Assembly: GCA_036390115.1 (NCBI GenBank)
Contig: DASWCM010000003.1
Coordinates: 101,111 to 165,110, forward strand
DNA: 64,000 bases
Reading direction: 5' to 3'
From: Blattabacteriaceae bacterium
GTDB taxonomy: Bacteria; Bacteroidota; Bacteroidia; Flavobacteriales; Blattabacteriaceae
In this document: piece by piece, positions 1-64,000 of the stretch
How positions within the stretch are numbered: the stretch's first letter is position 1
Layout: the number at the start of each line of letters is the position of its first letter
Translations under genes and position numbers: made by a program
Notes under the pieces: model-generated
Database searches by the model: none
What the model was told of the DNA's origin: nothing
What the model saw: the letters and a program-made list of their open reading frames with translations, nothing else

Positions 1-356
1 CAGATCAACTTTCTTTTGAACTAGCTGCTAAAATAGGGTTTAAAGAATCTGCAAAAAATGCTAATCCTATTCTTTTAGAACCTATTATGAAGTTAGAAAT
101 TGTTTCACCCGAAGGGAATATTGGAGATATCGTCGGTGACATTAACCGACGTAGAGGAATAATGCAAGGCGTAGAAGATAAAAATAATACGAAGATAATC
201 AAAGCTAAAGTTCCTCTATCAGAAATGTTTGGTTATGTAACTTCTCTTCGTACACTTTCTTCTGGAAGAGCTATATCCACTATGGAATTTTCTCATTATG
301 AAAAGGTACCAACTAACATATCTGAAAAAATAATCGAAAAATCAAAAGTAAAATGA
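1..356 (+). CDS. fusA: Elongation factor G, C-terminal fragment (gene begins upstream of window)
   Basis: The frame is open from the window edge, in the phase of ORF 87..356. The translation ..LLEPIMKLEIVSPEGNIGDIVGDINRRRGIMQG..SEMFGYVTSLRTLSSGRA matches the EF-G C-terminal domains. It lies directly upstream of rpsJ. Confidence 0.88.
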   Translation, partial: DQLSFELAAKIGFKESAKNANPILLEPIMKLEIVSPEGNIGDIVGDINRRRGIMQGVEDKNNTKIIKAKVPLSEMFGYVTSLRTLSSGRAISTMEFSHYEKVPTNISEKIIEKSKVK

Positions 357-655
357 ATAAAAAAATTAAAATAAAATTGCAGTCATATGATCATATATTG
401 CTAGATAGATATGCTAATAAAATTTTAAAAACTGCATTATGTTCTGGATCTATTATTCATGGCCCTATTCCCTTACCTACTAAAAAAAAAATTTATACTG
501 TTTTGCGTTCTCCACATGTTAATAAAAAATCTAGGGAACAGTACTTATTGCCCAAACATAGGAGATATTTAGAAATAAACGCTAATTCAATAACTGTTGA
601 AGCTATGATGAAAATAGAATTGTATAGCGGGGTTGAACTTGAAATTAAAGTTTAA
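353..655 (+). CDS. rpsJ: 30S ribosomal protein S10
   Basis: 100 aa. KIKIKLQSYD..LD..A..I and RSPHVNKKSREQ are S10 hallmarks. First gene of the S10 operon. Confidence 0.95.
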   Translation: MNKKIKIKLQSYDHILLDRYANKILKTALCSGSIIHGPIPLPTKKKIYTVLRSPHVNKKSREQYLLPKHRRYLEINANSITVEAMMKIELYSGVELEIKV

Positions 656-675
656 GCATCTATTAATTTTTATTT

Positions 676-1305
676 ATGAAAAGTATAATAGGTAAAAACA
701 TTGGAATGACCAGTTTATTTGATGAACAAGGGAGAAACATCCCTTCTACAGTTATAGAAGCTGGTCCTTGCTCAATTATTCAGATAAAAACACTTGAAAA
801 AGACGGATATTCTTCGATCCAATTAGGATTTGAAGATAAAAAGAAAAAAAACATCAGTAAATCTTTACTGGGACATTTTAAAAAAGCAAATGTCTCTCCT
901 AAAAAAAAAATAGCAGAATTCTATGTAAATAAATGCGATAAATTAAGATTAGGAGAAAAAATTACTGTAAACTCCTTTAATGTAGGAGAATTTGTAGATG
1001 TAACTGGATTTTCCAAAGGAAGGGGCTTTCAAGGAGTTGTTAAGCGGCATGGTTTTTCTGGAGTGGGAGAAAGAACACACGGTCAACATAATAGACTTAG
1101 AGCTCCAGGATCTATTGGAGCAGGATCAGATCCTTCAAGGGTATTTAAGGGGGTTAGAATGTCTGGGAAAATGGGAAATAGAAGGGTTACAGTAAAAAAT
1201 CTCAGAATACTAAAAATAGACTTGGAAAAAAATCTTCTAATTGTTAAAGGTTCAGTACCTGGTACTAAATATTCCTACTTAATTATTAAAAAATATGGAG
1301 GTTAA
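676..1305 (+). CDS. rplC: 50S ribosomal protein L3
   Basis: 209 aa. [12 protein letters not shown] and [17 protein letters not shown] motifs; operon position. Confidence 0.95.
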
Positions 1306-1927
1306 AGTTTTTGATATAACTGGAAAAGAAACAGGACGTAAAGTAATTTTGCAGGACCAGGTTTTTGGTATAAATCCTAATACTCATGCTATTAGCATGG
1401 AAATAAAGAGATATTTATCTGCACAACGTCAAGGTACTCATAAAACTAAAGAACGTAGTGAAGTTTCTGGAAGTACTAGGAAGTTACATCGTCAAAAAGG
1501 AACAGGAGGGTCTAGAAAAGGAGATATCAATAATCCTTTATTTAGAGGAGGAGGGAGAGTTTTTGGCCCTATTCCAAAGAAATACCTTTTTAAATTGAAT
1601 AAATCATTTAAAAAATTGGCTAAACGTTCTATACTAAGTCAAAGATTGAAAGAAGGTAAATTAAAAGTAATAGAAAATTTTTTATTAAAAAATCCAAAAA
1701 CTAAGCTATTTTTAGGGATATTGAGTTTACTCAATCTAAGGAAAAAAAAGGTTTTGATGGTTTATGGAAAACCAAATAAAAATTTATTTCTTTCTTCTAG
1801 AAATCTAGAAAAGATTAAATTAGCAACCTATAATGAGGTAAGCAGTTATGATCTGTTAAATGCTTCGAACATTTTATTCATGGAAGATTCACTTGAAGAA
1901 GTCCATAAAAATTTAATGGAAGTATGA
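1295..1927 (+). CDS. rplD: 50S ribosomal protein L4
   Basis: 210 aa. [17 protein letters not shown] start and [12 protein letters not shown] motif. Confidence 0.95.
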
Positions 1928-2142
1928 TATTAATTAAATATTGGATTACAGAGAAATCTGTATATAATTTAGGGGCTTTTTACACTTTCTTAGTAAATCC
2001 TAATTCTAACAAAATGAAAATTAAAAATGAAATATCCAACTTGTATAATGTTACTGTTAAGCGAGTAAGAACCATAGTATGTCGGAATAAAAGAAAAAAG
2101 GCTATAGTAGAGCTTAAAAAAGGAGAGATTCTTAATATCTAA
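1924..2142 (+). CDS. rplW: 50S ribosomal protein L23 (short, 72 aa)
   Basis: Sits between rplD and rplB. L23-like [29 protein letters not shown]. Shorter than typical L23. Confidence 0.85.
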
Positions 2143-2161
2143 AAAAAATAAAAAAAATAAT

Positions 2162-2974
2162 ATGTCAGTAAAAAGACTTAAACCAACGACTCCATCTCAG
2201 AGATTTAAAGTCTTGAATAGTTTTAAAGAAATCACTAGCTGGACTCCAGAAAAGTCTCTAACTAAAGGAATCCGAAAGAGGGGAGGGAGAAATAATTATG
2301 GGAAAATGACTATTCGTAATGTTGGGGGAGGGCATAAGAGAAAATATAGGAAGATTGATTATAAAAGAAATAAATTTGGAATTCCTGCGATAGTGAAATC
2401 TATTGAATATGATCCTAATAGATCTTCTTTTATATCTTTATTATTCTATGTTGATGGAGAAAAAAGGTATATTATTACTACGGAGGGTATCCATATTGGA
2501 CAAAAAGTCATCTCTGGAAAAGAGATTACCCCTAAATTAGGAAATGCTGTTCCTTTATCTAAAATAGCGCTTGGAGCGTTAATTTCTTGCATAGAATTAA
2601 ACCCTGGTAAAGGTGCAGTTATTGCTAGGAGTGCAGGTTCATATGCACAATTATCTGCTAAAGAAGGAAAATACGCAACTGTTAAATTACCTTCAGGTGA
2701 AATTAGAAGGATTCTTGCTTCTTGTCTGGCAACTATAGGTTCTGTATCTAACTCAGAACATCAGCTTGTTAAATCAGGAAAAGCAGGAAGATCACGTCAT
2801 TTAGGAAGGAGGCCTCGTGTAAGAGGCGTAGCAATGAATCCTGTGGATCACCCAATGGGTGGTGGAGAAGGTAAAGCTTCAGGTGGTCTTCCACGTAGTA
2901 GAAAGGGATTATACTCCAAAGGATTAAGAACCAGATCTATTCGATACCAAAAATATTTTACAAATAAAAAGTAA
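2162..2974 (+). CDS. rplB: 50S ribosomal protein L2
   Basis: 270 aa. GGGHKRKYR and [14 protein letters not shown] motifs. Confidence 0.97.
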
Positions 2975-2978
2975 GTAT

Positions 2979-3275
2979 ATGGCACGTTCTTTAAAAAAAG
3001 GTCCGTTTGTATTTTACAAACTAATAGAAAAAGTTCTTTCAAATAAGAAATCTGGAAAAAAAGTTTTGATCAAAACTTGGTCTAGATCTTCTACAATTAT
3101 TCCTGAATTTGTGGGTCAAACTTTTGCCGTGCATAATGGTAAAAAACATATACCCGTGTATATAACGGAGAACATGGTTGGCCATAAGTTAGGAGAGTTT
3201 TCTCCAACACGAGTATTTCGTGGTCATTCAGGATCAAAAACTAGAACTAGTAAGATGAAAAAATTAAAAAAATAA
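2979..3275 (+). CDS. rpsS: 30S ribosomal protein S19
   Basis: [11 protein letters not shown] start and [31 protein letters not shown]. Confidence 0.97.
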
Positions 3276-3277
3276 AA

Positions 3278-3670
3278 ATGGGCATTTTAAATAAAAAAAG
3301 TTCAGAAAAACGGAAGAAAAAAAAAATAGTATATGCTTCTTTGAGAAGTAATCCAATATCTCCTAGAAAAATGCGTGTTATGGCTGATCTTATTAGAGGT
3401 GTAGGAATAGAGAACGCTTTAAGCATTTTGGAATTCAATAAAAAAAAGGCCTCTTACTTTTTGAGGAAACTTTTGTTTTCAGCTTTAGCTAATTGGAAAA
3501 TGAAAAACAAAGACATTAGCGAAGAATATTTGTACGTTAAAGAAATTAAAGTGGATAATTCTTACTTTTTGAAAAGACTGCGCCCTGTTCCTCAGGGACA
3601 AGGCCACCAAATAAGAAAAAGGTTTAACCACGTTAGAGTTAAAATAGAAAATAGAAAATATGGGAAATAA
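3278..3670 (+). CDS. rplV: 50S ribosomal protein L22
   Basis: 130 aa. [15 protein letters not shown] motif; operon position. Confidence 0.93.
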
Positions 3671-4328
3671 AACAAATCCTATATCTAATAGATTAGGTAT
3701 CATTTCTGGGTGGAAATCTAGTTGGTTTGGACGTTATCCAGAAAGAATACAAGAAGATTACAAAATAAGAAAACACATAGAAGCATCTTTATTAAAAGGA
3801 ATCGTTTCCCTCATTTACATAGAGAGGCGCCCTAAATTCCTAACCGTTACTATTTTTACTTCTCGTCCTTCTTTAGTTATAGGAAAAGGTGGAGAGGAAG
3901 TGGATAAGTTAAGAAGAGAGTTAAAAGTCATTACAAAAAAAAAATATATTCAAGTTAATATCCATGAAGTTAAACGGCCTGAGTTAGATGCTCGTTTAAT
4001 AGCTAAGAATGTTGCAAGTCAGATAGAGAAAAGAGTTTCGTTTAAGAAGGTAATTAAACAGGCCGTTTATGCCGCTATGCGAATTAGCGATGAGAATAAG
4101 GAGAATAGCGTGTATGGGATAAAAATTCAAGTTTCTGGACGTTTAAATGGAGCTGAAATTGCCCGTACTGAATCTTGCAAAGAGGGCAAAATTTCTCTTT
4201 CTACTTTCCGAATGGATATTGATTATGCTACAGCAGAAGCTCATACTACATATGGTAGAATAGGGATTAAAGTTTGGATAAATAAAGGGGAAGTTTATGG
4301 GAAAAGAGAATTTTCAACCATTAGCTAA
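3660..4328 (+). CDS. rpsC: 30S ribosomal protein S3
   Basis: [14 protein letters not shown] start, KH domain [11 protein letters not shown], and [13 protein letters not shown]. Confidence 0.96.
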
Positions 4329-4335
4329 TTGACTT

Positions 4336-4734
4336 ATGTTACAGCCTAACAAGACTAAATATAATAAAAAACAAAAAGGAAGGATAAAAGGAAAAGCAAT
4401 TAGGGGAACTCAACTTTCATATGGAATTTATGGTATTAAAGCGTTGAGGTTAACTTTGATAACCTCACGTCAAATAGAAGCTGCACGAATCGCTGCTACT
4501 AGATCTATGAAAAGAGAAGGAAAGTTAATCATTCGTATTTTCCCTGATAAACCAATGACAAAAAAGCCCCAAGAAGTTAGAATGGGGAAGGGGAAGGGAT
4601 CTGTAGAATTTTGGGCTGCAGTAGTTAAACCAGGTAGGATTATTTTCGAAGTTGATGGAGTTGATAGAACAACAGCTAAGGAAGCTCTTCGATTAGCCTC
4701 TCATAAATTACCTTTAAAAACTAAATTTATTTAA
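4336..4734 (+). CDS. rplP: 50S ribosomal protein L16
   Basis: [16 protein letters not shown] start and [24 protein letters not shown]. Confidence 0.96.
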
Positions 4735-4745
4735 CATTTTAAAAT

Positions 4746-5021
4746 ATGAAAAGAAATTCTAGAAAAGAAAGAATAGGGATAGTTTTAAAAAATAGAATGA
4801 ATAAGACTATCATAGTTTATGATGAGAAAAGGGTTCCCCATACCAGATATGGAAAAGGTATTTTTAAAACAAAAAAATACACTGTACATGATGAAGAAAA
4901 TAGTGCTAATAAGAATGATATTGTCAGAATTATGGAAACTAGACCTCTTAGCAAAAAAAAACGTTGGAGATTAATAAAAATTGAGAAAAAATGTTACAAC
5001 AAGAATCTAGACTTAGAGTAG
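4746..5021 (+). CDS. rpsQ: 30S ribosomal protein S17 (3' end runs 31 nt into rplN)
   Basis: [24 protein letters not shown] and [14 protein letters not shown]. It follows rplP with only 11 nt of spacer. Confidence 0.93.
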
Positions 5022-5359
5022 CAGATAATACAGGAGCTAAGATTGCGTTAATTATTCGTGTATTAGGGGGAAGTAAAAAAAGATATGCCTCTATAGGAGA
5101 TTCCATCATTGTTTCTGTGAAAGAAGCTTCTACTAAAGGAAGTGTAAAAGAAGGGCAGGTTTCTAAAGCTGTAATTGTTAGGATTAAAGAAAAAATACGA
5201 AGAAGTGATGGATCTTACATTAACTTCGATGATAATGCATGCATACTTTTACATGCTTCAGGCGAAATGCGAGGAACTCGCGTATTTGGACCAGTAGCTA
5301 GAGAATTAAGGAAAAAAGAATATATGAAAATTATTTCCCTAGCTACAGAAGTCTTTTGA
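4991..5359 (+). CDS. rplN: 50S ribosomal protein L14
   Basis: [17 protein letters not shown] start; 122 aa. Confidence 0.97.
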
Positions 5360-5375
5360 CTAAAAAATATTTTCA

Positions 5376-5924
5376 ATGAACTATTTTCCAAGACTTAAGA
5401 TCTTATACGAGGAAAAAATTATCCCCCTTTTAATGGAAGAGTTTGGGTATCGTTCTTTGATGGAAGCCCCAAGAGTTAAAAAGGTGGTTCTTAATCAAGG
5501 ACTCGGAGCATCTATTTATGATAAAAAAATTTTGGAACATGCTTTAAAAGAAATTACAGCGATAGCTGGACAAAAATCAGTTCCTTGTTTATCTAAACGG
5601 GATGAGTCTGGTTTTAAATTACGAAAAAATGTTCCAATAGGGTGTAAAGTTACTTTGCGTCATCTTAAAATGTATGAATTTATAGATAGGTTAATTACGG
5701 TAGCTTTGCCAAGGATTCGAGACTTTAACGGAGTTAAAACTATATTTGACGGAAAAGGAAATTATAACATGGGAATTTTAGAACAAATTATTTTTCCAGA
5801 AATAGATATTGATCATATTAAGAGAATATCAGGAATGAATATTACTTTTGTAACTTCTGCTAAAAGCGATAAAGAGGCAAGGTTTTTATTGTCTTTTTTG
5901 GGTATTCCTTTTAAAAAAAAATAA
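5376..5924 (+). CDS. rplE: 50S ribosomal protein L5
   Basis: 182 aa. PRIRDFNG and [17 protein letters not shown] motifs. Confidence 0.96.
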
Positions 5925-5928
5925 TCTT

Positions 5929-6198
5929 ATGGCAAAAGAATCTGTGAAAGCAAGACAAAGAAAAAGAGAAAAAATTGTGCAAAAGTATGCTAAAAAACGT
6001 AAAATATTAAAAAAATCTATGAATTATGAAGGATTGCAGCGGTTGCCAAAAAATGCTTCTCCTGTTCGATTATGTAATCGATGTAGTATTTCTGGTAGAA
6101 AAAGGGGGTATATGAGGGATTTTGGTATTTCTCGTATAAAATTTAGGGAATTAGCATCTCAGGGATTTATTCCTGGAGTTAGAAAGGCCAGTTGGTAA
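5929..6198 (+). CDS. rpsN: 30S ribosomal protein S14
   Basis: [15 protein letters not shown] start and C-terminal [18 protein letters not shown]. Confidence 0.96.
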
Positions 6199-6214
6199 AT
6201 TTAAAAAAAAAAAT

Positions 6215-6616
6215 ATGAATATAGATCCTATATCTGATTATTTAACCTGCATAAGGAATGCATATAAAGCTGGACATAGGATAGTCTCTATTCCTTCATC
6301 CAAGATGAAGAAGGAAATAACTAAGATTTTATTTTATCAAGGATATATTTCTGGATATAAATTTGAAGATGAGATAAAACCTATAAGGAAGATAAAAATT
6401 TATCTTAAATATGACCGAGTTACAAACAACCCCATTATAAAGTCTCTAAAGAGAGTAAGTAAGTCTGGGTTGAGAAAATATTGCGGTGCTGATAATTTAC
6501 CTCGTGTTTTGAATGGATTGGGTTTAGCTATCCTTTCGACTTCGAAAGGAATAATGACCAATAAAGAAGCCAAAAAAATAAACATAGGGGGGGAAATTAT
6601 ATGTTATATTTATTGA
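6215..6616 (+). CDS. rpsH: 30S ribosomal protein S8
   Basis: DPISDYLTCIRNA start and GLAILSTSKGIMTNKEAKK..GGEIICYIY end. Confidence 0.96.
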   Translation: MNIDPISDYLTCIRNAYKAGHRIVSIPSSKMKKEITKILFYQGYISGYKFEDEIKPIRKIKIYLKYDRVTNNPIIKSLKRVSKSGLRKYCGADNLPRVLNGLGLAILSTSKGIMTNKEAKKINIGGEIICYIY

Positions 6617-6628
6617 AATGAATCTCTA

Positions 6629-7174
6629 ATGTCTAGAATTGGTAAGCTTCCTATTACACTTCCAAAGGGAGTTATTGTAAAAATAGAGGAAGAGAGAATA
6701 AAGGTTATAGGAAAATTAGGAGAATTATCTAAAGAGATTCCTAATAATCTTCAATTAAGTATTGAAGGAGAAATGTTGTTGGTTAGAAGGTTCAGCAATA
6801 ACAAAAAGGATCGTGCATTTCATGGTTTATTTCGTGCACTTGTAAATAATATGATAATAGGCGTTAAGGAAGGATTTAAAAAAGAACTTGAATTAGTTGG
6901 AGTCGGATACAGAGCCTCTGCTAGAGAGAATATTCTGGAATTAAATTTGGGTTTTTCTCACAATATTATCATCAAATATCCTTCTGAAATAAAAATAGAA
7001 GCTTTAACTGAAAAAGGTAGAAATCCTTTTATTATTCTTACATCTTATGACAAACAACTTCTTGGAATAGTTTCTTCTAAAATTCGTTCCCTTAGAAAAC
7101 CTGAACCATACAAAGGAAAAGGAATAAGATATGTTGGAGAAATTATTCTAAGAAAAACTGGAAAATCAGCTTAA
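6629..7174 (+). CDS. rplF: 50S ribosomal protein L6
   Basis: MSRIGKLPITLPKGV start and PEPYKGKGIRY motif. Confidence 0.96.
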   Translation: MSRIGKLPITLPKGVIVKIEEERIKVIGKLGELSKEIPNNLQLSIEGEMLLVRRFSNNKKDRAFHGLFRALVNNMIIGVKEGFKKELELVGVGYRASARENILELNLGFSHNIIIKYPSEIKIEALTEKGRNPFIILTSYDKQLLGIVSSKIRSLRKPEPYKGKGIRYVGEIILRKTGKSA

Positions 7175-7177
7175 ATA

Positions 7178-7513
7178 ATGAAAAAGAAAAGTATAAAAAA
7201 TATAATTAGAAAGATTTTTGGAACTGCCGAAAGGCCAAGGATTTCTGTATTTAAAAGTAATAAAGAAATTTATGCTCAAATTATAGACGATATGAAAGGA
7301 ATAACTTTGATATCTGCTTCTTCAAGGGAAAAATGTTTTACATCATTAAATGGAACAAAAGTCTTCTTAGCTGGAGAAGTTGGGAAAGGTTTAGGGGAAA
7401 AAGCTAAAAAGTTTGGACTTGTAAAAGTAGTTTTTGATAGAAACGGATATAAATATCACGGAAGGATAAAATCTCTAGCTGAAGGAGCTAGAGAAATGGG
7501 ATTGGATTTTTGA
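7178..7513 (+). CDS. rplR: 50S ribosomal protein L18
   Basis: [20 protein letters not shown] and [21 protein letters not shown]. Confidence 0.95.
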
Positions 7514-8004
7514 ATATGCCATTTGAGTTTAAAGAAAGGTTAATTTCAGTAAAAAGAATATGTAAAGTAACTAAAGGGAGAAGATGTTTCAGTTTTAATG
7601 CTATTGTAGTTAGGGGAAATGGAAATGGAACTGTGGGATATGGTTTTGGAAAATCTAAAGAAGTTTCTGATGCTATTTATAAAGCTGGGGAAAATGCTAA
7701 AAAAAACCTGGTAAAAATCACCAGAATATCTATGGGGACAATCCCACATGAACAAGAAGCCAAATTTGGAGGGGTAAGAATTTTTCTTAAACCAGCTTCT
7801 ACAGGAACAGGAATACTTTCAAGCAGATCAATAAGAGCTGTTTTTGAATTAGCTGGAATTACAAATATCTTATCTAAATCTAAGGGTTCTTCGAATCCTT
7901 GCAATATGGTTAAAGCAGCTATAAAAGCCTTAGTTAAAATGAGAAGTGCTTCTGAAATTTCTAAGGGAAGGGGTATATCTATCGATAAAATGTACAATGG
8001 ATAG
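7510..8004 (+). CDS. rpsE: 30S ribosomal protein S5
   Basis: [39 protein letters not shown] is an S5 dsRBD-like signature. Confidence 0.96.
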
Positions 8005-8023
8005 TTTTTTAACTGTAAAAATT

Positions 8024-8482
8024 ATGAATTTAAGTAGTTTAAACCAAAGCAATAGAAAAAATAAAAAAAAAAGGCTTGGAAGAGGCCAAGGTTCTGGAAA
8101 AGGGGGAACATGTACTAGAGGCCATAAAGGAGCAAAGTCACGTTCAGGAAATTCTAGAAAATTAGGCTTCGAAGGAGGGCAGATGCCCTTGCATAGGAGA
8201 ATACCAAAAGTAGGATTTAAAAAAATTTCTAAAAAAAAGTCTACCGTAATTAATATAGATTTTTTACAGTACCTGGTAGATCAAGGAAGAATTAAGGAAG
8301 GGAAAAACGTATCGAAAAATGTTTTATTAGATTATGGAATAATAGGAAAAAATGATTTTATTAAAATTTTGGGTAGAGGTGAATTAAATGTAAGACTTAC
8401 AATATCAGCACATAAGTTTAGTCATAAAGCTGGAACAGCTATTAAAATTTATGGAGGAAAAATTCTATTTGACAATGTTTGA
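8024..8482 (+). CDS. rplO: 50S ribosomal protein L15
   Basis: I take the internal Met of ORF 7946..8482 as the start: MNLSSLNQSNRKNKKKRLGRGQGSGKGGT is the typical L15 N-terminus. The ATG at 8024 was verified in the sequence. Confidence 0.92.
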   Translation: MNLSSLNQSNRKNKKKRLGRGQGSGKGGTCTRGHKGAKSRSGNSRKLGFEGGQMPLHRRIPKVGFKKISKKKSTVINIDFLQYLVDQGRIKEGKNVSKNVLLDYGIIGKNDFIKILGRGELNVRLTISAHKFSHKAGTAIKIYGGKILFDNV

Positions 8483-9815
8483 ATACTTTTTCAGTTCTAT
8501 TAAAAAGATTTGTAAAATAGAGGATCTCCGCTTTAAGATAGGAATAACTTTAGGGTTTCTTCTAGTTTACAGATTTAGTTCTTATGTTCCACTTCCTGGA
8601 ATAAATCCACAAGGAGTTATTCATTTTATGGAAAATGGAAATACTGGGGAAAAAGGGCTACTGCAAATTATCTATTCGTTTTCTGGAGTAGCTTTTAGTA
8701 GAGCATCTGTTTTGGCTTTAGGAATTATGCCTTTTATATCTTCCTCCATTTTTGTACATTTAATTTCTTTAATTTTTCCTTCTCTTAAAAAAGATGGGGA
8801 GAGTGGCCGAATTAATAGGATTATACGGATGGTAACAATAATAGCTTGTTTTATACAAGCTCCCACTTATTGTGATATTCTTACCACAAAATTTATTCCT
8901 TTTTCCTATGCACCTAAAGCTTATCTCTTGGATCTTTCTATTTCTATGGAAAAAGTTTTTTTTTGGGTTATTTCTATCGTAGTTCTTACAGTTGGCACAT
9001 TTTTCACTATTTGGATAGGGGAAAATATTACGGATAAAGGAATAGGAAATGGGGTTTCTTTGATTATTATGTCTGGTATTGTGGACCGATTTCCTAACGC
9101 TCTTTATACTGAAATAGTTAGTCATTTAGGAGCAAGGGGAGGATTATTTTTTTTGTTTTTTGAATGTTTGTTATGGTTGCTGGTTGTTTGCTTTTGCGTA
9201 ACGTTGATACAGGCTGTAAGGAAAGTCCCCGTTCAATACGTTGGTCGAATTGAACAGAATTCTATACGTTTAATGACTAGACATTATATACCATTAAAGG
9301 TCATTAGTGTAGGCGTTATGCCAATTATATTTGCTCAGTCTATTATGCTTTTTACGATGATTCTTTCTGCTAATTTAAGAGAAACATTTAAAAATGTTTA
9401 TGGGTTTTGGTATAATTTAGTCTTTTCTATTTTTATTATATTTTTTACATTTTTTTATACAGCTGTTACGATTCCAGTTCATCAGATTGCAGATGATCTT
9501 AAAAGGGATGGAGGACATATTCCCAAAGTGAAACCTGGGAAAGAAACTTTGGATTATTTGGATTATATTTTGGCAGTAGTAACTATTCCTGGATCATTTT
9601 TACTAGTTATTATTGCTATACTCCCTTCTTTTATTGTTAAAATAGGGGTTACTAATAATTTAGCTTTATTCTATGGTGGGACTTCCCTACTAATCATAGT
9701 AGGATCTCTTTTAGATACCATGCAGCAGATTGATCCCTATTTTTTAAATGATCATTATGATCATCTTCTTAGCTTGTATCATCAAAAATTATGGATAGGA
9801 ATAAAGAATACATAG
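8475..9815 (+). CDS. secY: Preprotein translocase subunit SecY
   Basis: Multi-pass membrane protein with [34 protein letters not shown] and [10 protein letters not shown] motifs. The start at ATG 8475 is preferred over 8451. It follows rplO. Confidence 0.93.
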
Positions 9816-10009
9816 AAATTGACGGAAAAATTATTGAATCTCTCCCTAACGCAATGTTTCGCGTTGCGTTGGAAAATAAATCAATAATAACTGCTTATAT
9901 TTCAGGAAAAATGAGAATGCATTATATAAAGTTATACCCAGGTGATAAAGTGAAACTTGAAATTTCTGCTTATGATTTAAGCAAAGCTAGAATAAAGTAT
10001 AGATATTGA
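9791..10009 (+). CDS. infA: Translation initiation factor IF-1
   Basis: 72 aa. [45 protein letters not shown]. Confidence 0.96.
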
Positions 10010-10010
10010 A

Positions 10011-10127
10011 ATGAAAGTAAGAACATCATTAAAAAAAAGAAGCGATGATTGTAAATTCGTTAAACGAAAAGGGTGTCTACGAATAATCAATAAAAAAAAT
10101 CCTAAATTTAAACAAAAACAAGGTTAA
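10011..10127 (+). CDS. rpmJ: 50S ribosomal protein L36
   Basis: Absent from the ORF track because it is under 60 aa. My translation is [38 protein letters not shown], 38 aa, between infA and rpsM. Confidence 0.92.
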
Positions 10128-10129
10128 AG

Positions 10130-10507
10130 ATGGCTAGAATTTCAGGGGTAGATTTACCGAAAAACAAAAGGGGGATTATAGGATTAACCTATATCTATGG
10201 AATAGGAAAAAGTACAGCTAGAAAAATTTTAGCTAGGATAAACATTGATGAGAATATTAAGGTGAAAGATTGGTCAAATGACCAAATTAACCGTATTAGA
10301 ACCCATATTCTTAATCTGGTTAAGGTGGAAGGGGAATTACGTTCATATAATCAGATGAACATAAAAAGACTTATTGACATAAGATGTCGTAGAGGTATTA
10401 GGCATAAACTAGGTTTATCAGTTAGAGGTCAACGAACAAAAAATAATTGTCGAACTAGAAAAGGTAAGAGAAAAACTGTAGCCAATAAGAAAAAAGCTTT
10501 CAAGTAG
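10130..10507 (+). CDS. rpsM: 30S ribosomal protein S13
   Basis: [14 protein letters not shown] start and [19 protein letters not shown]. Confidence 0.96.
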
Positions 10508-10511
10508 AATT

Positions 10512-10883
10512 ATGAAAAAAAATAAAAAAGTTATTGTAGATTATGTTGGAGAGGCTCATATAAAGTCTACTTTTAATAATATTATCATTACTCTTACGAA
10601 TAAAAAAGGAGACGTTATTGCATGGGCTTCAGCTGGTAGAATAGGATTTAGGGGGGCAAAAAAAAATACTCCTTATGCGGCTAAAATTACAGCAGAAACC
10701 GTAGCCAAAGAAGGTATGGAATATGGATTAAAAAAAATCGACGTAATTATACAAGGCCCAGGTATTGGTAGAGATTCAGCTCTACGTGCATTAAGCAATA
10801 CAGGTATGAAAATCCTGGCAATTAGAGATGTAACTCCATTACCCCATAATGGATGTCGTCCTCCTAAAAAAAGAAGAGTTTAA
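10512..10883 (+). CDS. rpsK: 30S ribosomal protein S11
   Basis: [28 protein letters not shown] and [15 protein letters not shown]. Confidence 0.96.
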
Positions 10884-10893
10884 TTTAACAGTT

Positions 10894-11511
10894 ATGGCAA
10901 AATACATAGGACCTAGAGGAAAAATTGAACGAAAATTTGGAGAACCCTTATATGGTAAAACTAAAGCTTTTAGCAGAAAAAAATATCCTCCAGGCCAACA
11001 TGGCTTAAATAGAAAAAAAATAGGAATCGTAAAAAGATCGGAATATTCTATTCAGTTATCTGAAAAACAGAAAGTGAAGCATATATATGGTATATTAGAA
11101 CGGCAGTTTTTCAATATGTTTGAAAAAGCTTCTAAAAAAAAAGGTGTTACTGGTGAATTACTCTTGCAGAGTTGTGAATCTCGTTTAGACAATGTGGTCT
11201 ATAGACTTGGATTGGCTCCTTCAAGAGCTTCAGCTCGTCAATTAGTTTCTCATAGACACATTATGGTGGATGATAGAATAGTAAATATACCCTCTTATAG
11301 CCTAAAACCTAGAGATACTATAAAAGTTAGAGAAAAATCTAAAAAACATCCAATAATTCATAAATCTCTAAGTATGAGAACTCATCCTATAAATGATTGG
11401 TTGTTTTGGGATAGCAAAAAAATGACGGGGATTTTTCAAAGTATACCTAGAAGGGAACAGATTCCAGAAAATATTAAAGAACAATTAATTGTTGAACTTT
11501 TTTCCAAATAA
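10894..11511 (+). CDS. rpsD: 30S ribosomal protein S4
   Basis: I take the internal Met of ORF 10849..11511 as the start ([16 protein letters not shown]). S4 domain: [27 protein letters not shown]. Confidence 0.94.
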
Positions 11512-11525
11512 AAATAAATAAATAA

Positions 11526-12530
11526 ATGGATTTACAAAATTTCATTAAACCAGATAAACCTTTAGTTTTAAATTCAAACCAAGAATCTGGTCTTTTCCAG
11601 ATTAAACCTTTAGCTCCAGGTTTTGGTTGCACCATTGGAAATTCACTTAGAAGAGTTCTTTTGTCGTCTTTGGATGGATTTGCTGTTACCTCAATAAAAA
11701 TTGAGGGAGTAGGGCATGAATTTTCTACAATAAAAGGAGTTCTGGAAGATGTAACTGAAATTGTACTAAATTTTAAAAAAATCCGCTTTAAAAAAATAAA
11801 AAAAAGCGGTAATGAGAAAAACATTGAGACTGTTTATGCAAATCTTATTGATAATGACTGCGTCACTGCAGAGTCTCTAGAAAAATTCATTACTTCATTT
11901 AAAGTACTGAATCCAGATTTAATTATTTGTAACAAATATAAATCTGAACCGCTCTCTATTATTTTTACTATAGAAATAGGGATAGGATATGTTCCTGCTG
12001 AAAATAATAAGAAAAAAGAGTTGTCTCTAGGTACTATATTCATGGATTCTATCCATACCCCTATTAAAAATGTTAAATATTCTATAGAAGAAAAATATTG
12101 TTTGGCGAAAAAACATAACTTGGAGACCCTATTGTTAGAAATAAAAACGGATGGTTCCATTTCTCCAGAAGATGCCTTAAAAAAAGCTTCAAATATATTA
12201 ATGCAACATTTTTCTATTGTCTCTGACTCTGACGAGTTCAGAAAAACTTATGAAGAAGCTAAAAAGGAGGATACTGAAAAAATTTGGAGACTGTTAAAAA
12301 CAAATATTTCTGATGTAGAAAATTTAGGAAAACGTACTTTGAACTGCTTTAAAGCAGCAGGAATAAAGACTTTTTCAGATTTAGTTTATTATAATGAAGA
12401 GACTCTTCTTAAATTGAAGAATTTTGGTAGAAAATCTTTGGAAGAAGTAGAATATGAAATGAAGAAAAGAGGTTTATATTTCGGAATGGATCCATCGAAA
12501 GATCTTCTAAATAGAGACAATAATCCATGA
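11526..12530 (+). CDS. rpoA: DNA-directed RNA polymerase subunit alpha
   Basis: 334 aa. GFGCTIGNSLRRVLLSSL motif, and a C-terminal domain with RTLNCFKAAGIKTFSDL and NFGRKSLEEV. Confidence 0.96.
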   Translation: MDLQNFIKPDKPLVLNSNQESGLFQIKPLAPGFGCTIGNSLRRVLLSSLDGFAVTSIKIEGVGHEFSTIKGVLEDVTEIVLNFKKIRFKKIKKSGNEKNIETVYANLIDNDCVTAESLEKFITSFKVLNPDLIICNKYKSEPLSIIFTIEIGIGYVPAENNKKKELSLGTIFMDSIHTPIKNVKYSIEEKYCLAKKHNLETLLLEIKTDGSISPEDALKKASNILMQHFSIVSDSDEFRKTYEEAKKEDTEKIWRLLKTNISDVENLGKRTLNCFKAAGIKTFSDLVYYNEETLLKLKNFGRKSLEEVEYEMKKRGLYFGMDPSKDLLNRDNNP

Positions 12531-12934
12531 AACACGGAAAAAAAATAAATCACTTAGGAAAAAGTGCACCTCATAGAAAAATTCTTCTAGCTCATTTGGC
12601 GAATTCACTTCTCAAACATAAGAGGATAAATACTACTCTAGCAAAGGCTAAATCATTAAGGAGGTATATAGAACCAATAATTTCTAAAAGTAGAAAGGGA
12701 GATATTCATTCTATGCGAATGATATTTAAACGGTTACAAAATAAAGCTATGGTTGCAGAACTTTTTAACTCTATTTCAGAAAAAGTATCTAGTCGTCCAG
12801 GAGGTTATACAAGAATTATTAAAACAGGGTATAGATTGGGAGATGGAGCAGATACTGCTATTATTGAAATAGTTGATTTTAATGAAATATACAAAAAAAA
12901 CAAGAAAATCAGTAAAATAGATGAGCAAAATTAA
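12527..12934 (+). CDS. rplQ: 50S ribosomal protein L17
   Basis: MKHGKKINHLGKSAPHRK start and PGGYTRIIKTGYRLGDGA. Confidence 0.95.
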   Translation: MKHGKKINHLGKSAPHRKILLAHLANSLLKHKRINTTLAKAKSLRRYIEPIISKSRKGDIHSMRMIFKRLQNKAMVAELFNSISEKVSSRPGGYTRIIKTGYRLGDGADTAIIEIVDFNEIYKKNKKISKIDEQN

Positions 12935-13776
12935 AGATGTTTTTGCCCTTAAAATATTAGATTATACCCACTATTGAAGTGGATGGAAGCAGTGTGAATG
13001 AAATAATTGCTCCATAAATAAAGGGTCTCAAAGTCTTAGAGATCAATTAATGATTGATATTGACGTAACAGAAAATAAAAGTAGTCTTGGAGCTAATGCT
13101 ATTCTTTTCATTAGCTGATGCTAAAGCTGCCTCAGCTTATACTGTTACCATGATGAATATAGTTCCTCCTATTTATTTTCAATAATTTCTGATTGTTCCA
13201 GTATCTGCTAATAGCTTTTCGTAAACTGTTAGAATGGGAGTAACTCTTACGTAGTCTCAGTTGTAGATGAAGGTGGATTTTAATCAAAATTTGATAGTAC
13301 TGAAGAAGCATTAGATGCATAATCCATTGAAAAATCAGGATATAAACCTGTTGAAGAAATAATGCTTGCTTTAGATTGCGCTTCTTCCGAATTTTATTTA
13401 AACGTAAAATATGATTATACTCGTTTTGAAGGGGAAAAAGGTTGTTTACGTTCTAGTGAAGAACAAGTTAATTATTTAATTAAGCTTATTGAAAAGTATC
13501 CAATAATCTCTATTGAATATGGAATGGATCAAAACGATTGGGAAACTTTTAACTGAAAAAAATAGGAAAAAATGTCCAATTAGTAGGGGATGATCTATTC
13601 GTTACAAATCTTTCTAGATTAAAGGAAGGTAGGGTCATAATTATACGAACGATAATGTCTCATCGTTCTGTGAATATTATACGATATATGATTTATCGGT
13701 AGCTTTTAAAACTGGATCAGCTTCTCTCGCATGGCGAAGTATAATCAATTGATAATAATTGAATAAATGCTAGCTT
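12921..13776 (+). pseudogene. eno: Enolase pseudogene (multiple frameshifts, stops and deletions)
   Basis: Enolase-like peptides appear in collinear order but in different frames, separated by stops. They are MSKIKDVFALKILD (ATG 12921), PTIEVD, NKSSLGANAILFIS then [63 protein letters not shown] (ORF 13362..13556), VQLVGDDLFVTN (13574, another frame), MSHRS, and MAKYNQLIIIE stop (13776). Confidence 0.88.
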
Positions 13777-13870
13777 TTTGGGGCTTTGCTTCATTTCTGA
13801 CAGTAGCTTGCTTGTGTAGCTACAAAAAAAATAAGCAAATTAAAGTAAATGTATTAATTTTTCTAAAATT

Positions 13871-14941
13871 ATGGCTGGTAATACTTACGGTAAACTTTTT
13901 AAGCTGACCACTTTCGGGGAAAGTCACGGAGGAGCTATAGGTGGAATAATAGATGGATGCCCATCTGGGCTTTCAGTAAATTTTGAAAAAATCCAATACG
14001 AACTATCTAGAAGAAAACCTGGACAATCATCCATTGTTACTCAACGTAGAGAAGATGATTTTGTAACCTTCTTCTCTGGAATTTTTAATGGAATTACGAC
14101 AGGGACCCCTATTGGATTTTCTATTTACAATAGAAATCAAAAATCAATAGATTATGAGCATATAAAATCTGTATATAGACCTTCCCATTCGGATTTTACA
14201 TATGATAAAAAATATGGATTAAGAGATTATAGAGGAGGTGGCAGATCTTCTGCCAGAGAAACAGTTTGCAGAGTAGCCGCTGGATCTATTGCCAAACAAT
14301 TACTAATGCTAAAAAACGTAAAAATAATTGCTTACGTTTCCTCCGTTGAGGAGTTTAGCTTAGAGAAAAACTTTATAAATCTAGATCTCAACTCTATAGA
14401 ATCTAATCCTATTCGCTGTCCAAATCCATATATTTCCAGTAAAATGATAGATTTAATTAAAAAAGTGAGAAAATCTGGAGACTCCGTAGGAGGAGTAATA
14501 AGTTGTGTCATTAAAAATGTACCAATTGGACTAGGAGAGCCCATTTTTAATAAACTTCATGCAGAATTAGCTCACGCTATGTTATCTATTAATGCAGCTA
14601 AAGGGTTCGAATTCGGAAGTGGATTCTCTGGAACCCATATGAGGGGGTGTAATCACAATGATATTTTTAACGTTGATGGAACCTCGAAAAAAAATTTTTC
14701 TGGGGGAATTCAAGGTGGAATATCTAATGGGATTGACATATATTTTAGCGTAGCCTTCAAGCCCATAGCAACTTTGATGAGTACACAGATAACCTTAGAT
14801 AAAAATGAAAATATATGCCTTTCCAAAGGAAAAGGACGGCATGATCCTTGCGTTCTCCCTAGAGCAGTTCCTATTGTGGAAGCTATGGCTGCCTTAGTTT
14901 TAGCTGATTATTGGCTTTATGGAAAGCTAACAAAACTATGA
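13871..14941 (+). CDS. aroC: Chorismate synthase
   Basis: 356 aa. [45 protein letters not shown] and GRHDPCV motifs. Confidence 0.95.
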
Positions 14942-15837
14942 ATATAATATCAATATTCGGTCCTACAGCTATAGGCAAGACGTATCTTTCAATTTTACTA
15001 GCTAAAACCTTAGGGTTTGAAATTATTTCCTGTGATTCTAGGCAATTTTATAAAGAGCTTGTAATTGGAACAGCTAAACCTTCAAAAGAAGAACTTAAAA
15101 TAGTACCCCACCATTTCATAGAACACTTAAGCGTGTATCAAACCTATAATGCAGGAAGTTTTGAAAGAGATGCTTCAGAAAAGCTAGATGAAATCTTTTC
15201 AAGATCCAATGCAGTATTCGTTGTAGGTGGATCATGTTTATATGGAAAAGCTCTACTTGAAGGTTTAGATATTTTTCCAGAAGTATCTAGCGAAATAAAA
15301 AACTTATGGATTTCATTCTTTCAAAGAAAGGGATTGCATTTTTTACAAGATTCTCTTAAATGGAGAGATCCATGTTATTATAAAACGGTAGACTTGAATA
15401 ATCCACATAGGATGATTCGTGCTTTAAGTGTTATTGAATCTAGTGGGCGTCCGTTTTCTTATTTTCTAAAGAAAAGAAGAAGGAAAAACATAAAGGTTAT
15501 AAAAATTGGTCTTATATTGCCTAGGGTAGAACTTTATAAGAGAATAGATCAAAGAGTAGACAAAATGATAAAAAATGGTTTACTTGAAGAAACGCGTATA
15601 TGGTCTAATTGTAGGCATTTAAATGCCTTAAAAACTATAGGATATAAAGAATTTTTCGATTATCTAGACGGTCATTACGACTTTTATCAGGCTGTAAATG
15701 AAATAAAAAAAAATACTAGGAAATACGCGAAGAAACAAATTACCTGTTTAAGAAAAGATTCTTCTATTCTATGGTTTTCTCCTATAGAATACAAGGAAAT
15801 TTTGAATTTTATTCTAAAAGCACTTTATTCTCTCTAA
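14938..15837 (+). CDS. miaA: tRNA dimethylallyltransferase
   Basis: I take the internal Met as the start ([16 protein letters not shown]-loop). It overlaps the aroC stop as ATGA. Also contains [18 protein letters not shown]. Confidence 0.92.
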
Positions 15838-17145
15838 TCTTAATTTACATTTAAATACGTTCTTGGGATAAAGAGAATCCCAAGAAATACTCATCCAAGT
15901 AAAAATTGGATTTCCCACAATATGGTCTTCGGGTACAAACCCCCAAAAACGAGAATCCAATGAATTATACCAATTATCTCCTATCATGAAATAATAGTTT
16001 TGATTAAAAACATATTCAGAAGTTTCCATGTTGTTAATATAAAATTTTTTTCCTTTTATTTTTAAGTAGTTATTTTCATATATATTTATAATGTCTTTAT
16101 ACAGGTTGATATTATCATAATTTAGCATTACATGATCTCCTTTCTTAGGAATTTTTAACGGCCCGTAAAAGTCTAAATTCCAACTAAAATTTTTATTTCC
16201 TAAAAATTTTTGACTTTTGTATATTGGGAGAATATATCTGTTTACAGATCCTACTTCATTAAGGGTTCTGATTAATTTAGCTTCTAATTCTGTAAGCATT
16301 ATTTTGTTTAGAGACCTTAAGGTACTAAGAATATATAAATATTTTCTTTTTACATTTTTGGACAATCTTTCTTTTTTACCATTTATAAATAAAATAGATC
16401 TACGTATTTCTACAGTCTCTCCCGAAATAGCGATACATCGTTTTATATAATGATCTTTTCTATCTATCTCGGTATAAGATGAATGGGGAAAATTGAATAC
16501 GATAATATCAGAACGTTTAATGTTAGTTAAAGATGGAATACGCAGGTAGGGTAATCTGATCCACTTTAAATAAGTACGAATGCCAAAAAATGGTAATCTG
16601 TTATGCAAAAGTGGTAAACTTATTGGAGTTATTGGTAATCGTAATCCATAGTGGATTTTACTTACAAAAATAAAATCTCCAACTAATAAAGTTTTCTCCA
16701 TAGAAGAGGTTGGTATGGTAAATGGCTGAATAAGATATATGTGAATAAAAGATGATAAAATTATAGAAGAGAGAAAAATTGAAAAAATGGGCTCTTTTTT
16801 TGGAGCAAAAAAATTTATATTATTATTATAGTTAAAATAAAAAATATATAAACCTAATGTTAGGATTACTAGAATATAGTCTCTTTTCCTAGTTTTTCCA
16901 AAACATCGAATAAAATCAATCCATAATAGAGGGAACATTACTGTGCAAATAATTGGGACAAAGAAAATTGGAACCCAATAAATTGGACGATTAACAATTT
17001 TTAGTAATATAAAAATATTGTAAAAAGGCAAAGCAGCTTCCCAAGATTTTCTTCCAGCTTTTTTATATAACCTATAAGTTCCCAGAAAATGAATTCCTAG
17101 TATGATAAAAAAGACAAGAATATAATTACTCATAATCAAAAACAT
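15814..17145 (-). CDS. lepB: Signal peptidase I (long Bacteroidota-type)
   Basis: 443 aa. PFTIPTSSMEKTLLVGDFIFVSK (catalytic Ser box), YIKRCIAISGE, GDNWYNSLDSRFWGFVP, and an N-terminal YKKAGRKSWEAALPFYN segment. Confidence 0.9.
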   Translation of the reverse strand: MFLIMSNYILVFFIILGIHFLGTYRLYKKAGRKSWEAALPFYNIFILLKIVNRPIYWVPIFFVPIICTVMFPLLWIDFIRCFGKTRKRDYILVILTLGLYIFYFNYNNNINFFAPKKEPIFSIFLSSIILSSFIHIYLIQPFTIPTSSMEKTLLVGDFIFVSKIHYGLRLPITPISLPLLHNRLPFFGIRTYLKWIRLPYLRIPSLTNIKRSDIIVFNFPHSSYTEIDRKDHYIKRCIAISGETVEIRRSILFINGKKERLSKNVKRKYLYILSTLRSLNKIMLTELEAKLIRTLNEVGSVNRYILPIYKSQKFLGNKNFSWNLDFYGPLKIPKKGDHVMLNYDNINLYKDIINIYENNYLKIKGKKFYINNMETSEYVFNQNYYFMIGDNWYNSLDSRFWGFVPEDHIVGNPIFTWMSISWDSLYPKNVFKCKLRLERIKCF

Positions 17146-17830
17146 TCTTCATAGAAAAAAATCCCTTTTGATTTACAATCCACTCTGAAGCTAGTACTGC
17201 ACCTATAGCGAACCCTTTACGACTATAAGCTTTATGAGTAATTTTGATTTCATCATCTGCTGATTGGTAAGTAACCGTATGTATTCCTGGAACGTTTTCA
17301 ACCCGTTTTGAAAAAATAGATATTTTATCCCCTTTTTTTGATTTGCCAAAAATCCAACTATACTTTTTTCTACTTTCAGATACTATATCCTTAGCTAAGG
17401 ATATAGATGTTCCACTAGGGTAATCTAACTTTTGAAGATGATGAATTTCGAGTATTTCTACTTTAAACTCGTAAGTACTTACGAATCTAGCCAGTTTTCG
17501 ATTAATATCAAAAAATATATTCATTCCTAAACTAAAATTAGAAGAATACAAGAAAGATCCGTTATATTCCCTACAAATGGATTCCACCTCTTTAAACTTT
17601 TCTAACCATCCTGTAGTACCACACACAATAGGTATATTGTGTGTGATACATATTTTAATATTTTCAAAAGCTACTTCAGGCCTACTGAATTCTAGAACCA
17701 CCTCAGATGTATTCAGTTTCTGAGCTTCAGGAGTAGAAGAAGAAGCAAAAACTATTTTATGACCACGTTTTAAAGCAATCTCTTCAACAGCTTTTCCCAT
17801 TTTTCCATAACCAATCAATGCTATTTTCAT
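17126..17830 (-). CDS. dapB: 4-hydroxy-tetrahydrodipicolinate reductase
   Basis: I take the start at MKIALIGYGKMGKAV (NAD-binding). The longer ORF start would run into the tRNA-Leu gene. Also contains EIHHLQKLDYPSGT and HKAYSRKGFAIGA. Confidence 0.9.
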   Translation of the reverse strand: MKIALIGYGKMGKAVEEIALKRGHKIVFASSSTPEAQKLNTSEVVLEFSRPEVAFENIKICITHNIPIVCGTTGWLEKFKEVESICREYNGSFLYSSNFSLGMNIFFDINRKLARFVSTYEFKVEILEIHHLQKLDYPSGTSISLAKDIVSESRKKYSWIFGKSKKGDKISIFSKRVENVPGIHTVTYQSADDEIKITHKAYSRKGFAIGAVLASEWIVNQKGFFSMKNVFDYE

Positions 17831-17846
17831 TTTTTTTAAATTTTTT

Positions 17847-17930
17847 GTCCACGTGGTGAAATTGGTAGACACGCTATCTTGAGGGGATGGTATCTGAAAA
17901 GATGTGCTGGTTCAAATCCAGCCGTGGATA
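17847..17930 (+). tRNA. tRNA-Leu (anticodon GAG), type II with long variable arm
   Basis: Hand-folded. Acceptor gtccacg/cgtggat, anticodon stem ctatc/gatgg, loop ttGAGgg, long variable arm, T arm gctgg-ttcaaat-ccagc. No encoded CCA. Confidence 0.85.
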
Positions 17931-18056
17931 CATTAATTAATCTAACTCGCATAGATCTCTATTATTTTTAGACTTTTTTTAACAAAATTTGATTTTTTTC
18001 TTTTTAAATTTTGATTTTTTTCTAAAAATTATTATATTTATTTAAAATAAATGCAA

Positions 18057-18128
18057 TGCGGGGTTGAGCAGTGGTAGCTCAACGGGCTCATAACCCGTAG
18101 GCCGCAGGTTCGAATCCTGCCCCCGCTA
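18057..18128 (+). tRNA. Initiator tRNA-fMet (anticodon CAT)
   Basis: Near-collinear with the E. coli tRNA-fMet as I recall it. Three consecutive G-C pairs close the anticodon stem (acggg-ctCATaa-cccgt), positions 1:72 are unpaired, and the T arm is gcagg-ttcgaat-cctgc. No encoded CCA. Confidence 0.85.
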
Positions 18129-18195
18129 CAAATTTTATCTAGATAAAGATGATGAAAATCAAAAAAGAATGGCTCTGTAATAAAAAACTAAAAAA

Positions 18196-20058
18196 GTGGG
18201 GTTACGTAAAAATTTTTTAAAGGAAAAAAAATATAAAAAACATAGAAAAGAAAAATCAAAATTTAAAAAGAAAAAAAAGCTTAACCAAGTAGAAAGATTA
18301 CCAGTAAAAAAAAATTTAAAAAAAATAAAAGAAAAGAATTCTATTAAAAATAAAAAGGAGAATAATCTATTGAAAGTTCCCGAGTTTATTACGGTAAACG
18401 AGTTTTCTTGCATGATGCAAGTCTCTCCTACAGAAGTTATTGGGACCTGTATATCATTGGGAATTCCAGCAACAATGAATCAGAGACTGAATGCTGAAAC
18501 GATTCTGCTTGTTGCAGATGAATTTGGATACAAAATTGAGTTCATCGATTTTTTACATTCGGAAAAAGAAGGTAATGAAAAAGATCTAAAATCTAGACCT
18601 CCTGTTGTATCTGTAATGGGACATGTAGATCATGGAAAGACCTCATTACTAGACTATATTCTAAATACTAATCGAATTGCAGGAGAGCATGGTGGTATAA
18701 CTCAGCATATAGGAGCTTATAGTGTAAAAATAAAAAAAGGGATTGAGGTAACTTTTATTGATACTCCTGGACACGAAGCCTTCACTGCTATGCGAGCAAG
18801 AGGAGTTCTCATTACTGATATTGCTATTATTGTGATAGCAGTAGATGCGCAGGTTATGCCTCAAACTAAAGAAGTTATTAGTCACGCTATAACTGCAGGG
18901 GTCCCTATGATATTTGCTATAAATAAAATAGATAAAACTGGATATAAAATTGAAAAAATATATGAACAACTTGCTAATATGAATATACTTGTAGAAAAAT
19001 GGGGGGGGAAATATCCAACCCAAGAAATATCAGCTAAAACTGGATATGGTGTAGATAAATTAATGGAAAAAATTATCTCAACATCTCAGATGCTGAATCT
19101 GAAAGCTAATCCTAATAATTTATCATCAGGTACTGTACTGGAATCTTCCATAGATAAAGGAAGAGGATATGTTTCTACGGTTCTTATTCAGGAGGGAACC
19201 CTTAGAACTGGGTATTATTTATTAGCTGGATGTTTTTATGGTAAAGTGAAAGTTATTCTAGATGAACGTAGAAATTCTATTCAGGAAGCTGGACCATCAA
19301 AACCTGTTACCATTATAGGATTAAATGGGGCTCCTAATGCAGGAGAGAGATTTAGGGTTTTCAAGTCTGAAAAAGAAGTGAAGAGTATTGCTCTCCGTAG
19401 GGAGCATTTTCACAGAGAACAAAAGATGCAGATCCAAAAAAGGGTAATGTTGAATGAAGCGGAAAAACGCTTTTTCCTAAAAGATTTAAAAGAATTTAAA
19501 ATAATCCTTAAGGTAGATGTAGATGGATCTTTAGAAGCTTTGATAGATGCTCTGCTTCGTTTATCGACTGAAAAAATAAAAGTAAATATTATCCACAAGG
19601 AAGTTGGATCTATTAAAGAGTCAGATGTTCTTTTAGCTAAGTCTTCTAATGCTATGATTATTGGATTCAATGTACGACCTATTTTTAGGTCGAAAAATTA
19701 TGAAGGGGTTCAAATGAAACTTTATTCGGTGATTTATCACCTAATCGATGACATAAAAAGGATCATAGAAGATTTACATAAGCCTAAAGAGAAAATTATC
19801 GGAAAGGCTAAAATACGAGAAGTATTCAAAATCCCAAGTGTAGGATCCATAGCTGGATGTGTAGTTACACTTGGGAAAATAATAAGACCAGCTAAAGTTC
19901 GTCATATTAGAGGAGGAGTTGTTATTTATACTGGCGAACTCAGTTCTCTCAAAATCTTTAAAGAAGATGTAAAAGAAGTGAAAAATGGACAGGAATGCGG
20001 AGTGTCTATAAAAAATTACAACGATCTACTAAGTGGAGATGTTCTAGAATTCTTTTAG
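18196..20058 (+). CDS. infB: Translation initiation factor IF-2 (short, Lys-rich N-terminus; start uncertain, GTG in ORF track)
   Basis: GTPase motifs VMGHVDHGKTSLLD, DTPGHEAF and NKIDK, plus C-terminal IF-2 domains. The N-terminal 60 aa are K-rich low complexity. Confidence 0.93.
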   Translation: MGLRKNFLKEKKYKKHRKEKSKFKKKKKLNQVERLPVKKNLKKIKEKNSIKNKKENNLLKVPEFITVNEFSCMMQVSPTEVIGTCISLGIPATMNQRLNAETILLVADEFGYKIEFIDFLHSEKEGNEKDLKSRPPVVSVMGHVDHGKTSLLDYILNTNRIAGEHGGITQHIGAYSVKIKKGIEVTFIDTPGHEAFTAMRARGVLITDIAIIVIAVDAQVMPQTKEVISHAITAGVPMIFAINKIDKTGYKIEKIYEQLANMNILVEKWGGKYPTQEISAKTGYGVDKLMEKIISTSQMLNLKANPNNLSSGTVLESSIDKGRGYVSTVLIQEGTLRTGYYLLAGCFYGKVKVILDERRNSIQEAGPSKPVTIIGLNGAPNAGERFRVFKSEKEVKSIALRREHFHREQKMQIQKRVMLNEAEKRFFLKDLKEFKIILKVDVDGSLEALIDALLRLSTEKIKVNIIHKEVGSIKESDVLLAKSSNAMIIGFNVRPIFRSKNYEGVQMKLYSVIYHLIDDIKRIIEDLHKPKEKIIGKAKIREVFKIPSVGSIAGCVVTLGKIIRPAKVRHIRGGVVIYTGELSSLKIFKEDVKEVKNGQECGVSIKNYNDLLSGDVLEFF

Positions 20059-21282
20059 CTTAACTAGCATTTTTTTTGCTTTTAAAACTCCTTCGCATAA
20101 ATGGTCCACTTCTTCATCGTTATTATATACGCAAAAACTTACTCTTACAGTTCCTGCTACCCCTAAAAAACGCATTAAAGGTTGAGCGCAATGATGCCCA
20201 GTTCGCACTGCAATTCCAAGCTGGTCTAGAATACTTCCCACGTCAAATGGATGAACGTTTTTAAGGTTAAAAGAGATAATTCCAGATCTAGGTTCATTAG
20301 ATGAATATAAGAGAATTCCTTTTATATTTTTTAACCCCTCAAGAGTTCTATCCAAAAGGAACTTTTCATGTTTTTTTATTTTTTTCATTCTTATCTGCTT
20401 AATGAAAGCAATGGAAGCTGACAATGCTATTATTCCCTCTATATTTGGAGTTCCAGCTTCAAACCGTAAGGGTAAATCTGCATAAGTAGTTTTATTAAAA
20501 AGAACTTCTTTGATCATTTCCCCTCCACCGAGGAATGGATAAAGTTTTTCTAAAAAAAATTCTTTTCCATAAAGGACCCCAATACCAGTTGGTCCATACA
20601 TTTTATGTGCTGAAAATACGTAAAAATCCGTTTCTAAATCCTGAACATTTACGTAATCGTGACATACAGCTTGTGCTCCATCTATTAAAGTTATAATTCC
20701 ATATTGATGCGCTTTTTTAATGAAAGCTTTTATAGGATTAACTTTTCCTAAAACATTGGAAATATGACTAATCGCTAGTATTTTCACTTTATCTGAAAGA
20801 AGTTTTTCAAAACTTTCAATACATAATTGATTATTCTTATCTAGAGGGATGACTTTCAAAAGAGCTCCTATACCTTGGCACAGGATTTGCCAAGGTATAA
20901 TATTAGAATGGTGCCCCATTTGAGAAACGATTATCTCATCTCCCTCTTTTATGAGAGTTCTCATACCAGAAGCAACTAAATTAATCGCTTCAGTAGTTCC
21001 TCTAGTAAAAAGAATCTCGTTAGAATATTCAGCACAAATAAATTTTTGTATTTTGATTCTGCTTTTTTCCATAGTTTCAGTCGCTTTATGGCTCAGGTAA
21101 TGAGTACCCCTATGCACATTGGAATTTATTTCTTTGTAATAGTCTTCTATAGCTTTAATTACTTTTTTGGGTTTTTGAGTAGTAGCTGCATTATCTAGGT
21201 AAATGCATGGTCTTCCGTAAATATTTATTGACAAAATGGTAAATTGATTACGAATATTTATGAATTCTTCTTTTGAATACAT
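20044..21282 (-). CDS. sufS: Cysteine desulfurase SufS
   Basis: 412 aa. YLDNAATTQKP, SAHKMYGPTGIGVLYG (PLP Lys) and RTGHHCAQPL. Sits at the end of the suf cluster. Confidence 0.93.
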   Translation of the reverse strand: MYSKEEFINIRNQFTILSINIYGRPCIYLDNAATTQKPKKVIKAIEDYYKEINSNVHRGTHYLSHKATETMEKSRIKIQKFICAEYSNEILFTRGTTEAINLVASGMRTLIKEGDEIIVSQMGHHSNIIPWQILCQGIGALLKVIPLDKNNQLCIESFEKLLSDKVKILAISHISNVLGKVNPIKAFIKKAHQYGIITLIDGAQAVCHDYVNVQDLETDFYVFSAHKMYGPTGIGVLYGKEFFLEKLYPFLGGGEMIKEVLFNKTTYADLPLRFEAGTPNIEGIIALSASIAFIKQIRMKKIKKHEKFLLDRTLEGLKNIKGILLYSSNEPRSGIISFNLKNVHPFDVGSILDQLGIAVRTGHHCAQPLMRFLGVAGTVRVSFCVYNNDEEVDHLCEGVLKAKKMLVKLKEF

Positions 21283-21290
21283 TTTAGTTC

Positions 21291-22520
21291 TTATTCCAAG
21301 ATCTTGAGATTTTTAAGAACCATTTTACCAATGAACTCCATATCATTATCTAATATTTCTTTAATGAAAGAGAGTAGCATCAAATCCTTTGCTTTTTTTT
21401 CTGGTATACCTCTAGAGCGTAAATAAAATAAAACGGATTCGCTAAACTGCCCAACTGTACAACCATGAGAGCACTTAACATCGTTAGCAAATATTTCCAA
21501 TTGGGGTTTTGCAGTTATGCAAGATTCTTTAGATAGGAGAATATTAATACTTTTTTGAAAAGCATTAATATTTTTAGCTTTTTTACGGACGATTATTTTT
21601 CCATTAAAAACTCCTTTAGCTTTTCCAGAAAAAATGCTTTTGTAAAGTTCATAACTATTGCAAGTTGGATAAAGATGATCTACTAAAGTATGATGATCAA
21701 TTATCCCCTCTTTTAGAGAAATGCTTAATCCCTTTAATTGAGAATTAACTCCCTCATCTTTCTGATAAAGATGTAGATTGTTTCTAATTAAACTTCCTTG
21801 AAGTGAAAAAGTATGGATAGAGAAAGAACTGTTCTTTTTTTGTACAATGAAAGTATTGTCCATCAATGAACTTTTCAAATGACAATCTTGAATTTTAAGA
21901 TATTTTATTTTACTATTAGGAGAGGCATAAATTTCCGTTACTGAATTATTTAAAGCATTAGCTTCATTTTTATTGTTCAGACATTGATGTCTTTCAATAA
22001 TCTGAACAAAAGAACCTTCTTCTAAAACTATTAGATTTCTTGGAAAGTTAATAGTTTTAGAAGTAAAAAAATAAAGGATTTCAATAGGTTTTTTGACTAA
22101 TGTTTTATTGGGAAGATGTACATAAACTCCATCTTTAGCAAAAGATGTATTTAAAGCCACCAAAGATTCCTTTTTAGGTGCAATTTTTGCGTAAAATTTT
22201 TCAATGATTGATTGATGCCTTTTACTTTTCAAAGCATCATATAATCTAAATACGTTTTTATCAATTATCTTAGATAGGGAAGAATGGAAAACACCATTGA
22301 CAAAAATAATACGATAACTATCAAAATTCTTGAATAGATTTTTTTTTACATCTTCAGATCTATCTTCCTGTTTAAGAAAGAACCCATATTCCTTTCTAAG
22401 AATTTTTTTTAAATCAGTGAATTTCCAATCTTCTTCCATAGAAGAAGGAAAGCCCTTCTTTCTAAAGAAATCAAAAGCTATACATTGCAAACGATAAATA
22501 TATTCTGAGGTCTTTTCCAT
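21291..22520 (-). CDS. sufD: Fe-S cluster assembly protein SufD
   Basis: 409 aa between sufC and sufS. C-terminal PQLEIFANDVKCSHGCTVGQ is the SufB/D signature. Confidence 0.9.
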   Translation of the reverse strand: MEKTSEYIYRLQCIAFDFFRKKGFPSSMEEDWKFTDLKKILRKEYGFFLKQEDRSEDVKKNLFKNFDSYRIIFVNGVFHSSLSKIIDKNVFRLYDALKSKRHQSIIEKFYAKIAPKKESLVALNTSFAKDGVYVHLPNKTLVKKPIEILYFFTSKTINFPRNLIVLEEGSFVQIIERHQCLNNKNEANALNNSVTEIYASPNSKIKYLKIQDCHLKSSLMDNTFIVQKKNSSFSIHTFSLQGSLIRNNLHLYQKDEGVNSQLKGLSISLKEGIIDHHTLVDHLYPTCNSYELYKSIFSGKAKGVFNGKIIVRKKAKNINAFQKSINILLSKESCITAKPQLEIFANDVKCSHGCTVGQFSESVLFYLRSRGIPEKKAKDLMLLSFIKEILDNDMEFIGKMVLKNLKILE

Positions 22521-22523
22521 TAA

Positions 22524-23276
22524 CTAAACTTTATGCTCTTTTCGAAAACATTCATATCCCATTTTCTCAAGATTAAAAGCTATCTCTTTTCCCCCTGATT
22601 TTATAATCTTTCCATTATCCAAAATATGTACATAATCCGGGGTTACATATTCCAAAATTCTTTGATAATGAGTTATGATTAACATAGCAGTTTTAATACT
22701 TCTCATTCCATTAATGAGATTGGAAACCACACGAAGTGAATCTATATCTAATCCTGAATCCGTTTCATCAAGTATAATGAATTTAGGATTTAGAATACTC
22801 ATTTGAAGAATCTCATTACGCTTTTTCTCACCTCCAGAAAAACCTTCGTTTACAGATCTGTAAAGAATTTTTTCATCAATTCCTAGTATTTTAGAATACT
22901 TACGAACTTTTTTAAGTATTTCCCCTGATGGAATTTCTTCCATTTTTTTAGCCTTTCTGAAGGAATTCACAGAAGTTATGATAAAATTTATTACAGATAT
23001 TCCTGGAATATCTACTGGATCTTGAAAAGAAAGAAATATTCCCAAATGCGCTCTACTTTCAGGGGGCATATCTAAAATGTTTTTTTTTTCAAAAAAAAGA
23101 GCTCCCTTTGTAACCTTATACTCTTTTTTTCCAGCAATTACTGATGAAAGCGTACTTTTTCCAGAACCGTTTGGTCCCATTATAGCATGGACTTGATTCG
23201 CTTGTATTTCTAGATTAATACCTTTTAGAATTTCTTTCTTTTCTAAAGAAACATGCAAATCAATAATTTTTAACAT
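22524..23276 (-). CDS. sufC: Fe-S cluster assembly ATPase SufC
   Basis: Walker A GPNGSGKSTL, ABC signature FSGGEKKRNEI, Walker B ILDETDSGLD. Confidence 0.95.
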   Translation of the reverse strand: MLKIIDLHVSLEKKEILKGINLEIQANQVHAIMGPNGSGKSTLSSVIAGKKEYKVTKGALFFEKKNILDMPPESRAHLGIFLSFQDPVDIPGISVINFIITSVNSFRKAKKMEEIPSGEILKKVRKYSKILGIDEKILYRSVNEGFSGGEKKRNEILQMSILNPKFIILDETDSGLDIDSLRVVSNLINGMRSIKTAMLIITHYQRILEYVTPDYVHILDNGKIIKSGGKEIAFNLEKMGYECFRKEHKV

Positions 23277-23281
23277 AATAC

Positions 23282-24721
23282 CTAACCTATTGTTCCTTCT
23301 AAAGAAATTTCTAAAAGTTTCTGTGCTTCTACTGCGAATTCCAGTGGCAACTTTTTAAGAACGATACGACTAAATCCCCCAATAATAAGTGATATAGCTT
23401 TTTCTTTATCGATTCCTCTTTGAGTACAATAAAAAATTTGTTCTTCCTCTATTTTTGAGGTCGTTGCTTCATGCTCAACCATAGACTCGGGGTTTTTTAC
23501 TTCTATAAAAGGAAAAGTATGGGCTCCACACTTATTACCGAGTAGCAAAGAATCACATTGAGAAAAATTTCTTGCATTCTTTGCTTTTGTAGATATTTTA
23601 ACTAAACCTCTATAATTATTTTGCGCTTTTCCAGATGAAACTCCTTTGGAAATTATAGTACTTCTAGTGTTTTTACCAATGTGGATCATTTTAGTACCTG
23701 TATCAGCCTGCTGAAAATTCCTAGTTATCGACAAAGAATAAAATTCTCCTAAAGAGTTATCCCCTTTTAAAATGCAAGATGGATATTTCCATGTAATAGA
23801 TGATCCAGTTTCTATTTGAGTCCAAGAAATTTTAGCATTTTTTTCACATAAACCTCTTTTAGTGACAAAATTATATACTCCTCCCTTGCCTTTTTTATTT
23901 CCTGGATACCAATTTTGAATAGTAGAATACTTTATTTCTGAATTTTCTAAGGCAATAAGTTCTACTACAGCTGCGTGTAATTGGGTTTCATTTCGTATAG
24001 GAGCTGTACATCCCTCAAGATAGCTTACATAAGAATTTTTATCTGCTATAATAAGAGTCCTTTCGAACTGGCCTGTTCCACTTTCATTGATTCTAAAATA
24101 GGTAGAAAGCTCTACTGGACATCGGACTCCTAGCGGGATATAACAAAAAGATCCGTCAGAAAACACAGCAGAATTAAGTGCCGAATAAAAATTGTCCTCT
24201 TTTGGCACTACTTTTCCTATGTATTTTTTTATCAATTCTGGATATTTTCTAATAGCTTCGCTAATTGAGCAAAAAATTATACCTTTTTCAAAAAGAATTT
24301 TTTTAAGGGTTGTTCCTAACGAAACTGAATCCATTACGACATCGACTGCAACTACACCTGAAAGTATTTTTTGTTCATCAATAGAAATCCCAAGTTTGTT
24401 AAAAGTATCCATCAATTCTGGATCAACTTCCTCCAAGCTATTAAATATAGTTTTAGGTGCAGAATAATAACTAATCTCTTGAAAATTTTGCCTTTTATAT
24501 TTTATATTACCCCATTTAGGCTCTGAAATTTTTTTCCAAATGGAAAAGGCATCTAACCTCCATTGTAGCATCCATTCTGGTTCTTTTTTTTTTTGAGAAA
24601 TAGAATGGATAACCTTCTCATTTAGCCCTTTTGCAAACTTATCGCATTCAATATTTGTATAGAAACCGTATTTATATTCAGATTCGATAACTTCTTGAAG
24701 AAGTTTATCTCTTTTTCTCAT
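23282..24721 (-). CDS. sufB: Fe-S cluster assembly scaffold SufB
   Basis: 479 aa. YKYGF start region, and [21 protein letters not shown] and [13 protein letters not shown]-terminal signatures. Confidence 0.95.
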
Positions 24722-24731
24722 TGAAGCATTT

Positions 24732-25715
24732 ATGATAAAAAAAATAAAAGAAATTCAAAAAGAAGCGTCAGTTTTCCAAGCTGTAAAACTTCAAGATATA
24801 GAAGATTTTCGGATTAAGTACCTAGGTAAAAATGGGCTAATTCCAGCCCTATTTGGAGAATTAAAAAATATTTCAAAAACAGAAAAAAAAAGGGTTGGAG
24901 GTAGCATTAATTTGCTAAAAAGAATTGTATTGGATATAATCCAGAAGAATAAGAAAGAACTTTCAGAGGAAGAAAAAAAATCAGAGGAAATGGACTTCAC
25001 CCTTCCAGGCTATTCTTGGGAACTAGGAGCTAGACATCCTATTTCTTTAGTGAAAAATAAAATTGTTAAAATTTTTGAAAGAATTGGCTTTATTTTAAGC
25101 CAAGGTCCAGAAATTGAAGATGATTGGCATAATTTTACTGCTTTAAATTTTCCTGAACTGCATCCTGCTAGAGAAATGCAAGATACTTTTTTTATTGAAA
25201 AAAATCCAGATATTTTATTGAGGACACATACTTCTTCTGTTCAAATTAGATTTATGAAAAATACTCCCCCTCCAATTAGGATTATTTCTTATGGAAGAGT
25301 TTATAGAAATGAAGTAATATCCTCTCATTCGCATTGCGTGTTCCATCAAATTGAAGGGTTATTTGTGGATAAAGGGGTTTCTTTCGCAGATCTAAAACAA
25401 ACCATTCAATATTTGAAACATTCTATTTTTGGAAATTCAAAAATTAGAGAAAGACCTTCCTATTTTCCATTTACTACGCCTAGTGCAGAAATAGATATAC
25501 AATTATCTAGTAACGGTCCTTGGTTAGAAGTTATGGGTTGCGGTTTGGTAAATCCAAAGGTTTTGAAAAATGTTGGAATAAACCCAGAAGTTTACTCTGG
25601 ATTTGCTTTTGGTATAGGGATTGAACGTATTGCACTTTTGCTATATCAAATAAACGATATACGATTATATTTTGATAATGATATTCGATTTTTGACTCAA
25701 TTTAGGAGCGAATAG
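24732..25715 (+). CDS. pheS: Phenylalanyl-tRNA synthetase alpha subunit
   Basis: 327 aa. [23 protein letters not shown] and [14 protein letters not shown] are class II motifs. Confidence 0.95.
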
Positions 25716-26424
25716 TACGCTGTCTCAATGTTTCATATAAGATAATCCCACACGCAGTGGAAACGTTTAGTGAATTAACTCCATGCACAGGAATTTTTAT
25801 TTTATCATCGCAAATAGTTATATATTTATTATGGATTCCATTTTTTTCACTACCCAGAAGGAAGGCTAATGGAACGGTAAGATTTTCTTCCCACAAAAGT
25901 CTTTTAGCTTTTTCAGTTGCTGCTAAAATTCTAATACCGGAATTTTTTAACAAAAAAATCGTCTTTTTTAGATCATTTTCTTTACAAATAGGTATTCTGA
26001 AAATGGCACCTGAAGAAGTTTTTATAGAGTCTGCTCCAATATAGGGAGTTTCTTTAGTGGAAATTATAACTGCATCTGTACCTACGCAGACAGCAGTTCG
26101 AAGTATTGCCCCAAAATTTAGTACATCAGTAATCCCATCTAGGATTAAGAGAAAAGGAGTTTTACCATTTTTAGAAAAAATAGGTAACAAATTTTCAATT
26201 CTATGAAAATTAATTGGAGAAATTAACGCTAGAACACCTTGATGATTTTTTCTAGTGAGTCTGTTTAGTTTATCTAAAGGAACCATTTGAAGAGGAATTT
26301 CATTGCTTTTTATCAAAAGCATAAGCTTTTGATGATTAAAACTTTTTTTCATTAATATCTTATAGATCCTTACACCTGATTGAATAGCCTCTATTAATGG
26401 ATGGATACCGTATATAAAGTTCAT
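25702..26424 (-). CDS. rlmB: SpoU/TrmH-family rRNA 2'-O-methyltransferase (RlmB-like)
   Basis: I take the internal Met as the start (MNFIYGIHPLIEAIQSG). NHQGVLA, NFGAILRTA, LGSEKNGI and SLNVSTACGIILYE are the SpoU motifs. Confidence 0.85.
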   Translation of the reverse strand: MNFIYGIHPLIEAIQSGVRIYKILMKKSFNHQKLMLLIKSNEIPLQMVPLDKLNRLTRKNHQGVLALISPINFHRIENLLPIFSKNGKTPFLLILDGITDVLNFGAILRTAVCVGTDAVIISTKETPYIGADSIKTSSGAIFRIPICKENDLKKTIFLLKNSGIRILAATEKAKRLLWEENLTVPLAFLLGSEKNGIHNKYITICDDKIKIPVHGVNSLNVSTACGIILYETLRQRTIRS

Positions 26425-26520
26425 AGTAAAAACTACCTTAGTATATAAAATAATTTTTAACCAGTTTTCCCCAGTAATTATCATAAAACATAGAGGTATA
26501 TAAAATTTCAACCCTTAAAT

Positions 26521-27489
26521 ATGAAAGAAGTAACTTTTAGAGAAGCTATCTCGGAAGCTATGAGTGAAGAAATGAGAAGGGATCCAACCGTTTATTTAAT
26601 GGGAGAAGAAGTAGCTGAATACAACGGAGCTTATAAAACTTCTAAAGGAATGCTGGAGGAGTTTGGCTCAGCAAGAGTAATAGATACCCCAATTTCAGAA
26701 CTGGGATTTTCTGGTATCGGAATTGGTTCATCAATGAATGGATGCAGACCAATCATTGAATTTATGACATTTAATTTTTCTTTAATAGCGATTGATCAGA
26801 TTATCAATAATGCTGCTAAGATTTATCAAATGAGTGGGGGGCAGTGGAATATTCCTATAGTTTTTAGAGGTCCCACTGCATCAGCTGGACAATTAGGTGC
26901 CACGCATTCTCAATCTTTTGAAAATTGGTATGCTAACTGCCCTGGATTAAAGGTGATTGTTCCCTCAAATCCTTATGATGCGAAAGGCCTTTTAAAGGCT
27001 GCTATTAGAGATGATGATCCTGTTATTTTTATGGAATCTGAACAAATGTATAGTGACACTATGTTCCTTCCAGATGAAGAATATCTTGTTCCTATTGGTC
27101 TAGCTAGTGTAAAAAAAAAAGGAGATGACGTAACGCTAGTTTCATTTGGAAAAATTTTAAAAGTAGCTTTTAAAGCTATTGAAAAATTATCTGAAGATAA
27201 TGTTGAAGTTGAGTTAATTGATCTCAGAACGGTCCGTCCCTTAGACTATGAAACAATATTATCTTCTGTGAAGAAAACCAATAGACTAGTTATACTTGAA
27301 GAATCATGGCCATTAGCTTCTATTTCTGCTGAAATCTCCTATATTTTGCAACAAAAAGCTAGTCTTTATGCTCCGATAAAAAGGATAACATTACCAGATG
27401 TTCCAGCTATTTATTCATCTGCTTTGATGGAATATTGGTTCCCAGCTCTAGAAGAAGTAGTCTCTACCGTAAAAGAGGTTTTAAAATAA
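26521..27489 (+). CDS. pdhB: Pyruvate (2-oxoacid) dehydrogenase E1 component beta subunit
   Basis: 322 aa. FREAISEAMSEEMRRDPTVYLMGEEVAEYNGAYK.SKG and VIDTPISELGF indicate a transketolase-like E1 beta. Confidence 0.9.
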   Translation: MKEVTFREAISEAMSEEMRRDPTVYLMGEEVAEYNGAYKTSKGMLEEFGSARVIDTPISELGFSGIGIGSSMNGCRPIIEFMTFNFSLIAIDQIINNAAKIYQMSGGQWNIPIVFRGPTASAGQLGATHSQSFENWYANCPGLKVIVPSNPYDAKGLLKAAIRDDDPVIFMESEQMYSDTMFLPDEEYLVPIGLASVKKKGDDVTLVSFGKILKVAFKAIEKLSEDNVEVELIDLRTVRPLDYETILSSVKKTNRLVILEESWPLASISAEISYILQQKASLYAPIKRITLPDVPAIYSSALMEYWFPALEEVVSTVKEVLK

Positions 27490-27496
27490 CAAACTT

Positions 27497-27870
27497 TTGA
27501 AGATATTTTTTTATTATGTTTCCTTTCTTCTCTTTTTTTTTAGAGCTTCTCCGCCTAAATCAAATAATTTTGATCCATCTAAGGGCATCTTAGATAATAT
27601 AAAAGATTCTCATGAATGGCATCTTTTTGTAAAAGAAAAGATAATTTATCTTCCGATAATTTTATGGTATAGAGGGTTTCGTATTTTTCTTTCGTCATGA
27701 TTTAATCATGGAAATAAATTCATAGAAGGCAATCATTGCTACTACAGATTCTTTAAAGAAAGAATCTACAAAACTAATTATTACAGCTGCTTAGTTTTCT
27801 ATTTACCCAAAACCCACATTGAAATATTGGCAATCTTTTATTTTTACAGCTTTATCTTCTTTGTGGAATG
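27497..27870 (+). pseudogene. atpB: ATP synthase F0 subunit a remnant (in-frame stop, then most of the gene deleted)
   Basis: ORF 27497..27700 has a TTG start and reads ..FDPSKGILDNIKDSHEWHLF..IIYLPIILWYRGFRIFLSS. A TGA at 27698 is followed in the same frame by FNHGNKFIEGNHCYYRFFKERIYKT. From memory this matches the conserved N-terminal segment of Bacteroidota AtpB (..DSH....LPLPVILW..GL..F.SSKF.HG....GNH....IYKT). The C-terminal roughly 250 aa are absent. Boundaries are approximate. Confidence 0.6.
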
Positions 27871-27879
27871 ACTCTTGTG

Positions 27880-27995
27880 GAACATCATCAGCTAGAAGAG
27901 TATAATCGCTACAGAAGCTTCTGTCAGGCATTTATGATCTCTTAGATATGTTCTTAAATAGCAATTTATGTTATGGATTTGTTCCGTTGGTTTAA
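27880..27995 (+). pseudogene. atpE: Possible ATP synthase F0 subunit c remnant
   Basis: There are short frame-broken matches to the c-subunit core. IIATEAS resembles AIARQPEAS. SG.. and FMIS.. in neighbouring frames resemble MIIAAAL. The fragment lies between the atpB and atpF remnants as in atpBEFH. Evidence is weak. Confidence 0.35.
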
Positions 27996-28340
27996 TTATT
28001 TGGCAAAAAATTATTTTTATTATTTTATTAGTTTTACTAAGGAGATTTGCTTGGAGTATCTTATAGAAATTATTGAAAAACGCGAAAAAAAATATTCTCT
28101 GACTTAGAGAGACAAGCTCTTAAAAAAGAGAAAATTTTAAGAGAAGCTTGCATAGAACGAGATTTTCTTTTAAAAGAGGCTCTCTCCATAAAAGATAGAG
28201 TTAGAGGAAAAATCCCAAATTGAAAGGATGCTTGAACAAGCTATATAGGTTATAAAAACCGATAAATCTGTTGCTAGAGTTTTCGTCCTTGAAAAAGTTT
28301 GTTGTGGAGAGTTGTGTAGAAGAAGATTATGTCTGTGTGT
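27996..28340 (+). pseudogene. atpF: ATP synthase F0 subunit b remnant (frameshifted, with stops)
   Basis: LIIWQKIIFIILLVLLRRFAWSIL then a stop (frame of tgg at 28001). A different frame, starting at 28083, reads RKKIFSDLERQALKKEKILREACIERDFLLKEALSIKDRV. This matches the Bacteroidota AtpF pattern FWQ..IF..LL.LL.KFAWKPIL...RE..I...L..A......L.EA..ERD.ILKEA..IK. Confidence 0.6.
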
Positions 28341-28379
28341 AGGTCCTTCACGATAAGCCTGTCAAAGAGCAATCGATAT

Positions 28380-28893
28380 TATAGTCCTAATAGTATGATA
28401 GGAGGAGATACAGCCTAGCAATTGACATTATCCTTAATAAAAAAAGACTTTATGAAAGTGGTAATCCCATATATTGTACATAAGTCAAAAAGGTACTGGT
28501 AAAAACTCTTATAGATCATGGGGGGGATGGACAAATTTTTCTTGAGTCAGATTTGTTCAATGCTGTACAGCAATTAATGAAGGAACTAGGGAGAAGCTCA
28601 GATTGCATCGATGAAAAAACTATCTGGAACATTTAAATTGGATGAGGGATTTTCCAAATTTAGTTCTGATTTAGATACCACAACTTTATCAATAATTCAT
28701 AAAGGTCGTTGGAATGTATAAATCAAGCAATTAATTCACTAGATAAAATATCTGATCAAATAGCACTTGTATATGCGAGTACAAAAAATCATTATTCGTT
28801 GTATTTTCCTATAATAAAGGATTATTTGGAACTTTTAACACTTCCATCTTCTGGATGAAGGAAAATTTTTTAAAGACAAAATCTTCCAAATAA
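28380..28893 (+). pseudogene. atpH: Possible ATP synthase delta subunit remnant
   Basis: Collinear weak matches: RRRYSLAIDIIL resembles the N-terminal [40 protein letters not shown] resembles the central L..LL.EN.R...L..I...F segment. The C-terminal FNTSIFWMKENFLKTKSSK stop resembles Y(D/N)ASV...L..LK..L. All are broken by stops. Confidence 0.3.
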
Positions 28894-29358
28894 ATTCATA
28901 TAATGATATAGGAAAAAAAGGAATATATTTTAAAAAAAAATATAAAATATTAAACGAAAATAAAATTTAGAAAATATCTCTTCTGTAAAAGAAACTTACG
29001 CAAAAGTTTTTTAACATGGATTTTTTATCAATATATTTAGTGTATAATACACCAAAAAGTCTGAAATATCACATTATAAAGCAATGCTACTTTATCATCT
29101 GGAGCAGATATTAACTTTCTTTTTGAACCTTCAAAAGAAAGAATTTTTGATTATATTATATCAATGATATTAAGAATAAATTTTATCAAAGCTTTTTTGG
29201 AATCAACTGTATAGGAAAATACAGCTTGAATGACATCCATGAATATAGCAACTGAAAATGCCTCATATTTAAAATATGAGCTAACATTGAGATATAACAA
29301 AATAAGACAAGAAGCTATTACCAAAGATATTTTATAACTTATTGGAGTAACAAAAAAA

Positions 29359-30318
29359 ATGATGAGAGTTCTAACTGGGATCCAAAGTACTGGAACCCCA
29401 CATATCGGTAATTTACTTGGAGCTATTTTACCAACCATTAAAATGACCAAGATTTATTCAAATCCTTCTTTTATACTGATCGCTGATTTACACAGTTTAA
29501 CGAATATTAAAGATTCAGAAATTATAAAAGAGAATACTTATCGAGTTTTATCAGCTTTTTTAGCCTTTGGTTTACCCTTGGATAAAGTAGTCTGTTACAA
29601 ACAATCTGATGTGCCAGAGGTAACTGAGTTAGCTTGGTATTTGAGTTGTTTTTTTTCTTATAAACGTCTGACTTTATCTCATTCTTTTAAAGAAAAGTAT
29701 AACCAAGATATAAGCGTAGGACTTTTCTCTTATCCCCTATTGATGGCTTCTGACATTTTACTTTTTAATGCTAAAATAGTTACCGTAGGAAAAGATCAGT
29801 TGCAACATTTAGAGATTACTCGTAATATCGCTGATCGTTTCAATAGAAAAATGGGAAAAATTTTTGTCCTACCTGAGGCTAAGATACAAGAAGAAGCGAA
29901 ATCTGTGCCTGGTACAGATGGATATAAAATGAGTAAATCCCTAGGTAATGCTATTGATATCTTTTGCTCTAAAGAGGATTTAAAAAATCAGATTATGAGT
30001 ATACAAACTGATAGTAAATCTTTAAAAGATCCTAAGGATCCTGATGTTGACAGGATTTTTTCTATTTATAAATTGCTCGCTTCTAAAGAAGAAGTGGAGG
30101 AAATGAGAGAACGTTATTTAAATGGTGGGTATGGATATAGTCAAGCAAAGAAAGTCTTGTATGAACTTATTTTAAATAGATTTTCTTTTGAACGAAAAAA
30201 GTTTCATATTTTTCTAAAAAAAATAAATTATCTAGATGATATTCTCCACTTTGGAGCTAAAAAAGCTAGAAAAATTGCCATTAATACGATATGCAAAGTT
30301 CGTAAAGCTTTACTTTAG
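29359..30318 (+). CDS. trpS: Tryptophanyl-tRNA synthetase
   Basis: 319 aa. GIQSTGTPHIGNLLG (HIGH) and KMSKS (YKMSKSLGN) class I motifs. Confidence 0.95.
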   Translation: MMRVLTGIQSTGTPHIGNLLGAILPTIKMTKIYSNPSFILIADLHSLTNIKDSEIIKENTYRVLSAFLAFGLPLDKVVCYKQSDVPEVTELAWYLSCFFSYKRLTLSHSFKEKYNQDISVGLFSYPLLMASDILLFNAKIVTVGKDQLQHLEITRNIADRFNRKMGKIFVLPEAKIQEEAKSVPGTDGYKMSKSLGNAIDIFCSKEDLKNQIMSIQTDSKSLKDPKDPDVDRIFSIYKLLASKEEVEEMRERYLNGGYGYSQAKKVLYELILNRFSFERKKFHIFLKKINYLDDILHFGAKKARKIAINTICKVRKALL

Positions 30319-30331
30319 TTTATTAAAGAAC

Positions 30332-30830
30332 ATGGATAGAGAAAGAATGATAAAATTTTTAAAGGAAATTTATATATCCCGGGTAGTAGATTAATATTGT
30401 AGATAATCAATCTCTTATTGATATTTTTTTTTAGGAGATTGTGCTTGCTTAGAAAGCGCAAAAAAAAAACTTTAATATGATATTCCTAAAGCAAGGAACA
30501 CAAAAATAAAAATTAATACAGTAATTACTCATCAGAGTCTGGAGTAAAAGTATATAATACTTCTGAGTAAATATTCCATAACTTATCTAAAATGGGTGTG
30601 ACGTTTATAGGCCTTCTATTCCTATAATGTTTAATTAGGAAAATGTTTTCTATCTTTAGATAAGGAAAAGAAAAAATAAAACCTTATGAAAATTATGGAG
30701 TAAAGATGTTATCTTTAGGTTTTTTGCTCATATTAGCAGTTTTATGACGTGCTATTAAAGCATTGAAAGAGATTCTTATTGGGGTTTTAGTTGTATGGGG
30801 GCTAAAGGAGCTATACTTGGAATAGGATAA
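30332..30830 (+). pseudogene. pdhA: Possible pyruvate dehydrogenase E1 alpha remnant (tentative)
   Basis: Stop-riddled fragments lie at roughly the spacing expected for E1 alpha. MDRERMIKFLKEIYISRVVD (30332) resembles Y..M...R.FE. VITHQSLE (30521) resembles ITAYR.H. GKCFLSLDKEKKK (30638) resembles GGSMH.F.KE. YENYGVKMLSLGFLLILA (30685, shifted frame) resembles YGG.GIVG.Q..LG.G.AFA. ALKEILIGVLVVWGL resembles L.E..N.A.LW.LP. Identities are low. Confidence 0.35.
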
Positions 30831-31056
30831 AATATGGCTTTTTTAAAAATAAAAGAAAAAATATTTTACATTTGGAAAAAATGGGCTAAAAAACTTTCTA
30901 TTGAACTTGTCTCTCTTCATGCCAATAAAGTTTAAAAAAAAATTTTTAAAAATATTTTACTAGGCTAAAAAGCAATAAATTTATTTTTTTCTTTCTAAAA
31001 AGAGATCTTTTTGCAACCTTTCACACAATTCGTACATTTGAGTAAATGAAAGAAAA

Positions 31057-32694
31057 TTAGAACACTTTATTCTTCAAACAAACAGTTTTGTTAAACACCA
31101 GTTTACCCTTTGAGCTATCAGGATCAACACAAAAATAACCTAAGCGTTGGAATTGGTATTTATCCCCCTCTTTAGCCAACATTAAAGAGGGTTCAGCGTA
31201 ACCATGTACAATTTTTAGAGAATTTGGATTTAAAAAATCCATAAAGTCTCTTCCCTTATTTCCTTCTGGATTTTCTTCTAAAAAAAGATTATTATATAAA
31301 CGTACTTCTATTTCAAAAGAATGCTTTATAGAGACCCAATGCAAAGTTCCTTTAATATTTCTATTCTTTTTTATTACACTACCTGATTTCCTATTAGGAT
31401 CATACAAACAGTGGACTCTTACAATTTTTCCATTAATATCTTTAACGGCTTTAACTGCTTTTATAATATAGGCATTTTTTAGCCTAACTTCTTGATCTAG
31501 AGTTAAACGAAAAAATCTTTTCGAAGCATTTTCCATAAAGTCATCTCTTTCTATAAATAAAAACTTTGAAAAAGGAATTTTTTCTGTCTGATTTATTTCC
31601 CCAGAAACCCATTCCACATAATTATCTGGTAAATTATCTATTACCAACTCAATAGGATCTAGAACCACCATAACTCTAGGCGTGATTTCGTTCAAATGTT
31701 CACGAATAAAAAATTCGAGTAAAGATAGGTTAATTAAGTTATCCCGTTTTGCCACCCCTATTCTATTACAAAAATCTCTTATAGATTTAGCTGTATATCC
31801 TCTTCTTCTTAAACCTCTTAAAGTTGGCATCCTAGGATCATCCCATCCACTGACTACCCCTTCTTCCACTATACGATGAAGCTTTCTTTTACTCAAAAGA
31901 GTATAACTTAGGTTAAGTCTAGAAAATTCTATTTGCGTAGGACGGATTTGGTCTTCTTTTTTAGGGATCTGATCCAGATACCAATCATATAGTGGCCTGT
32001 GATTTTCAAATTCAAGAGAACATAAAGAATGGGATATTTTTTCGATATAGTCTGATTGACCATGTGCCCAATCATAAGTTGGATAAATGCACCACTTATT
32101 TTTAGCATGGTGATGTTCTTTTTTAATAATTCGATACATGATTGGGTCACGCAAATTCATGTTAGAAGAACTCATGTCTATCTTTGCTCTAAGTACATAA
32201 CTTCCTTCTTCAAATTCCCCTGATTTCATCCTTTTAAATAAATTTAGGTTTTCTTCTATAGAACGAGACCTAAAAGGACTTGAAATTCCAACTTCAAAAG
32301 GCGTCTTTCTATTATAGTTAATAATATCTTTTGTTTGTTCCTCCACGTACGCCTTGCCAAATTTTATAAGAGATTTACTCCATTTGTATAAATCTTCGAA
32401 ATAATCGGAAGCGTAACATTCCTTATACCATTTAAAACCTAGCCATTGGATGTCTTTTTTAATTTCTTCTACATAATAATTTTTCTCTTTTGTTGGATTG
32501 GTGTCATCAAACCTCAAATTTACGGGTACTCTATATTTTTCCCCAAATCCGAAATTTAAACAAATCGCCTTAGCGTGGCCTATATGAAGGTAACCGTTAG
32601 GTTCTGGAGGAAAACGAAAGTGAAGCTTTTCTTTAGGGAACCCCTTTCTTAAATCTTCTTCTAGAATTTTTTCAATGAAGTTTTTTTCATTCAT
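31057..32694 (-). CDS. glnS: Glutaminyl-tRNA synthetase
   Basis: 545 aa. RFPPEPNGYLHIGHAKA (HIGH), LSKRKL (KMSKS-like) and RFDDTNP. Confidence 0.95.
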   Translation of the reverse strand: MNEKNFIEKILEEDLRKGFPKEKLHFRFPPEPNGYLHIGHAKAICLNFGFGEKYRVPVNLRFDDTNPTKEKNYYVEEIKKDIQWLGFKWYKECYASDYFEDLYKWSKSLIKFGKAYVEEQTKDIINYNRKTPFEVGISSPFRSRSIEENLNLFKRMKSGEFEEGSYVLRAKIDMSSSNMNLRDPIMYRIIKKEHHHAKNKWCIYPTYDWAHGQSDYIEKISHSLCSLEFENHRPLYDWYLDQIPKKEDQIRPTQIEFSRLNLSYTLLSKRKLHRIVEEGVVSGWDDPRMPTLRGLRRRGYTAKSIRDFCNRIGVAKRDNLINLSLLEFFIREHLNEITPRVMVVLDPIELVIDNLPDNYVEWVSGEINQTEKIPFSKFLFIERDDFMENASKRFFRLTLDQEVRLKNAYIIKAVKAVKDINGKIVRVHCLYDPNRKSGSVIKKNRNIKGTLHWVSIKHSFEIEVRLYNNLFLEENPEGNKGRDFMDFLNPNSLKIVHGYAEPSLMLAKEGDKYQFQRLGYFCVDPDSSKGKLVFNKTVCLKNKVF

Positions 32695-32739
32695 TTTATA
32701 TCATTTATAATTAAAAAATATTAGGTTTATATAAAAACT

Positions 32740-34536
32740 ATGAGGGAATACATACGTAATTTTTGCATAATTGCACATATAGATCACGGAAAAAGTACTC
32801 TGGCTGATCGTTTGCTTGAGTTTACTAAAACCGTTTCTGATAAAGAAAAAAAAGATCAACTTCTTGATGACATGGAACTAGAGAGAGAGAGAGGAATTAC
32901 TATAAAAAGTCACGCTATACAAATGACATATACTTATAGAGGTAAAACTTACATTCTCAATTTGATTGATACACCTGGACACTCAGATTTTTCCTCTGAG
33001 GTATCTCGCTCTATTTCTTCCTGCGAAGGAGCTATACTTGTTGTAGATGCTTCTCAAAGTATACAAGCTCAAACGATTTCTAACCTATACTTAGCTTTGG
33101 AGAATAATTTAACCATTATTCCAGTTTTGAATAAGATTGATCTTCCTGTATCTAGAACTTATGAAGTAATCGATGATGTTGTTGAATTGACTTCTTGTCA
33201 TCCTAAAGAAATTATATTAGCTAGTGCTAAAAAAGGACTGGGAATTGAAGAAATTCTTCAAGCCATAATGACACGAATTCCTCCACCTAATGGACTTCCA
33301 TTAGAGCCGCTCCAGGCGTTTATATTTGATTCAAATTATAATCCTTTCAAAGGTGTAGAAATTTATTTTCGCATTATACATGGCTTTATGGTAAAAGGCC
33401 AAAAACTAAAGTTTTTAGCCTCTGGCCAAACATATTCTGCTAATGAGATTGGGATCCTTAAATTGAAAAAAATTTCCAGAGAGTGTATTCAAACAGGTGA
33501 TGTAGGATATGTGATATCTGGAATTAAAGAAGCTAAAGATGTAAAAGTTGGGGATACCTTTACTTCTTCAGAAAACCCAGCTATTTTTCCTTTAAAAAAA
33601 TTTGTAGAATCTAAACCAATGCTTTTTGCAGGCATTTATCCCCTACATAATAAGGATTATGAAGAGTTGAGAACTTCTATGGAAAAATTACGTTTAAATG
33701 ATGCTTCTTTAAGTTTCGTTTCTGAAACTTCAACTGTTTTAGGGTTTGGGTTTCGATGTGGATTACTTGGAAGGCTTCACATGGAAATAGTTAAAGAAAG
33801 GCTTGAAAAAGAATATAATATGACCGTAATTATTTCCATTCCGAATGTTTCTTATCATGTATTTTTAAAAAAAAAAACTAAAAAAGCTATAATAGTTAAA
33901 AATCCATCAGATTTTCCTGATTTAAGTAAATTGGATCGTGTAGAGGAGCCTTATATCCGTGCTGAAATTATTACGATGTACGATTATGTAGGATCCATAA
34001 TATCCTTGTGCTTGGAAAAAAGAGGTGTGATAAAAAATCAATTGCATATTACTTTGCATCGTGTTAAATTGGTTTTTGAAATGCCTTTATCTGAAGTAGT
34101 TTTTGATTTTTATGATCGTTTAAAACAACTTTCTAAAGGGTATGCTTCTTTCGATTATACTCTTTTAGAGTATAGACCTTCCAATTTGGTCAAAATAGAT
34201 ATTCTGATAAATCACCAAGTAGTTGATTCGCTTTCCTTCTTGTCTCATCGAAGTATTTCATTTAAAATGGGAAAAAAAATATGTGAAAAATTACGGGAAC
34301 TCATTCCACGCCATCAATTCGATATTCCTATTCAAGCAACTCTTGGAAGTAAAACTCTTGCTAGAGAAACGATAAAATCTTTTCGAAAAGATGTAACAGC
34401 TAAATGCTATGGGGGAGATTTCTCTAGAAAGAGAAAGTTACTTGAGCAGCAAAAACTAGGAAAAAATAAAATGCGAAATATTGGTAAAATAGAGATTCCA
34501 CAGTCAGCTTTCATAGAAATTTTTAAATTTTCATAG
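32740..34536 (+). CDS. lepA: Elongation factor 4 (LepA)
   Basis: 598 aa. IRNFCIIAHIDHGKSTLADR, DTPGHSDF, NKIDL and the C-terminal LepA domain ..KCYGGDFSRKRKLLEQQK.GK. Confidence 0.96.
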   Translation: MREYIRNFCIIAHIDHGKSTLADRLLEFTKTVSDKEKKDQLLDDMELERERGITIKSHAIQMTYTYRGKTYILNLIDTPGHSDFSSEVSRSISSCEGAILVVDASQSIQAQTISNLYLALENNLTIIPVLNKIDLPVSRTYEVIDDVVELTSCHPKEIILASAKKGLGIEEILQAIMTRIPPPNGLPLEPLQAFIFDSNYNPFKGVEIYFRIIHGFMVKGQKLKFLASGQTYSANEIGILKLKKISRECIQTGDVGYVISGIKEAKDVKVGDTFTSSENPAIFPLKKFVESKPMLFAGIYPLHNKDYEELRTSMEKLRLNDASLSFVSETSTVLGFGFRCGLLGRLHMEIVKERLEKEYNMTVIISIPNVSYHVFLKKKTKKAIIVKNPSDFPDLSKLDRVEEPYIRAEIITMYDYVGSIISLCLEKRGVIKNQLHITLHRVKLVFEMPLSEVVFDFYDRLKQLSKGYASFDYTLLEYRPSNLVKIDILINHQVVDSLSFLSHRSISFKMGKKICEKLRELIPRHQFDIPIQATLGSKTLARETIKSFRKDVTAKCYGGDFSRKRKLLEQQKLGKNKMRNIGKIEIPQSAFIEIFKFS

Positions 34537-34578
34537 AAAAATAAATTTTCTCTTCTTAGATTTTTAAAAGAATGTAAC

Positions 34579-34899
34579 GTGTATGCCATAGTAGATATTG
34601 GAGGATTTCAATGTAAAGTTTTTAATGGAAAATTATCATTCGTTCCTCTTCTAGATTCTGAAATTAATTCAGAAGTATTTTTTGATCTCGTTTATCTAAT
34701 AAACAAAGAAGTAGGAACCCCTATAATAGGGTACCCTTTTATACAAGGATCTTTTGTACAAGTAAAAGTACTGAAACATATAAAAGGGGATAAAATACTT
34801 ATTTTCAAAAAAAAAAGAAGAAAAGGATTTAAAGTTAAACGTGGATATAGAAAAAAAAATACACTAATTAAAGTGATTTCTATTCTTTTGGTAAAATAA
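34579..34899 (+). CDS. rplU: 50S ribosomal protein L21 (GTG start)
   Basis: (M)YAIVDIGGFQCKV is the typical L21 N-terminus. The only in-frame start is GTG at 34579. Confidence 0.92.
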   Translation: MYAIVDIGGFQCKVFNGKLSFVPLLDSEINSEVFFDLVYLINKEVGTPIIGYPFIQGSFVQVKVLKHIKGDKILIFKKKRRKGFKVKRGYRKKNTLIKVISILLVK

Positions 34900-34905
34900 T
34901 ATTTT

Positions 34906-35157
34906 ATGGCTCATAAAAAGGGTGTCGGTAGTTCTAGAAATGGAAGAGATTCGAAAAGTAAGCGATTAGGGGTTAAAATTTTTGGGGGTCAGTTAGCTAA
35001 AGTAGGAAATATAATAGTACGACAACGAGGGACAAAATATTTATCTGGTAGATGGGTAGGGGTTGGAAGAGATCACACTTTATATGCAAAAGCAGAAGGA
35101 AAGGTTTTTTTCAGAAAGAAAGCGAATATTTCTTTCGTTTCTATAGAAACAATATGA
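34906..35157 (+). CDS. rpmA: 50S ribosomal protein L27
   Basis: [24 protein letters not shown] start; follows rplU. Confidence 0.96.
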
Positions 35158-35161
35158 TCTG

Positions 35162-35236
35162 GACTGGGTAGCTCAGATAGGACAGAGCTGCAGTTTCCTA
35201 AACTGTAGGCCGCAGGTTCGAATCCTGCCCTGGTTG
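35162..35236 (+). tRNA. tRNA-Arg (anticodon CCT), acceptor stem with three G-U pairs
   Basis: Hand-folded. Acceptor gactggg/cctggtt, D arm tagctcagataggacagagc, anticodon stem gcagt/actgt, loop ttCCTaa, T arm gcagg-ttcgaat-cctgc. No complete CCA is encoded. Confidence 0.75.
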
Positions 35237-35262
35237 CCTACATACATAAAAAAAATATAAAT

Positions 35263-36654
35263 ATGCTGCCTATTCAGTATAGATACAAAAGGAGGAAATT
35301 GTATATAGAAAATTACGGATGTCAAATGAATTTTTCTGATAGCGAAATAGTAACTTCGTTCTTAAAAGAAGATGGATTTGAACCAACTAATAATTTTGAA
35401 GAAGCGGATTTATTATTTATAAATACTTGTTCAATACGAGAAAAAGCTGAAAAAAACGTAAAAAATCGTTTAAAAATATTTAATATTTTAAAAAAAAAAA
35501 AACCGAAGCTTATAATAGGAATGCTTGGCTGCATGGCCGAACGTTTAAAGTTCAAACTCTTAGAAGAAGAAAAACTCGTTGATTTAATCGTAGGGCCTGA
35601 CTCTTATAGAAACATTCCTCACTTAATTAAGTTAGTTGAATCTAAAAATGCTGGGAATGTTTCTATTTCTTCTTATAAAGAAGAGACATATGCAGATATT
35701 AAACCAGTTAGGGAAAATGGAGTTACTGCTTTCATAAGTATTACGCGTGGTTGTGATAATATGTGTAGTTTTTGCATAGTTCCTTTTACTCGAGGAAGAG
35801 AGAGAAGTAGAGATCCTAAAAGTATTATAGAAGAATGCGAAGAATTATGGAAAAAATCTTACCAAGAAATTACTCTTCTAGGGCAAAATGTGGATTCTTA
35901 TATTTGGTACGGAGGTGGGGTAAAAAAAGATTTTCATAAAGCTTCAAATTTAAAAAAATATAAATCTATAAATTTTGCTAAACTCCTTGAGTTTATCGCT
36001 AAAGCTGTTCCATCCATGCGTATCCGTTTTTCTACATCCAATCCTTGTGATATGTCGGAAGAAGTTTTGGAAACCATTTCTCGGAATACGAATATTTGCC
36101 AGCACATACATTTACCAGTCCAATCTGGAAGCACTAGAGTACTTCAACGAATGAATCGCAAATACACTCGCATTGAATACCTTTCTTTAATTAGAAGGAT
36201 TAGAACAATCCTTCCTGATTGTTCGATCTCTCAGGATATAATTACAGGTTTTTGTGGAGAAAGGGACCAAGATCATATTGATACATTGAGTTTAATGGAA
36301 TTCGTTAAGTATGACTTTGGCTATATGTTCGCCTATTCATCTCGTCCTGGAACCTTTGCTGAAAAAAACCTTAAAGATGATGTTCCTGAAAAAATTAAAA
36401 AACGTAGACTTTCTGAAATTATAGATTTACAACGAAAACATTCTTATGAACGAATACAGAGACATGTTGGAAAGGTACAGGAAGTTTTAATTGAGGGTGA
36501 ATCAAAGAAAAGTAAATATCATTGGTATGGAAGAAACTCTCAAAACGCAGTTGTAGTTTTTCCAAAAGATAATTCTCATTTAGGAGACTTGGTTAAAGTA
36601 AAAATTAATGATTGTACGGCTGCTACATTAATAGGGGAAGTTTTAAACCATTAG
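35263..36654 (+). CDS. miaB: tRNA-i6A37 methylthiotransferase MiaB
   Basis: 463 aa. YIENYGCQMNFSDSE (UPF0004 domain), radical SAM CDNMCSFCIVPFTRG, and a C-terminal TRAM domain. Confidence 0.93.
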   Translation: MLPIQYRYKRRKLYIENYGCQMNFSDSEIVTSFLKEDGFEPTNNFEEADLLFINTCSIREKAEKNVKNRLKIFNILKKKKPKLIIGMLGCMAERLKFKLLEEEKLVDLIVGPDSYRNIPHLIKLVESKNAGNVSISSYKEETYADIKPVRENGVTAFISITRGCDNMCSFCIVPFTRGRERSRDPKSIIEECEELWKKSYQEITLLGQNVDSYIWYGGGVKKDFHKASNLKKYKSINFAKLLEFIAKAVPSMRIRFSTSNPCDMSEEVLETISRNTNICQHIHLPVQSGSTRVLQRMNRKYTRIEYLSLIRRIRTILPDCSISQDIITGFCGERDQDHIDTLSLMEFVKYDFGYMFAYSSRPGTFAEKNLKDDVPEKIKKRRLSEIIDLQRKHSYERIQRHVGKVQEVLIEGESKKSKYHWYGRNSQNAVVVFPKDNSHLGDLVKVKINDCTAATLIGEVLNH

Positions 36655-36741
36655 TATATATGGTAACGATTTTTTGCTAAACGAATATAAATTGATTTAA
36701 TCTAAGGTAATATGGGAATTCTTGAAAAGAGAAAACATTTT

Positions 36742-36981
36742 ATGTTTCTTTATGTATTTTTGGCGGTAATTCTTATTTTTACTTGTTTACTACTTACCGT
36801 AGTGATAACAATACAAAATCCTAAAAGAGATTCTCTTTCTTATTCTTCTTTAGGAGATAAAAGCATTCAAATATTCGGGGTTCAACGTGTTATAAATTTT
36901 TGGGAAAAGCTTACTTGTATTTTAGCGATTTTAATTTTTATTTTTATTTATTTTTTTAATAAAATTTTAAAAAACAGATAG
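36742..36981 (+). CDS. secG: Preprotein translocase subunit SecG (probable)
   Basis: Small two-TM protein directly upstream of groES. VVITIQNPKRDSLS resembles the flavobacterial SecG motif V.QNPKGGGLS. ..FGVQRVINFWEKLTCILAILIF resembles GV.K..DFL...TW.LA. The start could also be 36712. Confidence 0.65.
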   Translation: MFLYVFLAVILIFTCLLLTVVITIQNPKRDSLSYSSLGDKSIQIFGVQRVINFWEKLTCILAILIFIFIYFFNKILKNR

Positions 36982-36996
36982 TATAAAATAATTTAT

Positions 36997-37275
36997 ATGG
37001 AAGAGTTAAAAATTAAACCTTTAGCAGATCGCGTAATTGTGGAACCTGCGCCAGTAGAAAGTAAAACCGCTTCAGGGCTTATTATTCCTGATACAGCAAA
37101 GGAGAAACCTCAAGAAGGGGTAGTTGTAGCTGTAGGACCTGGAAAAAGAAATGAATCTATGACAGTAAAGGAGGGTAATAAAGTATTGTATGGAAAATAT
37201 TCAGGCACTGAATTGAGAATATACGGGAAAGATTACCTGATTATGCGTGAATCGGACATTTTTGCAATTATTTAA
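36997..37275 (+). CDS. groES: Co-chaperonin GroES
   Basis: 92 aa. [40 protein letters not shown]. Confidence 0.97.
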
Positions 37276-37286
37276 ATTAAATTCTT

Positions 37287-38915
37287 GTGGCTAAAGATAT
37301 AAAATTTGATGTAGGGGCCAGAGACAGATTGAAAACAGGTGTAGATATCCTAGCTAATGCTGTAAAAGTAACTTTAGGTCCGAAAGGAAGAAATGTAGTT
37401 TTCCAAAAATCTTTTGGAAGTCCTCACGTAACGAAAGATGGGGTTACTGTTGCAAAAGAAATTGAATTAGAAGATGCCATTGAAAACTTAGGGGCGCAGA
37501 TGGTTAAAGAGGTTGCATCAAAAACCAACGATGTGGCTGGGGATGGAACTACGACAGCTACGGTATTAGCACAAGCTCTCATACGAGAGGGTTTAAAAAA
37601 TGTTGCAGCTGGTGCAAATCCTATGGATTTGAAAAGAGGTATCGATAAAGCTGTGGAGGTAGTGGTAGAAAATCTAAAAAGTCAATCCCAAAAAGTAGGT
37701 GAAAAAGGAGAAAAAATTAAACAAGTAGCTTCTATATCTGCTAATAATGATGAAGAAATAGGTTCTTTAATAGCTAATGCTTTCGAAAAGGTAAAAAAAG
37801 AAGGGGTAATTACTGTAGAAGAGGCAAAAAGCATGGAAACCACTGTAGATGTTGTTGAAGGTATGCAATTTGACCGAGGATATCAATCTCCATATTTTGT
37901 TACTAATTCAGAAAAAATGGTGACTGAGCTAGATAATCCATACATACTTATCTACGATAAAAAGATATCTTCAATGAAAGATCTTATGCCGATATTAGAA
38001 TCGGTAGCTCAATCTGGAAAACCTTTTTTAATCATTTCTGAAGAAGTTGAAGGGGAAGCTTTAGCCACTTTGGTTGTTAATAAGCTTAGAGGGATTTTAA
38101 AAGTAGCTGCTGTTAAAGCTCCAGGTTTTGGAGATCGTAGGGAAGCAATGCTTGAAGATCTTGCGATCCTCACTAGAGGAATACTGGTTTCTGAAAAAAC
38201 TGGGCAAAAGCTTGAAGATGTGAAAATAGATATGCTAGGACGTGCAGAAAGAGTTACCATAGACAAAGACAATACAACTATTGTCAATGGATATGGAAAT
38301 AAAGAAAGTATAAAAGGAAGGATTAATGAAATAAAAACTCAGATAGAGAATACCACTTCTGATTATGATAAAGAAAAACTTCAAGAACGTTTAGCTAAAT
38401 TAGCAGGGGGGGTAGCCGTTCTTTACGTTGGAGCAGCTTCTGAAGTAGAAATGAAAGAGAAGAAAGATAGAGTAAATGATGCACTAAATGCTACTCGTGC
38501 AGCTGTAGAGGAAGGAATTGTAGCTGGAGGGGGGGTAGCTTTAGTAAGAGCTGTAAAAGCTCTTCAAAATATCCAAACTGATAATGTAGATCAAAATACA
38601 GGAGTTAAAATAGTTAAACGAGCTTTAGAAGAACCTTTACGTCAAATTGTTGCGAATGCTGGAGAAGAAGGATCAGTAGTAGTAGCAAAAGTGGCAGAGG
38701 GAATAGACGATTTTGGATATGATGCTAAGTCAGGTCAATATAAAAATATGATTAAGGCTGGAATAATCGATCCTACAAAGGTAACCCGCGTAGCATTGGA
38801 AAATGCTTCTTCAGTAGGTTCCATGCTTTTAACTACTGAATGTGTAGTTACAGAAATTAAAAAAGATGAACCTGCTACGCCACCTGGCGTAGGAATGGGA
38901 GGTGGAATGATTTAA
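37287..38915 (+). CDS. groEL: Chaperonin GroEL (GTG start)
   Basis: 542 aa. (M)[18 protein letters not shown], and the C-terminal GGM-type tail [10 protein letters not shown]. Confidence 0.98.
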
Positions 38916-38954
38916 TATTATAACTTTTTAGCAAACTGCCAAGAATATTATCTA

Positions 38955-40514
38955 TTATTGGGTATAATGTGAGACTATTATTCTTTTTAATTCCTTATTA
39001 AATTCAATAATTTTAAATTTATCATTTTTTTTAATTTTTTTTTCTAAAAAACGAGCTGGAGCAAAAGCTTCTACCAAAAATTTTTTTTGACTTCCTAATA
39101 GGATTGTTACTCCTTTATCAAAAACCTCTATCGGTACTCCGAAATGGAGACTATCCAAGACATATATTTTTTCATATAGATCCCATGTATTCTCCATAAG
39201 CTGTTTATGTCCTAAATTTATACGTCTATTATTAACATCTAAATTTAAGATAACCACCTCCATTTTATCTCCTTTTTTGCAAAATCCTGAAGGATGTTTT
39301 ATCTTTTTGTACCAAGTAAGATCTTTAGACGATACGACCCCACTAATCCCTTTTTCCAATTCTACAAAAACCCCAAAATTAGCAAAACTGTGAATAATTC
39401 CAGTATGTTTTGAATTTATGGGATATTTATCGTAAATATTCATCCAAGGATCTGGAGTTATCCTTTTTATACTCAAATATATTTTTTTTTCTTTACGGTC
39501 TATTCCTGTAATTATAGCATCTACTTTATCCCCTATTTTTAGAAAATCTTGTGCAGAAAGAAGATGGAAATCCCAAGATATTTCACTCGTATGGATCAAT
39601 CCTTCAATTCCAGGAAAAATTTCTACCAAAGCCCCATAATCAGACAGTAAAGTTACTACGCCCTTTACTTTATATCCAACCCCAATGTTAGGATCCAAGG
39701 CATCCCACGGATGGGGAAGTAGCTGTTTTAATCCAAGTTGAATTCTATTATTGGTATAATCGACATTTAGTACAACACATTTAACCTTTTGACCAATCTC
39801 TACTAACTCTGAAGGATGATCAATTCGATTCCATTTCATATCAGTAATATGAATCAAAGCATCTATTCCTCCTATTTTAGCAAAAACCCCGTAATTAGTA
39901 ATATTTTTTACCGTACCTTCAACTACTTGCCCTTTTTCCATACAAGCGATTATCTCTTTTTTATGTTCTTCAATATCTCGCTCCATTAATATTTTATGAG
40001 AAACAACAATATTTTTCGTTTTTTTATTGATTTTGACTACTTTTACAGCAATAGGTTTTCCAACGAATTGGTCAAAATCTCGTATGGGCTTCACATTTAT
40101 ATGTGAACCAGGTAAAAAACATTCAATTTCTAGAGCTTTTACTAGCAATCCCCCTTTAGTTCTAGCTAATACTATTCCTAAAAGGATTTCATCTTTTTCA
40201 TAACTAAAGTTAATACGTTCCCAATTTTTAAGAATTTTTGCTTTTTTATGGGAGAATATGCATTGACCTTTATAATCCATCTTCTCAATCATTACATCTA
40301 CAATGCTCCCAATTTTTAGCTCTTGTTTTTTTTTAAATTCTCTTAAGGGAATCACCCCTTCAGATTTAAAACCAATATCCACTATTGCTTCTCTATTGGA
40401 AAGATGGGATATAACTCCTTTATATATTTTACATTCTTGAATATCTGGGATAGTTTCCGTATAGATTTTTTTTAAATTTACCTCTACACCTGTTATTTTT
40501 TTATTGTTTTTCAT
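38955..40514 (-). CDS. rpsA: 30S ribosomal protein S1
   Basis: 519 aa with repeated S1 (OB) domains, e.g. G.V..I...GA.V....IEGLIH.SE. Confidence 0.92.
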   Translation of the reverse strand: MKNNKKITGVEVNLKKIYTETIPDIQECKIYKGVISHLSNREAIVDIGFKSEGVIPLREFKKKQELKIGSIVDVMIEKMDYKGQCIFSHKKAKILKNWERINFSYEKDEILLGIVLARTKGGLLVKALEIECFLPGSHINVKPIRDFDQFVGKPIAVKVVKINKKTKNIVVSHKILMERDIEEHKKEIIACMEKGQVVEGTVKNITNYGVFAKIGGIDALIHITDMKWNRIDHPSELVEIGQKVKCVVLNVDYTNNRIQLGLKQLLPHPWDALDPNIGVGYKVKGVVTLLSDYGALVEIFPGIEGLIHTSEISWDFHLLSAQDFLKIGDKVDAIITGIDRKEKKIYLSIKRITPDPWMNIYDKYPINSKHTGIIHSFANFGVFVELEKGISGVVSSKDLTWYKKIKHPSGFCKKGDKMEVVILNLDVNNRRINLGHKQLMENTWDLYEKIYVLDSLHFGVPIEVFDKGVTILLGSQKKFLVEAFAPARFLEKKIKKNDKFKIIEFNKELKRIIVSHYTQ

Positions 40515-40525
40515 GGTTATTATTT

Positions 40526-41077
40526 TTATAAATTTTTAAAAAAACTAAAATAAGTATCTCCGTATTTCTTAGTCCCCCTATAATAGGGGAGACTCATAAC
40601 AAAATAATTTTTCTTAGCTGAATGTTCCAAAATAATTAAACCATTTGTTTTAATACACCCATTTTTTTTCAAAACTAATTGAAACAATAACTCCAAATTA
40701 CTATTCTCTATATGGTAAGGAGGATCAGCAAAAATTATATCGAAAGTAGGAATATTTTTATTAAAAAAATGAAAAGCGTTTTCACAAAATATTTGCATTT
40801 TCTTGGAAATTTTAAACTTCTTAGAAGTTTCCTTTATATACTTTGTGCAAAGGCAATTTACGTCAACGCAATAAACCATCAAAGCTCCTCGAGAAATAAA
40901 TTCAAAACTAATACTTCCTGTTCCGCTGAATATATCTAGAACAAGAAGATTATTTTCTAAATAATTAGATAATACGTTGAATAAAGATTCTTTAGCTTTA
41001 TCCATAGTCGGTCTAACGTAAATATTTTTAGGGGGATAAAATTTTCTACCTTTTAATTTTCCTGAAATAATTCGCAT
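40526..41077 (-). CDS. rsmD: 16S rRNA (guanine966-N2)-methyltransferase RsmD
   Basis: I take the internal Met as the start (MRIISGKLKGRKF). RPTMDKAKESLFNVL, LDIFSGTGSISFE and FADPPY motifs. Confidence 0.88.
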   Translation of the reverse strand: MRIISGKLKGRKFYPPKNIYVRPTMDKAKESLFNVLSNYLENNLLVLDIFSGTGSISFEFISRGALMVYCVDVNCLCTKYIKETSKKFKISKKMQIFCENAFHFFNKNIPTFDIIFADPPYHIENSNLELLFQLVLKKNGCIKTNGLIILEHSAKKNYFVMSLPYYRGTKKYGDTYFSFFKNL

Positions 41078-41078
41078 A

Positions 41079-43505
41079 TTACGTTTCAATAGTAGCCACT
41101 GCAGCAATTTTATCCTTTTTAAGATTGATCAATCGGACTCCTTGCGTATTTCTCCCCATAACACGCATCACTGATACAGGTATGCGAAGGGTAATACCAG
41201 ATTTATTAATAATCATTAAATCATTTTTATCAGTTACATTCTTAACAGCTATTAATTTTCCAGTTTTTTCAGTTATATTGATTGTTTTTATTCCCTTTCC
41301 AATTCTATCAGTTCTGCGATAAGTTCCTAAATTAGAACGTTTTCCATATCCATTTTCTGAAACTACCAATATATTTTCTTTTTCCTTCGGTTTAACGCAA
41401 ACCACCCCAATAACAGAATCTTTATCATCGGCTAATGATATACTTTTAACTCCGTAAGAAGTTCTCCCCATTAAACGAATTTTTTTTTCAGAAAATCTAA
41501 TAGATTTTCCACTTTTTTTTGCTATAAAAATGTCACTGTTTCCAGTTGTAAGTTTTGCTTCTATTAGAGAATCACCAGGTCGAATTATTGTTGCCTGTAT
41601 TCCTCTTTTTCTAGGATGAGAATAGCTTTTAAGTGGGGTTCTTTTTACGATTCCTTTTTCTGTTACTAGAATTACGTAATGACTATTGATATAGTCAAAG
41701 TTCTTTAGATTTCCACTTAAAATATAAGCTTTAACTTGATCATCACTATCAAGTTCGATAAAATTTTGTATAGCTCTCCCCTTAGACGTTTTTGCACTTT
41801 CGGGTATATCAATCACCCTAAGCCAAAAACATTTTCCTTTTTTCGTAAATAAAAGCATATATGGCATATTTTGAGCTACGAGTAAGTGTTCCATAAAGTC
41901 CTTTTCATGAACACCAGCTCCAATATTTCCAATTACGCCTCTAGATTGACGTTTATACGCCGATAAAGTAGTGCGTTTTATATATCCTTTATGAGATAAA
42001 GTAAATACTCCAGTGATATCATCCACAAATTCCTCAGCGTTTCCTGAATAATCAATTTCAGTTCTCCGTTTATCGCTATATTTTTCTTTGATTTCTATTA
42101 GTTCACTTTTTATAAGTTGCAATCGCAGCATTTCCTTATTTAGGATATTGTTAAGTTTTTTTATAATTTTCTTCACCTCTTCATATTCTGATCTAATTTT
42201 GTTCCTTTCAAGGCTAGTAAAGCGATGCAAACGCATTTCCAGAATAGATCGTACTTGAATTTCTGAAAAATTGAATTCTTTTGTAAGTGCTTTTATAGCA
42301 TCCTTTGGGTTTTTTGAATTACTCACCAGCTGAAAAACTAGATCAAAGCTATCTAAAGCAGTAATAAATCCTTTAAGGATATGAAGACGTTCTTTAGCAT
42401 TACGTAGATCATGCCTGGAACGTCTCATAATAACATTATTTCTATGATCTACAAAATATTGAATAATCTCTTTAAGATTTAACTGAACAGGTTTTCCTTT
42501 AACTAAAGCAATATTGTTAACACTAAACGAAGTCTGAAGATCAGTGTATTTATAAAGTTTATTCAAAATTATTTGAGGTTCAGTCCCTTGCTTTAGCAAA
42601 TATACAATACGCATTCCACGCCTATCTGATTCATCCCTAATCTGCGACAAGTTTTCTATTTTACCTTCTTTTACAAGATTTTTAGTTTTTTCTATCATGT
42701 CCTCCTTGTTCACTTGATATGGTATTTCGTCTACAATAAGGCATTTACGTCCTTGAATATCTTCAAAATGCACCCGAGCTCTTAGTAAAATACGACCTTT
42801 TCCTACGTGAAAAGCTTCTTTAACTCCTTGAGATCCATAAATAACCCCCCCTGTAGGGAAATCTGGCGCTTTAATATAATTAATTAATTCGTCAATACTA
42901 ATATTTTTGTTATCAATGTATGCGCAAATAGCTTCAATGGATTCTTTCAAATTATGAGGTGCCATATTTGTAGCCATTCCAACTGCTATTCCAGAGGCTC
43001 CGTTAATAAGGAGATTCGGAATACGAGTAGGAAGGACGGTAGGCTCTTCCATTGAATCATCAAAGTTTAGTTGCATATCCACCGTTTCCTTTTCAATATC
43101 AACAAGCATATCTTCTGAAAAATTACTTAATCGAATTTCTGTATACCTCATTGCAGCTGGAGGATCGTTATCTAATGATCCGAAATTTCCTTGACCATCA
43201 ATTAACGTATGGCGTAAAGACCAATATTGCGCCATACGAACAATAGCATCATAAACAGAACTATCACCATGTGGATGAAATTTCCCTAATACTTCCCCAA
43301 CTATCCTAGCAGATTTTTTATATGCACTATTAGAGAGAACATTAAGTTTATACATTCCATAAAGCACACGTCTATGCACAGGCTTAAGCCCATCCCTTAC
43401 GTCTGGTAGAGCTCTTGAAATAATTACTGACATCGAATAATCGATGTATGAAGATTTCATTTCATTTACTATATCAATAGGAATTACTCTACTCTTCAGA
43501 TTCAT
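41079..43505 (-). CDS. gyrA: DNA gyrase subunit A
   Basis: 808 aa. [35 protein letters not shown] (QRDR) and AAMRYTE (catalytic Tyr), plus C-terminal beta-pinwheel repeats. Confidence 0.97.
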
Positions 43506-43507
43506 TT

Positions 43508-44581
43508 TTAATCATATTTTACTAAACTTTTTAGTTGTTCCAAACTTTCTTGAATGATTACATCGCCTACTTTTTTATCGTAGTAACAATCTCCTATAGT
43601 TCTAAGAAGGGAAAAGCAAATTTTTCCTATCTCATTTTTTTTATCATTTAGCATTAAACTCCGAAGAGTTTCTGCGGTTTTTTGGTCAATTTCCTTTACT
43701 GGATAAGTATTCGAAAGATTTTTACTGATTTCATCATATTGTTTTTCTGTAAGGCAATTTATTTTCCAAGAAATCCAAGATTCGCAAATCATTCCAAAAG
43801 CAATTGCTTCTCCATGTGAAACAGGAGAATACCGATCAAGAAAAAAAGCTTCTAAAGCGTGGCCTATAGTGTGCCCAAAATTAAGAATTTTTCTTGATCC
43901 AAATTTCTCTTTTGGATCAATACGAACCATTCTGGTTTTTATAAGAATGGATCTTTCAATAAAAGATCTCCCAATTAAATTATTGGATAAAATATTTACT
44001 TCTTTCCAAAAAGAATAATCTGCAACTAGTCCATATTTAAAGATTTCTGCCATTCCTGATTTTAACTCCCTTTTTCCTAAAGTTTTTAGATAATTAAGAT
44101 CAATTAAAACTAATTCCGCTTCTTTGAAAATACCAATTTCATTTTTTACTCCGTTAAAATCAATCCCAGTTTTGCCTCCTATAGAAGCATCTACCATAGA
44201 AAGAAGGGTTGTTGGAACATTTAAAAAACTTATTCCTCTTTTGAAAACTGAAGCTGAAAACCCCCCCATATCAGTAATAACACCACCACCAAGATTAATA
44301 AGAAGACTCTTTCTATCGGCATTTTGTTTTTCAAATTCTTTCCAAATTTTTATACAATTCTGTATATTTTTTTCTTTTTCGCCAGTAGGTACCTCTACAA
44401 TTTTAGCTGTTCTTAAAAATGTTACGCGATTATACAAATATGGAAGACAATATTCTCTTGTATTTGAATCAACCAAAATAAAAATATTCGATAGATCCCT
44501 TTTATGGGAAAAAATATGCAATTGTTTGTATGCCTCTTCCCCAAAAAACACAGATGAGGGGAGTATAGAGATATTTTTCAC
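43508..44581 (-). CDS. aroB: 3-dehydroquinate synthase
   Basis: 357 aa. [38 protein letters not shown] and [12 protein letters not shown]. Confidence 0.94.
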
Positions 44582-45002
44582 GTTTGTTATGGCTTTATAC
44601 TATATTTTTTCATTTAAATATGAAATGTAAGTAACAGAGAAAATTCTTTTTATTTTTGTTTAATAAATATTTGCATATTCATATTACGTTTTTTATGGGG
44701 GTAAATATATTGGTAAATTGTATGGTTAAAGATTCTAATGGTAGACAGATAGAGAAACTTCTAATGTTATTTGGGCAATCGTGCACTAATAGATGGTTTT
44801 GATTCTTACAAAATAGAAAAGGTATTAGTGGATTCTTTCAATCGTGTATTCCTCAGCCTGCTATCCTTGGTATAAGGTAAAGAAATGCATCCTAAAGATA
44901 TGGAAGCTGTTTACTAAATTTAGTGTCACTCTATGAAGTTGGAAGGAATAGAATGATAACTTTAACAAGTTGGATCATTCATAGAAGTCTTATTATTAAT
45001 AG

Positions 45003-45086
45003 CGGAGAGAAAGGGATTCGAACCCTTGACACATAAAGTGAACATACTTTCCAAGCATGCGCCTTTAACCCCTCGGCCACCTCTCC
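45003..45086 (-). tRNA. tRNA-Ser (anticodon GGA), type II
   Basis: The reverse complement folds. Acceptor ggagagg/tctctcc, anticodon stem catgc/gtatg, loop ttGGAaa, long variable arm, T arm aaggg-ttcgaat-ccctt. No encoded CCA. Confidence 0.88.
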
Positions 45087-45090
45087 TTCT

Positions 45091-46446
45091 TTAAAATTCT
45101 GCGTTTCCAGGTGTTCTGGGATAGGGAACGACGTCACGAATATTCCTCATTCCTGTAACAAATTGAGTAAATCTGTCAAATCCCATACCGAACCCTGAAT
45201 GTGGGGCTGATCCAAAACGCCTCGTATCCAGATACCACCATAAATTTTTTTTATTAATTCCACAATCTCCCATACGCTGTGCTAAGATTTCATAACGATC
45301 TTCTCTTTGAGAACCCCCTATTATTTCTCCAATAATGGGAAATAAAATATCCATAGCACTAACAGTTCTTTCATCATCATTCAACCGCATATAAAAAGGT
45401 TTAACTATTTTTGGATAGTTAAATAAGATTAATGGGGATTTAAAATACTTATCGGTTAAATACCTTTCATGTTCTGAAAGTAAATCCATGCCCCATTGAA
45501 TGGGGCATGTAAATTTTCTATTGCTTTTTTTAAGTATTTTTATAGCTTCAGTATAACTGAGTTTTTTAAAAGGAAGCATCAATGCTATACTCAATTGATC
45601 TAAAAGCGATTTATTTTTCTGTTTTTCTTCAAAAGAATGATATATTTCTAGATATTGCAGGTCTTCTTTGCAATTTTCGCATATATGCGAAATGAGATAT
45701 TTTAAAAACATCTCAGCTAAGGTCATACTATCTTTAAGTGTGCAAAAAGCTATTTCTGGTTCAACCATCCAAAATTCAGCTAAATGTCTAGGCGTGTTAG
45801 AATTTTCTGCTCGGAAAGTTGGGCCAAAAGTATAAACCTTTCCAAAAGCTAAAGCAGCTGTTTCTGCTTCTAATTGACCTGATACAGTTAGATAAGCTTG
45901 TTTACCAAAAAAATCATTTGATACACTAAACATTTTTCCAGCACCTTCAGCATCAGCTGAAGTGATGATAGGAGTATGAATGTAAAAAAAATCGTTTTGG
46001 TGAAAAAATTCATGTACAGAAAAAGAAAGATGATGGCGTATTCGCATAATAGCACCAAAAAGATTTGTGCGAAATCTCAGATGAGATTGTTCCCTAAGTT
46101 TTTCCAAACTATGGATCTTTGGTTGCAAAATAGTTTCTAGTATATCCTCCTTTTTAGCTTCTCCGCATATTTCAATTTCTTCCGTAGATATTTCAATAAA
46201 CTGTTCTTTTCCAGGACTCTTAACGAGTCTCCCTTTTACTTTAAGGGAAGTTCCTATGTTCATTTTTCTCAAAAAAGATTCATTAAAGGATGATCTCTCT
46301 ATGAGAATCTGCAAATTTTTTATAGATGAACCGTCATTGAGTATAATGAATCTCTTATTTCTAAAACTCCGTATCCATCCTTTTGTTCGGATTTTATTAG
46401 AAATATTTTCTTTACTTAGAATTTCTTTTACACTAGATATTTTCAT
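45091..46446 (-). CDS. asnS: Asparaginyl-tRNA synthetase
   Basis: 451 aa. Class IIb motifs FRAENSNTPRHLAEFWMVEPE and GSAPHSGFGMGFDR. The N-terminal OB fold has RTKGWIRSFR. Confidence 0.94.
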   Translation of the reverse strand: MKISSVKEILSKENISNKIRTKGWIRSFRNKRFIILNDGSSIKNLQILIERSSFNESFLRKMNIGTSLKVKGRLVKSPGKEQFIEISTEEIEICGEAKKEDILETILQPKIHSLEKLREQSHLRFRTNLFGAIMRIRHHLSFSVHEFFHQNDFFYIHTPIITSADAEGAGKMFSVSNDFFGKQAYLTVSGQLEAETAALAFGKVYTFGPTFRAENSNTPRHLAEFWMVEPEIAFCTLKDSMTLAEMFLKYLISHICENCKEDLQYLEIYHSFEEKQKNKSLLDQLSIALMLPFKKLSYTEAIKILKKSNRKFTCPIQWGMDLLSEHERYLTDKYFKSPLILFNYPKIVKPFYMRLNDDERTVSAMDILFPIIGEIIGGSQREDRYEILAQRMGDCGINKKNLWWYLDTRRFGSAPHSGFGMGFDRFTQFVTGMRNIRDVVPYPRTPGNAEF

Positions 46447-46464
46447 TATCTGAATAAAAATGCA

Positions 46465-47013
46465 TTAAATGCTCATAATTTCCTTTTCTTTTATTGTGTA
46501 GAGATCTTCCACTTTTTTCATGTATTCATTAGTTATTTTTTGAATCCTTTCTTCGGCACTTTTCATATTGTCTTTAGAAATACCTTCTAATTTTTTAAGA
46601 TTTTTGTGTACCTCCTTTCGTAGATTTCTGATTCTAACTTTAATAGTTTCCAACTCAGCTTTTGTTTTCTTTACGAGATTTTTCCTGCCATCTTCAGTTA
46701 TCCTAGACAAACGAATTAGTATATTTTCCCCATTGTTTATTGGGGAATAATTAGCATTAATTATGGATTTTTCTATAAATGAAAGCATAGAACGATCCCA
46801 AGGTTGAATTTTTAGTGTCATTGAATCTGGAGAACTTACATTAGCTATTTTTTTAAGAGGAATCATTTTTCCGTTACATTCAATTTTTACGCCTTCTAAG
46901 AGAATTGGGTTAGAGTTGCCTGAACGGATTCTAACAAAGACCATCTTTAGGTATTCTAGAGATTTTTCCATATTTTTTTCTCCAGATTTTATGATTAAAT
47001 CTAATTTTTCCAT
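46465..47013 (-). CDS. frr: Ribosome recycling factor
   Basis: 182 aa. RSGNSNPILLEGVKIE, PWDRSML, and coiled-coil C-terminal half. Confidence 0.93.
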   Translation of the reverse strand: MEKLDLIIKSGEKNMEKSLEYLKMVFVRIRSGNSNPILLEGVKIECNGKMIPLKKIANVSSPDSMTLKIQPWDRSMLSFIEKSIINANYSPINNGENILIRLSRITEDGRKNLVKKTKAELETIKVRIRNLRKEVHKNLKKLEGISKDNMKSAEERIQKITNEYMKKVEDLYTIKEKEIMSI

Positions 47014-47022
47014 ATTTTAAAT

Positions 47023-47889
47023 TTATTGATAGATCATTTGAATAATTTTGCCAATATTATTATAACGGCCCATAGTATAATAATGAATTATTTCTACTCC
47101 AGAATCTTTTAATTCTTTAGATTGTTTTAGCCCCCATTCTATTCCTATTTTTTCTATATATTTTTCGTTTTTAGCTTCTTTTACAAGCTCATTTGGAAGA
47201 GCTACATAAAAATTATATGGCAAACGTTTTAAATGATATTTGCAGTATATTGGTTTAATACCTGGAATTATTGGTAAGGATATACCTTTCTCTCTGCAGA
47301 TTTTGACAAATTCAAAATATTTTTTGTTCTCAAAAAACATTTGAGTTATTATATAATTAGCCCCAGCTTCAATTTTTTTATTTAGATAATGTAAATCCAT
47401 TTCTGGATTAGGAGATTCAAAATGTTTTTCAATATATCCAGCTACTCCAAGACATAAATCAAATGTTTTACTATTTATAGTATCAGGTACTTGCTTCAGT
47501 AAATCCAGGGCATATAATTTTTTTTTACCCACTTTTTCGCAGTTGATAGAATCGCCTCTTAGGCAGAATAAATTTTCTATTCCCATAAACTGGAGGTTCA
47601 TAAAAGTATCTTCGATGTTATTCTTGTAAAATACAGAAGAAAGCAAATGAGGGACAGTTTCAACATTATATTTTTTCGTTACAGCAGCACAACTCCCTAT
47701 AGTTCCTTGCCTACTTTTTCTAAAACACTCAGAACGATGATAGGTAATATTGATAAAGGGTGGATAAAATTCCATTAAAGAATCTAAAGTATCGAAAACA
47801 ATTTCTATTGATCCCTTAAAGAGAGGAGGAAGTATTTCAAAGGAAAATAATGTTTTTTTAGTTCTGGTAATATGTTCAATTACTTTCAT
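47023..47889 (-). CDS. metF: 5,10-methylenetetrahydrofolate reductase
   Basis: 288 aa. FSFEILPP start, CLRGD, ANYIITQMFF and GIPIIPGIKP motifs. Confidence 0.88.
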   Translation of the reverse strand: MKVIEHITRTKKTLFSFEILPPLFKGSIEIVFDTLDSLMEFYPPFINITYHRSECFRKSRQGTIGSCAAVTKKYNVETVPHLLSSVFYKNNIEDTFMNLQFMGIENLFCLRGDSINCEKVGKKKLYALDLLKQVPDTINSKTFDLCLGVAGYIEKHFESPNPEMDLHYLNKKIEAGANYIITQMFFENKKYFEFVKICREKGISLPIIPGIKPIYCKYHLKRLPYNFYVALPNELVKEAKNEKYIEKIGIEWGLKQSKELKDSGVEIIHYYTMGRYNNIGKIIQMIYQ

Positions 47890-49121
47890 TTTTTAATAAC
47901 TTCAAAATCTGTATAAGGTATTAGCTCCTTAGGTAGGGTAATATATTCTTTTTTTTGATTATTCTCCATCAAAGCAGCTAAAACTCTTGGTAGTGCAAAA
48001 GCACTACCATTTAAGGTATGACAAAGTGTTTTTTTTCCTTCATCTGTTCTATATCGAAGTTGAAGACGAGTACTTTGATAATCTGTGCAATTAGATAAAG
48101 AGCTTACTTCTACCCATCTATGCTGGACTGCTGAATAAATTTCAAAATCATAAGTTATTGAAGCGGTGATTCCCATATTCCCCCCGCAAAGTCTTAACAC
48201 ACGAAAAGGTAGTTCTAAACTTCTTAAAAGTATTAGAAGATGTTCTTTCATTTCTTCAAAAGCATAATTTGACTTTTTAGGTTCAGTAATTTGTATAATT
48301 TCCACTTTATGAAATTGATGGATCCTGTTTAAGCCTCGAACTAGATTTCCATAAGATCCAGCTTCTCTCCTAAAACAAGGAGTATAAGTGGCTGCTTTAA
48401 TGGGTAGTTGTTTTTTTTCCAATATTTTATTTCTAAAAATGTTCATTAAAGGAACTTCTCCAGTTGGTATTAAGTAAAGATCGTCCATTGGAATATGGTA
48501 CATTTGGACTTCTTTATCTGGAAGTTGGCCAGTACTTCGTACACTTATTTCGTTCACAAGGTAAGGAAGCTCATATTCAAAATACCCAGATTCTGTGTTT
48601 TTATCTAGAAAGTATTTAATTAACCCACGCTGTAATAGTGCCCCTTGTCCTAAATAAATAGGGAATCCTTTTTGGCTAATCTTTGTTCCAGTTTCAAAAT
48701 CGAAAATTCTAAATTTTTTTTCCAAATTCCAGTGTGGAAGAGATGATTCACTCAGAGTTGGAAAATCTCCATATTGATAAATAAGTTCATTATCTTCTTT
48801 TGATTTACCTATTTTAACGCATTCGTCAGGAATGTTGGGAATTTGCAAGAGTTTTTCTGAAAGTTTTTCAAAAATATCTACCAATTTGTATCTTAGATAC
48901 TTAATTTCTTTTTTTAATTTCAACTCAACTGAGTTTATTTTATAAAATTTATCTAAATTTTTAGATTTAGATAAAAGATGTTCTAATTTTATTTGTAATT
49001 TTTTTTTTTTTTCGTCCAAAATTAATACTTCATTAAGTAGATCAGTTTTAGTAAAAAATCGTTTATTCAGTCCAATAAAGACCTTTTTTTTATATTCTCT
49101 AATGAAAGAAGTTCGTAACAT
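47886..49121 (-). CDS. serS: Seryl-tRNA synthetase
   Basis: 411 aa. N-terminal coiled coil, then class II motifs CFRREAGS, HQFHKVE and TLNGSAFALPRVLAAL. Confidence 0.94.
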   Translation of the reverse strand: MLRTSFIREYKKKVFIGLNKRFFTKTDLLNEVLILDEKKKKLQIKLEHLLSKSKNLDKFYKINSVELKLKKEIKYLRYKLVDIFEKLSEKLLQIPNIPDECVKIGKSKEDNELIYQYGDFPTLSESSLPHWNLEKKFRIFDFETGTKISQKGFPIYLGQGALLQRGLIKYFLDKNTESGYFEYELPYLVNEISVRSTGQLPDKEVQMYHIPMDDLYLIPTGEVPLMNIFRNKILEKKQLPIKAATYTPCFRREAGSYGNLVRGLNRIHQFHKVEIIQITEPKKSNYAFEEMKEHLLILLRSLELPFRVLRLCGGNMGITASITYDFEIYSAVQHRWVEVSSLSNCTDYQSTRLQLRYRTDEGKKTLCHTLNGSAFALPRVLAALMENNQKKEYITLPKELIPYTDFEVIKK

Positions 49122-49179
49122 TTGTTTATATTATTGAGCATGTCGTTACATAGCAATTTAATTTATCATAGATAAAAAA

Positions 49180-49398
49180 ATGTCTAAAATTTGTCAAATA
49201 ACAGGAAAACGATTGATTATAGGAAATAGGGTTTCTCATTCCAATAAAAAGACGAAGCGTTATTTCAGTATTAACATAAGTAAGAAGAGATTTTTCCTAA
49301 CATCTGAGGATCGTTGGATTACTCTGAAAGTTTCAGCTTCAGGGATAAAGACCATAAATAAGGTGGGTATAGAGAAAGCTTTGAAAAAAAAAACGTAA
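49180..49398 (+). CDS. rpmB: 50S ribosomal protein L28
   Basis: [11 protein letters not shown]...[12 protein letters not shown] start. Confidence 0.95.
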
Positions 49399-49399
49399 G

Positions 49400-49585
49400 G
49401 TGTCTAAAAAAAAATCTAATAGGATCCAAGTGATCCTTGAGTGTATGGAGCATAGAAGAAGTAATATTCCTGGAATATCTCGTTATATAACGATGAAAAA
49501 TAGGAAGAATACGCTTAATAGAATGGAATTAAAAAAATATAATCCCATTCTTAGAAGACATACTATACACAAAGAGATAAAGTAA
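49400..49585 (+). CDS. rpmG: 50S ribosomal protein L33 (GTG start)
   Basis: (M)[17 protein letters not shown]...[33 protein letters not shown]. Confidence 0.95.
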
Positions 49586-49592
49586 TCTCATT

Positions 49593-49730
49593 ATGAAAAA
49601 AAAAAAGTGCAAGGTAATTATTTTTTTTAAATCTTCTAAAACGAAAGCTTATTCTTTCGAAGAAAGGATCCTTGATGCGGATCAAGTGAGCATTTTCTTG
49701 GATGATAAAAAACGAGAAAATACAAAATAA
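49593..49730 (+). CDS. Small basic protein, DUF4295-like (45 aa)
   Basis: Absent from the ORF track. My translation is MKKKKCKVIIFFKSSKTKAYSFEERILDADQVSIFLDDKKRENTK. From memory, its position right after rpmB-rpmG and before ftsY, and the K..K..K.GAY.F.E......V..FL pattern, fit the Bacteroidota DUF4295 family. Confidence 0.45.
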   Translation: MKKKKCKVIIFFKSSKTKAYSFEERILDADQVSIFLDDKKRENTK

Positions 49731-49738
49731 AAATAAAT

Positions 49739-50533
49739 ATGAGTATTTATGGAAATTTATTCTCATCTGCAAAAAATCTTTTAAATAGAGGCCTATAAAA
49801 CTAGGATTCTTTTTTTTTTCTAATTTGGAAAAAATTATAATAGGAAAATCTAAGATAGAGGAAAAATTCCTAGAGTAGGTGTTGATTTATTCTGATGTTG
49901 GAGTAAAGACTAGTCTAAAAATCATTTAAAATATAAAAAATATCGCAGAAAAAGATAAATACTTGAACCTTGAAGACATTCAAGGTCTTCCTTAAGGAAG
50001 AAGTCTATTTGCTTTTGTAAGAAAAAGAAATTCCTAGCAAAGGGTCATTATGATTGTTGGGAGTGTTCAATTACTGGAAAATTAGCCTGGAAGTTTAAAA
50101 AATCCAGGCTTAAGATTTGTCAGATCGTGCAGAAGTTCCTTTAATAAAACATAATATGGGATCTGATCCAGCTTCAGTAGCTTTTGATACGCTCAGCTAA
50201 ATATAGAAAGGATGATCTAGTTTTAATAAATACGGCAGTACGGTTGCATAATAAAGTAAATCTTCTGAAAGAGCTTTCTAAAATTAAACGAGTTATGCAA
50301 AAATTGATTCCTAAAGCTCCACAGTAGGTAATGCTAGTCTTAGATGGAACTATCGGACAGAATTCTTTTGAACAAGTGTACTGGAGTTTATTCTTTAGCA
50401 ATCACAAAACTAGATGGCTCTGCTAAGGGAGGAATTTTTGATTAAGATACCGATAAAGTATCTTGGAATAGGAGAGGGACAACCTTTCGATAGAGATTTG
50501 TTTATTGATTCACTTTTCAATAAAGAATATTAG
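49739..50533 (+). pseudogene. ftsY: SRP receptor FtsY pseudogene
   Basis: Collinear FtsY peptides appear in several frames, broken by many stops. They are MSIYGNLFSSAKNLLNRGL stop, GKSKIEEKFLE, SDVGVKTSLKII stop, GSDPASVAFDTLS stop, ITKLDGSAKGGIFD stop, and IKIPIKYLGIGEGQPFDRDLFIDSLFNKEY stop. The GxxGxGKT and DTAGR regions are unrecognisable. Confidence 0.88.
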
Positions 50534-50650
50534 TTGTCCTAATCCTAATAATAAGGAAAAAATTAGAGTAATTATAGACACTTTATTAAATTCAGAAGAA
50601 AATTTTTTCTCTTCTTTCGTTAGAATAACTTTTTTAATATGAATTTCCAT
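50510..50650 (-). CDS. Hypothetical 46-aa ORF with C-terminal hydrophobic segment (may be noise or a ghost fragment)
   Basis: My translation of the reverse strand is MEIHIKKVILTKEEKKFSSEFNKVSIITLIFSLLLGLGQLIFFIEK. No family recognised. Confidence 0.15.
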   Translation of the reverse strand: MEIHIKKVILTKEEKKFSSEFNKVSIITLIFSLLLGLGQLIFFIEK

Positions 50651-50800
50651 AGGAAAAAATAATCTTAAAAAGATAAATTGATAGATATTCCTAGGATTTT
50701 TTTTTCATTAACTTTAAGCCTCAAGGCTCCAAAAACTATTAAAGTATGGTATATTTTAGCTACTAATCTTGCTGCTAAAGTATTCTTACCATTTTTTATA

Positions 50801-51097
50801 TCACTTTTTATATCTATTATTTAAGTTTAGAACTTCCATACTTAAAAGACCTACAGAGGCAGCAGGTAGAAAAAGATCATATTCAAAATATATGAGAAGA
50901 TAGATAAAAAGTTCCATTAACGTAACTAATCCAAAAAAAATTAACACAGAGACATTTACCACATATTGATAAGGGCCTATAGTGTATTTTATTGCTCCTA
51001 CATTACCAAAAATGGTAAAAGATTGGGATCTTAAAATTGAAGAATAAATAATAGATATAAAAATTAATAAGTAGATATACTTTATCATTTTTTGCAT
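50801..51097 (-). CDS. Hypothetical hydrophobic protein, 98 aa (possibly a gene remnant)
   Basis: ORF-track protein with a signal-peptide-like N-terminus (MQKMIKYIYLLIFISIIYSSILRSQ) and a further hydrophobic stretch. No family recognised. It sits in an otherwise eroded region. Confidence 0.3.
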   Translation of the reverse strand: MQKMIKYIYLLIFISIIYSSILRSQSFTIFGNVGAIKYTIGPYQYVVNVSVLIFFGLVTLMELFIYLLIYFEYDLFLPAASVGLLSMEVLNLNNRYKK

Positions 51098-51218
51098 AAC
51101 TATTTTTTATCCACGTAGTCATTAGAAAAATTGTGATAGCTGACCAAAAAAAACTTTACACTTAGCTTTCCTCCTACCTAAAGGTAGGATCAAATCTTTC
51201 ATAGCTTAAATAGTTAAG

Positions 51219-51294
51219 TGACCTCGGAGGGACTTGAACCCCCAAACCTTCTGATCCGTATTCAGATGCTCTCTCCAAATTAAGCTACGAGGCC
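51219..51294 (-). tRNA. tRNA-Arg (anticodon ACG)
   Basis: The reverse complement folds. Acceptor ggcctcg/cgaggtc, D arm tagcttaatttggagagagc, anticodon stem tctga/tcaga, loop atACGga, T arm. No encoded CCA. Confidence 0.88.
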
Positions 51295-51735
51295 TCGTAG
51301 CTTAAAGTATAATAAAAAATTCATATTGATGCAAGTTTTAGATAAACCTAGAATAATAAATGTTCTTCCTCTTATGATAGGAGATAGTAAGGCAAGAGTA
51401 ATGCTTTATTTTGTATAAATCATAGATACTACTAATAGTAAATATGTTACCAATTCTATAACATCTATTTTTAAAAAATTTACACTTCTATAAGCCGTAG
51501 AATACGGAGCTGTAATGATTCACGATTCATCTGTAGGTGAGGTTAGTCGTTTAAAACGACCATTTAAAAATAAAAATTATTTTCTCTTTTAAAAGATAAG
51601 GGAATTAATTTATTTATCACATAGATTTACGTTTTATTAGTATCTATCTTTAATGGCCCTATACAATTTTTTTTCATCTCGAAGAGATCAAAAATTCGTT
51701 ACTTTGCATTTTTATTTTTTTATTCGGGTAGACAG

Positions 51736-51757
51736 TTCCAAAGAAGCTTCTTTGGAA
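51736..51757. repeat. Perfect 22-nt palindrome ttccaaagaag/cttctttggaa, 44 nt upstream of the rpsU start
   Basis: Read directly from the sequence. The first 11 nt are the exact reverse complement of the last 11 nt, and the flanking bases do not extend it. Confidence 0.95.
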
Positions 51758-51800
51758 AAGTGCATAGAATTAATCAATATAGGTAAAAAAATCAATAAAT

Positions 51801-51998
51801 ATGAAATTAACTACATTTCTTAAAGAAGGAGAATCTATCGATAAAGCTTTAAAAAAGTACAAAAAAAAGATTGAAAAGATTCATCTTCTGAAAGAGATAA
51901 GGGATCGGAAATACTATATAAAGCCTTCTTCTATACGAAGAAGTGAAATAAACAGAGCTAAATATAGGGAGTATTTGAGGTGTAAACGAGAGGAATAA
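51801..51998 (+). CDS. rpsU: 30S ribosomal protein S21
   Basis: 65 aa. ..KEGESIDKALKKYKKK....LLKEIRDRKYYIKPS..RR is the S21 pattern. Confidence 0.92.
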   Translation: MKLTTFLKEGESIDKALKKYKKKIEKIHLLKEIRDRKYYIKPSSIRRSEINRAKYREYLRCKREE

Positions 51999-51999
51999 T

Positions 52000-53358
52000 A
52001 TGATTAATAAAGAAACTATAGCAGCTCCAGCTACATCAAGTGGGGCTCTTTTTCTAGTTAGGATATCTGGAAAAGAATCTATCGATATAGTAGAAAATAT
52101 TTTTAGACCAGTTAATTCAAGAAAAATTTTGAGAAATCAAAAATCTCATAGTGTCCATTTAGGATATTTATCAAATAATGGCAAGGATTTAGATAAAGTG
52201 TTAGTTTCTTTATTCAGGTCTCCACATTCCTACACAGGGGAAGATATGGTAGAAATTTCTTGTCATGGATCTTCTTATATACGAGATAAGCTTTTACAGT
52301 TGCTTCTAGAAAAAGGAGCTAGAATGGCTCGTCCTGGAGAATTTACTATGCGAGCTTTTATAAATGGAAAAATGGATCTATCTCAGGCAGAAGCTGTCGC
52401 AGATCTTATTTCTGCAGAATCTGAGTCCTCTCATCGAATTGCTATGATGCAGATGAGAGGAGGCATTTTTCCTCTTATTAAAGAGTTGCGTAAAGAACTT
52501 CTTCAATTCGCTTCTATTATTGAGCTGGAGTTGGATTTTTCTGAAGAAAATGTAGAATTTTCCAGTAAGGAAGATCTATATAAGCTTTTGGATAAGCTTG
52601 AAAATAAATTAAAAGGTTTGATTGATTCTTTTTCCTTAGGAAATGCTATAAAGCAGGGAGTTTCTGTCGTGCTAGTTGGGGCTCCAAACTCTGGAAAATC
52701 CACATTGTTTAATGCTCTATTGAAGGAAAATAGATCTATAGTTTCAAAAATTCCAGGAACTACACGTGACGTTATTGAAGAGAGTCTTATTTTAGATGGG
52801 ATCCGTTTTAGGTTTATAGACACTGCGGGCATAAGACAAACAGAGGATGATATTGAGAAAATAAGTATTCAAAAAACTATTGAAATAGTTAGTAAATCAC
52901 AATTGATTATTTATCTTTTTGACGCAACTTCTTTTGAAGAAGAAAGAATCCTTAATGATATTTCTAAAATTAGAGCTTCTAGAATCTTTATTGTGGCTAA
53001 TAAGATTGATATAGTTAATAAGATTGATCTAAAGATGATTGATCTTTCTTATTTTTTCCAAATATCTGCTAAATTAGGGATAGGGATTAATGGATTGAAG
53101 AATGCTCTGTCTAATTTTGTATCTAGTAAAATTTTAGATCAAAAGATGGTGATTTCACAATGGAGGCATTATGAAGCATTTATAGGAACTTTGGACTCTA
53201 TTTATGAAATACGAAAAGGTCTTGAACTAGGTCTTTCAGAAGACCTTGTAGCAATGGACATTCGTCAGGCTTTACATTTTTTAGGAGAAGTGACAGGAGA
53301 TGTCAGTCCAGATAATTTATTGGAAAACATTTTTTCAAAATTTTGTATAGGGAAATAA
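52000..53358 (+). CDS. mnmE: tRNA modification GTPase MnmE
   Basis: 452 aa. TIAAPATSSG start, G domain GAPNSGKSTLFNAL and DTAGIR, and the C-terminal FCIGK tetrapeptide. Confidence 0.95.
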   Translation: MINKETIAAPATSSGALFLVRISGKESIDIVENIFRPVNSRKILRNQKSHSVHLGYLSNNGKDLDKVLVSLFRSPHSYTGEDMVEISCHGSSYIRDKLLQLLLEKGARMARPGEFTMRAFINGKMDLSQAEAVADLISAESESSHRIAMMQMRGGIFPLIKELRKELLQFASIIELELDFSEENVEFSSKEDLYKLLDKLENKLKGLIDSFSLGNAIKQGVSVVLVGAPNSGKSTLFNALLKENRSIVSKIPGTTRDVIEESLILDGIRFRFIDTAGIRQTEDDIEKISIQKTIEIVSKSQLIIYLFDATSFEEERILNDISKIRASRIFIVANKIDIVNKIDLKMIDLSYFFQISAKLGIGINGLKNALSNFVSSKILDQKMVISQWRHYEAFIGTLDSIYEIRKGLELGLSEDLVAMDIRQALHFLGEVTGDVSPDNLLENIFSKFCIGK

Positions 53359-53387
53359 TAGATCATAAAATAAAAAAGCATTTGCTT

Positions 53388-53732
53388 ATGCAAAGTCTTA
53401 TAAAATACGTGCAAGAAAAATATGTAATAAAGGAAAGAAAATTCCCAGTTTTCCAATCAGGTGATACTATTACAGTTCACTATGAAGTTATTGAAGGAGA
53501 AAAGAATAGAACTCAGTCTTTTAAGGGGGTAGTTATTCAGAAAAAAGGAAAAAAATTTGTAAAAACCTTTACTCTTCGTAAAAAGAGTGGGGATATTGGT
53601 ATAGAGCGAATATTTATGATAAATCAACCGTCAATTAAAAAAATTGAAATAAACAAAAAAGGTAAAGTGAGAAGATCTAGGATTTATTATTTACGAAACC
53701 TAAAAGGAAAGAAAATTAAAGAAAAAAGGTAA
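53388..53732 (+). CDS. rplS: 50S ribosomal protein L19
   Basis: I take the internal Met as the start (MQSLIKYVQEKY....FPVFQSGDTITVHY.V.EG.K.R.Q.F.GVVI). ERIF and SP-like motifs are present. Confidence 0.93.
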   Translation: MQSLIKYVQEKYVIKERKFPVFQSGDTITVHYEVIEGEKNRTQSFKGVVIQKKGKKFVKTFTLRKKSGDIGIERIFMINQPSIKKIEINKKGKVRRSRIYYLRNLKGKKIKEKR

Positions 53733-54557
53733 TCATAAAGAGACTTTATATTCCCTTAAAGCTTCATTTAAAGAGGTTTTTTTATCGGTGCTCTCTTTTC
53801 TCTTTCCAAGAATTAGAGCACATGGAATATGATAAATACCTGCAGCAGGTAATTCCTTAGGATAAGATCCAGGAATTACCACAGAACGAGATGGAATGAT
53901 TCCTTTCATTAGTTTGGATTGAGATTTTGTAACATCGAAAATTTTAGTGGATGAGGTCAAAACTACATTAGCTCCTAAAACAGCTTCTTTCTTTATATGG
54001 ACTCCTTCAACTACAATACATCTTGAACCGACAAAGACATCATCTTCAATAATTACTGGTGATTTATGAATAGGTTCTAAAACGCCTCCTATCCCGACTC
54101 CTCCACTAATATGGACCCTTTCCCCAATTTGAGCACAACTCCCTATAGTGGCCCAAGTATCTATCATAGTAGATGCTCCAATATAAGCTCCAATATTTAC
54201 ATAGGAAGGCATTAGCACAACTCCAGAAGAGATATAAGATCCATATCGTGCAATAGCTGGAGGGACCACTCTAATATTTTTTTCTCTATATCTCCCCTTT
54301 AATGGTATTTTATCATTAAATTCTAAATTTACTGATTTAAATACTTCCATTTTTTGGATCCAAAAAAACATTAATATGGATTTTTTTATCCATTCGTTAA
54401 CCTTCCATGTTTCTGGGTTTAATGGCTCAGATACTCTAAGAGTTCCTTGATCAAGTTTTTCAATTATTTCAAAAACAACATTTTTCACAGAATCTTCTTT
54501 CCATGATTTATTATCAATCCAGTTTTCCTCTATTACCTTTTTAAATCTTTTTTTCAT
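53733..54557 (-). CDS. dapD: 2,3,4,5-tetrahydropyridine-2,6-dicarboxylate N-succinyltransferase
   Basis: 274 aa. Left-handed beta-helix hexapeptide repeats (GAYIG..TMIDTWATIGSCAQIGE.VHISGGVGIGGVLEP) and an N-terminal DapD-type helical domain. Confidence 0.9.
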   Translation of the reverse strand: MKKRFKKVIEENWIDNKSWKEDSVKNVVFEIIEKLDQGTLRVSEPLNPETWKVNEWIKKSILMFFWIQKMEVFKSVNLEFNDKIPLKGRYREKNIRVVPPAIARYGSYISSGVVLMPSYVNIGAYIGASTMIDTWATIGSCAQIGERVHISGGVGIGGVLEPIHKSPVIIEDDVFVGSRCIVVEGVHIKKEAVLGANVVLTSSTKIFDVTKSQSKLMKGIIPSRSVVIPGSYPKELPAAGIYHIPCALILGKRKESTDKKTSLNEALREYKVSL

Positions 54558-54561
54558 TAAA

Positions 54562-55014
54562 ATGTCAAAAATATTAGGAATAGATTATGGGGTGAAAAGG
54601 ACTGGAATATCCATTACGGATGAGTTTAATTTTATTGCTTGCGGGTTAACTACAGTCCCAACAAAAAAGTTATTTTACTTCTTAAACGAATATTTAAAGA
54701 AAGAATCTATAAAAAAAATTGTTATAGGTCTTCCTAGACAAGAATTCTCTTTGGAAAGAGTTATTCAAAAATTTATTAATGATTTTAGAAAAAAACATTC
54801 TGAAGAACTTACAATAGTTCGTATTGACGAATGTTTTACTTCAAAATTAGCTAAATATGCACTTGCAAAAAGTTATCTAAAAAAGAAAAAAAGAATGGAT
54901 AAATCTATTGTAGATAAAATAAGTGCTGCAATTATTTTGCAGTCTTTTCTAGATAGAGAAAGATTAATCTCTAATAAATTAGATGATGATTCTCCCAATC
55001 ATACTTTACGGTAA
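54562..55014 (+). CDS. ruvX: Putative pre-16S rRNA nuclease / Holliday junction resolvase-like YqgF
   Basis: ILGIDYGVKRTGISITD start and DECFTSKLA and AAIILQSFLD motifs. Confidence 0.88.
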   Translation: MSKILGIDYGVKRTGISITDEFNFIACGLTTVPTKKLFYFLNEYLKKESIKKIVIGLPRQEFSLERVIQKFINDFRKKHSEELTIVRIDECFTSKLAKYALAKSYLKKKKRMDKSIVDKISAAIILQSFLDRERLISNKLDDDSPNHTLR

Positions 55015-55492
55015 TCCTATCTTGAGAAGAAAATGTAAAGATATAAACCCCCATTATCCTTTTTTAAAAAAAATGATTGAAGATATGTTTGAAACGATGG
55101 ATAAAGCAGAAGGTATAGGCTTAGCTGCACCTCAAATTGGGCAGAATGTTCGATTATTTATTATCGATACTAAAGTTTTCATAAACTCTAAAGTTTTAAA
55201 TAAATATGGTAAAAATTATAAATACCAAGAAGGCTGTTTAAGCATCCCATCTCTCTTTGAAGAGATAGAAAGACCCTCACATATAGAAATTGAGTATTTT
55301 GACGAACATTGGATAAAACATAAAGAAATTTTAGATGGCTTAAACTCCAGAGTAATTCAACATGAATATGATCATATTGAAGGTAAACTATTTATCGATT
55401 ATCTTGCCCCTATAAAAATGGGATTACTAAAAAATAAGCTAAAAGAAATCTATCTAGGTAAAGTAAAAACAAAATATAAAATAATGAAGTAA
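54983..55492 (+). CDS. def: Peptide deformylase
   Basis: GIGLAAPQIG, EGCLSIP and HEYDHIEG metal-binding motifs. It is shorter than typical because of an internal gap before the EGCLS box. Confidence 0.93.
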   Translation: MMILPIILYGNPILRRKCKDINPHYPFLKKMIEDMFETMDKAEGIGLAAPQIGQNVRLFIIDTKVFINSKVLNKYGKNYKYQEGCLSIPSLFEEIERPSHIEIEYFDEHWIKHKEILDGLNSRVIQHEYDHIEGKLFIDYLAPIKMGLLKNKLKEIYLGKVKTKYKIMK

Positions 55493-55494
55493 AA

Positions 55495-55854
55495 TTATTC
55501 ACTTCTTCTATAAGTTACAGATTCTACTATTTCCTTAAAAACTTCAGGAAAATTAGTCGCTAAATCAGATAGTACTTTTCGGTTTAATCCAATATTTACC
55601 TTCTTTATTTTATTCATAAAACTTGAATAAGATACCCCATGAATACGAACCCCTGCATTTATACGCTGTATCCACAAAGATCTAAAAAATCTCTTTTTTT
55701 TTTTTCTACCTGTATAAGCATATTGAAGAGCCCTTTCTACAGCATTTTTAGCTACAGTATACACTTTACTTCTAGCTCCATAATAACCTTTTGCTAAATT
55801 TAAAATTTTTTTTCTTCTATTTCTAGAAGCTACAGAATTTACTGATCTTGCCAT
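55495..55854 (-). CDS. rplT: 50S ribosomal protein L20
   Basis: [28 protein letters not shown] start. Confidence 0.96.
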
Positions 55855-55858
55855 AGTT

Positions 55859-56053
55859 TTACGGCAAAAGTTGCCTTTTGATATTTTTAAAATCTGCCCG
55901 GTTTACTAACGTAAACTGGGTCAGTCTTTTTTTTCTTTTAGGTGTTTTTTTAGTTAGAATGTGATTTTTAAATGCATGCTTTCTCTTAATATTTCCATTA
56001 TATGTTAACTGGAAGCGTTTTTTGGCACCTGATTTACTTTTCAATTTTGGCAT
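55859..56053 (-). CDS. rpmI: 50S ribosomal protein L35
   Basis: [14 protein letters not shown] start; lies between infC and rplT. Confidence 0.95.
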
Positions 56054-56062
56054 ACTAAATTT

Positions 56063-56611
56063 TTATTTAGGAGATAGAATTATAAACATTCGTTTACCCT
56101 CCGTTCTTATTGCTTGTTCTATCCGTCCAAATGGACTCAAAACATCAACAAATCTATTGATCATTTCCTCGCCCTTCCCTTTATGGAGAATAGTCCTACC
56201 CTTAAAGAATAGAGAAACTTTAACTCTTTCTTTCGATTTCAAAAATCTTTCAGCACTTTTTATCTTGAATTCTAGATCATGGGAACTGGTTTGAACCCCA
56301 AAGCGGATTTCCTTTATGATCCGTTTTTTATCTCTATTTAACTGCTTTTTCTTTTTCTTTTGTTCGTATAAAAACTTTTTATAACTTAGAATCCTACAAA
56401 CTGGGGGCCTTGATACTGAATCAACTTCAACAAGATCTAACTCTTGCTCTTTAGCTATTTTTAGAGCTTCTAAAATAGGAAGAACCCCTCCCCCACTTCC
56501 ATCTTCACTAATTAACCTAACCTCTTTTGAGTAAATATGCTCATTAATTGGGTGAAGATTTTTTTTATTATTAATCCTATTACTTTTTTTCTTATAAAAT
56601 TTTCTATGCAA
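56063..56611 (-). CDS. infC: Translation initiation factor IF-3 (no in-frame ATG; non-canonical start)
   Basis: INEHIYSKEVRLISEDG N-domain and a C-domain with KEIRFGVQTSSHDLEFK. The ORF-track start at 56611 is TTG. There is no ATG upstream of the conserved core. Confidence 0.93.
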   Translation of the reverse strand: MHRKFYKKKSNRINNKKNLHPINEHIYSKEVRLISEDGSGGGVLPILEALKIAKEQELDLVEVDSVSRPPVCRILSYKKFLYEQKKKKKQLNRDKKRIIKEIRFGVQTSSHDLEFKIKSAERFLKSKERVKVSLFFKGRTILHKGKGEEMINRFVDVLSPFGRIEQAIRTEGKRMFIILSPK

Positions 56612-56614
56612 TAT

Positions 56615-58515
56615 TTAAATATTTTTAAAAAAATTAATTTCTTTTCTTAGAAAGTCTAGAAAGAGACTTATCGAAATAGATCCCAAATTTCCTATTATAT
56701 GTCGGCGTATAGAGATGATACCTTTTTCTTGTTCAAAATCTCCAATTACTCCTAAAATAGGTATTTTATAGTTCTCTGCGTCTCTAATTTTTTTTGATAT
56801 ATTTTCATTTCTCTCATCCAAGAGAGCCCTAACACCATAAATATATAGCAAATCTAAAACTTTTTTTGCAAATTTAAGATTTTTTTTTTTATTGTTAGCA
56901 ACATAACTTGGGTTGGTGCAAGCCAAAGTGGTAGATTTCCTACCGTGTGTTCCAAAAGAATAGCTGAAAATCTCTCCAAAGAACCAAAATGTGCACGATG
57001 AATTATAACTGGTCGATGAAACTTATTATCTATTCCTTTATAAGATAAATCAAAACATTCAGGTAGATTGTAGTCCACTTGGATGGTACCTAATTGCCAA
57101 TTTCTACCTAGAGAATCTTTAACCATAAAATCTAGTTTAGGTCCATAGAAAGCTGCTTCTCCATATGCTAAAATAGTTTTTAAGTTTTTCATTCTTGAAG
57201 AGTGAATAATAGCTTCTTCTGATTTTTTCCAATTTTCTTCAGAACCTATATAAGAATTTCTCTTGTCTCTTAGAGATATTTTTGCCGTATATTCTTTAAA
57301 TCCAAAGACCCTAAATACATAAAAGATCATATCAATCACTTTTTGAATTTCAACTGACAACTGATTTTGTGTGCAAAATATGTGTGCATCATCTTGAGTA
57401 AAGGATCTAGTACGAGAAATCCCATGTAACTCTCCGCTTTTTTCATAACGATATACCGTACCGAATTCAGCTAAACGTTTTGGCAAATCTCTGTATGAGA
57501 ATTTTTTATTTCGATAAATTTCACAGTGATGTGGACAATTCATTGGCCTTAAAAGAAATTCCTCTTCTTTATTAGGAGTCCTTATTGGTTTAAAAGAATT
57601 TTTTCCATACTTTTTCCAGTGCCCTGAAGTTTCATAAAGTATTTTATGCCCAATATGGGGCGTGGTCACCATTTCATACCCAGATTTTTTTTGCAACTTT
57701 ATTAGAAAATTTTCCATAAGTTTAAGTAAGTCAGTACCTTTAGGAAGCCATAATGGCAATCCAAGTCCTACCCGTTCAGAAAAAATAAATAAACCAAGTT
57801 CTTTACCTAATTTCCTATGATCACGCTTTTTAGTTTCCTCCAAAATAAGAAGATACTCTTCTAAATATTCTTTTCTAGGGAAAGAAATACCGTAAATACG
57901 GGTAAGCTGTTCATTTACCTTCCAATAGGATCCTGATGTATTGATAATTTTTACTGATTTTATCAATCCAGTATGCGGAATATGTACGCCCAGGCATAAA
58001 TCTGTGAAATCTCCATAAGTGCAAAAAGTAATAACTTGAAAACTTTCGATTAATTCAATTTTATATTTGTTTCCTTCATAATGTTTTATAGCTTCATTTT
58101 TTGAAAATGTATCACTTTTAAAAGTGTTTGATTTTAGAGCGTTTTCCAGAATTTTTTTCTCAATCTTATGGAAATCTTTTAAATGAGCTTCTCCAAAATC
58201 TATATCATAGTAAAACCCATTATCAATGGGATTACCAATATGTAAATTTGCTTTAGGATAAAAATTTAAAAGAGCTTGAGTTAACAAATGAGCTGAAGAA
58301 TGCCAAAAAGCCTTTTTACCTAGGGCATTATCCCATGTATAAAAAGATAATTCAGAATCTTCGAAGATTTCTATATCAAATTCAACTTGTTGTCCGTTAA
58401 GACTGGCTGATAAAACTCTTTTTGAAAAACTGTGACTAATACCTTTAATTATTTTAGCGGGAGTTATTCCTTTGGAATACTTTCTAACCTTTCCATAAGT
58501 AAAACGAATCATCAT
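56615..58515 (-). CDS. thrS: Threonyl-tRNA synthetase, reading frame interrupted in an A11 tract (ORFs 56854..58515 and 56615..56926)
   Basis: The N-terminal ORF carries the TGS, editing and class II catalytic core (..HRPVIIHRAHFGSLERF..LWLAPTQVMLLTIKKK) and stops 8 codons after the tract. The anticodon-binding domain (NLKFAKKVLDLLYIYGVRALLDERNENISKKIRDAE..KIPILGVIG) continues in another frame. The frames switch at the plus-strand T11 run 56880..56890. Confidence 0.9.
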
Positions 58516-58534
58516 ATTTTTCGAATTATTTTCT

Positions 58535-59280
58535 TTATATACTGAAATTTTTCAAAAGATCATCTACTTCTTCGATAGAATTTCCAGATCCTTTGGAAAT
58601 ACGAATATTGCGATTTTCATTTATGAGTTATGGATTTTTACGTTCTTTTTCCGACATAGAGTATATAATTGATTCGGTCTTTATCCCCTTTTAAGTCAAT
58701 TTAATGAAAAATATTTCCCATACCCATCACATATTTTTAACCTTATGAATTTGACTTAAAAAATCATTAAGATCAAATTTATTTTGATCAATCTTCCTTC
58801 TTATGCTTGTTCTTTACTAAATTACTCATTAACTTTTTACACCATAGAGATTACATCCTCCATTACAAGGAGGCTTTTCGCTATTATAGCAGTATAGAAA
58901 ATATCTAAATACTCTTACAGTTCCAATAAACTTTATTGGCTTTTTATAAATGGAACAAACTGTGAGTATAGCATCATACTCCGTTAAAATACAGTACATC
59001 TTTAAAATTTTTTGCAGTATTAGCAGAATCTTGTCCATTCATAGCATCTACAATAAAAAGGCTTTCGGATGGACGAATCGCTTTATAAATACGCTCCATT
59101 TCATCCATCATTACTTTCAATCTTCCAGCTGGATCAATAATTAGCACGTCATAATTACCTTCTTTAGCAAAAGCGACAGACTATCCAAGAACTTTTATTT
59201 TCTGAATAGCTGCTGGTCTGTTGTCGATAGAAGTGTTTTTTTTCTTTTTTTTCTAACTTCCATTATACTTTATTAAACAA
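58535..59280 (-). pseudogene. ffh: Signal recognition particle protein Ffh pseudogene (5'-truncated, frameshifted)
   Basis: Reverse-strand translation gives several Ffh peptides. KKNTSIDNRPAAIQKIKVLG then a stop. FAKEGNYDVLIIDPAGRLKVMMDEMERIYKAIRPSESLFIVDAMNGQDSANTAKNF, where DTAG reads DPAG. LTEYDA..KKPIKFIGT (ORF 58829..59038). DFLSQI, and RNIRISKGSGNSIEEVDDLLKNFSI then a stop. The frames are broken by stops, and the N-domain and P-loop region are missing. Boundaries are approximate. Confidence 0.85.
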
Positions 59281-59493
59281 CTCTAAGTAATTCTCATCTT
59301 TACAATTAAGAATAAAATATTCAAAAATATCTGTGTTAATACAGAATTTCCAACTTATTTTCCTACCCTAATTTGGTGTACTTAATTTCTTGCCTTAAAT
59401 AAGTAATATTGTAGCATTGATGTAGAGCTTTTCTATTTTTCAGATAAAAATTAGTTTATCAATAACATAAAAGATTCTATGTAGTGTAGGCAT

Positions 59494-60381
59494 TTAAAAT
59501 CTGGGGCTTTTTATTTTTCTGAATATTTCAAGTACTTTTTGTCCAATTTCTGAAGGAGAAACTACTATATGTATTCCGCATTTTATCATTATTTTTATTT
59601 TGGATTTAGCAGTATCTTCTTCTCCCCCAACAATAGCTCCAGCATGTCCCATGATTCTTCCTTTTGGAGCTGTTTGGCCAGCTATGAACCCAATAACAGG
59701 TTTCTTATTACCTATTTCTCTAACCCCTATCGCAGCGTCTTTTTCCATTTTTCCCCCAATTTCCCCTATAATAACAATCACTTCGGTTTCATCATCTTCC
59801 ATAAATAACGAAACAATTTCTTGCATACTGCTACCAATAATAGGATCTCCCCCAACTCCAACAGCTGTTGATATTCCAAGTCCAGATGCCACTATTTGAT
59901 CAGCTGCTTCATAAGTTAGCGTTCCAGATTTTGACACTATCCCAATAGTACCTCTCTCAAAAATAAATCCAGGCATAATTCCTACTTTGGATTCTCCAAC
60001 TGTTATTACACCTGGACAATTTGGTCCAATTAGTCTAGATTTTTTAAGGTATCTTTTCACCTTAATCATATCAGAAATAGGAATCCCTTCCGTAATACAA
60101 ACAATAAGGGAAATATTAGATTCTGCCGCCTCCATAATAGCATCAACTGCAAATGCAGCTGGAACAAAAATAACACTAACATCTGCGTTAGTTTCTCTAA
60201 CAGCTTTCTCCACTGTATCAAATACAGGTATCCCTAGATGTTTTTCTCCCCCTTTTCCTGGAGTCACTCCCCCAACAATAGAACTTCCATATGCAAGCAT
60301 TTGCTCAGAATGAAAGCTTCCTTCTTTTCCCGTGAATCCTTGTATAATAATTCTAGAATTTTTATTAACTAGTATGCTCAT
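59494..60381 (-). CDS. sucD: Succinyl-CoA synthetase alpha subunit
   Basis: 295 aa. IIQGFTGKEGSFH, LIGPNCPGVI, SKSGTLTYEA and MGHAGAIV (catalytic His). Confidence 0.95.
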   Translation of the reverse strand: MSILVNKNSRIIIQGFTGKEGSFHSEQMLAYGSSIVGGVTPGKGGEKHLGIPVFDTVEKAVRETNADVSVIFVPAAFAVDAIMEAAESNISLIVCITEGIPISDMIKVKRYLKKSRLIGPNCPGVITVGESKVGIMPGFIFERGTIGIVSKSGTLTYEAADQIVASGLGISTAVGVGGDPIIGSSMQEIVSLFMEDDETEVIVIIGEIGGKMEKDAAIGVREIGNKKPVIGFIAGQTAPKGRIMGHAGAIVGGEEDTAKSKIKIMIKCGIHIVVSPSEIGQKVLEIFRKIKSPRF

Positions 60382-60618
60382 AATTTCTCCTTTCTTAAAG
60401 GTTAAGTAACCATTAATATTTTACTTAATAACTAAGTTATTAAAAACGTATTACATACGATTTTTTTAAAGAGTTTAGGGTTATTTTCTTTGGGAGTTAT
60501 TTTAGGATTGATTCTCATGTAAAGAGTTTTGAATGATCTAAGCTTTTCCAGCGTGGAAAAATAAAGTACCAGAAAATAAATAGGGATAAAACTGCAATAA
60601 TTCAAAGTGTGAAAAAAT

Positions 60619-60750
60619 ATGAAAAGAACATATCAACCTTCTAGAATAAAAAGAGCCAATAAACATGGTTTTCTGAAAAGAATGAGTACTAAAAGTAGTA
60701 AAAAAGTATTGAAAAGAAGAAGATCAAAAGGGAGGAAAATATTAGTTTAA
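60619..60750 (+). CDS. rpmH: 50S ribosomal protein L34
   Basis: Absent from the ORF track. My translation is [43 protein letters not shown], 43 aa. Confidence 0.93.
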
Positions 60751-60796
60751 AGTTATCCTTTTCAGAGATTTTTTATTACTTTTTAATTTTTGTGGT

Positions 60797-61633
60797 ATGT
60801 TTTGGAATTTTTTTCTAATTTGGAAAAAACTCTTAAGTTGGAGAGTTATAGGATACTTGTTCGAAAGTTTATCCATTTTACTTGGAGCTTTTCTAAAAAT
60901 TTTAACGTTTAATAACAAATTTGATAAAACAAAATCCTCTGTTTTAAGGAATTACAACCTACTATTTTTCCTATCAATAATTTTCATATTCCCCCCTTTG
61001 AAAAATTTTGGGTATAAACTCCTAACTGTATCTGCAATTTTGATATTAGTATATCAAAAGTTTTTTATTGACTTTTCTAGTAGCATTTCTCTTTTAATAT
61101 CTCAACCTTTTCGGTTTGGGGATTACTTTGAAACATCAAAAGGTTTTTCTGGATATGTTCAGGAAATAACATTAAGACACACAGTTATAAGAACTGTAAA
61201 TAATAATAAAATTGTTTTTCCTGTTAGAACTCTAAACGAAGAGTTTATTATAAATAATAATATTGGAGACATAATAGTTAGAAAAAATATAAATATTAAA
61301 ATTTATTATAGCTTTAAGCTAAATTTGGCTATAAAGATTATCAAAGAAGAAGTAGAAAAACATCCTTTTTGTATTGACGGAAGAACATACGAAGAAAAAA
61401 AAAATTATCTCCCTTTAGTTCTTGTTAAAATAACAAGTTTTAATGATTTTTCTCTAAATCTTAGAACCTTTGTATGGGCAGAAGATAATAGTAAAGGAAT
61501 TCAACTTGAATGGGATTGCCTTAATAAAATAATAAATAGATTTGAAAAAGAAGAAGTTTTCCTTTCTCTCCCAAAAATAATTATATTAAAAAATTTTTCA
61601 TACAAAGGCTTCTGTTTTATAGAAAATGTTTAA
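60797..61633 (+). CDS. Mechanosensitive ion channel family protein (MscS-like)
   Basis: 278 aa. N-terminal TM helices, then ISQPFRFGDYFETSKGFSGYVQEITLRHTVIRTVNNNKIVFPVRTLNEEFIINN, the MscS beta-domain signature. The start codon is uncertain. Confidence 0.8.
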   Translation: MFWNFFLIWKKLLSWRVIGYLFESLSILLGAFLKILTFNNKFDKTKSSVLRNYNLLFFLSIIFIFPPLKNFGYKLLTVSAILILVYQKFFIDFSSSISLLISQPFRFGDYFETSKGFSGYVQEITLRHTVIRTVNNNKIVFPVRTLNEEFIINNNIGDIIVRKNINIKIYYSFKLNLAIKIIKEEVEKHPFCIDGRTYEEKKNYLPLVLVKITSFNDFSLNLRTFVWAEDNSKGIQLEWDCLNKIINRFEKEEVFLSLPKIIILKNFSYKGFCFIENV

Positions 61634-63035
61634 AATATTTTACATGAATCTCAATAAAGCTCTTGATAAAAAAGTATTTAAAATTATAAGACAATCTTTT
61701 CAAGAAGTTGGAAATCACGGTTATGTTATTGGTGGATATGTCCGAGATTATATAATCGGAAGAATAAAAGAAACAAAATACATAGATATTTTCACTATAG
61801 GCGATGTAATTCTTTTAGCCAAACTAGTTTCTAAAAAAATAGAAGGATCTACTAGAATTCGTATTTCCCGACGTTTTGGGACAGCTTTCCTTAAATATGA
61901 GAATAAAGAAATAAAATTTTTAAAAACTTTGGATGCTTTAGGGGCATATCAAAAAAGACGTGATTTTACCATAAATTCTTTGGCTATAGGATTAAATAGA
62001 AATGATTTCGGACAATTGATCGATCCTTTTAATGGGTTTAAAGATTTGAAAGATAAAATAATCCGAACGCCTTTAGATCCAGATTTAACCTATTTAGAGT
62101 CTCCATTAAGGATGATCCGTGCTCTAAGTTTGGGTTCTAAATTAAGGTTTAGAATAGAAAAATCTTCGTTCTATTCCATAAAAAAAAATATCAATCGTAT
62201 ATCGATCGTTCCTATAAAACCCATTATGGATGAATTCCATAAAATTCTTTTATCTGACCAACCGTCTAAAGGCATTCGTTTACTTTATGGAGCTGGATTG
62301 CTGTCTATTCTTCTTCCAGAAGTAACAGACCTTCAAGGTATAGAAGAAAAGGATGGATATAGTCATAAAGACAATTTTTTCCATACAATAGAAGTAGTTG
62401 ATAATGTTAGCAGAAAAAGTTCTTCTTTGTGGTTAAGATGGGCTGCCCTTTTGCACGATATAGGAAAAAAGATAACAAAAAAATATCTGCCCAATATAGG
62501 GTGGAGTTTTCATTCTCATGAATTCGTTGGTTCTAATATGATCCCTAAAATCTTTAAAAGGTTAAAATTACCCCCAGAAACGCAAATGAGATTTGTTAAA
62601 AAAATAGTCAGATACAGTTCTAGACCAGTTTCTTTAGTAGACTGTCATACCACAGATTCTGCTCTACGCAGATTTATTTTTGATGCTGGAAATGAATTGG
62701 AAGATCTTATGCTTCTCTGTAAATCAGATATCACTACAAAAAATGTAATGAAAAAGCGTCAATATAAAAATAATTTTACTTTAGTTTCCTTCAAGTTTCA
62801 GAAACTTGAAGAAAAAGATAGACTCAGAAATTGGAGATCTCCCCTATCTGGAAATGATATTATGAATCTATTTAAGATTCACCCTTGTAAGCAAGTTGGA
62901 CTCATTAAAAAATATCTAAAAGCAGCAATTTTAGAAGGGGAAATTTCTAATGAATTTGACGCTGCTTATAAATTTATATTGAGGAAGGGAGAGGAGTTAG
63001 GGTTAGTTAACATGCTTATATGCGTTGTAAGATGA
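61626..63035 (+). CDS. cca: tRNA nucleotidyltransferase (CCA-adding enzyme) with HD domain
   Basis: GGYVRDYIIGR, RRDFTINSLA and an HD region (FHTIEV..LLHDIGK). The start may be the Met at 61644. Confidence 0.88.
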   Translation: MFKIFYMNLNKALDKKVFKIIRQSFQEVGNHGYVIGGYVRDYIIGRIKETKYIDIFTIGDVILLAKLVSKKIEGSTRIRISRRFGTAFLKYENKEIKFLKTLDALGAYQKRRDFTINSLAIGLNRNDFGQLIDPFNGFKDLKDKIIRTPLDPDLTYLESPLRMIRALSLGSKLRFRIEKSSFYSIKKNINRISIVPIKPIMDEFHKILLSDQPSKGIRLLYGAGLLSILLPEVTDLQGIEEKDGYSHKDNFFHTIEVVDNVSRKSSSLWLRWAALLHDIGKKITKKYLPNIGWSFHSHEFVGSNMIPKIFKRLKLPPETQMRFVKKIVRYSSRPVSLVDCHTTDSALRRFIFDAGNELEDLMLLCKSDITTKNVMKKRQYKNNFTLVSFKFQKLEEKDRLRNWRSPLSGNDIMNLFKIHPCKQVGLIKKYLKAAILEGEISNEFDAAYKFILRKGEELGLVNMLICVVR

Positions 63036-63848
63036 ACGTATTAGAGCTCCGCTTTCTACATGACGGAACCCCATATCTATTCCTATTTCTTTGTATTTTT
63101 TAAATTGATCTGGATGAATAAAATCGTGCACGGATATACGCCCATTTTTTGGTTTCAAATACTGCCCAATAGTTATAATATCTACTTGAGCTTTTTTGAT
63201 ATCAATCATCGCTTGATATACTTCTTCTTTATTTTCGCCCAGTCCAAGCATAATGCTTGTTTTCGTCCTTATTTTCCCATTTTCTTTCAAATAGCGAAGT
63301 ACATTTAAACTTCTATCATATTTAGCTTGAATTCTCACTTTTTTAGTTAATCTTCGCACAGTTTCCAAATTATGGGATATAACTTCAGGTTTTACGTAAA
63401 TTATTCTATCAATAATAGATTTATTTTCTTGGAAATCAGGAATGAGTGTTTCAATAGAAGTTCCAGGGCTAATTCTACGAATTGCTTGAACAGTTTCTGT
63501 CCATATTAAAGATCCCATATCTTTTAGATCGTCTCTATCTACCGATGTAATAACAGCGTGTTTAATTTTCATGCTTTTTATGGAATAAGCAACTCTTTCA
63601 GGTTCTTCCCAATTTACTGTATTAGGCTGCCCAGTTTTCACTCCACAAAAACTGCATGATCTGGTACAAATATTACCCAATATCATTAAAGTTGCCACTC
63701 CTTTATTCCAACACTCTCCCATGTTTGGACAACTGCCACTTTGGCATATCGTATTAAGTTTATAATTTACAATGGTTTCTTTTATCTTTCGATAATTTTC
63801 TCCCATTGTAAATTTTGCCCTAATCCATTCAGGCTTTTCAAAAGGCAT
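63003..63848 (-). CDS. lipA: Lipoyl synthase
   Basis: 281 aa. CQSGSCPNMGECW and radical SAM CTRSCSFCGV clusters. Confidence 0.95.
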   Translation of the reverse strand: MPFEKPEWIRAKFTMGENYRKIKETIVNYKLNTICQSGSCPNMGECWNKGVATLMILGNICTRSCSFCGVKTGQPNTVNWEEPERVAYSIKSMKIKHAVITSVDRDDLKDMGSLIWTETVQAIRRISPGTSIETLIPDFQENKSIIDRIIYVKPEVISHNLETVRRLTKKVRIQAKYDRSLNVLRYLKENGKIRTKTSIMLGLGENKEEVYQAMIDIKKAQVDIITIGQYLKPKNGRISVHDFIHPDQFKKYKEIGIDMGFRHVESGALIRSSYNAYKHVN

Positions 63849-63869
63849 CCATCTAATAATTTTAAAAAT

Positions 63870-64000
63870 ATGAAAACAGTGGAAAAAAAATTGAGAGCCT
63901 TATACAGGCTTCAATTAGTGGATTCTCAAATAGATAAATTAAGGGGACTAGTTCAAGTTCTTCCTTTAGAAATACAAGTATTGGAAGATAAACTAAAGGA
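63870..64000 (+). CDS. Coiled-coil protein, N-terminal fragment (COG1579/zinc-ribbon-type, runs off window)
   Basis: MKTVEKKLRALYRLQLVDSQIDKLRGLVQVLPLEIQVLEDKLK. From memory this resembles the N-terminus of the conserved Bacteroidota coiled-coil plus C4 zinc-ribbon protein. It is truncated by the window end. Confidence 0.5.
   Translation, partial: MKTVEKKLRALYRLQLVDSQIDKLRGLVQVLPLEIQVLEDKLK

What the first reader, a model, noticed from the sequence alone, without database searches (positions are those of the whole stretch)
12921..13776. Enolase is a heavily decayed pseudogene next to intact shikimate genes
Enolase peptides are recognisable over the full gene length but are spread over all three frames with many stops and deletions. 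For example, the SRGN of ILDSRGNPTIEVD is deleted. Enolase makes PEP, and PEP is a substrate of two shikimate-pathway steps (DAHP synthase and EPSP synthase). aroB and aroC in this window are intact. By inference, the symbiont must obtain PEP by another route or from host or co-symbiont.
Basis: partly seen in the sequence, partly recalled or inferred. Interest (0 to 1): 0.6.

Follow-up and report, generated by a model that had tools for sequence, protein, structure and literature searches.

The report
Dead enolase gene in tiny symbiont
The enolase gene of this 335-kb insect-symbiont-like bacterium is a long-dead remnant, so the cell must import the phosphoenolpyruvate that its intact aromatic amino-acid pathway consumes; this dependence is already known from related symbionts.

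Summary
Confirmed, but ordinary. Window 12921-13776 (+), between rplQ and aroC, is the positional orthologue of enolase. It has shrunk to 856 of about 1,290 nt, with 6 TAA stops, 8 frameshifts and about 140 codons deleted. Several catalytic motifs are among the losses.

It is not an assembly error. An independent JGI metagenome contig is identical over 6,071 bp apart from one SNP in aroC. Two sister lineages (92-96% identical in neighbouring genes) carry the same remnant. All three lack the SRGN codons through the same 7-8-nt frameshifting deletion, and almost all other lesions are private. So eno died before these lineages split and has eroded independently since.

I found no second eno, pyk, ppdK/pps, pckA, pgk or gpm in the 8-contig genome (96.85% complete). 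All seven shikimate genes are open, and two of them use PEP. Transketolase is also gone, so the cell has no source of its own for erythrose-4-phosphate (E4P) either, and no MFS or EamA transporter was found. It matches published reconstructions of Sulcia and Walczuchella.

New here are the three-lineage decay series and a decayed SRP RNA next door.

The parts
12921..13776 (+). eno pseudogene (phosphopyruvate hydratase remnant), 856 nt of an original ~1,290 nt
   Evidence: It has 6 TAA stops, 8 frameshifts and ~140 codons deleted. It lies directly after rpoA-rplQ, as the intact eno does in six family relatives.
12960..12972 (+). Site of the ancestral frameshifting deletion that removed the S-R-G-N codons
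   Evidence: intact GAT TCT AGA GGA AAT CCT ACT against G000 GATTATACCCACT. G001 has GATTCTATCCTACT (7 nt lost), and L042 has GATTCTACCTACT (8 nt lost, as in G000).
13183..13185 (+). TAA in place of the Glu of the FQEFMI motif (equivalent of yeast enolase Glu168; the numbering is from my own knowledge)
   Evidence: stop TAA at 13183, reference aa 163 (E), context AFQEFMI.
13362..13556 (+). Longest surviving open stretch (64 aa, Enolase_C fragment), a chance ORF rather than a gene
   Evidence: JGI's gene caller lists it as a 64-aa PF00113 product. In G001 it is broken by two frameshifts, and in L042 it is mostly deleted.
12527..12934 (+). rplQ (L17), intact upstream neighbour; its last 14 nt overlap the former eno start codon
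   Evidence: PF01196, 114 bits.
13775..13825 (-). Remnant of the SRP RNA gene (ffs); about 50 of 98 nt remain
   Evidence: The sister lineage has RF00169 at 42.2 bits (gathering score 40) at the homologous place. The window has two deletions there and gives no RF00169 hit even at E<=10.
13871..14941 (+). aroC (chorismate synthase), intact downstream neighbour
   Evidence: PF01264, 445 bits. dN/dS against G001 is 0.19.
43508..44581 (-). aroB (3-dehydroquinate synthase), intact

Best explanation
This is a unitary, non-functional pseudogene of enolase in a very small (about 335 kb, 31% GC) Flavobacteriales symbiont-type genome known only from metagenomes. Shown: a 7-nt deletion in codons 15-18 shifted the frame before the three sampled lineages of this genus diverged. 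Since then each lineage has lost different 1-500-nt pieces and gained stops, most of them TAA (all six in this window). Shown: no other PEP-forming enzyme and no pgk or gpm is detectable, while the full seven-step shikimate pathway stays open and under purifying selection. Inferred: lower glycolysis was abandoned once PEP became available from outside, from the host cell or a co-symbiont. After that eno had neither a substrate nor a role, and it is being removed by the deletion bias usual in such genomes. The two PEP molecules needed per chorismate, and the E4P, are imported by an unidentified route.
For: Lesion map. Family identity. Positional orthology (rpoA-rplQ-eno in six relatives). Independent assembly identical over 6,071 bp apart from one SNP. 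Sister remnants with one shared lesion and many private ones. At 324 of 432 reference positions at least one lineage still has a recognisable codon, so the ancestor was close to full length. No second copy and no ghosts of pgk, gpmI or pckA. No pyk, PPDK/pps, pckA, pgk, gpmI or gpmA. Shikimate genes open. Flanking genes have dN/dS of 0.19-0.31 against G001, whereas the remnants differ by roughly 30-50 indel events. Published parallels: PMC3971599 and PMC2936742.
Against: The genome is in 8 contigs and is estimated 96.85% complete, so a gene in a gap cannot be formally excluded. No read pile-up or RNA-seq could be examined. Substitution divergence between remnants could only be bracketed at 5-21%, depending on the alignment. 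That bracket overlaps both the coding-gene range and the synonymous range, so neutrality rests on indels and stops, not on substitution rate. The PEP source and the import route are inference only: no MFS or EamA/TPT transporter was found, and neither the host nor any co-symbiont is known.
Confidence: 0.9

Rival explanations
1. The stops and frameshifts are assembly or sequencing errors in a low-coverage metagenome bin, and the real gene is intact.
For: The genome is a fragmented 8-contig metagenome assembly. Reads could not be inspected.
Against: About 430 nt are missing, not just a few homopolymer slips. A separate JGI contig of a different length, carrying one SNP, has the identical remnant. 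Two diverged lineages from other samples show the same locus decayed, with a shared deletion. Neighbouring genes in the same contig are open.
Confidence: 0.01
2. The locus still makes a working enzyme through recoding (TAA read as sense, or programmed frameshifts) or as split subunits.
For: All six in-path stops are TAA.
Against: rplQ, immediately upstream, ends in TAA. Eight frameshifts of different sizes lie outside homopolymer runs. The Ser-loop, the GGAHS loop and the KVNQIGT motif are deleted, and the Glu168-equivalent codon is a stop. The sister lineages are broken at different places, so no reading scheme is conserved.
Confidence: 0.01
3. An intact eno or another PEP source exists in an unassembled part of the genome or on a small replicon, so PEP is still self-made.
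For: There are 8 contigs and the completeness estimate is 96.85%.
Against: The sister genome G001 (20 contigs, 96% complete) also has none. pgk and gpm are missing too, so a stray eno would have no substrate. Most tiny-genome members of the family lack all of these genes.
Confidence: 0.04
4. The remnant persists because part of it now has a non-coding role, for example as a promoter or spacer for aroC or ffs, or as a small peptide.
For: A central block (13360-13521) is about 95% identical between G000 and G001, and a 64-aa ORF survives there.
Against: The block carries two 8-nt indels between G000 and G001, and the third lineage has largely deleted it. The promoter-like count is below the shuffled expectation: 5 against 7.7. 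The block was also picked after seeing the data.
Confidence: 0.04

Closest known systems
'Candidatus Walczuchella monophlebidarum' (309-kb flavobacterial symbiont of giant scale insects; PMC3971599)
   Same: It is a tiny Flavobacteriales symbiont with many pseudogenes and most of glycolysis lost. The paper's comparison table lists eno, pgk, tktN and tktC as present in Uzinura and absent in Walczuchella. The authors state that PEP for Phe/Trp synthesis must be supplied from outside, probably by the enterobacterial co-symbiont.
   Different: No eno remnant is described there, whereas here the gene is still recognisable. This genome keeps gapA and aroE, which that paper lists as absent. It is also a different, unnamed genus from metagenomes with an unknown host.
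'Candidatus Sulcia muelleri' metabolic network (PMC2936742)
   Same: PEP and erythrose-4-phosphate are obligatory imported precursors for its amino-acid output, potentially supplied by the co-symbiont or the host.
   Different: The loss in Sulcia is ancient and, in the small-genome genera searched here, leaves no trace. Here a dated decay series is visible.
'Candidatus Shikimatogenerans silvanidophilus' (308-kb Bacteroidota beetle symbiont; PMC8113238)
   Same: It has a similar genome size, its metabolism centres on the shikimate pathway, and it has the bifunctional aroG/pheA-type DAHP synthase.
   Different: It uses the opposite supply solution, keeping a full glycolysis to make its own PEP and E4P. 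This genome has lost that supply.
'Candidatus Uzinura diaspidicola' (G013, contig of 263,431 bp; identification from my memory of the genome size)
   Same: It belongs to the same family and has the same rpoA-rplQ-eno arrangement.
   Different: Its eno (432 aa) and pgk are intact.

Membership tests
Enolase / phosphopyruvate hydratase (TIGR01060; PF03952 + PF00113) as a functional member | Sequence homology to both enolase domains | tested here: met
   PF00113 scores 139.8 bits (cut-off 21.5). PF03952 scores 33.8 bits, just under its cut-off of 35. tblastn with intact relatives gives E of 4e-43.
Enolase / phosphopyruvate hydratase (TIGR01060; PF03952 + PF00113) as a functional member | Score above the equivalog cut-off of TIGR01060 | tested here: not met
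   186.2 bits against a cut-off of 300, even for the read-through translation.
Enolase / phosphopyruvate hydratase (TIGR01060; PF03952 + PF00113) as a functional member | One uninterrupted reading frame of about 420-435 codons | tested here: not met
   The longest ORF is 64 aa. There are 6 stops and 8 frameshifts, and 856 nt remain.
Enolase / phosphopyruvate hydratase (TIGR01060; PF03952 + PF00113) as a functional member | Catalytic and metal-binding residues (yeast numbering from my own knowledge: S39 loop, H159, E168, E211, D246, E295, D320, K345, H373, K396) | tested here: not met
   The PSGASTG loop, the GGAHS loop and the KVNQIGT motif are deleted. The E168-equivalent codon is TAA. SHRSGETE is cut by a 7-nt deletion. 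E211, D246, E295, D320 and K396 equivalents are still readable.
Unitary pseudogene of a reduced endosymbiont genome | Orthologous position to an intact gene in relatives | tested here: met
   rpoA-rplQ-eno is on one strand in six family genomes with an intact eno. The remnant sits directly after rplQ.
Unitary pseudogene of a reduced endosymbiont genome | No intact paralogue in the genome | tested here: met
   with the caveat that the assembly has 8 contigs and is 96.85% complete.
Unitary pseudogene of a reduced endosymbiont genome | Lesions are real and not assembly artefacts | tested here: met
   An independent contig is identical. The lesion is shared across three lineages. Read pile-ups were not available.
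Unitary pseudogene of a reduced endosymbiont genome | Evolves without coding constraint | tested here: inconclusive
   The lineages accumulate different frameshifts and deletions, which argues for no constraint: about 30-50 indel events between G000 and G001. Substitution divergence is only bracketed at 5-21%, and the remnant dN/dS of 0.63 depends on the alignment.
Unitary pseudogene of a reduced endosymbiont genome | Not transcribed or translated into a product | not testable with these tools

The most novel reading that the evidence does not exclude
This unnamed genus is known only from metagenomes; I recall, without checking, that the sample series is soil from the Angelo reserve. It may be caught just after switching from self-supply to import of both shikimate precursors. 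PEP and E4P would then enter a cell that has no recognisable MFS or EamA/TPT carrier, by a host-provided or otherwise undescribed route. The three-lineage series of eno, tktN, ffs, ffh, ftsY and atp remnants would give a dated order of these losses.
Probability: 0.12. Interest if true: 0.55.

Novelty: new member of a known kind. Interest (0 to 1): 0.22.

Why it matters
It matters modestly. The locus adds a clean, well-controlled example of how a central-metabolism gene disappears from a shrinking symbiont genome: one ancestral frameshift, followed by independent piecemeal deletion in three descendant lineages. Such a series can be used to measure the indel spectrum and deletion bias of neutral DNA in these bacteria.

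It also fixes the metabolic reading of this unnamed organism as a chorismate and aromatic amino-acid producer that depends wholly on outside PEP and E4P. That is the Sulcia/Walczuchella solution, not the Shikimatogenerans one. None of this changes current understanding.

Tried and rejected
- **Exact-product look-up.** The look-up of encoding contigs on the window's own aroC returned nothing. The one-residue variant P0002 and the 91%-identical relatives did return contigs.
- **Literature.** A search for 'Walczuchella' plus 'enolase' found no paper. The gene symbol 'eno' was found by reading PMC3971599.
- **Ghosts of other genes.** tblastn with pgk, gpmI and pckA from relatives found no remnants in this genome.
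- **Substitution-rate test of neutrality.** Global MAFFT gives 79-82% identity, inflated by forced alignment of non-homologous pieces. A gap-permissive alignment gives 94-95%, which hides mismatch clusters. I rejected this as a decisive measure.
- **TAA recoding.** I considered it because all six stops are TAA. I rejected it because of the frameshifts, the deleted catalytic motifs, and the use of TAA as the stop of rplQ next door.
- **The 64-aa ORF or the conserved central block as a functional element.** Rejected, because it is frameshifted in G001 and largely deleted in L042.
- **Promoter and terminator scan.** Nothing above the shuffled expectation.
- **Other notes from this scan.** A word search found no comparable enolase pseudogene elsewhere.

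Full report
**Observation**

The 937-nt gap between rplQ (12527-12934) and aroC (13871-14941) holds no ORF longer than 64 aa. Translating 12921-13870 in three frames shows enolase peptides from the N-terminal MSKIKDVFALKILD to the C-terminal AKYNQLIIIE, scattered over all frames.

- Pfam Enolase_C hits the locus at 80.7 bits with internal stops.
- tblastn with intact enolases of relatives gives summed E-values down to 4e-43.
- A read-through translation, with X at each lesion, scores 139.8 bits on PF00113, 33.8 on PF03952 and 186 on TIGR01060, whose equivalog cut-off is 300.

I wrote a frameshift-aware protein-to-DNA alignment and ran it against the 432-aa enolase of the relative G003. It gave 284 alignable codons at 62% identity, six in-path stops (all TAA), eight frameshifts, and about 140 codons missing in 16 blocks. 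The remnant is 856 nt against about 1,290 nt for an intact gene.

Intact relatives read GAT TCT AGA GGA AAT CCT ACT, and the window reads GATTATACCCACT.

Mapping catalytic residues uses yeast enolase numbering from my own knowledge. The Ser39 loop, the His159 loop and the Lys345 motif (KVNQIGT) are deleted. The Glu168-equivalent codon is TAA at 13183. SHRSGETE is cut by a 7-nt deletion. The locus cannot encode an enzyme.

**Is it real?**

- A JGI metagenome contig (sample 3300012200, Ga0137382_10000001, 155,480 bp) covers the region. It is identical to the window over 6,071 bp apart from one substitution at 14091 in aroC, and it has no indels.
- The same-genus genome G001 (identical here to JGI 3300039643, Ga0435553_00001) has a syntenic remnant of about 920 nt, with 15 frameshifts and other deletions.
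- A third lineage, a Logan contig of SRR30711659, has a remnant of about 580 nt. It lacks codons 106-274 but keeps the C-terminal third far better.

All three lack the SRGN codons through the same deletion. G001 has lost 7 nt. G000 and the Logan lineage have lost 8 nt. These two are also each other's closest relatives in rpoA, miaA and aroC: 93.3-95.9% identity, against 92.4-94.6% to G001.

Almost all other lesions are private. At 324 of 432 reference positions at least one lineage still has a recognisable codon, so the gene was near full length when the lineages split. The simplest history is one ancestral frameshift followed by independent erosion. Assembly error is excluded for practical purposes.

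**Orthology and copy number**

In six family genomes with an intact eno, including two about 0.6 Mb in size (probably Blattabacterium) and one of 263,431 bp that I take to be Uzinura, the gene lies directly after rpoA-rplQ on the same strand. The remnant occupies that slot. Pfam and tblastn searches of the whole 334,739-bp, 8-contig genome (96.85% complete) find no other enolase.

**Metabolic context**

| Role | Gene or family | Result in this genome |
|---|---|---|
| PEP formation | pyk | not found |
| PEP formation | PPDK/pps N-domain | not found |
| PEP formation | pckA | not found |
| Lower glycolysis | pgk | not found |
| Lower glycolysis | gpmI, gpmA | not found |
| Lower glycolysis | gapA | open |
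| Shikimate pathway | DAHP synthase (361-aa ORF) | open |
| Shikimate pathway | aroB | open |
| Shikimate pathway | aroQ | open |
| Shikimate pathway | aroE | open |
| Shikimate pathway | aroK | open |
| Shikimate pathway | aroA | open |
| Shikimate pathway | aroC | open |
| E4P supply | tktN | 187-aa relic, 22 bits |
| E4P supply | tktC | absent |
| Candidate importers | MFS_1, EamA/TPT | none found |

The neighbouring genes are under purifying selection against G001, with dN/dS of 0.19-0.31. The cell therefore needs two PEP and one E4P per chorismate and can make neither.

**Rate analysis**

Between G000 and G001 the remnants differ by roughly 30-50 indel events, while the flanking genes align almost without gaps. 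Substitution divergence could only be bracketed, from about 5-6% in securely aligned blocks to about 21% in a global alignment. The neighbours show dS of 0.12-0.23 and dN of 0.03-0.05. I do not rely on this measure.

**Comparison with what is known**

A survey of 83 genomes of the family gave the following:

- eno is intact in all 49 genomes of the roughly 0.6-Mb genus, in the four 1.3-1.7-Mb members, in G005 and in one of two genomes of genus g6.
- eno was not found in 25 small genomes of four genera.
- Recognisable remnants occur only in this genus.

The Walczuchella paper lists eno, pgk, tktN and tktC as present in Uzinura and absent in Walczuchella. It states that PEP must be supplied from outside, probably by the enterobacterial co-symbiont (PMC3971599). 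For Sulcia, PEP and E4P were computed to be obligatory imported precursors (PMC2936742). Shikimatogenerans, of similar genome size, keeps full glycolysis for exactly this supply (PMC8113238).

The finding is thus a new member of a known kind. Its added value is the dated three-lineage decay series.

**Verdict**

Novelty is low, and I score interest at about 0.2. The main open items are read and RNA evidence, closing the genome, and identifying the host and a possible co-symbiont.

Noticed in passing
window 13775-13825 (minus strand); L026:3343-3440 and L043:2359-2456 in the sister lineage: The SRP RNA gene (ffs) lies between eno and aroC in the sister genome (RF00169, 42.2 bits, gathering score 40). 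In this window it is reduced to about 50 of 98 nt by two deletions and no longer matches the family. The Logan lineage shows no hit either. Together with the ffh and ftsY pseudogenes noted earlier in this window, all three SRP components appear dead in this genome.
   Followed up: partly
outside the window: G000:C6 about 54050-54850 (minus strand): A 187-aa ORF is a decayed relic of the transketolase N-terminal subunit (PF00456, 22 bits, profile positions 198-245 only). tktC is absent, since only sucA and pdhB carry PF02779. Uzinura, G005 and G010 keep tktN, and Uzinura and G010 also keep tktC next to it. The cell therefore has no source of its own for erythrose-4-phosphate.
   Followed up: partly
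G001-like record (P0005): The closest named public protein (91% identical aroC, on a 249-kb contig) is labelled 'MAG TPA: Candidatus Angelobacter sp.'. That genus belongs to Acidobacteriota, yet the sequence is clearly Flavobacteriales (68-70% identical to Blattabacterium). The label is probably wrong. From memory, the JGI Ga0137xxx series is Angelo reserve soil, which would mean the host is a soil arthropod; I did not verify this.
   Followed up: partly
whole genome G000: Only one EPSP_synthase-family gene (aroA) is present. murA, the other PEP-using member of the family, was not found, which fits loss of peptidoglycan synthesis.
   Followed up: no
window 12921-12934: rplQ is 135 aa here, against 126 aa in G001 and 132 aa in the Logan lineage. 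Its 3' end now runs 14 nt past the former eno start codon, so the C-terminus of L17 drifts freely next to the dead gene.
   Followed up: no
G000:C3:170811-171284 (outside the window): gapA is kept intact (346 aa) although pgk, gpm and eno are gone. This isolated glycolytic enzyme is also retained in G001, G005, G010 and G013.
   Followed up: no

Follow-up and report, generated by a model that had tools for sequence, protein, structure and literature searches.

Eroded remains of an atpBEFHAG operon between pdhB and trpS in a Blattabacteriaceae bacterium

A symbiont that loses its F1Fo ATP synthase comes to rely on its host or on a partner for energy. This phenomenon is not new, since it has already been documented in two symbionts of scale insects, once in the form of pseudogenes and once as complete absence. 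In the giant scale Llaveia axin axin, the flavobacterial symbiont 'Candidatus Walczuchella monophlebidarum' carries atpA, atpB and atpG as pseudogenes next to a recognisable atpF, atpC, atpD, atpE and atpH being absent (PMC3971599). 'Candidatus Uzinura diaspidicola', a Blattabacteriaceae-type symbiont of armoured scales with a genome of about 0.26 Mb, lives without the enzyme, which is wholly absent (Table 3 in PMC3971599); no trace of it was reported, and the symbiont likewise has no cytochrome c, cbb3 oxidase or NADH dehydrogenase.

The locus described here lies in a window of 64 kb (the whole stretch of DNA that was analysed) with a G+C content of about 31%. Exact matches to its proteins are labelled 'Blattabacteriaceae bacterium' by NCBI, and the lineage is known from soil metagenomes. 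Its GroEL is 82-84% identical to those of Karelsulcia, Blattabacterium, Shikimatogenerans and flavobacterial symbiont MAGs, and the contigs of its relatives are about 250 kb long. With flavobacterial insect endosymbionts as its nearest named relatives and a tiny, AT-rich genome, the organism was placed among the insect endosymbionts of the Blattabacteriaceae. It closely fits the published description of Walczuchella, but identity with that organism was rejected, GroEL being only 81% identical. 'Candidatus Insignibacter' (0.86 Mb; PMC13099577) does not represent the window's clade either.

Both Walczuchella and the window lineage are flavobacterial symbionts with tiny genomes of about 31-33% G+C and many pseudogenes, and in both of them remains of atpB, atpF, atpA and atpG survive, whereas atpE and atpH are missing. 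However, they belong to different genera (81% GroEL identity versus 96-98% inside the window's clade), indicating that the loss in the window lineage occurred independently. Furthermore, the window differs from Walczuchella in that atpF is frameshifted as well, and in that intact operons are available from close relatives, which dates the loss to a terminal branch. Unlike Uzinura, the window still holds a relic of 1.87 kb. The locus thus represents a recent, independent example of a loss known from related symbionts, caught mid-erosion. With five close relatives intact at the same position, the locus directly reveals the deletions, the repeats at their junctions and the onset of neutral evolution.

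The spacer between pdhB and trpS extends over 1869 bp (27490..29358), and its longest open reading frame comprises 67 aa. The first-pass annotation had proposed a ghost of an ATP synthase operon in canonical order within this gap, and the proposal was borne out by synteny with the intact operons of five relatives: the spacer contains, collinear on the plus strand, the wreck of atpB-atpE-atpF-atpH-atpA-atpG. A tblastn search of the gap for atp homology, using the subunits of a relative, returned strong matches for AtpB (3e-45), AtpF (4e-22), AtpA (9e-17) and AtpG (2.5e-54) in collinear order on the plus strand, and Pfam profiles on the stop-masked frames detected PF00231 (gamma, E=1.1e-22), PF00430 (b, 0.0017) and PF00306 (alpha C-terminal, 0.0012). 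Seven blocks could be aligned to the relatives with 79-93% nucleotide identity, their order and breakpoints being the same against all five. In total, approximately 36% of the nucleotides of the ancestral operon are retained (atpB 38%, atpE 10%, atpF 62%, atpH 0%, atpA 24%, and atpG 71%) and approximately 64% are missing; nine nonsense codons interrupt the ancestral frames over the whole relic. RNA genes (Rfam and tRNA scans), terminators and repeat structures were searched for in the spacer and not found. The NCBI accessions of PdhB and TrpS (Table 1) are consecutive, so that no annotated protein lies between the two genes. The perfect synteny proves the descent of the spacer from an F1Fo operon, and the probability that it is a non-functional relic of atpB-atpE-atpF-atpH-atpA-atpG was put at roughly 0.93.

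Intact atpBEFHAG operons of approximately 4.66 kb with full Pfam architectures were found exactly between pdhB and trpS in five related lineages (L082/83/84, L085, L086/87, L088/89, and L090), which were recovered by exact-protein look-ups and on which the atp status across the clade rests. A TrpS search of metagenome contigs gave one contig of the clade, already included, and a PdhB search of genome contigs matched only free-living Flavobacteriia with at most 74% identity, the window's clade not being among the matches. The AtpA reading frames of all five relatives are free of stops, and their PdhB sequences are 94-97% identical to that of the window. In the relatives, atpB follows directly on pdhB, and the start of trpS overlaps with the stop of atpG. 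Compared with the flavobacterial operons of L082, L085, L086, L088 and L090, the window shows the same gene order, strand and flanking genes; in contrast to these intact operons, every surviving fragment in the window carries nonsense or frameshift lesions. An intact operon of this length, flanked immediately by pdhB and trpS, was present in the ancestor common to the window lineage and the sampled relatives. Along the branch towards the window lineage it ceased to be under selection, after which nonsense mutations, frameshifts, and large and small deletions piled up.

Table 1. Remains of the atp operon and the two intact flanking genes (coordinates refer to the window).
Feature	Coordinates	Strand	Evidence
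pdhB (pyruvate dehydrogenase E1 beta), intact, upstream anchor	26521..27489	+	322-aa ORF; exact protein NCBI HEX9232590.1
atpB (subunit a) 5' remnant, codons 1-103, 309 nt	27497..27805	+	tblastn AtpB aa 3-89, E=3e-45
Unalignable filler, 25 nt, replacing 603 bp of the atpB interior (PF00119 core)	27806..27830		block accounting against L085
atpB 3' end, the final 77 nt of the gene minus a frameshifting 5-bp deletion (72 nt kept)	27831..27902	+	blastn, tblastn
atpE (subunit c) site, 36 nt of filler plus final 23 nt, replacing the 228-bp gene	27903..27961	+	block boundaries
atpF (subunit b) remnant, codons 1 to about 118 of 163	27968..28269	+	PF00430 E=0.0017; tblastn E=4e-22 over three frames
atpA fragment 1, codons 39-53	28270..28314	+	blastn 91-93% identity
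atpA fragment 2, codons about 179-203, just past the P-loop region	28414..28485	+	blastn 86-89% identity; tblastn AtpA aa 179-223, E=7e-7
atpA fragment 3, codons about 364-466 (end of nucleotide-binding domain and start of C-terminal domain)	28526..28781	+	PF00306 E=0.0012; tblastn aa 393-442, E=9e-17
atpG (gamma) remnant, codons about 70-268	28782..29358	+	PF00231 E=1.1e-22; tblastn AtpG aa 67-266, E=2.5e-54
trpS, intact, downstream anchor	29359..30318	+	319-aa ORF; exact protein NCBI HEX9232591.1

For atpB, the in-frame TGA at 27698 that had been proposed to stop the N-terminus was confirmed. It occupies positions 27698-27700, corresponding to codon 68 in the projected ancestral frame, and stands where the relatives have Ile or Val, not Trp; homology runs on to 27805. 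The 5' block, which contains no indel at all, aligned to L085 9374-9681 and L082 10977-11291 with 91.6-92.1% identity (blastn). The 3' block aligned to L085 10285-10361 with 91-92% identity, AtpB residues 290-316 being recovered by tblastn in two frames. Pfam gave no match to PF00119 in the spacer, and the core of subunit a with the proton path is not intact. A possible c-subunit fragment, which had also been suggested, could not be substantiated: AtpE as tblastn query gave no match in the gap, the subunit c gene (PF00137) was not found there, and only the final 23 of the 228 nt of atpE align, at 27939-27961. The description of atpF as clear but frameshifted held, both in the tblastn matches over three frames and in the list of indels, which comprises three frameshifting and five in-frame small deletions; in addition, there is one nonsense codon (TAG at 28246), and the 3' third of the gene is deleted. 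Weak AtpH matches had been reported as well, but none was significant in tblastn for the delta subunit (PF00213), and atpH falls entirely within a single 798-bp deletion.

The 3' half of the relic departs further from the first-pass annotation, according to which atpA and atpG were essentially all deleted and the feature ended at 29150. Instead, 24% and 71% of these genes remain, and the true end lies at 29358, about 200 bp downstream of the proposed boundary; the annotation is thus to be corrected in that the gap holds recognisable remains of both. The three fragments of atpA add up to 373 of 1584 nt. The left edge of the first is the junction of the 798-bp deletion, by which the 3' end of atpF, all of atpH and the 5' end of atpA were lost. 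The second carries a nonsense codon (TAA at 28481), and the third shows five small deletions. The N-terminus and most of the nucleotide-binding domain are deleted, and among PF02874, PF00006 and PF00306 only a weak match to the last is left. The peptides near 28970 and 29095 that had been taken for the AtpA N-terminus proved to be AtpG, as they are located inside the AtpG match at 28783-29361. The atpG remnant is the largest and best-kept block of the relic, its left edge being the junction of a 403-bp deletion and its right edge adjoining the trpS start. Its 5' 209 nt are missing, it is interrupted by six nonsense codons and shifted in frame by two deletions, and it matches PF00231 only at profile positions 70-280 and only with stops masked.

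Deletional bias is a general model for the erosion of pseudogenes in reduced bacterial genomes, and the relic fits it fully, without any difference. All 24 length changes are deletions and none is an insertion; six are large (about 170-800 bp net each) and 18 are small, half of the latter (9/18) being frameshifting, and the two clean junctions lie at direct repeats of 7-9 nt. The junction of the 798-bp deletion lies on the 7-nt direct repeat GTTGCTA (28270-28276), of which L085 and L082 carry a copy on either side of the segment that was lost, and that of the 403-bp deletion on the 9-nt direct repeat CAAAAAATC (28782-28790). In the relatives, each repeat occurs on both sides of its deleted segment, of which pair the window has kept a single copy. 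These junctions point to slipped-strand or illegitimate recombination as the probable cause. Window-specific substitutions, counted at sites invariant in four relatives, amounted to 5.3%, 4.2% and 4.1% at codon positions 1, 2 and 3 of the relic, versus 1.0%, 0.6% and 3.7% in pdhB and trpS. Since the substitutions are evenly spread over the codon positions, unlike those in pdhB and trpS, the relic is evolving neutrally, whereas the flanking genes on this contig are intact and show purifying selection.

The relic could nevertheless have been kept for a purpose, namely, as a transcribed spacer or promoter-bearing leader for trpS, or for a small peptide encoded by the 67-aa AtpB N-terminal reading frame (27497..27700). 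The abutment of pdhB and atpB and the overlap of atpG with trpS in the relatives suggest co-transcription, and no terminator-like site was counted in the relic versus 1.4 expected. The indel-free first 309 nt might also hint at residual constraint, although the substitution level of this block is ordinary (8.4% versus L085, similar to the other blocks). On the other hand, substitutions in the relic are not only even over the codon positions but also no rarer than those at third positions of the adjacent genes, promoter-like matches show no enrichment (20 versus 15.6 ± 3.9), and the 67-aa frame is not among the called products in the protein collection. Nothing sets the locus apart from merely unfinished decay, and retention for such a purpose is considered unlikely. 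Under the preferred reading of a non-functional relic, any transcription of what remains would most likely be that of a passive spacer separating pdhB from the essential gene trpS.

Regarding energy metabolism, the gene content implies that the cell would be unable to assemble an F1Fo ATP synthase, since subunits c and delta are gone and a, b, alpha and gamma are broken. The first-pass annotation had inferred the lack of an F-type ATPase on condition that atpD and atpC were gone too; the damage to a, c, delta, alpha and gamma leads to this conclusion regardless of these two genes, which are absent from the window and about 19 kb of flanks (approximately 83 kb of contiguous sequence). ATP would therefore have to come from substrate-level phosphorylation, the host or a partner symbiont. 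The gene sucD, noted earlier as intact at 59494..60381, was confirmed as a 295-aa open reading frame, the exact protein being annotated by NCBI as succinate-CoA ligase alpha. Going one step further, we lean slightly towards the view that the window lineage is without an ATP synthase of any kind and has abandoned chemiosmotic ATP synthesis, its ATP being supplied by the host or a partner or by minimal substrate-level phosphorylation. If this is true, the clade offers a natural before-and-after pair, as sisters only 3-6% diverged in PdhB keep the complete operon, and whole-genome comparison could reveal which changes (respiratory chain, transporters, host compensation) accompany the loss of the ATP synthase. 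For Walczuchella, it has been proposed that the proton motive force is retained for transport.

Alternatively, another F-type operon or an ATPase of the V/A type could be encoded elsewhere, so that the locus would be a decayed redundant copy and chemiosmotic ATP synthesis would be kept. An intact second operon had already been named as the finding that would speak against the relic; the search for it covered approximately 83 kb of contiguous sequence out of an estimated 200-250 kb genome, where no second atp copy was found, and a database query with a relative's AtpA, which returned no protein attributable to the window lineage. This query yielded one cluster of six members (P0185), of which four to five are traceable to the relatives compared; the remaining one or two were not matched to them, which leaves this alternative some room. 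However, the relatives, with contigs of roughly 250 kb, show one operon at this position and no other ATP-synt_ab within flanks of ±8-10 kb, a relative's AtpA matches nothing else in the window, and no AtpA of the clade is listed on the contigs of the window lineage (155,480, 202,365, 208,875, and 219,645 bp). Furthermore, duplicated operons are not expected in genomes so reduced. A supply from elsewhere is thus very improbable.

An assembly or sequencing artefact, with an operon that is really intact and an interval shortened by a collapsed or chimeric assembly or by indel-prone reads, would be conceivable for metagenome assemblies of homopolymer-rich, AT-rich and hence error-prone DNA. However, the 1869-bp relic is identical base for base in the contig of a second sample (L081, 3300012200), the window itself matching the 3300012208 contig, and the 44-aa reading frame of the atpF remnant recurs in four sources (NCBI, JGI, Logan, and ENA assemblies). 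Assembly errors would not produce nine nonsense substitutions and an even spread over codon positions; the flanking genes, on the contig that holds the relic, are intact and evolve under purifying selection. The artefact was given hardly any weight. Similarly, the genes might still work by reading TGA as Trp, by programmed frameshifts or as split subunits, TGA reassignment having precedent in some tiny-genome symbionts. The caveat that homopolymer frameshifts can be rescued by transcriptional slippage was also raised for Walczuchella (PMC3971599). This possibility is, for all practical purposes, refuted by the deletions, as atpE and atpH are physically absent and the core of subunit a has lost about 600 bp, much of atpA being gone as well; moreover, the standard code applies here (TGA terminates 6 of 34 long reading frames, and the Trp codons are TGG in 94 of 94 cases), and the TGA in atpB does not replace a Trp.

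The decayed operon is accompanied by at least four further decayed genes in the surrounding 64 kb (eno, mrp/apbC, ftsY, and ffh). Lesions in mrp, ffh, ftsY and thrS are common to the window lineage and the L085 lineage, suggesting that these two are sisters, in which case the atp loss would postdate their split. A loss of the signal recognition particle in the wake of the loss of membrane bioenergetic complexes was considered and rejected, since the closest relative has kept its atp operon while ffh and ftsY are already pseudogenes. The same comparison shows the opposite order, in which the signal-recognition-particle pathway (ffh, ftsY) would have been lost before the ATP synthase.

The 1869-bp spacer between pdhB and trpS, whose longest ORF is 67 aa, contains the decayed remains of an ATP synthase operon. 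A Pfam scan of its three plus-strand frames with stops masked detected the ATP synthase gamma subunit as the strongest signal (PF00231, E=1.1e-22, ~28777-29347), along with matches to subunit b at ~27995-28148 (PF00430, E=0.0017) and to the C-terminal domain of alpha/beta at ~28599-28719 (PF00306, E=0.0012), indicating that the interval is not random spacer. Using the atp subunits of a related lineage (L082) as tblastn queries, matches were obtained for AtpB (aa 3-89, E=3e-45, and aa 290-316), AtpF (aa 7-120 across three frames, E=4e-22), AtpA (aa 32-53, 179-223, and 364-468, best E=9e-17), and AtpG (aa 67-266, E=2.5e-54), and none above noise for AtpE and AtpH. At the nucleotide level, blastn resolved seven collinear blocks with identical breakpoints against each of five relatives.

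Coordinates of the operon remnants, their flanking genes, and further genes and pseudogenes in the window
Feature	Position	Strand	State or evidence
eno	12935-13870	+	pseudogene, rplQ-aroC gap
pdhB	26521-27489	+	intact
atpB 5'	27497-27805	+	blastn block
atpB 3' end	27831-27902	+	blastn block
atpE last 23 nt and atpF codons 1-118	27939-28269	+	blastn block
atpA, three pieces	28270-28314, 28414-28485, 28526-28781	+	blastn blocks
atpG codons ~70-268	28782-29358	+	blastn block
trpS	29359-30318	+	intact
mrp/apbC type	30319-31056	+	wreck, 738 bp, between trpS and glnS
ftsY	~49800-50500	+	pseudogene, after rpmB, rpmG, and a DUF4295 gene
thrS	56615-58515	-	split
thrS, main part	56854-58515	-	553-aa ORF
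thrS, anticodon-binding-domain piece	56615-56926	-	overlapping 103-aa ORF
ffh	58516-59493	-	pseudogene, between thrS and sucD
MscS-type channel gene	60797-61633	+	intact

The first-pass annotation, which had proposed such a ghost operon, holds up in its main idea but errs on several points. The AtpB N-terminus interrupted by TGA at 27698 was recovered by tblastn and by projection onto the ancestral frame, the frameshifted AtpF was likewise confirmed, and sucD is intact as described. The suggested c-subunit fragment and AtpH matches found no support in tblastn, and two peptides ascribed to the AtpA N-terminus align to AtpG (residues ~130-145 and ~195-210). Moreover, atpA and atpG are not essentially deleted, and the ghost extends to 29358 rather than ending at 29150. 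Nucleotide retention amounts to 38% for atpB, 10% for atpE, 62% for atpF, 0% for atpH, 24% for atpA, and 71% for atpG.

The proposed synteny comparison was carried out within the PdhB cluster at 90% identity, which comprises several distinct lineages being 91-97% identical. In all five lineages compared (L082/83/84, L085, L086/87, L088/89, and L090), the order pdhB, atpB, atpE, atpF, atpH, atpA, atpG, trpS was found, with complete Pfam architectures, AtpA ORFs without stops, and no further gene in between. The interval measures 4657 bp in L082 and L085 versus 1869 bp in the window. Identity of atpA between these two relatives at codon positions 1/2/3 is 96/98/87%, and the relatives' operons are under purifying selection. 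Since atpB adjoins pdhB and the atpG stop overlaps the trpS start in the relatives, the relic is probably still transcribed as a spacer preceding trpS; there is no sign that this putative role constrains its sequence. No tRNA, Rfam match, terminator-like site, or meaningful repeat was detected in the gap, and promoter-like sites are not in excess.

Relative to L085, the closest relative, the segments between the blocks have shrunk from 603, 205, 798, 377, 481, and 403 bp to 25, 36, 0, 99, 40, and 0 bp, respectively. Inside the blocks, 18 small indels were counted, all of them deletions (1-24 bp), nine of which shift the frame. Once projected onto the ancestral frames, the remnants show nine nonsense codons; six lie in atpG, and the TGA at 27698 is another. 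A short direct repeat marks each of the two clean junctions, GTTGCTA (28270-28276) and CAAAAAATC (28782-28790); each repeat flanks the deleted segment on both sides in the relatives and is present as a single copy in the window, which suggests slipped-strand or illegitimate recombination.

Window-specific changes were counted at sites invariant among four relatives. At codon positions 1/2/3, they amount to 1.0/0.6/3.7% in pdhB and trpS, which is a signature of purifying selection, versus 5.3/4.2/4.1% in the atp remnants. This flat pattern, at or above the level of the neighbours' third positions, indicates neutral evolution over essentially the whole terminal branch. The ghost is not an artefact: the window shows zero mismatches to the contig of sample 3300012208 over the compared part, the complete ghost is present base for base in a contig of sample 3300012200 that differs by indels elsewhere, and the 44-aa ORF of the atpF remnant is recorded in four sources. 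Recoding cannot rescue the genes either, because the genetic code is standard: TGA terminates 6 of 34 long ORFs, and Trp is encoded by TGG in all 94 instances. In any case, the DNA of atpE and atpH has itself been lost.

The PdhB and TrpS of the window exactly match HEX9232590.1 and HEX9232591.1 (NCBI, 'MAG TPA: Blattabacteriaceae bacterium'), consecutive accessions implying that no protein was annotated between them by NCBI, and were also matched in JGI soil-metagenome contigs. The GroEL of the window (G+C ~31%) has its nearest matches in a few metagenomic sequences (96-98% identity), whose contigs are 85-250 kb long, followed by flavobacterial symbiont MAGs (84%), Karelsulcia, Blattabacterium, and Shikimatogenerans (82-83%), and Walczuchella (81%). 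Given this step in identity, the window derives from a clade of flavobacterial symbionts with tiny genomes that ranks as a genus and is as yet undescribed. The clade comprises at least six lineages (~31% G+C, contigs up to ~250 kb), whose GroEL reaches no more than 84% identity to that of any named symbiont; soil is among the metagenome sources (JGI 3300012200, 3300012208, 3300039643, and 3300027718, and several SRA/ENA runs). Some of its NCBI records carry the label 'Candidatus Angelobacter sp.', a name coined for an unrelated soil bacterium; this looks like a taxonomic mis-assignment.

Because the operon has lost subunits c and delta and retains a, b, alpha, and gamma only as wrecks, we infer that the F1Fo complex cannot be built, whatever the state of atpD and atpC. 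No further ATPase gene was found in ~83 kb of contiguous sequence (window and flanks). Searched against the database, the AtpA of a relative retrieved two clusters from the clade and no others, each headed by an intact-operon lineage. Some substrate-level steps persist, as gapA lies just beyond the window edge and sucD within it. However, eno is a pseudogene (Enolase_C E=4.5e-32, Enolase_N 8.8e-6; Pfam matches spanning frames and masked stops), so that lower glycolysis is broken as well in this lineage.

The relic is a real, well-supported pseudogene of an already known kind. The genome paper on Walczuchella (PMC3971599) reports pseudogenes for atpA, atpB, and atpG, an atpF that looks conserved, and no atpC, D, E, or H; in its listing, Sulcia and Blattabacterium have ATP synthase and Uzinura lacks it. 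The pattern of surviving genes is the same in the window; however, the different genus-level clade makes this an independent, parallel loss. The particular value of the locus, of moderate interest for symbiont-genome specialists, is that close relatives still carry the intact operon.

The lineage is eroding beyond this operon. The remnant of an mrp/apbC-type (ParA/PF10609) Fe-S carrier ATPase gene is matched in three frames by the L082 protein (tblastn, E=4e-13 to 1.5e-10); the gene is intact in L082, L086, and L088 (323-346 aa) and a near-full-length, stop-riddled pseudogene in L085. Fragments of SRP54_N and SRP54 GTPase mark ftsY, and SRP54 GTPase and SRP_SPB M domains mark ffh. In the closest relative (L102 for these loci), both sites hold only wrecks (longest stop-free stretches 67-78 aa) and the atp operon is intact, so SRP loss preceded ATP synthase loss. 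The thrS product measures 546-553 aa in window-lineage strains, 548 aa in the L085 lineage (also split), and 628-635 aa in other relatives; in L092, the gene call for its separate anticodon-binding piece is 78 aa long. In the 1.2-kb gap of L102 matching the MscS-type mechanosensitive channel site (3147-4379), no gene was called (longest stop-free stretch 91 aa); with this gene intact in the window lineage, gene loss seems to be proceeding independently in the two sister lineages and to affect different genes.

Follow-up and report, generated by a model that had tools for sequence, protein, structure and literature searches.

The ftsY locus and its gene neighborhood

The window, i.e., the whole stretch of 64,000 nucleotides that was analyzed, is AT-rich (~29–34% GC) and densely packed with housekeeping genes, which include ribosomal protein operons, secY, groESL and genes for aminoacyl-tRNA synthetases. 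The proteins encoded in it occur verbatim or nearly identical in NCBI, in the JGI metagenomes 3300012200 and 3300012208, and in Logan assemblies. The largest contig of the lineage measures 219,645 bp and is ~30 kb shorter than those of four close relatives (249–251 kb), which share gene order and have 90–95% nucleotide identity in intact genes (~92–93% overall). Beyond this clade, the next-nearest proteins are 61–70% identical and belong to free-living Flavobacteriales or to insect symbionts with larger genomes, among them AspAUS03, the Geopemphigus endosymbiont and Walczuchella. Its size and composition, together with the label "Blattabacteriaceae bacterium" given by NCBI, suggest that the genome is probably that of a host-restricted, tiny Flavobacteriales-type symbiont. 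The MnmE matches listed among the searched genomes came from free-living Bacteroidota (~46–52% identity), and look-ups with L27 and IF-1 matched this lineage alone, adding further independent assemblies.

On the forward strand, rpmB (49180–49398), rpmG (49400–49585) and a DUF4295 gene (49593–49730) are intact and follow one another in the same order as in the relatives (49180–49730 altogether). From the DUF4295 gene to a tRNA gene at 51219–51294, the DNA is devoid of open reading frames longer than ~100 aa, and the longest one in the ftsY region has 47 aa. Translation of positions 49586–50700 in the three forward frames reveals FtsY landmarks in every frame with stops between them, just as the sequence-only reading had described. 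Those that can be read include VLIYSDVGVKTSLKII, VIMIVG, ITGKLAWKFKK, MGSDPASVAFD, NTAVRLHNKVNLLKELSKIKRVMQK, LVLDGTIGQN, ITKLDGSAKGG, and IPIKYLGIGEG..FDRDLF.

When its stops are masked, the conceptual translation of the relic retrieves FtsY proteins from a database of 5.8 billion clusters (E value 2.8e-108). The best seven matches are intact FtsY proteins of the clade, 301–314 aa in length and all containing PF02881 and PF00448, which share 68–72% amino acid identity with the gapped query. Three of the seven were traced to contigs (L002/L003, L004, and L085); L085, the fourth intact ortholog, was the sole locus obtained from a DNA pattern in rpmG across metagenome contigs. In L002/L003, L004, and L085 the gene order is serS, rpmB, rpmG, DUF4295, ftsY, menA (convergent), tRNA, rpsU and mnmE, and an intact ftsY is present at the same position, between the DUF4295 gene and menA, in all four close relatives.

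Alignment to the genes of L004, L002 and L085 places the ftsY pseudogene at 49739–50533 on the forward strand, where 795 bp are left of ~945 bp, with 94, 92 and 93% identity, respectively, in aligned columns. Its start at 49739 is the orthologous ATG and its end at 50531–50533 is the orthologous TAG, so that the coordinates previously proposed for the gene proved exact. On the basis of similarity and neighborhood, the relic can be assigned by descent to the FtsY family (PF02881 SRP54_N plus PF00448 SRP54). The canonical flavobacterial FtsY (~317 aa, PF02881 and PF00448, e.g., P0027) represents the family from which it derives; identity to free-living homologues is ~50% over the readable parts, and the rpmB-rpmG-DUF4295-ftsY synteny is common to both. 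Unlike the canonical protein, however, the relic has no open frame, and its G1–G3 motifs are destroyed.

Lesions in the ftsY relic

The lesions were counted by aligning positions 49739–50536 with three intact genes (L004, 945 bp; L002, 930 bp; L085, 906 bp), a comparison with relatives that the sequence-only reading had put forward, and the events were extracted automatically from the alignment. The relic carries 10–11 deletions (~153 bp) and 2–3 single-base insertions (13–15 indels in total), together with 4–5 nonsense substitutions. The deletions measure 2, 9, ~19, 16, 55, 5, 17, 12, 5, and 12 bp, and there is an additional probable deletion of 1 bp at ~49806. Insertions of 1 bp are found at 49832 and 49990, with a probable third in a run of T at ~49820. 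The length balance is exact, as 945 − 153 + 3 gives the observed 795 bp. In the ancestral frame, nonsense changes are present at 49876 (GAG>TAG), 49927 (GAA>TAA), 50018 (CAA>TAA) and 50325 (GAT>TAG), while a fifth at 49821 is doubtful, as it lies in an ambiguously aligned stretch; all five are changes to T. The first disabling lesion (49794–49798, forward strand) is a 2-bp deletion which makes a TAA at 49796, where the native reading frame stops after 19 codons.

The sequence-only reading had stated that the P-loop and the DTAGR region are destroyed, and the alignment reveals how this came about. The 16-bp deletion, whose junction lies at 50062–50067 on the forward strand (deletion placed at 50065), takes away the P-loop G1 motif GVNGVGKT, and the 55-bp deletion, with its junction at 50112–50115 on the same strand (deletion placed at 50113), removes ..IGATDTFRAAAIDQL.., the segment of G2 and DTFRAAA. 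At 50229–50243 (forward strand) the G3 motif is degenerate, DTAGR having become NTAVR through GAT>AAT and GGA>GTA. Two motifs can still be read on the forward strand, the G4 motif TKLDG at 50404–50418, followed by a 12-bp deletion in AKGGFIIGI, and the C-terminal GIGEG at 50465–50479, likewise followed by a 12-bp deletion; the two are mutually out of frame, and each adjoins a deletion. Among the features that typify FtsY, the relic retains G4 and the GxGE motif and lacks a frame of ~300 aa as well as intact G1, G2, and G3. With G1 and G2 missing and G3 altered, no GTPase can be produced from it.

It is scarcely conceivable that the broken gene still gives a functional product by programmed frameshifting, transcriptional slippage, or a split protein, since, although slippage at poly(A) tracts can restore frameshifted genes of endosymbionts (PMC3971599) and thrS in the window has such a candidate frameshift, essential GTPase motifs are absent or mutated in ftsY, the nonsense codons number 4–5, and most indels are outside homopolymers. 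An equally negligible chance attaches to the proposal, raised at the outset as an alternative, that ftsY is really intact, its apparent stops and frameshifts having been introduced by faulty assembly or sequencing of DNA that is AT-rich and of low complexity. Homopolymer-length differences between assemblies do exist nearby (49384 and 56880). Nevertheless, the 795-bp relic has 0 differences in JGI 3300012200 and 1 difference (49820) in JGI 3300012208, and as the window differs from both JGI contigs at a few other positions, the full length of the relic is supported by at least three assemblies, each from a different sample. Moreover, most lesions are multi-base deletions (5–55 bp) outside homopolymers, four are clean base substitutions, and the neighboring genes on the same contigs are open. 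With the ftsY sequence thus recovered from other samples as well, assembly error is excluded. An alternative genetic code was also considered and rejected: the neighboring genes are all open under table 11, the stops are both TAA and TAG, and there are frameshifts besides.

The ftsY at 49739–50533 is thus a real and fairly recent pseudogene, caught at an early stage. Its death is dated to the branch leading to this genome, and the ancestor had a working FtsY, because the gene is intact in all four sampled sisters and in free-living Flavobacteriia. The relic differs at 35 of the 705 sites at which the three relatives agree, and these lineage-specific substitutions are distributed over codon positions 1, 2 and 3 as 15/240, 9/245 and 11/220 (6.3, 3.7 and 5.0%), a total of 35 only, some of them beside indels. 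The corresponding values for nine intact neighboring genes are 3.7, 2.2 and 6.7%. With its reduced bias and its higher rate at positions 1 and 2, the relic deviates in the direction expected of neutral evolution, which may have covered between one third and one half of the branch after its separation from the sampled relatives, a rough figure in view of the few substitutions. Deletion-biased and A/T-biased mutation is typical of host-restricted bacteria, and since it was disabled, ftsY has been shrinking by mutation of this kind (~153 bp lost versus ~3 bp gained).

The state of ffh and of the Sec machinery

The decayed ffh that had been reported 8 kb from ftsY is indeed present, at 58512–59256 on the reverse strand. 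Its first ~366 nt, which encode the N domain and the P-loop, are gone, having been lost along with the remainder of argS. In what is left there are nine further deletions (10, 63, 9, 32, 8, 7, 25, 8, and 1 bp; 163 bp) and five nonsense substitutions; DTAGR has become DPAGR, and G4 is deleted. A fragment of the relic matches the Pfam family SRP54 (E value 1.8e-14), and a 57-aa SRP54 fragment has been called as a gene in three assemblies. In the relatives, ffh is intact (422–424 aa) and adjoins thrS. Lineage-specific substitutions are at a similar level in ffh (43/702) and ftsY (35/705), which, together with the ffh lesions, bears out the earlier view that the two genes are eroding in parallel. 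With ffh as dead as ftsY, the lineage has very probably lost the protein components of SRP targeting.

The downstream machinery had been described as intact, and its genes do have open reading frames in which the Pfam domains typical of each are recognized. These are secY (8451–9815, forward strand; 454 aa), which matches PF00344 over the full model length (E value 5.3e-80); secG (36712–36981, forward strand; 89 aa, compared with 87 aa in the relative L098), for which PF03840 is annotated on the identical JGI gene; and lepB, which encodes signal peptidase I (15814–17145, reverse strand; 443 aa), has the motif GDN..S.DSR and carries Peptidase_S26 on the identical JGI gene. A gene for an MscS-like channel is also open, as is ftsH in the left flank. 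The portion of the genome inspected comprises the window and 10-kb flanks, ~84 kb of ~220 kb, and secA, secE and yidC were not found within it. The SRP RNA (ffs, RF00169) has no match in the window at the gathering score or at an E value of up to 5, nor in the 10-kb flanks at an E value of up to 1; as ffs was not located in the loci of the SRP-positive relatives either, its absence here carries little weight.

That SRP function has been kept, with an intact ftsY (and ffh) elsewhere in the genome or with supply by the host or a co-symbiont, the relic being a redundant copy, has to be regarded as improbable. The inspected DNA does amount to ~84 kb only, and compensation by a host or partner is commonly proposed for tiny symbionts (PMC12188211). 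The relic, however, lies at the one position where every relative has its ftsY, and neither of the two protein partners survives at its native locus. Furthermore, none of the seven FtsY proteins of the clade in the database of 5.8 billion clusters lies on contigs of this lineage's sizes: their longest contigs measure 75,792, 1,499, 249,251, 250,603, 7,000, 1,298, and 24,826 bp, and those of this lineage measure 219,645, 208,875, 202,365, 155,480, and 147,290 bp. Genomes this small are essentially not known to contain duplicated genes.

Other decayed genes and the order of the losses

The loss of ftsY is not specific to SRP, as this lineage also carries only decayed remains of the ATP synthase operon, NDH-2, menA, enolase and argS. 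Convergent with ftsY is a pseudogene of menA, a UbiA-family prenyltransferase (50530–51202, reverse strand), with ~13 deletions, one insertion and 21 in-frame stops; the gene is intact in L002, L004 and L085 (283–285 aa). Blastn fragments at 27490–29358 on the forward strand constitute a colinear remnant of the operon atpB-E-F-H-A-G, with 1.87 kb left of 4.65 kb, and in both L098 and L099 (L099 and L004 come from one sample) the interval between tkt-C and trpS holds all six atp genes intact (4.65 kb). A Pfam search with short fragments from the gap at 27.5–29.2 kb and from the menA relic gave nothing significant. About 150 bp of NDH-2 remain at 44695–44848, the protein having 426–428 aa in relatives. 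Between ffh and sucD (59257–59493, reverse strand), ~240 bp are left as the deletion scar of argS, a gene that is intact in L002 and L004 and a pseudogene in L093. The enolase pseudogene (12935–13870, forward strand) was recognized from the sequence of this lineage itself; its fragment at 13323–13553 matches the Pfam family Enolase_C (E value 2e-17), and the JGI annotation called only a 64-aa piece. The sequence-only reading had missed this decay beyond ftsY and ffh.

The full explanation that we favor, with a probability of about 0.9, is that ftsY is the relic of a single syntenic gene which was lost together with ffh within a lineage-specific erosion of energy and membrane functions. Several of the decayed genes encode, or depend on, inner-membrane proteins, which are classical clients of SRP and YidC. 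The loss of ftsY would be one item in an erosion burst that also struck the F1Fo ATP synthase operon, NDH-2, the menaquinone prenyltransferase, enolase and argS. Most likely, the lineage first came to do without its energy metabolism and a large part of its membrane proteins, presumably because a host supplied what was needed. The benefit of co-translational targeting might then have fallen below the level that can be maintained against drift, with ffh and ftsY disappearing more or less together. The few membrane proteins that are left (SecY, SecG, LepB, the MscS-like channel, and FtsH) would be inserted without SRP, which slow translation could make tolerable. As a counterpoint, SecY, FtsH and the MscS-like channel still need insertion, and relaxed selection on SRP is not self-evident.

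While ftsY has lost 16% of its length, the other relics have lost more: 22% (menA), 42% (ffh), 60% (atp operon), 88% (ndh), and more than 90% (argS). If deletion accumulates with time, the greater loss of length suggests that the remnants of the atp operon, NDH-2 and argS are older than the ftsY relic. Ordering the pseudogenes by age from their substitution identity was dropped, since all of the relics are ~90–96% identical to their orthologs and this does not rank their ages. Lesions are also about equally dense in ftsY, menA and ffh, and since neither lesion nor substitution levels distinguish the three, the data do not show which of these genes died first.

The reverse order of events is the most serious competitor, although we consider it unlikely. 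It holds that drift killed ffh or ftsY first, after which polytopic membrane proteins (ATP synthase a, b, and c, MenA, and others) were inserted with too little efficiency, became useless, and decayed. That ftsY, ffh and menA are indistinguishable in how densely they are hit and how far they have diverged is compatible with such a sequence, and the F0 subunits and polytopic proteins are clients of SRP and YidC (PMC3268725). Against it stand the remnants of the atp operon, NDH-2 and argS, which are far more shrunken than ftsY, and the fact that enolase and argS encode cytosolic proteins, whose decay cannot stem from the loss of SRP. In addition, SecY, LepB and SecG stay open, although SecY itself is a membrane protein. 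The favored order, i.e., clients first and SRP later, is suggested only by its plausibility and by ftsY being the least shrunken relic.

Significance and comparison with known systems

Few machines in biology are as strongly conserved as SRP with its receptor, which is essential in E. coli, and genomes that lack it are usually seen long after the loss. In this lineage, readable relics, intact orthologs (92–94% identical) and several client or energy systems at a like stage of decay allow a test of which functions go together and in what order. The lineage and its ~250-kb sisters may form a natural before-and-after pair for SRP loss within ~7–8% nucleotide divergence, with SecY, SecG and LepB kept, a proposition to which we give slightly less than even odds. 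Should complete genomes show that the lineage-specific pseudogenes cluster among genes for the membrane and for energy, the comparison would provide direct evidence that SRP is dispensable once its main clients are gone; if the reading is true, it would also document a rapid erosion burst in a clade of tiny Flavobacteriales symbionts from environmental metagenomes. The state of the two SRP genes also directs attention to the way in which SecY, FtsH and the rest of the membrane proteins are inserted without SRP. There is also a consequence for annotation. The 39-aa tail of ftsY, an open reading frame called as a gene in both JGI assemblies, and the 57-aa "gene" of ffh in public annotations of the lineage are pseudogene fragments, and metagenome-assembled genomes of the lineage should get no credit for the SRP pathway or ATP synthase.

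Loss of SRP in tiny symbionts is known already, and so is decay of trafficking, envelope and energy genes in Walczuchella (PMC3971599, PMC12188211). What is new here is modest, namely a different clade, in which both SRP genes have been caught early and intact sisters permit a base-by-base comparison.

Carsonella and Portiera are without ftsY and ffh (PMC4122945), and the present lineage resembles them in having an extremely reduced genome with no functional copy of either gene (here within the ~84 kb inspected). In these Gammaproteobacteria, however, the genes are gone without a trace, whereas the present lineage has recognizable relics and has kept secY, secG and lepB. Streptococcus mutans survives SRP loss in ffh and ftsY mutants (PMC8546722), and in E. 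coli the loss is suppressed by slower translation (PMC7844537, PMC8299109). Both cases differ from the present one in that they concern laboratory mutants of free-living bacteria; compensation by YidC-type insertases and slowed translation could nonetheless be a plausible analogue for the membrane proteins that remain here.

The closest parallel in function is found in Walczuchella, the symbiont of giant scale insects (289–309 kb, ~32% GC), which, like the present lineage, is a tiny and pseudogene-rich member of the Flavobacteriales. Most of its 11 COG-U genes are lost or pseudogenized, atpA, atpB and atpG are pseudogenes, aminoacyl-tRNA synthetases are missing, and an accelerated burst of pseudogenization has been proposed (PMC12188211, PMC3971599); in the main texts of these two reports, neither ftsY nor ffh is named explicitly. 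The same functional categories have been hit in both, i.e., trafficking and secretion (COG U), envelope, and energy. The present lineage is not Walczuchella, as its SucD is 67% identical to that of Walczuchella, compared with ~70% to those of free-living Flavobacteriales. The present clade is, moreover, smaller (~220–250 kb), and its intact sisters at 92–93% identity make the lesions readable base by base.

Relics of energy and membrane genes

The operon atpB-E-F-H-A-G is represented in the window by a relic at 27490–29358, where the surviving pieces are colinear, total 1.87 kb, and contain no open frame. The same operon spans 4.65 kb and is intact in two relatives (loci L098 and L099). The F1Fo ATP synthase has apparently been lost in the window lineage. 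Of the NDH-2 gene (Pyr_redox_2), only about 150 bp is left, at 44695–44848; its counterparts in the relatives' loci L003 and L004 are intact, encode 426–428 aa, and are flanked by aroB and tRNA/aspS. The menA/UbiA prenyltransferase is likewise a pseudogene (50530–51202, minus strand), convergent with ftsY, and carries approximately 13 deletions, one insertion, and 21 in-frame stops. Intact genes of 283–285 aa are present in L002, L004, and L085. Enolase is another pseudogene, found as fragments only (12935–13870), among which the piece at 13323–13553 matches Pfam Enolase_C (2e-17); the JGI gene call at this relic is a 64-aa piece.

Uneven decay across the clade

The decaying genes are not the same in all members of the clade. 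In L002/L003 (7241–8099) and in L085 (790–1657), the gene metF (MTHFR) is broken into separate ORFs of 125 and 132–135 aa, whereas it is intact, at 288 aa, in the window (47023–47889) and in L004. Therefore, which genes are in decay differs from one lineage to the next. The non-coding gaps of approximately 0.5–0.7 kb at 30319–31056 and 51295–51800 of the window are gene-free in the relatives too (L098, 10969–11962; L002, 11778–12184); these gaps may be older pseudogenes, fully eroded and common to the clade.

The largest contigs of the window lineage are 219,645, 208,875, and 202,365 bp in length, while four independent assemblies of the relatives range from 249,223 to 250,603 bp. These values suggest a genome about 30 kb smaller than those of the relatives, in agreement with additional gene loss in the window lineage.

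Synthetase genes and homopolymer noise

The argS gene, which adjoins ffh, is intact in L002 and L004 (from ~20200) and encodes 568 aa. In L093 it is a 1.2-kb pseudogene (11017–12238), and in the window a scar of approximately 240 bp is left (59257–59493). The pattern resembles the parallel loss of one aminoacyl-tRNA synthetase gene inside the clade. The thrS gene (56615–58515, minus strand) is split around 56880, at a long homopolymer, into pieces of 546–553 aa and 78 aa, the latter being the anticodon-binding domain. The split is found in all assemblies of the window lineage, with a run length of 11 vs 10 between assemblies, and in the relatives thrS is a single ORF of 628–635 aa. The split may be a real frameshift with slippage rescue, or decay that is beginning.

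A homopolymer-length difference also occurs at 49384, at the end of rpmB, where JGI 3300012200 calls rpmB and rpmG as one 134-aa fusion; the two genes are separate in the window and in JGI 3300012208. This fusion, an observation to which position 49701 also belongs, exemplifies assembly-level noise confined to homopolymers.

Nearest named organisms

The proteins of one relative (ENA ERZ27259835, a 249,251-bp contig; P0003/L003) are labelled 'Candidatus Angelobacter sp.' by NCBI. Candidatus Angelobacter is a genus filed under Acidobacteriota, which does not match a 249-kb genome of Flavobacteriales type, and the label is probably a taxonomic mislabel of the MAG. Beyond the clade, the closest matches among named proteins come, among others, from insect-associated Flavobacteriales with larger genomes, all at 61–70% identity, namely 'Flavobacteriales bacterium AspAUS03', 'Bacteroidetes bacterium endosymbiont of Geopemphigus sp.', 'Flavobacteriales bacterium Tduv', and Walczuchella. 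These matches may hint at the kind of host.

Follow-up and report, generated by a model that had tools for sequence, protein, structure and literature searches.

Bacterial RNA polymerase slips at A/T runs of 9 or more (PMC5009743), and this infidelity can restore the reading frame of a gene that carries an indel within such a run. In Buchnera and Blochmannia, a later summary of Tamas et al. 2008 puts the corrected fraction at 12–50% of the transcripts of poly(A)-frameshifted genes (PMC5009743). The frameshifted dnaX, dnaG and pth of Blochmannia vafer are regarded as rescuable (PMC3017870), and the same rescue has been proposed for carB, trpC and mnmE of the flavobacterial symbiont Walczuchella (PMC12188211). 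Runs of at least 9 A or T also give an other-frame product from an interrupted gene in Thermus dnaX, in Shigella and in tssM of Citrobacter rodentium (PMC5009743, PMC4256274).

Here we describe a poly(A) frameshift in thrS, the gene for threonyl-tRNA synthetase (ThrRS), of a strain referred to as W. The DNA analysed (the window, 64,000 nucleotides) comes from a soil metagenome, where it lies on a 202-kb contig belonging to a Flavobacteriales lineage. Because an Rfam scan of the window returned tRNAs only and no rRNA, W was placed by GroEL. W belongs to the Flavobacteriales, has a genome of about 250 kb, is related to Sulcia and Blattabacterium, and is insect-symbiont-like; its host is, at a guess, a soil arthropod.

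The thrS locus resembles the Buchnera and Blochmannia cases in having one indel within a sense-strand A run of at least 9 in an AT-rich, reduced symbiont genome, in a gene that is intact elsewhere and whose evolutionary rates are not raised. As in Blochmannia, sister lineages have the tract in frame or with an interruption (A8CA3 here, a T-interrupted dnaX in B. pennsylvanicus; PMC3017870), and independent frameshifts or reversions are possible on the tree. The locus differs in that W is a member of the Flavobacteriales, not the Gammaproteobacteria, in that the gene encodes an aminoacyl-tRNA synthetase, and in that the case is drawn entirely from DNA, in metagenome contigs. The likeness to Walczuchella extends to the organism: both are tiny-genome insect symbionts of one broad Flavobacteriales clade (GroEL about 81% identical), the lesion is of the same type, and synthetase genes are being lost in both. 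However, the genus and the genes are different, and the claim made for W uses a multi-lineage tract comparison and selection tests, beyond the presence of a tract. Some of the systems of the Thermus dnaX type yield two useful products, whereas thrS is expected to yield one, the full-length enzyme. The thrS frameshift seems to be a mutation that is tolerated, not a design, and it reveals no new mechanism, the slippage trick being already known from aphid and ant symbionts.

The tract is a T11 run on the forward strand at positions 56880–56890, corresponding to A11 on the sense (minus) strand of thrS. The sense strand around it reads ...aca ata aaa aaa aaa atc tta aat ttg caa aaa aag ttt tag, identical to the transcription in the first-pass annotation, which had proposed that thrS is frameshifted at this run. 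In in-frame relatives the tract fills a 12-nt slot encoding I-K-K-K-N, of which one base is missing in W. In free-living ThrRS, I-S-E-K-Y occupies the corresponding positions of a gap-free alignment; the slot lies ten residues inside the anticodon-binding domain.

The 5′ frame of thrS, delimited by its ORF, Pfam matches and the JGI gene call, occupies 56854–58515 on the minus strand and comprises 553 codons and a TAG at 56856–56854. This frame runs from the N-terminal region through the tRNA_SAD editing domain and the class II catalytic core as far as the first strand of the anticodon-binding domain, and it terminates eight codons past A11 with the out-of-frame tail ILNLQKKF; the JGI call on contig Ga0137376_10000001 is likewise a 553-aa product. 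The 3′ segment (56615–56879, minus strand; 88 codons and a TAA at 56617–56615) encodes the anticodon-binding domain, NLKFAKKVLDLLYIYGVRALLDERNE...FFKNI (HGTP_anticodon, 3.7e-13), with no stops or indels. Its frame is reached by adding one A or removing two. With one A added, the sequence past the tract reads TIKKKNLKFAKKVLDLLYIYGVRALLDERNE... and is open through to the TAA, in agreement with the proposed frameshift, and the peptide across the junction in full-length ThrRS would be ...LLTIKKKNLKFAK.... A second, compensating indel downstream of the tract was ruled out, because homology runs in one shifted frame to the natural stop. Directly downstream lies infC (56063–56611, minus strand), in a conserved order thrS-infC-rpmI-rplT that is also found in the relatives' gene tables.

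The repaired product, 633 aa in length, fits the domain order of a bacterial class II threonyl-tRNA synthetase. Specifically, Pfam matches tRNA_SAD (7.9e-12), tRNA-synt_2b (1.7e-44, residues 315–523) and the anticodon-binding domain HGTP_anticodon (3.7e-13, residues 536–625), while an N-terminal TGS domain has no Pfam match in W at E ≤ 0.001. Over its full length, the repaired protein is 59–61% identical to ThrRS of free-living Flavobacteriales, and for named ThrRS the identity is 59–64% over 97–100% of the length. A scan of genome contigs with it returned free-living Flavobacteriales only, at 55–60% identity, and none from the clade of W. Within the window, tblastn with the ThrRS of an intact relative detects one thrS locus, spread over two frames, and no second copy, as the first-pass annotation had noted.

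A homologous tract is present, and variable in length, in every relative found (X/L092, Y (L085), Z, L088 and L089). The contig of Z is the single extra find of a scan of metagenome DNA for a degenerate 36-mer of the downstream domain, and a looser pattern might yield more. The tract is in frame in X/L092 (A12), L089 (T+A11) and Z (A8CA3), and out of frame in W (A11), in W2, another sample of that strain (A10), in L088 (T+A10) and in Y (A11). No out-of-frame allele reaches 12 nt, which is also what systematic homopolymer under-calling would give. In a neighbour-joining tree, W and L088 together make up one clade with out-of-frame alleles, and Y represents a second. Strain W thus shows the out-of-frame state in both of its samples, on five contigs or more, and the state occurs also in its sister lineage L088 and in lineage Y. 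Sister strains, to which the first-pass annotation had pointed, therefore carry both in-frame and out-of-frame tracts in a thrS that is otherwise intact, and this mix of alleles is the pattern that a tolerated poly(A) frameshift would be expected to leave.

The region between sucD and thrS (58516–59493, minus strand) holds decayed remnants of ahpC, argS and ffh, identified by tblastn and blastn with the intact genes of L082, a relative. In the clade of W and L088, these three genes are present beside thrS as remnants only, and they suggest another reading of the locus, in which thrS was inactivated recently and is heading for loss like argS, with a host or co-symbiont enzyme charging Thr-tRNA. 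Consistent with this reading, the protein collection holds no ArgRS from W-, L088- or Z-lineage contigs, though two tRNA-Arg genes are kept, and losses of aminoacyl-tRNA synthetases are reported in Walczuchella (PMC12188211). The description of thrS as essential in the first-pass annotation is accordingly weaker than assumed, the same lineage being already without argS and ffh, and early loss of thrS can therefore be dismissed on selection evidence only, not on principle.

The selection evidence speaks against recent inactivation. In nucleotide alignments of W, X, Y and Z, all thrS indels outside the tract are multiples of three. When the tract is set to 12 nt, a single open frame of 618–635 aa is obtained in 8 of 8 sequences; downstream of the tract, W, W2, L088 and Y have an uninterrupted frame up to the natural stop, and none of these four out-of-frame sequences contains a second lesion. 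Against relatives, dN/dS is 0.20–0.26 upstream of the tract and 0.21–0.30 downstream, where the substitution counts are small (11–25). Between W and L088, two frameshifted lineages, dN/dS is 0.20 upstream (34 synonymous and 28 nonsynonymous changes; p = 3e-9 against neutrality) and 0.21 downstream (6 synonymous and 5 nonsynonymous changes, small counts; p = 0.015 against neutrality). In addition, the W-specific downstream changes comprise 7 synonymous and 7 nonsynonymous, compared with a neutral expectation of 1:3.8. These ratios point to purifying selection on both halves of thrS and bear out the earlier impression that both are conserved and undecayed.

The remnants of ahpC, argS and ffh further provide a local benchmark for real pseudogenes in the W genome. 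Between W and L088, they show 17 gap openings in 731 columns, one per about 43, whereas the 267 nt downstream of the tract contain 0 indels, compared with ~6 expected from the pseudogene neighbourhood. The signs of a decaying pseudogene (stops, indels, dN/dS near 1) are absent from thrS, unlike the adjoining remnants. Furthermore, three lineages would have to be caught just after inactivation at the same site. A thrS on its way to loss is, in our judgement, improbable.

An A11 run alone is unremarkable in sequence of 31% GC; the window contains 14 overlapping A11 matches, compared with 5.5 ± 3.7 in dinucleotide-preserving shuffles. What sets the thrS run apart is its position. Among homopolymers of at least 7 in the window, it is the only one that joins two parts of one gene by a ±1 change, four other flagged runs being junctions between neighbouring ORFs. 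It is also the only one, among runs of at least 8 in the relatives' loci (about 96 kb), that splits a gene by a 1-nt change. The ~160 kb examined contain over 160 runs of at least 8, of which the thrS tract alone is out of frame.

We judge the frameshift to be real and tolerated because out-of-frame alleles recur in relatives, indels elsewhere come in multiples of three, dN/dS is ~0.2, the pseudogenes nearby are riddled with lesions, and the run is unique. Our preferred reading, to which we assign a probability of roughly 60%, is that thrS carries a genuine 1-base deletion in its poly(A) tract, that the gene is in use, and that full-length ThrRS is produced via slippage, mainly by RNA polymerase. 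Since both halves appear to be kept by selection, the full enzyme would most likely come from slipping on the A run, and transcription, over translation, is probably the main route. Specifically, the poly(A) tract would be hypermutable and would have lost one base, leaving A11 where 12 nt keeps the frame. RNA polymerase would then slip on the run, so that A12 (and A9) transcripts would occur in a heterogeneous mRNA population. Ribosomes slipping by −1 on A_AAA_AAA may add full-length ThrRS, because the product is the same I-K-K-K-N protein, and a minority of genome copies with an in-frame tract possibly helps as well; all three routes would lead to the same protein.

Translation could instead be the main level of rescue, with ribosomes slipping −1 or sliding on the lysine-encoding A run, so that length heterogeneity of the mRNA would be unneeded. 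The comparative evidence fits this explanation and transcriptional slippage equally well. A slippery heptamer of the form X_XXY_YYZ, as in programmed −1 frameshift sites of the dnaX type, is present in the zero frame, as A_AAA_AAA within ATA AAA AAA AAA ATC, and a −1 shift there gives I-K-K-K-N-L-K-F, the in-frame A12 product. The tract shares these features with the homopolymeric A stretches along which E. coli ribosomes slide (PMC4363877), and differs from them in having no stimulatory element. In particular, folding of the 100 nt downstream is no stronger than that of shuffled sequences (z = −0.72), and no AGGAGG-like motif that could act as a Shine-Dalgarno-like stimulator is visible in the 30 nt upstream. 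With no stimulatory structure after the tract, any ribosomal share would be unprogrammed. Moreover, with the A10 allele of the W strain, ribosomes would have to shift by +1 or −2, a less favoured event, and corrected transcripts explain rescue in the endosymbiont cases that have been studied (PMC5009743). Rescue that is mainly translational is thus unlikely. Promoter and terminator scans gave nothing informative.

Normal thrS mRNA might also arise from the DNA itself. If the symbiont is polyploid, replication slippage would give genome copies with mixed tract lengths, of which a minority with A12 would be transcribed into normal mRNA, while the assembly would show the A11 majority. W and W2 are 99.98% identical over 21 kb, with only 2 SNPs, yet they differ in length at two runs, the thrS tract (A11 and A10) and a run at 49384–49393 (A10 and A9); length changes at the DNA level are therefore frequent. 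However, the in-frame length occurs in 0 of the 5 contigs on record for strain W, and polyploidy is assumed here from other insect symbionts. We consider complementation by minority genome copies quite unlikely.

An artefact of sequencing or assembly, in which the true tract is A12 and the homopolymer is under-called in the consensus, would account for two features of the data: out-of-frame alleles are always 1–2 nt below the in-frame length and never above, and W2 is one base below W at a second run too. Against this, long runs are well handled in these assemblies. Of the 20 runs of at least 10 in the window, 18 are sense-strand poly(A) within long open frames. The A14 run of serS (48999–49012), the A13 run of miaB (35490–35502) and the A12 run of rplT (55694–55705) are in frame and have the same length in W and W2, and a single tract among the more than 160 runs is out of frame. 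The A11-type allele also recurs on contigs from different sources. The 553-aa product, minus its first Met, is present on three further contigs (NCBI, Logan and ENA), in which the tract length was inferred from the protein tail ...TIKKKILNLQKKF; some of these A11-type contigs may be re-assemblies of shared reads, so that the replication is not fully independent. The first-pass annotation had raised a genomic A12 as a possible assembly error; the comparison, which is at contig level only, gives A11-type tracts on the JGI and three other contigs and A10, not A12, in W2. Under-calling of a true A12 is very unlikely to be the source of the frameshift.

A split gene, in which a C-terminal fragment with its own start (TTG at 56851, 78 aa, N-terminus MLYIYG) would assemble in trans with the catalytic core, is barely credible: although a 78-aa HGTP_anticodon ORF is predicted after the stop in W, W2 and L088, and A10 or A11 would make no difference to it, the fragment starts at ~residue 556, compared with residue 536 for the Pfam match, and would be missing the opening strand of the domain and the greater part of its first helix, while the 30 nt from the tract to the TTG are nearly invariant, the sole change (CTT to CTA in L088) being synonymous in the rescued frame. 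A separately translated C-terminal ThrRS fragment was judged unlikely from this domain boundary. No ThrRS divided at this position is known to us.

For a thrS rescued by slippage, the age of the frameshift matters. Inheritance of the out-of-frame state of W and L088 from a shared ancestor is the parsimonious reading, with independent recent deletions as the alternative. The W and L088 frameshifts are possibly independent and recent, and the dN/dS and indel evidence would then come mostly from the time when the gene was intact. We suggest only tentatively that the out-of-frame state is ancestral to W and L088 and was kept through their divergence (dS about 0.11), with ThrRS of a previously undescribed symbiont clade expressed through slippage only since then, over a long evolutionary time. 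In that event, the tract length (A10, A11, T+A10) would drift among out-of-frame values. To our knowledge, a maintained slippage-dependent gene would then be backed by comparative evidence for the first time in a synthetase, and for the first time in a Bacteroidota symbiont.

Gene callers divide thrS into 553 aa and 78 aa, so gene-content surveys would score ThrRS of this lineage as truncated or missing. The alleles of the tract, which naturally include in-frame, interrupted and out-of-frame forms, are a series apt for measuring slippage efficiency. Rescue of poly(A) frameshifts by polymerase infidelity would reach beyond gammaproteobacterial insect symbionts, into a flavobacterial lineage and a core enzyme of translation. 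With argS and ffh truly lost, the lineage is useful for locating the border between tolerated damage and gene loss in tiny genomes.

The gene for threonyl-tRNA synthetase (ThrRS), thrS, lies on the − strand of the window and is split at a sense-strand A11 tract, seen as T11 on the + strand at positions 56880–56890. The sense reading around the tract is ...cca acc caa gtt atg ttg cta aca ata aaa aaa aaa atc tta aat ttg caa aaa aag ttt tag. The 5′ ORF (58515..56854, − strand) runs for 553 codons and ends eight codons past A11, and the 3′ frame, reached by adding one A or removing two, is open as NLKFAKKVLDLLYIYGVRALLDERNE... to a TAA at 56617–56615 (− strand). The first-pass annotation had described this frameshift, with its early stop and an anticodon-binding domain continuing in the +1 A frame, and the sequence agrees. 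The repaired 633-aa protein, with the frame restored by one extra A, carries three Pfam domains (tRNA_SAD; tRNA-synt_2b, the class II core, residues 315–523, 1.7e-44; HGTP_anticodon, residues 536–625, 3.7e-13), which puts the frame break about ten residues inside the anticodon-binding domain. Along its full length this protein shares 59–64% identity with the ThrRS of Flavobacteriales, both free-living and symbiotic. Tblastn of the window with an intact relative as query returned one locus in two frames and no second thrS copy, bearing out the earlier statement that none is visible. A11 by itself is ordinary for the composition of the window (14 overlapping matches versus 5.5 ± 3.7 in shuffles).

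Two peculiarities of thrS sequences were noted in passing. The 495-aa database entry P0002, whose source is given as 'src' and which lies on no contig on record, equals the 553-aa window product minus 58 internal residues (...NKEE|AHIFC...). In the anticodon-binding domain, 3′ of the frameshift, positions 56735–56740 (− strand) read GAT TTT in the window strain (W) and GAC AAG or GAC AAT in all other lineages, giving GDFEQE in W, GDNEQE in lineage L088 and GDKEQE in the others; the four adjacent base changes, K to F, are an unusual multi-nucleotide substitution.

To place the tract among relatives, we compared W with seven further lineages or samples with recovered DNA. All in-frame sequences have 12 nt in the slot that follows 'AT', and this slot aligns gap-free with I-S-E-K-Y of free-living ThrRS. 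The in-frame alleles are A12 (X, comprising L082/L083/L084, and L092), T+A11 (L089/L090, an NCBI 'Angelobacter' contig) and A8CA3 (Z, L086/L091); the out-of-frame alleles are A11 (W, and Y, which is L085, JGI 3300073944), A10 (W2, a second sample of strain W, L087/L093, JGI 3300012200) and T+A10 (L088, Logan SRR30711659). Comparison of tract length in sister strains, a check proposed in the first-pass annotation, thus finds both states among relatives. The 90% identity cluster of the window ThrRS holds ten distinct sequences, six full-length (628–635 aa) and four truncated (546–553 aa); the 545-aa Y product forms a cluster by itself. Among the truncated members, P0243 (552 aa) lacks the initial Met but otherwise equals the W product, down to the ...TIKKKILNLQKKF tail, and is found on three more contigs (NCBI, Logan and ENA). 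A neighbour-joining tree of 4.8 kb has the topology ((L088,(W,W2)),(Z,L089)),((X,Y),L092), so the out-of-frame state arose at least twice, once in the W and L088 clade and once in Y. The 11-nt slot is common to W and L088, for which a single ancestral deletion is the parsimonious reading.

Restoring the frame would require +1 nt in the RNA (or −2), equivalent to a −1 ribosomal shift. Among three routes that the present data do not separate, we favour transcriptional slippage on A11, which would supply in-frame thrS mRNA, because the most similar known cases have been shown to use this route. Bacterial RNA polymerases slip where A/T runs reach 9 or more, and in poly(A)-frameshifted genes of Buchnera and Blochmannia 12–50% of transcripts are corrected (PMC5009743); a figure of about 30% full-length transcripts is quoted in PMC3017870. 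Alternatively, ribosomes could shift by −1 on the tract, which in the zero frame is a perfect A_AAA_AAA slippery site; the shift would yield exactly I-K-K-K-N-L-K-F, and sliding on poly(A) is a known behaviour of ribosomes (PMC4363877). Downstream of the tract there is no stimulatory RNA structure (z = −0.72), so nothing points to a programmed frameshift site. In a third conceivable route, a polyploid symbiont would keep in-frame genome copies as a minority; tract lengths of A11 and A10 in two samples of the same strain show that the DNA itself changes length frequently. Transcriptional slippage remains our preferred route.

The first-pass annotation had described both halves as conserved rather than decayed. 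In nucleotide alignments of W, X, Y and Z, all thrS indels other than the tract are multiples of three; between W and Z, over 4.6 kb, the only indels of other lengths are the tract and two intergenic ones. Nei–Gojobori dN/dS, computed separately upstream and downstream of the tract, is alike on both sides (0.26 and 0.30 for W–X; 0.23 and 0.26 for W–Y). Between the two frameshifted sisters, W and L088, it is 0.20 upstream (34 synonymous to 28 nonsynonymous changes) and 0.21 downstream (6 to 5), against a neutral expectation of about 1 to 3.8 (p = 3e-9 and p = 0.015, respectively); changes specific to W downstream of the tract number 7 synonymous and 7 nonsynonymous. The neighbouring ahpC, argS and ffh remnants differ between W and L088 by 17 gap openings and 52 mismatches over 731 columns; at that indel density the 267 nt downstream of the tract would be expected to have about six indels, and they have none. 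The indels, dN/dS and neighbouring pseudogenes argue that thrS is not decaying, and the earlier claim of conservation stands.

Those remnants (58516–59493, − strand, between sucD and thrS) make very recent inactivation of thrS a legitimate rival. Intact ahpC, argS and ffh occupy the same interval in X and Y, argS and ffh do so also in L089 and L092, and in W all three are fragments. No ArgRS occurs in the protein collection on any W-, L088- or Z-lineage contig, so that the 'essential' status earlier assigned to thrS is not to be taken for granted; tRNA-Arg(CCU) (35162–35238) and tRNA-Arg(ACG) (51218–51294) are still in the window. The lineage appears to have lost one synthetase and the SRP protein, and synthetase losses are reported for Walczuchella (PMC12188211). 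We nevertheless rate recent inactivation of thrS low, because it needs three lineages caught at the identical first step with no second lesion in any. Elsewhere, 27490–29150, 30320–31050 and 51100–52000 are stretches of up to 1.6 kb in which no ORF, on the + or the − strand, exceeds about 70 aa, probably further decayed genes in an otherwise tightly packed genome. A mechanosensitive-channel-like gene at 60797–61633 (+ strand) has MS_channel Pfam matches without an NCBIfam match; its state differs between relatives, L088 having no called gene there, L092 having it split up into small ORFs, and L089/L090 having it fused to cca in one 765–773-aa ORF.

The tract lengths come from assembled contigs, some of which may be re-assemblies from identical reads, and every out-of-frame allele falls short of 12 nt, but an assembly error is unlikely given that longer runs are in frame, that a run splits a gene at thrS only and that strain W, out of frame in all contigs on record, has two tract lengths. 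Specifically, 18 of the 20 window runs of 10 or more are sense-strand poly(A) within long open frames, including in-frame runs in the intact essential genes serS (A14, 48999–49012), miaB (A13, 35490–35502), rplT (A12, 55694–55705), lepA (A11, 33867–33877) and sufB (A11, 24584–24594), which double as homopolymer-calling controls and are further potential slippage and mutation hot spots. Changing each window run of 7 or more by ±1 joined two parts of one gene at thrS only, the four other flagged runs lying where neighbouring ORFs meet; applied to the 163 runs of 8 or more in about 96 kb of relatives' loci, this test flagged only the thrS tract (Y, W2 and L088). W and W2, the same strain, differ over 21,238 bp by two SNPs and two homopolymer lengths, and 11 of 13 runs of 9 or more are identical, among them A14, A12 and one A11. 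The only homopolymer difference besides the thrS tract is at the 3′ end of rpmB (49384–49393, + strand), where an A10 run three codons ahead of the stop is A9 in L093; there the frame continues into adjacent rpmG, and JGI calls a 134-aa L28+L33 fusion.

The 553-aa product comes from the 202,365-bp JGI contig Ga0137376_10000001, part of soil-metagenome sample 3300012208. The window has 31% GC and encodes synthetases (including pheS, trpS, glnS, asnS, serS and thrS), ribosomal proteins, suf genes, groEL, gyrA and the amino-acid pathway genes aroB, aroC, dapB, dapD and metF. Its GroEL shares 96–98% identity with proteins from other metagenomes, whose contigs reach 249–251 kb, and 81–84% with the GroEL of Karelsulcia, Blattabacterium, Shikimatogenerans, Bostrichicola and Walczuchella. 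We conclude from these sequences that the source is a Flavobacteriales lineage of insect-symbiont type, with about 250 kb of genome, that appears to be undescribed and may be an insect symbiont. NCBI lists clade member L089/L090 as 'MAG TPA: Candidatus Angelobacter sp.' (HZD84155.1, HZD84157.1), a name used for an acidobacterium, so this contig has probably been mis-binned.

On the DNA comparison, thrS is a tolerated poly(A) frameshift of the type already known from Buchnera and Blochmannia. As in those cases, one indel lies within a long A run on the sense strand, the gene is otherwise intact and evolves at normal rates, and sister lineages carry in-frame or interrupted tracts. The two molecular features that define the type, a mixed mRNA pool and a full-length protein, would be expected of thrS as well. 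Unlike in Buchnera and Blochmannia, the lineage here belongs to the Flavobacteriales and the gene hit is a synthetase; what the case adds is a series of tract alleles and an undescribed symbiont clade.
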